Assembly (NCBI GenBank): GCA_000004985.1
Contig: GG739144.1
From: Naegleria gruberi
Taxonomy: Eukaryota
DNA length: 7,358 nt
Reading direction: 5' to 3' (one strand)
The notes under the pieces: model-generated
Database searches by the model: none
Told to the model about the DNA's origin: nothing
What the model saw: only the letters and a program-made list of their open reading frames with translations
Position numbers and translations under genes: made by a program
Shown here: in pieces, positions 1 to 7,358 of the stretch
Layout of the letters: each line of letters opens with the position of its first letter
Numbering within the stretch: position 1 is the first letter of the stretch

Positions 1-12
1 GAAGAAGATTGA

Positions 13-589
13 ATAAATTCCACTGGAGAGAAAAATTGTCAATGAACGTTAAACTTTTTTTTTCAATTTGCGAGCTAAAAATAGTAAATCAACATCTTTG
101 AGAGATTTGTTGGTCTTGCAAGTTTTTGAATTGTAAAGCAAAATCAAAATATGGACTCTGTCAAAGGCAATTTTATGGAAGAAACATCAATGGTAATGTT
201 TATACAAAAGAGATTTCTTGTTCACTAAGGAGCTCAATAGAGATACGAAACTCTTTTATGACTAGCAAAGAATAAGAGTTTGTTTGGTTTTTATTGAAAG
301 TCTCATTTCTTTAAACATATAGATGTATCATTTTGCATTAAAACAATAGATCTGTTGATATTTTTAATATTTTCTTTTGTTTCGAATAAACTTTTGTGGA
401 AATGCTTTGGAACTACATTCAACCAGATCAATAATTTCTCTTCCGAAACACTCCTTTCCTATATTTCCAAGATAAGAAAACATTCTCGTAATTCAACTTG
501 TCAAAAACCCAAAAAGTCCACTCTAGAAAAATTCGTCCACTTTCGTCCAACTTCACAACGGCAACATTTAAGCAATAACACAAAAAAAA
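13..589 (+). promoter_or_regulatory. Intergenic/promoter and 5' leader upstream of the kinase gene (T9 tract 55-63, GATAAG at 469-474, A9 tract 581-589 directly abutting the ATG)
   Basis: No ORF with coding character and stops in all frames. A T9 run at 55-63 follows a possible upstream stop at 10-12. The string 'caaaaaaaaATGtcc' has the A-rich -1..-9 context and Ser second codon typical of efficiently initiated yeast genes. Short direct repeat 'ttcgtccac/ttcgtccaac' at 532-550. No convincing TATA box found by eye. Confidence 0.35.
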
Positions 590-836
590 ATGTCCAAATA
601 CACACGAGAAGACTTTGACTTTCTCAAACAACTCGGCAAGGGAGCCTACAGTGAAGTTTTCCTAACCAAATACAAGAAATCCGGCACACACTACGCCACA
701 AAAGTCATCAAGAAGGATTTCGTCATTAAGGAGAAGAAAATCAATACGGTCAAGATGGAGAAGGAAGTTCTCAACATGTTGAGTCATCCGAATATAATTT
801 CATTGTTTTGTACCTATCAGGATAAGGATCATTTGT
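590..836 (+). CDS. PDK1/PKH-family serine/threonine protein kinase, first coding exon (partial gene; kinase subdomains I-IV: G-loop, catalytic Lys, alphaC)
   Basis: Translation MSKYTREDFDFLKQLGKGAYSEVFLTKYKKSGTHYATKVIKKDFVIKEKKINTVKMEKEVLNMLSHPNIISLFCTYQDKDHL. It contains the glycine-rich loop LGKGAYSEV, the VAIK-type Lys motif YATKVIKK, the PDK1/Pkh hallmark IIKEKK(V/I)xYV, HPNI and T(F/Y)QD. Fungal Pkh kinases at this position have D(E/K)xxLYF. Here the frame reads DKDHL and then switches to non-kinase residues (CRLLFFSKAL, stop at 866-868). The break coincides with gtaggt at 837-842, so I place a phase-1 splice donor after nt 836, with the T at 836 starting the expected Tyr codon. The rest of the kinase must lie in the N-masked block. 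Confidence 0.75.
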
Positions 837-880
837 GTAGGTTGTTGTTTTTTTCAAAGGCTTTGTGATATTTATTCATA

Positions 881-927
881 ATATTTAATATTTAATATTA
901 TTTAATATATTATTTAATAATTTTAAT
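881..927. repeat. Degenerate AT tandem repeat (units TATTTAATA / TTTAATA)
   Basis: Sequence atatttaatatttaatattatttaatatattatttaataattttaat contains about 5 iterations of a TATTTAAT(A) core. Confidence 0.6.
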
Positions 928-947
928 GATGATGATGGTAATGATGA
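927..947. repeat. (GAT)n trinucleotide microsatellite
   Basis: tgatgatgatggtaatgatga, about 6 GAT units with one interruption. Confidence 0.6.
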
Positions 948-1051
948 AACTCTGGCGGATGAATATACATGTTTATAATACCGATCAAAAAACTATTATA
1001 TATGATTTTTTGTTTTTGCGTGGATGATGGAATAACCAAATATGAATATTT

Positions 1052-1063
1052 TCATCATCATCA
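1052..1063. repeat. (TCA)n microsatellite, reverse complement of the 927-947 (GAT)n; further copy at 1141-1158
   Basis: tcatcatcatca at 1052-1063 and tcatcatcatatcatcat at 1141-1158. These are the inverted complement of the GAT repeat about 115 and 200 bp upstream, so they could form stem structures in DNA or RNA. Confidence 0.55.
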
Positions 1064-1194
1064 ACATTATAACAACTTTTTGATTTTTATTACAATATAA
1101 TACTATATAATACTCTTTAATATTATAATAATTATTACGTTCATCATCATATCATCATATATAAATTAAATATATAACTTAACGTCATACTTTG

Positions 1195-4100
1195 NNNNNN
1201 NNNNNNNNNNNNNNNNNNNNNNNNNNNNNNNNNNNNNNNNNNNNNNNNNNNNNNNNNNNNNNNNNNNNNNNNNNNNNNNNNNNNNNNNNNNNNNNNNNNN
1301 NNNNNNNNNNNNNNNNNNNNNNNNNNNNNNNNNNNNNNNNNNNNNNNNNNNNNNNNNNNNNNNNNNNNNNNNNNNNNNNNNNNNNNNNNNNNNNNNNNNN
1401 NNNNNNNNNNNNNNNNNNNNNNNNNNNNNNNNNNNNNNNNNNNNNNNNNNNNNNNNNNNNNNNNNNNNNNNNNNNNNNNNNNNNNNNNNNNNNNNNNNNN
1501 NNNNNNNNNNNNNNNNNNNNNNNNNNNNNNNNNNNNNNNNNNNNNNNNNNNNNNNNNNNNNNNNNNNNNNNNNNNNNNNNNNNNNNNNNNNNNNNNNNNN
1601 NNNNNNNNNNNNNNNNNNNNNNNNNNNNNNNNNNNNNNNNNNNNNNNNNNNNNNNNNNNNNNNNNNNNNNNNNNNNNNNNNNNNNNNNNNNNNNNNNNNN
1701 NNNNNNNNNNNNNNNNNNNNNNNNNNNNNNNNNNNNNNNNNNNNNNNNNNNNNNNNNNNNNNNNNNNNNNNNNNNNNNNNNNNNNNNNNNNNNNNNNNNN
1801 NNNNNNNNNNNNNNNNNNNNNNNNNNNNNNNNNNNNNNNNNNNNNNNNNNNNNNNNNNNNNNNNNNNNNNNNNNNNNNNNNNNNNNNNNNNNNNNNNNNN
1901 NNNNNNNNNNNNNNNNNNNNNNNNNNNNNNNNNNNNNNNNNNNNNNNNNNNNNNNNNNNNNNNNNNNNNNNNNNNNNNNNNNNNNNNNNNNNNNNNNNNN
2001 NNNNNNNNNNNNNNNNNNNNNNNNNNNNNNNNNNNNNNNNNNNNNNNNNNNNNNNNNNNNNNNNNNNNNNNNNNNNNNNNNNNNNNNNNNNNNNNNNNNN
2101 NNNNNNNNNNNNNNNNNNNNNNNNNNNNNNNNNNNNNNNNNNNNNNNNNNNNNNNNNNNNNNNNNNNNNNNNNNNNNNNNNNNNNNNNNNNNNNNNNNNN
2201 NNNNNNNNNNNNNNNNNNNNNNNNNNNNNNNNNNNNNNNNNNNNNNNNNNNNNNNNNNNNNNNNNNNNNNNNNNNNNNNNNNNNNNNNNNNNNNNNNNNN
2301 NNNNNNNNNNNNNNNNNNNNNNNNNNNNNNNNNNNNNNNNNNNNNNNNNNNNNNNNNNNNNNNNNNNNNNNNNNNNNNNNNNNNNNNNNNNNNNNNNNNN
2401 NNNNNNNNNNNNNNNNNNNNNNNNNNNNNNNNNNNNNNNNNNNNNNNNNNNNNNNNNNNNNNNNNNNNNNNNNNNNNNNNNNNNNNNNNNNNNNNNNNNN
2501 NNNNNNNNNNNNNNNNNNNNNNNNNNNNNNNNNNNNNNNNNNNNNNNNNNNNNNNNNNNNNNNNNNNNNNNNNNNNNNNNNNNNNNNNNNNNNNNNNNNN
2601 NNNNNNNNNNNNNNNNNNNNNNNNNNNNNNNNNNNNNNNNNNNNNNNNNNNNNNNNNNNNNNNNNNNNNNNNNNNNNNNNNNNNNNNNNNNNNNNNNNNN
2701 NNNNNNNNNNNNNNNNNNNNNNNNNNNNNNNNNNNNNNNNNNNNNNNNNNNNNNNNNNNNNNNNNNNNNNNNNNNNNNNNNNNNNNNNNNNNNNNNNNNN
2801 NNNNNNNNNNNNNNNNNNNNNNNNNNNNNNNNNNNNNNNNNNNNNNNNNNNNNNNNNNNNNNNNNNNNNNNNNNNNNNNNNNNNNNNNNNNNNNNNNNNN
2901 NNNNNNNNNNNNNNNNNNNNNNNNNNNNNNNNNNNNNNNNNNNNNNNNNNNNNNNNNNNNNNNNNNNNNNNNNNNNNNNNNNNNNNNNNNNNNNNNNNNN
3001 NNNNNNNNNNNNNNNNNNNNNNNNNNNNNNNNNNNNNNNNNNNNNNNNNNNNNNNNNNNNNNNNNNNNNNNNNNNNNNNNNNNNNNNNNNNNNNNNNNNN
3101 NNNNNNNNNNNNNNNNNNNNNNNNNNNNNNNNNNNNNNNNNNNNNNNNNNNNNNNNNNNNNNNNNNNNNNNNNNNNNNNNNNNNNNNNNNNNNNNNNNNN
3201 NNNNNNNNNNNNNNNNNNNNNNNNNNNNNNNNNNNNNNNNNNNNNNNNNNNNNNNNNNNNNNNNNNNNNNNNNNNNNNNNNNNNNNNNNNNNNNNNNNNN
3301 NNNNNNNNNNNNNNNNNNNNNNNNNNNNNNNNNNNNNNNNNNNNNNNNNNNNNNNNNNNNNNNNNNNNNNNNNNNNNNNNNNNNNNNNNNNNNNNNNNNN
3401 NNNNNNNNNNNNNNNNNNNNNNNNNNNNNNNNNNNNNNNNNNNNNNNNNNNNNNNNNNNNNNNNNNNNNNNNNNNNNNNNNNNNNNNNNNNNNNNNNNNN
3501 NNNNNNNNNNNNNNNNNNNNNNNNNNNNNNNNNNNNNNNNNNNNNNNNNNNNNNNNNNNNNNNNNNNNNNNNNNNNNNNNNNNNNNNNNNNNNNNNNNNN
3601 NNNNNNNNNNNNNNNNNNNNNNNNNNNNNNNNNNNNNNNNNNNNNNNNNNNNNNNNNNNNNNNNNNNNNNNNNNNNNNNNNNNNNNNNNNNNNNNNNNNN
3701 NNNNNNNNNNNNNNNNNNNNNNNNNNNNNNNNNNNNNNNNNNNNNNNNNNNNNNNNNNNNNNNNNNNNNNNNNNNNNNNNNNNNNNNNNNNNNNNNNNNN
3801 NNNNNNNNNNNNNNNNNNNNNNNNNNNNNNNNNNNNNNNNNNNNNNNNNNNNNNNNNNNNNNNNNNNNNNNNNNNNNNNNNNNNNNNNNNNNNNNNNNNN
3901 NNNNNNNNNNNNNNNNNNNNNNNNNNNNNNNNNNNNNNNNNNNNNNNNNNNNNNNNNNNNNNNNNNNNNNNNNNNNNNNNNNNNNNNNNNNNNNNNNNNN
4001 NNNNNNNNNNNNNNNNNNNNNNNNNNNNNNNNNNNNNNNNNNNNNNNNNNNNNNNNNNNNNNNNNNNNNNNNNNNNNNNNNNNNNNNNNNNNNNNNNNNN

Positions 4101-6507
4101 NNNNNNNNNNNNNNNNNNNNNNNNNNNNNNNNNNNNNNNNNNNNNNNNNNNNNNNNNNNNNNNNNNNNNNNNNNNNNNNNNNNNNNNNNNNNNNNNNNNN
4201 NNNNNNNNNNNNNNNNNNNNNNNNNNNNNNNNNNNNNNNNNNNNNNNNNNNNNNNNNNNNNNNNNNNNNNNNNNNNNNNNNNNNNNNNNNNNNNNNNNNN
4301 NNNNNNNNNNNNNNNNNNNNNNNNNNNNNNNNNNNNNNNNNNNNNNNNNNNNNNNNNNNNNNNNNNNNNNNNNNNNNNNNNNNNNNNNNNNNNNNNNNNN
4401 NNNNNNNNNNNNNNNNNNNNNNNNNNNNNNNNNNNNNNNNNNNNNNNNNNNNNNNNNNNNNNNNNNNNNNNNNNNNNNNNNNNNNNNNNNNNNNNNNNNN
4501 NNNNNNNNNNNNNNNNNNNNNNNNNNNNNNNNNNNNNNNNNNNNNNNNNNNNNNNNNNNNNNNNNNNNNNNNNNNNNNNNNNNNNNNNNNNNNNNNNNNN
4601 NNNNNNNNNNNNNNNNNNNNNNNNNNNNNNNNNNNNNNNNNNNNNNNNNNNNNNNNNNNNNNNNNNNNNNNNNNNNNNNNNNNNNNNNNNNNNNNNNNNN
4701 NNNNNNNNNNNNNNNNNNNNNNNNNNNNNNNNNNNNNNNNNNNNNNNNNNNNNNNNNNNNNNNNNNNNNNNNNNNNNNNNNNNNNNNNNNNNNNNNNNNN
4801 NNNNNNNNNNNNNNNNNNNNNNNNNNNNNNNNNNNNNNNNNNNNNNNNNNNNNNNNNNNNNNNNNNNNNNNNNNNNNNNNNNNNNNNNNNNNNNNNNNNN
4901 NNNNNNNNNNNNNNNNNNNNNNNNNNNNNNNNNNNNNNNNNNNNNNNNNNNNNNNNNNNNNNNNNNNNNNNNNNNNNNNNNNNNNNNNNNNNNNNNNNNN
5001 NNNNNNNNNNNNNNNNNNNNNNNNNNNNNNNNNNNNNNNNNNNNNNNNNNNNNNNNNNNNNNNNNNNNNNNNNNNNNNNNNNNNNNNNNNNNNNNNNNNN
5101 NNNNNNNNNNNNNNNNNNNNNNNNNNNNNNNNNNNNNNNNNNNNNNNNNNNNNNNNNNNNNNNNNNNNNNNNNNNNNNNNNNNNNNNNNNNNNNNNNNNN
5201 NNNNNNNNNNNNNNNNNNNNNNNNNNNNNNNNNNNNNNNNNNNNNNNNNNNNNNNNNNNNNNNNNNNNNNNNNNNNNNNNNNNNNNNNNNNNNNNNNNNN
5301 NNNNNNNNNNNNNNNNNNNNNNNNNNNNNNNNNNNNNNNNNNNNNNNNNNNNNNNNNNNNNNNNNNNNNNNNNNNNNNNNNNNNNNNNNNNNNNNNNNNN
5401 NNNNNNNNNNNNNNNNNNNNNNNNNNNNNNNNNNNNNNNNNNNNNNNNNNNNNNNNNNNNNNNNNNNNNNNNNNNNNNNNNNNNNNNNNNNNNNNNNNNN
5501 NNNNNNNNNNNNNNNNNNNNNNNNNNNNNNNNNNNNNNNNNNNNNNNNNNNNNNNNNNNNNNNNNNNNNNNNNNNNNNNNNNNNNNNNNNNNNNNNNNNN
5601 NNNNNNNNNNNNNNNNNNNNNNNNNNNNNNNNNNNNNNNNNNNNNNNNNNNNNNNNNNNNNNNNNNNNNNNNNNNNNNNNNNNNNNNNNNNNNNNNNNNN
5701 NNNNNNNNNNNNNNNNNNNNNNNNNNNNNNNNNNNNNNNNNNNNNNNNNNNNNNNNNNNNNNNNNNNNNNNNNNNNNNNNNNNNNNNNNNNNNNNNNNNN
5801 NNNNNNNNNNNNNNNNNNNNNNNNNNNNNNNNNNNNNNNNNNNNNNNNNNNNNNNNNNNNNNNNNNNNNNNNNNNNNNNNNNNNNNNNNNNNNNNNNNNN
5901 NNNNNNNNNNNNNNNNNNNNNNNNNNNNNNNNNNNNNNNNNNNNNNNNNNNNNNNNNNNNNNNNNNNNNNNNNNNNNNNNNNNNNNNNNNNNNNNNNNNN
6001 NNNNNNNNNNNNNNNNNNNNNNNNNNNNNNNNNNNNNNNNNNNNNNNNNNNNNNNNNNNNNNNNNNNNNNNNNNNNNNNNNNNNNNNNNNNNNNNNNNNN
6101 NNNNNNNNNNNNNNNNNNNNNNNNNNNNNNNNNNNNNNNNNNNNNNNNNNNNNNNNNNNNNNNNNNNNNNNNNNNNNNNNNNNNNNNNNNNNNNNNNNNN
6201 NNNNNNNNNNNNNNNNNNNNNNNNNNNNNNNNNNNNNNNNNNNNNNNNNNNNNNNNNNNNNNNNNNNNNNNNNNNNNNNNNNNNNNNNNNNNNNNNNNNN
6301 NNNNNNNNNNNNNNNNNNNNNNNNNNNNNNNNNNNNNNNNNNNNNNNNNNNNNNNNNNNNNNNNNNNNNNNNNNNNNNNNNNNNNNNNNNNNNNNNNNNN
6401 NNNNNNNNNNNNNNNNNNNNNNNNNNNNNNNNNNNNNNNNNNNNNNNNNNNNNNNNNNNNNNNNNNNNNNNNNNNNNNNNNNNNNNNNNNNNNNNNNNNN
6501 NNNNNNN
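1195..6507. other. N-masked block / assembly gap (5,313 N)
   Basis: Uninterrupted run of n from 1195 to 6507. Its length is a multiple of 3, which is why the ORF caller produced a 1793-aa poly-X 'protein'. Confidence 0.99.
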
Positions 6508-6550
6508 AATTTTGATAATGTAATATTAAAGATATTGATAATTGGGTATA

Positions 6551-6572
6551 GGGAAACGGAATTTCCTAATTA
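6551..6572. repeat. Copy A of a short GGGAAACGGAATTTCC...AATTA motif family (imperfect palindrome GGAAA-n5-TTTCC)
   Basis: gggaaacggaatttcctaatta shares the GGG(A/T)AACGGAA core with 6668-6680 and 6712-6724, and the GGAA(A/T)TTCC(C/T)AAATTA half with 6829-6848. Confidence 0.45.
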
Positions 6573-6664
6573 GGAGTCATCACAATAAAATTTATTCATT
6601 AATGATGTTCACAAACTTTGAATTAACACATTACATGATGAATTACATTTTCAAACAATTTACT

Positions 6665-6733
6665 ATCGGGTAACGGAAATTAATACATCCATAACATTAA
6701 ATATTAACCATCGGGTAACGGATTTTAATACAT
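6665..6733. repeat. 24-bp direct repeat pair (atcgggtaacggaaattaatacat at 6665-6688; atcgggtaacggattttaatacat at 6710-6733; 22/24 identical, 45-bp period)
   Basis: Read directly from the sequence. The two copies differ only by aa versus tt in the middle. The intervening 21 bp are unrelated. Confidence 0.8.
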
Positions 6734-6816
6734 GTACAGTATGTTTATAATTGGTCGACGCACAGAAATTTAAATAAAAAGAATTAACAATAATAAAAGC
6801 AAAATGCTCACAACAT

Positions 6817-6848
6817 TGGAGAACGGGAAATGAAATTCCCAAATTAAA
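6817..6848. repeat. Copy D of the motif family: AACGGGAAATGAAATTCCCAAATTAAATT (imperfect palindrome GGGAA-n6-TTCCC)
   Basis: ggagaacgggaaatgaaattcccaaattaaatt; the outer GGGAA/TTCCC arms are inverted repeats. Confidence 0.45.
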
Positions 6849-6890
6849 TTGAGAAACAACACAATCACAATAATTCATACTATCAAAATG

Positions 6891-6948
6891 AATTGAACCC
6901 GGGTCACGGCGATGGCAACGCCGTATTCTACCACTAAACCATCGACGC
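6891..6948 (-). tRNA. tRNA-Gly(GCC), 3'-truncated: nt 1 through the T-loop (58 nt) present, 3' T-stem strand and 3' acceptor strand absent; probable pseudogene/fragment
   Basis: Minus strand reads GCGTCGA TG GTTT AGTGGTAG AATA CGGCG TTGCCAT CGCCG TGAC CCGGG TTCAATT. This gives a 7-nt acceptor 5' strand, a D arm with the fungal GGTTTAGTGGTA pattern, an anticodon stem CGGCG/CGCCG, loop TTGCCAT with anticodon GCC, a T-stem 5' strand CCGGG and T-loop TTCAATT. The next bases are CATTTTGATA instead of the required CCCGG+TCGACGC(A), so the cloverleaf cannot close. It is very similar to fungal tRNA-Gly(GCC) as recalled from memory. Confidence 0.7.
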
Positions 6949-7064
6949 TTCACATTTAATAAGTAATTATTCTTGATTGATAACTAAAGTTATTTAACAA
7001 TTGAGTTACAAAATCAATTTCAAAATCGACAACAGTCACAAACAAAGTTAAAAAAATCAGAACA

Positions 7065-7358
7065 ATGATCACCACCAACAATTCCTCCACCAAAAAACAC
7101 TCAAATTGTCCCACCTCTTTCTTTCAAGTTGATGATTTCCACAAGAAACATTCAACTTTTAATACCTATCCCTATGATCCCTCTCAATTCCGAAATCAAT
7201 ATGATGATTGTCTAGAAAAGGCTGATTATAAGAAAATTAAAAGGCTCCGAATACTTGTTCAGAGACAAACAATTGATATTTGTAGGGATCAATACTATTT
7301 GTACAATTTTAAAAATCATAGAAATTCTAAAAATCAAATTGATGATGATGAAATGTAG
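7065..7358 (+). CDS. Hypothetical small protein (97 aa), N-terminal Ser/Thr/Asn-rich, no recognisable domain
   Basis: ATG at 7065 in an A-rich context (acaATGa). Open for 97 codons to TAG at 7356-7358, which is exactly the window end. Codon choice (ACC, TCC, AAC, CAC) resembles the kinase exon. No homology recognised. It could also be the first exon of a longer gene. Confidence 0.45.
   Translation: MITTNNSSTKKHSNCPTSFFQVDDFHKKHSTFNTYPYDPSQFRNQYDDCLEKADYKKIKRLRILVQRQTIDICRDQYYLYNFKNHRNSKNQIDDDEM

What the first reader, a model, noticed from the sequence alone, without database searches (positions are those of the whole stretch)
1195..6507. 72% of the window is masked: the rest of the kinase gene, and anything else in this locus, is invisible
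The only region large enough to hold a multi-gene system is a 5.3-kb run of N. The kinase exon at 590-836 must continue into it, since a Pkh-type kinase needs at least about 0.8 kb more for the catalytic domain and typically 2-3 kb in total. That leaves roughly 2-4 kb of unknown content. The track's 1793-aa ORF is purely an artefact. The asymmetry of the flanks (a gene start on the left; a repeat-rich, tRNA-fragment-bearing intergenic region on the right) suggests the block contains at least one gene end plus additional sequence. No claim about a novel system can be made without it.
Basis: seen in the sequence. Interest (0 to 1): 0.5.

Follow-up and report, generated by a model that had tools for sequence, protein, structure and literature searches.

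The report
Assembly gap inside a Naegleria locus
The 5.3-kb run of N is a placeholder, not biology: it covers the rest of an already annotated PDK1 kinase gene of the amoeba Naegleria gruberi and a few ordinary neighbouring genes, about 83% of which can be read from a near-identical public contig.

Summary
The N run is real: exactly 1195-6507, 5313 N, the only one in the window. It is not a biological feature.

The visible exon (590-836) is 100% identical to the N-terminus of XP_002672410.1, the annotated 3-phosphoinositide-dependent kinase-1 of Naegleria gruberi. The locus is therefore heterolobosean, not fungal.

A 4406-bp ENA metagenome contig (L030) overlaps the last 21 nt before the N run at 100% and reads 4385 nt into it:
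- Exon 2 starts 10 nt inside the gap.
- PDK1 exons 2-4 project to about 1205-2498.
- A 259-aa ORF and a His-box membrane-protein gene follow on the minus strand.
- A 5S rRNA gene follows on the plus strand.

About 0.9 kb stays unseen.

Window exon 1 joined to the L030 exons gives a 479-aa protein with a complete kinase domain and a PDK1-type PH domain.

The fungal assumption is wrong. Whether the N run is a size-estimated scaffold gap (my preference) or an applied mask cannot be settled here.

Nothing novel; interest is very low.

The parts
1..589 (.). Upstream non-coding region (29.7% GC) with no credible ORF. It is not conserved with the other Naegleria loci.
590..836 (+). Exon 1 of the PDK1 gene (82 codons plus the first base of Tyr83). 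It is 100% identical to residues 1-82 of N. gruberi XP_002672410.1.
837..1194 (+). Visible 5' part of intron 1 (GTAGGT donor, 20% GC, ATG/CAT triplet runs). The intron has the same position and phase as in the other Naegleria orthologues. Its last 21 nt (1174-1194) are identical to L030 1-21.
1195..6507 (.). Run of 5313 N, a placeholder for unsequenced or masked DNA.
1205..2498 (+). PROJECTED from L030 (window = L030 + 1173), not visible in the window: PDK1 exon 2 at 1205-1359, exon 3 at 1415-2350, exon 4 at 2397-2498 (TAA stop), with introns of 55 and 46 nt. 1195-1204 is the end of intron 1 (AAAAAAACAG).
2632..3411 (-). PROJECTED from L030 1459-2238: a 259-aa ORF with no Pfam match.
3733..5097 (-). 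PROJECTED from L030 2560-3924: a gene read as three ORF pieces with His-box motifs (HELEH, HLRHH, HIIHH). Its similarity to FA_desaturase is weak and below threshold.
5480..5579 (+). PROJECTED from L030 4307-4406: a 5S rRNA gene, model positions 1-101 of 120, cut by the contig end. Window 5580-6507 remains unseen.
6541..6733 (+). Three copies of a 31-nt direct repeat (core ATCGGGTAACGGA..TTAATACAT) in the AT-rich spacer.
6878..6949 (-). tRNA-Gly(GCC) 5' fragment. The first 59 nt (6949-6891) are tRNA-like up to the T loop and the 3' part is degenerate.
7065..7358 (+). N-terminal coding part (97 codons) of a protein whose relatives carry a C-terminal microbial-type PARG domain (PF10021). The rest lies beyond the window end.

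Best explanation
The N run stands in for about 5.3 kb of ordinary nuclear DNA of Naegleria gruberi. It has no function; it is a bookkeeping element of an assembly.

Content, shown by homology and a direct overlap. The block begins 10 nt before exon 2 of the PDK1 gene, and exons 2-4 fill roughly the first 1.3 kb. Two unrelated protein-coding genes follow on the opposite strand, then a 5S rRNA gene. About 0.9 kb is still unknown before the visible tRNA-Gly fragment.

Origin of the N run, inferred. The window is most likely a whole small scaffold made of two read-sized contigs (1194 and 851 bp). They would be joined by paired clone ends, with the gap length (5313) estimated from the clone insert size. 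This is typical of the Sanger whole-genome assembly of N. gruberi.

The confidence of 0.8 is for the content and the non-biological nature of the block. The sub-claim 'sized gap rather than mask' is about 0.6.
For: - Identity of the locus. Exon 1 matches P0007 (XP_002672410.1, N. gruberi PDK1) at 82 of 82 residues.
- Overlap. L030 nt 1-21 equal window 1174-1194 at 100% (E 8e-6, end to end). An acceptor site and exon 2 follow directly. L030 encodes P0007 at 98-100% identity.
- Reading frame. Window exon 1 plus L030 exons 2-4 gives an in-frame 479-aa protein. It covers Pkinase positions 3-263 of 263 (E 6e-65) and PH_3 positions 2-103 of 104 (E 8e-36). Human PDK1 is the best solved structure, at E 1e-69 against 2e-48 for the next non-PDK1/Pkh kinase, PKC theta.
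- Conserved intron. Intron 1 has the same position and phase in two other Naegleria orthologues.
- Gap length. L030 runs 4385 nt without reaching the right flank, which fits a gap of at least 4.4 kb.
- Evidence for a gap rather than a repeat mask. The length is not round. The flanks are read-sized. The two flanks of the artefact ORF are unequal (1191 and 785 nt), which suggests both are scaffold ends. The left edge falls inside an intron, not at a feature boundary. AT-rich simple sequence next to the run is unmasked. The projected content is mostly unique coding DNA.
- Assembly type. The N. gruberi reference is a Sanger assembly (PMC9928731, Table 1).
Against: - The right junction was never bridged. 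No sequence links the 5S gene to window 6508, so collinearity and the true gap length are unverified.
- The reference gene model XP_002672410.1 contains exons 2-4. The reference 310-kb scaffold therefore has this sequence. If the window was cut from that scaffold, the N run must be a mask applied later rather than a gap.
- The source record of the window was not found in any searchable collection.
- L030 comes from a metagenome and differs from the reference protein at 2 residues, so it is a close strain or allele and not the same molecule.
- The JGI plasmid insert sizes are recalled from memory, not checked.
Confidence: 0.8

Rival explanations
1. The N run is a deliberate mask laid over sequenced DNA by the data provider or the scanning pipeline, not an assembly gap.
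For: The annotated N. gruberi protein P0007 includes exons that lie under the N run, so the sequence exists in the reference assembly. The description of the genome-contig collection says some stretches are masked as N. The run length is a multiple of 3 (5313 = 3 x 1771), though that has a 1 in 3 chance.
Against: The mask edges match no feature. It starts 10 nt before exon 2 inside an intron and leaves exon 1 visible. It would cover four unrelated genes plus a 5S gene. Low-complexity sequence right next to it (880-1190) is not masked, and about 80% of the projected content is unique coding DNA, so it is not a repeat mask. The window was not found in the collections said to carry masks.
Confidence: 0.3
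2. The scaffold is a mis-join. The left contig (PDK1 start) and the right contig (tRNA fragment, PARG-like gene) are not neighbours, so the N run corresponds to no real interval.
For: No sequence bridges the right junction. L030 ends in a multi-copy 5S rRNA gene, and the right flank carries a tRNA fragment and short repeats, the kind of sequence that misleads scaffolders. The right flank matches nothing near PDK1 in N. lovaniensis or the L001/L002 species.
Against: L030 shows that N. gruberi-type synteny downstream of PDK1 differs from N. lovaniensis in any case, so absence there says little. The 4385 nt of L030 fit inside 5313 with room for the rest of the 5S gene and a spacer.
Confidence: 0.1
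3. One reading: a fungal locus with a Pkh-type kinase, where the block could hide a multi-gene system of interest.
For: Candida albicans Pkh (4c0t) is the top solved-structure hit for exon 1 alone. The AT-rich flanks resemble some fungi.
Against: Exon 1 is 100% identical to a Naegleria gruberi protein. The next relatives are N. lovaniensis (86% to the L002 orthologue) and Willaertia magna (63%). The projected content is unrelated housekeeping-type genes on both strands, not a system.
Confidence: 0.02

Closest known systems
Naegleria gruberi 3-phosphoinositide-dependent protein kinase-1 (XP_002672410.1 / EFC39666.1 / UniRef100_D2VUC2)
   Same: Residues 1-82 are identical to the window's exon 1. 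The continuation in L030 matches the rest at 98-100%.
   Different: The deposited 398-aa model splices out the Ser-rich linker and uses a different last exon junction. The 479-aa reconstruction keeps the linker and restores a full PH_3 domain, as in N. lovaniensis (521 aa).
Human PDK1 (PDB 1H1W, 3NAX) and fungal Pkh kinases (Candida albicans Pkh, PDB 4C0T)
   Same: An AGC kinase domain. The composite protein has human PDK1 as its best solved match (E 1e-69). It has a PDK1-type C-terminal PH domain and the VGTAxYVSPE activation segment.
   Different: Only the N-lobe (subdomains I-IV) is visible in the window itself. The protein has no long N- or C-terminal extensions like those of yeast Pkh1/2.
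Size-estimated (clone-spanned) scaffold gaps in Sanger whole-genome shotgun assemblies
   Same: A non-round N count, read-sized flanking contigs, and a total length (7358) in the range of a plasmid insert.
   Different: No AGP or linkage record could be consulted, so this is an inference.

Membership tests
PDK1/Pkh subfamily of AGC protein kinases | Kinase N-lobe: glycine-rich loop, catalytic Lys in an (A/V)xK motif, alpha-C Glu | tested here: met
   Window 590-835 has GKGAYS, YATKVI and MEKEVL. It matches Pkinase positions 2-73 of 263, E 1e-13.
PDK1/Pkh subfamily of AGC protein kinases | Complete catalytic core (HRDLKPEN, DFG, S/APE) | tested here: met
   Not visible in the window because it lies under the N run. 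It is present in the overlapping contig L030 (HRDLK|PENLIL, ITDFGTAK, YVSPEIL). The composite covers Pkinase 3-263 of 263, E 6e-65.
PDK1/Pkh subfamily of AGC protein kinases | C-terminal PDK1-type PH domain (PF14593) | tested here: met
   Composite residues 374-475 match PH_3 positions 2-103 of 104, E 8e-36. All of this comes from L030, not from the window.
PDK1/Pkh subfamily of AGC protein kinases | Closer to PDK1 than to other AGC kinases | tested here: met
   Human PDK1 chains score E about 1e-69, against 2e-48 for PKC theta and about 1e-45 for Akt. Database relatives are named PDK1.
PDK1/Pkh subfamily of AGC protein kinases | PIF-pocket docking site and phosphoinositide binding | not tested
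   No residue-level or structural analysis was done.
Size-estimated scaffold gap | Uninterrupted N run whose flanks are collinear with continuous sequence elsewhere | tested here: inconclusive
   The left junction is met: a 21-nt exact overlap plus an in-frame continuation. The right junction was not bridged, because L030 ends 0.9 kb short in a 5S gene.
Size-estimated scaffold gap | Recorded linkage evidence (AGP, paired ends) | not testable with these tools
   The source record was not found.
Repeat or low-complexity hard mask | Masked content is repetitive, and comparable repeats nearby are also masked | tested here: not met
   The projected content is mostly unique coding DNA. AT-rich simple sequence at 880-1190 and the 31-nt repeats at 6541-6733 are unmasked.
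Functional tRNA-Gly(GCC) gene | Complete cloverleaf with paired T stem and acceptor stem, scoring above the Rfam gathering score | tested here: not met
   It scores 21.2 bits against 29. The 3' halves of the T stem and acceptor stem are mismatched. ARAGORN still calls it.

The most novel reading that the evidence does not exclude
The unseen 0.9 kb and the right flank may form a cluster of pol III-related sequence: a 5S rRNA gene, a 59-nt tRNA-Gly 5' fragment and three 31-nt direct repeats. That could mark an undescribed tRNA-derived SINE or another mobile insertion in Naegleria. Alternatively, the small scaffold could be a structurally divergent haplotype of the PDK1 locus.
Probability: 0.05. 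Interest if true: 0.2.

Novelty: not a real feature. Interest (0 to 1): 0.03.

Why it matters
It matters only as housekeeping. The 1793-aa 'ORF' and the 'hidden system' possibility can be dismissed. The locus should be relabelled from fungal to Naegleria gruberi. The gene under the gap is an already annotated PDK1 orthologue with ordinary neighbours. The case also shows that an N block can often be read through using near-identical public contigs.

Tried and rejected
- Exact-product look-ups for four window ORFs found nothing.
- Scans for the window's own sequence found nothing in genome contigs (peptide patterns, a 42-mer from the right flank) or in viral contigs.
- The metagenome-contig scan returned only relatives of 63% identity or less, many from 15-19% GC genomes, probably anaerobic fungi, which are distant.
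- The first protein search with the 82-aa exon returned only short ORF fragments. It missed the 100%-identical N. gruberi protein, which surfaced only when the spliced L002 orthologue was used as the query.
- A look-up of P0007's contig failed.
- A literature search for the sample and contig accessions found nothing.
- The word-index search for the 97-aa ORF found nothing. The exhaustive HMMER search did.
- I first considered Glomeromycota, Dictyostelia, ciliates and Neocallimastigomycota as the source. All were dropped once the Naegleria hits appeared.
- A rough splice of the His-box gene gave no Pfam hit, so the 'desaturase-like' label stays weak.
- The 31-nt repeat has no copy in any fetched locus.
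Full report
OBSERVATION

The window contains one uninterrupted run of N at 1195-6507. That is 5313 bases, or 72% of the 7358. Only 2045 bases are readable, at 29% GC. The 1793-aa ORF at 1192-6573 is one TTG codon, 1771 X codons and 21 real codons, so it is an artefact.

VISIBLE FLANKS

Left flank:
- 1-589 has no credible ORF.
- 590-836 encodes 82 residues plus one base. They match the protein-kinase profile at positions 2-73 of 263 (E 1e-13). AGC kinases are the best solved-structure matches, led by Candida Pkh, PKC theta and PDK1.
- A GTAGGT donor follows at 837. 837-1194 is 20% GC simple sequence with no kinase-like frame.

Right flank:
- 6508-6877 is an AT-rich spacer with three copies of a 31-nt direct repeat.
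- 6949-6878 on the minus strand is a tRNA-Gly(GCC). It is tRNA-like for its first 59 nt, up to the T loop, and then degenerate (21.2 bits against a gathering score of 29).
- 7065-7358 is a 97-codon ORF. An exhaustive HMMER search found relatives (best E 3e-12) that align over their N-terminal 80-90 residues. Those relatives carry a C-terminal microbial-type PARG domain, PF10021. This is therefore the start of a real gene that runs off the window.

WHOSE DNA IS IT

A search with the exon alone returned only short ORF fragments from metagenomes. The best was 90% identical (P0001), on contigs L001 and L002.

I built the L002 gene model by hand. It has four exons, introns of 384, 141 and 207 nt, and a 502-aa product. 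Intron 1 sits at exactly the same codon position and phase as in the window.

Searching with that spliced protein gave Naegleria lovaniensis (86%), Naegleria gruberi (86% over 61% of the query) and Willaertia magna (63%) as the nearest named proteins.

The N. gruberi protein is P0007 (XP_002672410.1, EFC39666.1, '3-phosphoinositide-dependent protein kinase-1', 398 aa, on a 310,422-bp scaffold). It begins with 82 residues that are identical to the window's exon 1. The window is therefore N. gruberi or a nearly identical strain. It is a heterolobosean amoeba, not a fungus.

READING INTO THE N RUN

P0009 is a 311-aa ORF fragment identical to P0007 across its kinase-domain part. It lies on a 4406-bp ENA metagenome contig, L030.

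L030 nt 1-21 (ATAACTTAACGTCATACTTTG) equal window 1174-1194 exactly. The match runs end to end with the last bases before the N run (E 8e-6). L030 then reads AAAAAAACAG followed by ATTTTGTGTTGGAATTGGCT..., which is the intron-1 acceptor and exon 2.

With the offset window = L030 + 1173, the projection is as follows:
- End of intron 1: 1195-1204
- Exon 2: 1205-1359
- Intron 2: 55 nt
- Exon 3: 1415-2350
- Intron 3: 46 nt
- Exon 4: 2397-2498, ending in TAA

The split codon T|AT gives the Tyr83 seen in P0007. L030 encodes P0007 at 98-100% identity.

Window exon 1 joined to L030 exons 2-4 is in frame and encodes 479 aa. It has a complete kinase domain (Pkinase 3-263 of 263, E 6e-65) and a PDK1-type PH domain (PH_3 2-103 of 104, E 8e-36). 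Human PDK1 structures are the best solved matches, at E about 1e-69 against 2e-48 for the next non-PDK1/Pkh kinase, PKC theta.

Beyond the kinase, L030 carries three more features:
- A 259-aa ORF on the minus strand (projected 2632-3411), with no Pfam match.
- A minus-strand gene read as three ORF pieces with His boxes (projected 3733-5097). Its similarity to fatty-acid desaturases is weak and below threshold.
- A 5S rRNA gene on the plus strand (projected 5480-5579), scoring 71 bits and cut by the contig end.

L030 accounts for 4385 of the 5313 hidden positions, about 83%. Roughly 0.9 kb (5580-6507) remains unseen. No sequence bridging to the right flank could be found.

GAP OR MASK

This cannot be settled with the tools at hand, because the source record was not found in any collection.

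I favour a size-estimated scaffold gap in a tiny two-contig scaffold, for these reasons:
- The N count is not round.
- The two contigs are read-sized (1194 and 851 bp).
- The flanks around the artefact ORF are unequal (1191 and 785 nt), as expected if both are scaffold ends.
- The left edge sits 10 nt before an exon, inside an intron, and not at any feature boundary.
- The adjacent simple sequence is unmasked.
- The projected content is mostly unique coding DNA, which rules out a repeat mask.
- The N. gruberi reference is a Sanger assembly (PMC9928731, Table 1).

From memory, JGI Sanger projects used plasmid libraries of about 8 kb, which fits the total of 7358 bp. I did not check this.

Against a gap: the reference gene model contains exons 2-4, so the 310-kb scaffold has this sequence. 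If the window was cut from that scaffold, the N run is a mask that was applied later.

A mis-join of the two flanks is a minor third possibility.

COMPARISON AND NOVELTY

The gene under the gap is an already annotated PDK1 orthologue. The deposited 398-aa model appears to splice out the Ser-rich linker and part of the PH domain. The 479-aa reconstruction agrees better with N. lovaniensis.

The neighbours are unrelated, ordinary genes on both strands. Nothing suggests a multi-gene system. The finding is an assembly or masking artefact lying over known sequence.

VERDICT

Interest is 0.03.

Noticed in passing
window 6878-6949 (-): A tRNA-Gly(GCC) that is a good tRNA for its first 59 nt, up to the T loop, and then continues into unrelated AT-rich sequence. 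It could be the head of a tRNA-derived SINE or a rearrangement breakpoint. ARAGORN calls it a gene, while Rfam scores it below threshold.
   Followed up: partly
window 6541-6571, 6658-6688, 6703-6733: Three copies of a 31-nt direct repeat (core ATCGGGTAACGGA..TTAATACAT) between the N run and the tRNA fragment. No copies occur in any of the 30 fetched loci.
   Followed up: partly
window 7065-7358 (+): A 97-codon ORF that is the N-terminal region of a protein family with a C-terminal microbial-type PARG (PF10021) domain. The terminal ATGTAG may be a GTAG... splice donor, so the 'stop' at the window end is probably intronic.
   Followed up: yes
L030 4307-4406 (projected window 5480-5579): A 5S rRNA gene lies about 0.9-1.3 kb from the tRNA-Gly fragment, so pol III-transcribed sequences are clustered here. 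The metagenome contig breaks inside the 5S gene, as expected for a multi-copy gene.
   Followed up: partly
P0007 vs L030 242-1325: The deposited N. gruberi PDK1 model (398 aa) skips the Ser-rich linker and ends ...HIQTVEEVKEQQKSKRM. The alternative splicing used here gives 479 aa with a full PH_3 domain, like N. lovaniensis. The public gene model is probably wrong in its 3' half.
   Followed up: partly
L029 vs L001/L002 vs L030/window: Gene order around PDK1 is conserved between N. lovaniensis and the unnamed Naegleria species of L001/L002 (GTPase, RGS, PDK1, OmdA-like, IQ). The N. gruberi-type locus differs on both sides of PDK1.
   Followed up: partly
The word-indexed protein search with the 82-aa exon missed full-length proteins with 100% (P0007) and about 88% (P0005) identical N-termini. 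It returned only short ORF fragments, so short queries seem to lose long targets.
   Followed up: no

What the first reader, a model, noticed from the sequence alone, without database searches (positions are those of the whole stretch)
6881..6950. Cleanly 3'-truncated tRNA-Gly(GCC), ending right after the T-loop and abutting TTTT
Nucleotides 1-60 of a canonical fungal tRNA-Gly(GCC) are intact, with no base substitutions that break the stems. The last 12-13 nt (T-stem 3' strand CCCGG and acceptor 3' strand TCGACGC plus discriminator) are replaced by unrelated sequence beginning CATTTTGATA. A sharp breakpoint, rather than diffuse decay, argues for a recent rearrangement or an insertion/deletion junction at that exact position. 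The immediately following T4 on the tRNA strand could still terminate Pol III, so a tRNA-derived 3'-truncated transcript is conceivable. Sharp tRNA truncations are typical footprints of integrative-element or recombination junctions, and of partial tRNA duplications near repeated DNA.
Basis: seen in the sequence. Interest (0 to 1): 0.55.

Follow-up and report, generated by a model that had tools for sequence, protein, structure and literature searches.

The report
Broken tRNA-Gly gene relic in Naegleria
This is a dead copy of a glycine tRNA gene in the amoeba Naegleria gruberi (not a fungus), cut off sharply in its last arm, with 10 of the 12 missing bases sitting flipped over 127 bases away; it is an ordinary gene relic in a genome that holds hundreds of tRNA genes and relics.

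Summary
On the minus strand, 6948→6890 is identical over 59 bases (standard tRNA positions 1-61) to an intact tRNA-Gly(GCC) found on a metagenome contig (L003). That copy continues CCGGTCGACGCA; the window continues ATTTTGATAGTATG. The break lies between 6890 and 6889. The canonical cloverleaf scores -27.1 kcal/mol (21/21 pairs) for the intact copy and +3.2 (14/21) for the window copy. Rfam gives 66.9 and 21.2 bits (threshold 29). ARAGORN's full-length call is a false positive.

The organism is Naegleria gruberi: the flanking kinase exon equals the first 82 residues of the N. gruberi PDK1 protein. The lost end is also not simply gone. Its last 10 bases, GGTCGACGCA, lie on the opposite strand at 6753-6762.

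The best explanation is a local break-and-rejoin rearrangement, most simply a 137-bp inversion with loss of 2 bases. The rebuilt gene would lack a Pol III terminator, so the event may be more complex. Rivals are an in-place patch or partial gene conversion, an insertion whose far end is hidden in the 5,313-N run, and assembly error. No evidence supports an integrative element, a SINE or a split tRNA gene. N. gruberi has about 924 tDNAs with fast turnover. Interest is low.

The parts
6890..6948 (-). 5' 59 bases of tRNA-Gly(GCC): acceptor 5' strand, D arm, anticodon arm (anticodon GCC), variable region, T-stem 5' strand, T loop and the first base of the T-stem 3' strand (standard positions 1-61). 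The A box and 10 of 11 B-box positions are intact.
   Evidence: Identical over 59 of 59 bases to the intact gene L003:207-265. ARAGORN anticodon call. Rfam alignment. Box inspection.
6875..6889 (-). Sequence that takes the place of the tRNA 3' end (ATTTTGATAGTATGA on the tRNA strand). It includes the T4 run at 6888-6885. The breakpoint is 6890|6889.
   Evidence: The alignment to L003 loses identity here. T-runs listed. It can be aligned to CCGGTCGACGCA only with 2 indels, 4 C-to-T changes and 2 transversions (read from the sequence and the alignment).
6753..6762 (+). Inverted fragment GGTCGACGCA. This is the last 10 bases of the tRNA-Gly gene (sequence positions 62-71: 2 bases of the T stem, the acceptor 3' strand and the discriminator), on the strand opposite to the gene.
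   Evidence: Single exact match in the window, with 0 of 200 shuffles matching. The composition-based expectation is 2.4e-4 per window. The empirical background is about 0.005 per window for ten-mers drawn from the missing 12 bases. Together with 6890-6948 it rebuilds the intact gene minus 'CC'.
6763..6889 (.). 127-bp segment between the two tRNA pieces. Under the simple model, this segment plus the 10-mer (6753-6889) is the inverted block.
   Evidence: Un-inverting 6753-6889 joins the pieces. Against this model: read in the un-inverted sense the segment has no run of 4 or more T. In its present sense it is T-rich on the tRNA strand (68 T to 27 A) and weakly collinear with the L003 trailer.
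6749..6752 (.). AATT palindrome directly abutting the inverted 10-mer. It is a possible microhomology with the AATT of the T loop.
   Evidence: Read from the sequence. The same tetramer lies at 6891-6894 in the T loop, one base from the other junction.
6891..6894 (.). AATT of the T loop (TTCAATT), next to the breakpoint.
   Evidence: Read from the sequence.
6965..6980 (-). Upstream block TCAATCAAGAATAATT at about -32 to -17. It is shared with the intact L003 gene (TCAA-CAAGAGTAATT). It suggests that the 5' side of the gene is in its native, gene-like context.
   Evidence: In the local alignment, 11 of 2000 shuffles reach the score. In the anchored test, 24 of 2000 shuffles and 11 of 788 control windows reach it.

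Best explanation
This is a non-functional relic of a nuclear tRNA-Gly(GCC) gene of Naegleria gruberi. A local DNA break-and-rejoin event cut the gene inside the 3' strand of the T stem. The first 59 bases stayed in place with their upstream region. The last 10 bases ended up 127 bp downstream on the opposite strand. The simplest version is one 137-bp inversion (6753-6889), with one breakpoint in the T arm and the other next to an AATT, and with loss of 2 bases (CC) at a junction. Shown: the truncation, the exact breakpoint, the inverted fragment, and the fact that the two pieces are complementary parts of one gene. Inferred: that a single event produced both pieces, and that it was an inversion and not a more complex template-switch repair. 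The product cannot fold as a tRNA, so it cannot be charged or used in translation. It keeps its internal Pol III promoter boxes and is followed by T4, so a short tRNA-derived transcript is possible but untested.
For: Identity is 59 of 59 to an intact gene and then stops abruptly. The cloverleaf is lost and the Rfam score falls from 66.9 to 21.2 bits. GGTCGACGCA occurs once, inverted, 127 bp away; 0 of 200 shuffles match, the composition expectation is 2.4e-4 and the empirical expectation about 0.005. The two pieces cover positions 1-59 and 62-71 with no overlap, as one break would give, and un-inverting 6753-6889 rebuilds the intact gene minus CC. AATT sits at or next to both junctions. The upstream block is shared with the intact copy. 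No tRNA exists in the 22-kb orthologous locus of N. lovaniensis. PMC2888827 reports about 924 tDNAs in N. gruberi with fast positional turnover, so relics are expected.
Against: The gene rebuilt by a simple inversion would have an A-rich trailer with no run of 4 or more T within 127 bp. Both real tRNA genes on L003 have T4-T5 within 15 bp. The present downstream sequence is weakly collinear with the L003 trailer; 104-181 of 2000 shuffles and 19 of 772 control windows reach its score. That would mean the segment is already in its native orientation. The 10-mer is bounded by non-tRNA sequence on both sides, which fits a short templated or captured fragment better than one arm of a clean inversion. 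Only one intact comparator was available, and it comes from an unidentified metagenomic organism. No reads or second assembly of this locus could be examined.
Confidence: 0.45

Rival explanations
1. In-place patch. The downstream flank is native and was never inverted, and only the last 12 bases were changed. Either an old, decayed pseudogene had its first 59 bases overwritten by gene conversion from an intact tRNA-Gly paralogue, with the conversion tract ending in the T loop, or a short repair patch replaced the 3' end. Under this model the inverted 10-mer is coincidental or a separate small templated insertion.
For: The 13 bases after TTCAATT align to CCCGGTCGACGCA with 7 identities and 4 C-to-T changes, which is why all 7 acceptor pairs survive as G.U or Watson-Crick pairs in the Rfam alignment. 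The following sequence, AATTATTGTGATTGTGTTGTTTCTCAATTTAA, is collinear with the L003 trailer AATTAATGTTTTTGTTTTTCAAAGTTTTAA; 104 of 2000 shuffles at 60 nt and 19 of 772 control windows reach the score. The 5' flank block is shared. N. gruberi has hundreds of tDNAs available as conversion donors.
Against: It leaves the inverted 10-mer of exactly the missing bases unexplained (expectation 2e-4 to 5e-3). The 3' flank similarity is not significant in a free local alignment, where 596-728 of 2000 shuffles reach the score. A conversion tract ending with no homology on its 3' side is unusual. The flank similarity may only reflect shared Pol III flank motifs.
Confidence: 0.2
2. Insertion junction. Foreign or mobile DNA was inserted into the T arm. 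The rest of the tRNA lies at the other end of the insert, possibly inside the 5,313-N run that starts 382 bp away.
For: The breakpoint is sharp. The 9-mer ATTTTGATA abutting the break recurs inverted at 6509-6517, directly at the edge of the N run, and AATT occurs at 6508-6511 and 6891-6894. The flank beyond 6508 cannot be read.
Against: 6508-6894 shows no foldback or TIR-element behaviour (z -0.5), and many equally good AT-rich inverted repeats lie nearby. The 9-mer's expectation is 0.15 per window. No target-site duplication, no recombinase or transposase ORF in the readable DNA, and no second copy of the junction or of the flank in 40 kb of Naegleria-clade DNA or in the collections searched. 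The N run must hold the remaining ~315 residues of the kinase and probably the counterparts of three further genes seen in N. lovaniensis, which leaves little room for an element. The model does not explain the inverted 10-mer inside the supposed insert.
Confidence: 0.1
3. Assembly or cloning artefact. The true locus has an intact tRNA-Gly gene or a different arrangement.
For: tRNA genes are multicopy (about 924 tDNAs). The locus is 382 bp from a long N run. No reads or second assembly could be examined.
Against: A mis-join through a repeat would give a complete tRNA with the wrong flank, not a break inside it together with a 10-bp inverted piece. The N run is at least partly masking of existing sequence and not a proven gap, because the annotated N. 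gruberi kinase needs exons inside it. The 137-bp structure is shorter than a typical Sanger read (general knowledge, not checked for this assembly).
Confidence: 0.1
4. Functional oddity. Either this is a split tRNA gene whose two pieces are transcribed from opposite strands and joined, or it is a tRNA-derived Pol III unit (SINE head, TFIIIC-bound boundary element) kept by selection.
For: The pieces are complementary, 1-59 and 62-71. The RNA trailer of the 5' piece and the leader of the 10-mer can form a 24-pair duplex of -16.8 kcal/mol, reached by 15 of 500 shuffles. The A box and most of the B box are kept, T4 follows the break, and the first 59 bases carry no substitution.
Against: Two bases (CC) of the T stem are encoded nowhere, so no joining site rebuilds a 5-bp T stem. 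The duplex is offset by 10 and 3 bases from the pieces, has 7 G.U pairs, and is matched by 4.3% of arbitrary sequence pairs from the same DNA. A 10-base piece has no Pol III promoter. No other copies were found. There are no target-site duplications.
Confidence: 0.05

Closest known systems
tRNA pseudogenes and tDNA relics of eukaryotic nuclear genomes (as surveyed in PMC2888827)
   Same: It is recognisably derived from a functional tRNA gene, has lost the cloverleaf, lies in an intergenic region, and is not conserved at the orthologous locus of a sister species. N. gruberi is reported to have about 924 tDNAs with rapid turnover.
   Different: Most described pseudogenes show scattered substitutions. 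This one has a perfect 5' 59 bases, a single sharp break, and its 3' end preserved as an inverted 10-mer nearby.
Micro-inversions and short inverted template-switch events made by double-strand-break repair or replication template switching
   Same: Two junctions lie about 137 bp apart. The short palindromic microhomology AATT sits at or near both. A few bases were lost at a junction, and a piece reappears as its reverse complement.
   Different: The ancestral state is not observed. The rebuilt ancestor lacks a Pol III terminator, so a clean two-break inversion may not be the whole story.
Prokaryotic integrative elements that target the 3' part of tRNA genes (attB in the T arm or acceptor)
   Same: The break falls in the T arm, the classical target region, and a fragment of the tRNA 3' end lies nearby.
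   Different: In those systems the tRNA gene stays intact, because the element brings a replacement 3' end. The displaced fragment is a direct repeat at the far end of a multi-kb element that encodes an integrase. Here the gene is destroyed, the fragment is inverted and only 127 bp away, and no integrase is visible. The host is a eukaryote.
Split and permuted tRNA genes (Nanoarchaeum equitans split genes; Cyanidioschyzon merolae permuted genes)
   Same: The tRNA sequence lies in two separated, non-overlapping pieces, and there is some complementarity between the sequences next to the pieces.
   Different: The known cases encode every nucleotide of the mature tRNA, and their flanking helices abut the pieces. 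Permuted genes have both parts on one strand. Here 2 bases are missing, the pieces lie on opposite strands, and the duplex is offset and statistically weak. The descriptions of the known systems are from my own knowledge.

Membership tests
Functional tRNA gene (Rfam RF00005) | Score at or above the curated gathering threshold of the tRNA covariance model | tested here: not met
   21.2 bits against a gathering score of 29, E 0.97. The intact L003 copy scores 66.9 bits.
Functional tRNA gene (Rfam RF00005) | Closed acceptor stem and 5-bp T stem in the cloverleaf | tested here: not met
   7 of 21 canonical pairs are broken, 4 in the acceptor stem and 3 in the T stem. The cloverleaf energy is +3.2 against -27.1 kcal/mol. 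The unconstrained fold has neither stem. Only a G.U-rich bulged pseudo-acceptor exists.
Functional tRNA gene (Rfam RF00005) | Internal Pol III promoter (A and B boxes) and a downstream T-run terminator | tested here: inconclusive
   The A-box region is intact. The B box reads GGTTCAATTCA against GGTTCAATTCC in the intact copy. A T4 run starts 2 nt after the last shared base. Transcription was not testable.
tRNA pseudogene / tDNA relic | Clear derivation from a functional tRNA gene combined with loss of tRNA structure | tested here: met
   59 of 59 bases identical to an intact tRNA-Gly(GCC), with the 3' 12 bases absent.
Integrative element inserted in a tRNA gene (att site) | Direct repeat of the tRNA 3' segment at the far end of an element that carries a recombinase gene; tRNA gene left intact | tested here: not met
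   The only copy of the 3' segment is inverted and 127 bp away. The gene is not intact. No ORF with recombinase potential occurs in the readable DNA. The masked 5.3 kb could not be examined.
tRNA-derived SINE | Multiple dispersed copies sharing the tRNA head plus an unrelated body, flanked by target-site duplications | tested here: inconclusive
   The junction was not found in viral contigs. The metagenome scan returned one contig, with the intact form. The prokaryote-genome and viral scans with the tRNA core found nothing. There is no similarity to 40 kb of Naegleria-clade DNA. No target-site duplication is visible. The N. gruberi genome itself could not be searched.
Split / permuted tRNA gene | All nucleotides of the mature tRNA are encoded, and flanking sequences form a helix that abuts both pieces | tested here: not met
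   CC of the T stem is encoded in neither piece. The duplex is offset by 10 and 3 nt, has 7 G.U among 24 pairs, and is matched by 4.3% of natural sequence pairs.
LTR-retrotransposon primer-binding site | About 10-18 nt complementary to the 3' end of a tRNA including CCA, directly after an LTR that ends in CA | tested here: not met
   The minus strand reads CTGTGCGTCGACC where TGGTGCGTCGACC is expected. The preceding 127 bp is not bounded by TG...CA. No gag or pol ORF follows in the readable 245 bp.

The most novel reading that the evidence does not exclude
The tRNA-Gly(GCC) copies of Naegleria spread as a unit together with about 30 bp of upstream and about 40 bp of downstream sequence. This truncated copy, with its A and B boxes intact and a T4 run right after the break, would be a still-transcribed member that yields a roughly 65-nt tRNA-derived RNA or acts as a TFIIIC-bound element in a divergent promoter region. 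Such a SINE-like amplification could help explain why N. gruberi has about 924 tDNAs.
Probability: 0.07. Interest if true: 0.45.

Novelty: new member of a known kind. Interest (0 to 1): 0.2.

Why it matters
It matters little beyond annotation. The locus should be labelled a tRNA-Gly(GCC) pseudogene or fragment, not a tRNA gene as ARAGORN calls it. It is a tidy example of how a tRNA gene can be killed by a small local rearrangement in which the lost end survives nearby as an inverted scrap. It also fits the picture of fast tDNA turnover in a protist with an unusually large tDNA complement. If the shared flanks between independent tRNA-Gly copies hold up genome-wide, they would bear on how Naegleria reached about 924 tDNAs. 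That question needs the whole genome, not this window.

Tried and rejected
1. Exact look-ups of the window's ORF products (7065-7358 and 590-868) in the public contig index found nothing on record. The N. gruberi protein P0009 could not be looked up either, so no second assembly of this locus was obtained.

2. A homology search with the 97-aa ORF found no relatives.

3. Synteny. The relative contigs L001 and L002, and the N. lovaniensis locus L004, share only the kinase exon (about 81% nt identity). They hold no tRNA and nothing similar to 6508-7358. The ancestral state could therefore not be read from a sister species.

4. Collection scans. The metagenome scan with the tRNA core found one contig, L003, with an intact gene. 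The same core found nothing in the prokaryote-genome scan or the viral scan. The junction pattern found nothing in the viral scan.

5. A second, decayed, convergent tRNA-Gly gene upstream of the 10-mer was rejected: 702 of 1000 shuffles score as well.

6. The repeated ATCGGGTAACGGA motif as a tRNA-derived repeat was rejected, because no local alignment scores above shuffles.

7. A TIR or foldback element spanning 6509-6889 is unsupported: z is -0.5 and many equal inverted repeats exist.

8. A split tRNA gene was rejected on the missing CC and on the offset, weak duplex.

9. A PBS-like reading of the 10-mer was rejected.

10. My hand-built pseudo-acceptor structure string was mis-indexed, and its energy (+8.5) is not used.

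11. Literature searches for Naegleria tRNA-targeting mobile elements returned nothing specific.

Full report
**What is in the window.** Only 2,045 of the 7,358 bases are readable; 1195-6507 is a run of 5,313 N. The finding lies in the right-hand readable piece (6508-7358), 382 bases from the N run.

The minus strand from 6948 down reads GCGTCGATGGTTTAGTGGTAGAATACGGCGTTGCCATCGCCGTGACCCGGGTTCAATTC and then ATTTTGATAGTATGAATTATTG. A scan of metagenome contigs with the anticodon-arm-to-T-loop core returned one contig, L003. It carries an intact tRNA-Gly(GCC) at 207-277, 87 bases downstream of a tRNA-Ile(AAT).

- The two copies are identical for 59 bases, and the last shared base is window 6890.
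- L003 then continues CCGGTCGACGCA and a trailer ATTAATGTTTTTGTTTTTC.
- The canonical cloverleaf scores -27.1 kcal/mol with 21 of 21 pairs on the intact copy, and +3.2 kcal/mol with 7 of 21 pairs broken on the window copy.
- The unconstrained fold of the window copy closes neither an acceptor stem nor a T arm.
- Rfam's tRNA model gives 66.9 bits to the intact copy and 21.2 bits, below the threshold of 29, to the window copy.
- ARAGORN nevertheless reports a full-length tRNA-Gly at 6878-6949. The Rfam alignment shows why. The bases UUGAUaGU after the break can pair with GCGUCGA through three G.U pairs and a bulge. There is no T stem, so this is a false positive.

**The organism is not a fungus.** The left readable piece holds the first exon of a PDK1-type kinase.

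- Its closest named relatives are in Naegleria lovaniensis, N. gruberi and Willaertia magna.
- The window's exon translation equals the first 82 residues of the protein annotated as PDK1 of N. gruberi, P0009. The window is therefore N. gruberi nuclear DNA.
- P0009 has 398 residues, so about 315 of them must be encoded inside the N run. The N run is therefore at least partly masking of sequence that exists, not proof of an assembly gap.
- In the orthologous N. lovaniensis locus (L004) the kinase is followed by three minus-strand genes and then an intergenic region. That layout would fit under the N run.
- L004 has no tRNA in 22 kb and nothing similar to 6508-7358.
- This matches a published survey, which reports about 924 tDNAs in N. 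gruberi and turnover of tDNA positions at rates like those of unconstrained sequence (PMC2888827).

**The new element.** The last 10 bases of the gene, GGTCGACGCA, occur once in the window, at 6753-6762 on the plus strand. That is inverted relative to the gene and 127 bases beyond the break.

- By base composition this 10-mer is expected 2.4e-4 times in the readable sequence.
- An empirical check is more cautious. Any of the 124 tRNA-Gly-derived 10-mers occurs twice in 40.7 kb of Naegleria-clade DNA. That gives about 0.005 per window for the six 10-mers drawn from the missing 12 bases.
- The two pieces cover positions 1-59 and 62-71 without overlap.
- Un-inverting 6753-6889 rebuilds the intact gene exactly, apart from two lost C's.
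- AATT, a palindrome, abuts the 10-mer at 6749-6752. It also sits in the T loop at 6891-6894, one base from the other junction.
- This is the pattern of a small inversion joined through microhomology.

**Why I do not claim a clean inversion with high confidence.** The rebuilt gene would be followed by CAGAAATTTAAATAAAAAG..., with no run of four T's in 127 bases. Both tRNA genes on L003 have T4-T5 within 15 bases of their ends.

In its present orientation the downstream sequence is T-rich on the tRNA strand, with 68 T to 27 A. It can be laid along the L003 trailer: AATTATTGT.. against AATTAATGT.., TTGTTTCTCAA against TTGTTTTTCAA, and TTTAA in both. This collinearity is only weakly supported. 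In the anchored alignment, 104-181 of 2000 shuffles and 19 of 772 control windows reach the score. In a free local alignment it is not significant.

The upstream block TCAATCAAGAATAATT (6980->6965) matches the intact copy somewhat better; 11 of 2000 shuffles reach the score locally, and 24 of 2000 shuffles and 11 of 788 control windows reach it when anchored. This suggests at least the 5' side is in a native, gene-like context.

The 13 bases after the T loop can also be read as a heavily C-to-T-mutated 3' end. So a rival exists in which the flank is native and only the end was changed, for example an old pseudogene whose first 59 bases were refreshed by gene conversion. That rival leaves the inverted 10-mer to chance. 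I weigh the local break-and-rejoin model at 0.45 and the in-place patch at 0.2.

**Other rivals.**

- *Insertion into the T arm with its far end hidden in the masked DNA.* The 9-mer ATTTTGATA next to the break recurs inverted at 6509-6517, right at the edge of the N run. However, its expectation is 0.15 per window, the region has no foldback character (z -0.5), and equally good AT-rich inverted repeats abound.
- *A decayed convergent second gene upstream of the 10-mer.* Not supported.
- *A split tRNA gene.* The RNA after the 5' piece and the RNA before the 10-mer can form a 24-pair duplex of -16.8 kcal/mol, reached by 15 of 500 shuffles. But the duplex is offset from both pieces, a third of its pairs are G.U, and 4.3% of arbitrary sequence pairs from this DNA do as well. 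No joining site supplies the missing CC of the T stem.
- *A primer-binding-site reading of the 10-mer.* It fails on the CCA complement and on the lack of LTR ends.
- *An integrative element of the prokaryotic kind.* Not supported. The gene is destroyed, not restored, the fragment is inverted and close by, and no recombinase ORF is visible.
- *Assembly error.* It cannot be excluded without reads. A mis-join through a repeat, though, would not break the repeat internally and leave a 10-base inverted piece.

**Residual activity.** The A box, 10 of 11 B-box positions and a T4 run directly after the break are present. Nothing here tests it.

**Verdict.** This is a real, sharply truncated tRNA-Gly(GCC) gene relic in Naegleria gruberi. 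It was most likely made by a small local rearrangement that left the lost 3' end as an inverted 10-bp scrap. It is an ordinary kind of object in a genome rich in tDNAs. The useful corrections are the organism, the exact breakpoint (6890|6889), the inverted fragment, and the warning that ARAGORN calls this relic a gene.

Noticed in passing
window 1195-6507: A run of 5,313 N makes up 72% of the window. The annotated N. gruberi kinase (P0009, 398 aa) needs about 315 residues encoded inside it, so at least part of the run masks existing sequence and is not a sequencing gap. By comparison with N. lovaniensis it probably also hides three minus-strand genes.
   Followed up: partly
window 6658-6688, 6703-6733, weaker 6541-6571: Direct repeats ATCGGGTAACGGA(A/T)(A/T)TTAATACAT. 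The core contains TAACGG and CGGGTAA, which resemble Myb-type and Reb1-type binding sites (from memory). They may be promoter elements of the gene hidden under the N run. They are not detectably derived from the tRNA.
   Followed up: partly
window 6821-6840 (minus strand): Hairpin GGGAATTTCATTTCCC followed by GTTC. TTCATTTCCCGTTC matches tRNA positions 52-65 at 12 of 14 bases, like a degenerate T arm or extra B box about 55 bases downstream of the break. 11 of 500 shuffles reach the score before correction for 8 regions tested, so it may be chance.
   Followed up: partly
window 6720-6749 and 6852-6879: An imperfect direct repeat of about 28 bp (17 identities plus 7 transitions over 24 aligned positions). 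Each copy lies just left of one of the two tRNA pieces. It was found as RNA trailer/leader complementarity. Significance is weak (p about 0.03-0.04).
   Followed up: yes
window 7065-7358 (+): A 97-codon ORF ends exactly at the window end. It has no homologue among 5.8 billion proteins and is unrelated to the ORF at the corresponding place in N. lovaniensis. It may be an orphan gene or not a gene at all.
   Followed up: partly
window 590-836 and 837-1194: Kinase exon 1 ends in phase 1 before GTAGGT. The intron that follows is at least 358 bases long and very AT-rich, with TTTAATATT-type and ATGATG repeats. It is about twice as long as the gap between the first two kinase coding segments (presumably the first intron) in the relative contig L002.
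   Followed up: no
L003 1-277: tRNA-Ile(AAT) and tRNA-Gly(GCC) lie 87 bases apart on the same strand. Both upstream regions contain ATTAAGGCAA and an AGTAAT motif. This may be a shared upstream Pol III element in this lineage.
   Followed up: no
window 6509-6517 vs 6881-6889; 6508-6511 vs 6891-6894: A perfect 9-bp inverted repeat (ATTTTGATA / TATCAAAAT) has one arm at the tRNA break and the other at the very edge of the N run, and AATT sits next to both. The position is striking, but it is statistically weak and cannot be tested because the flank is masked.
   Followed up: partly
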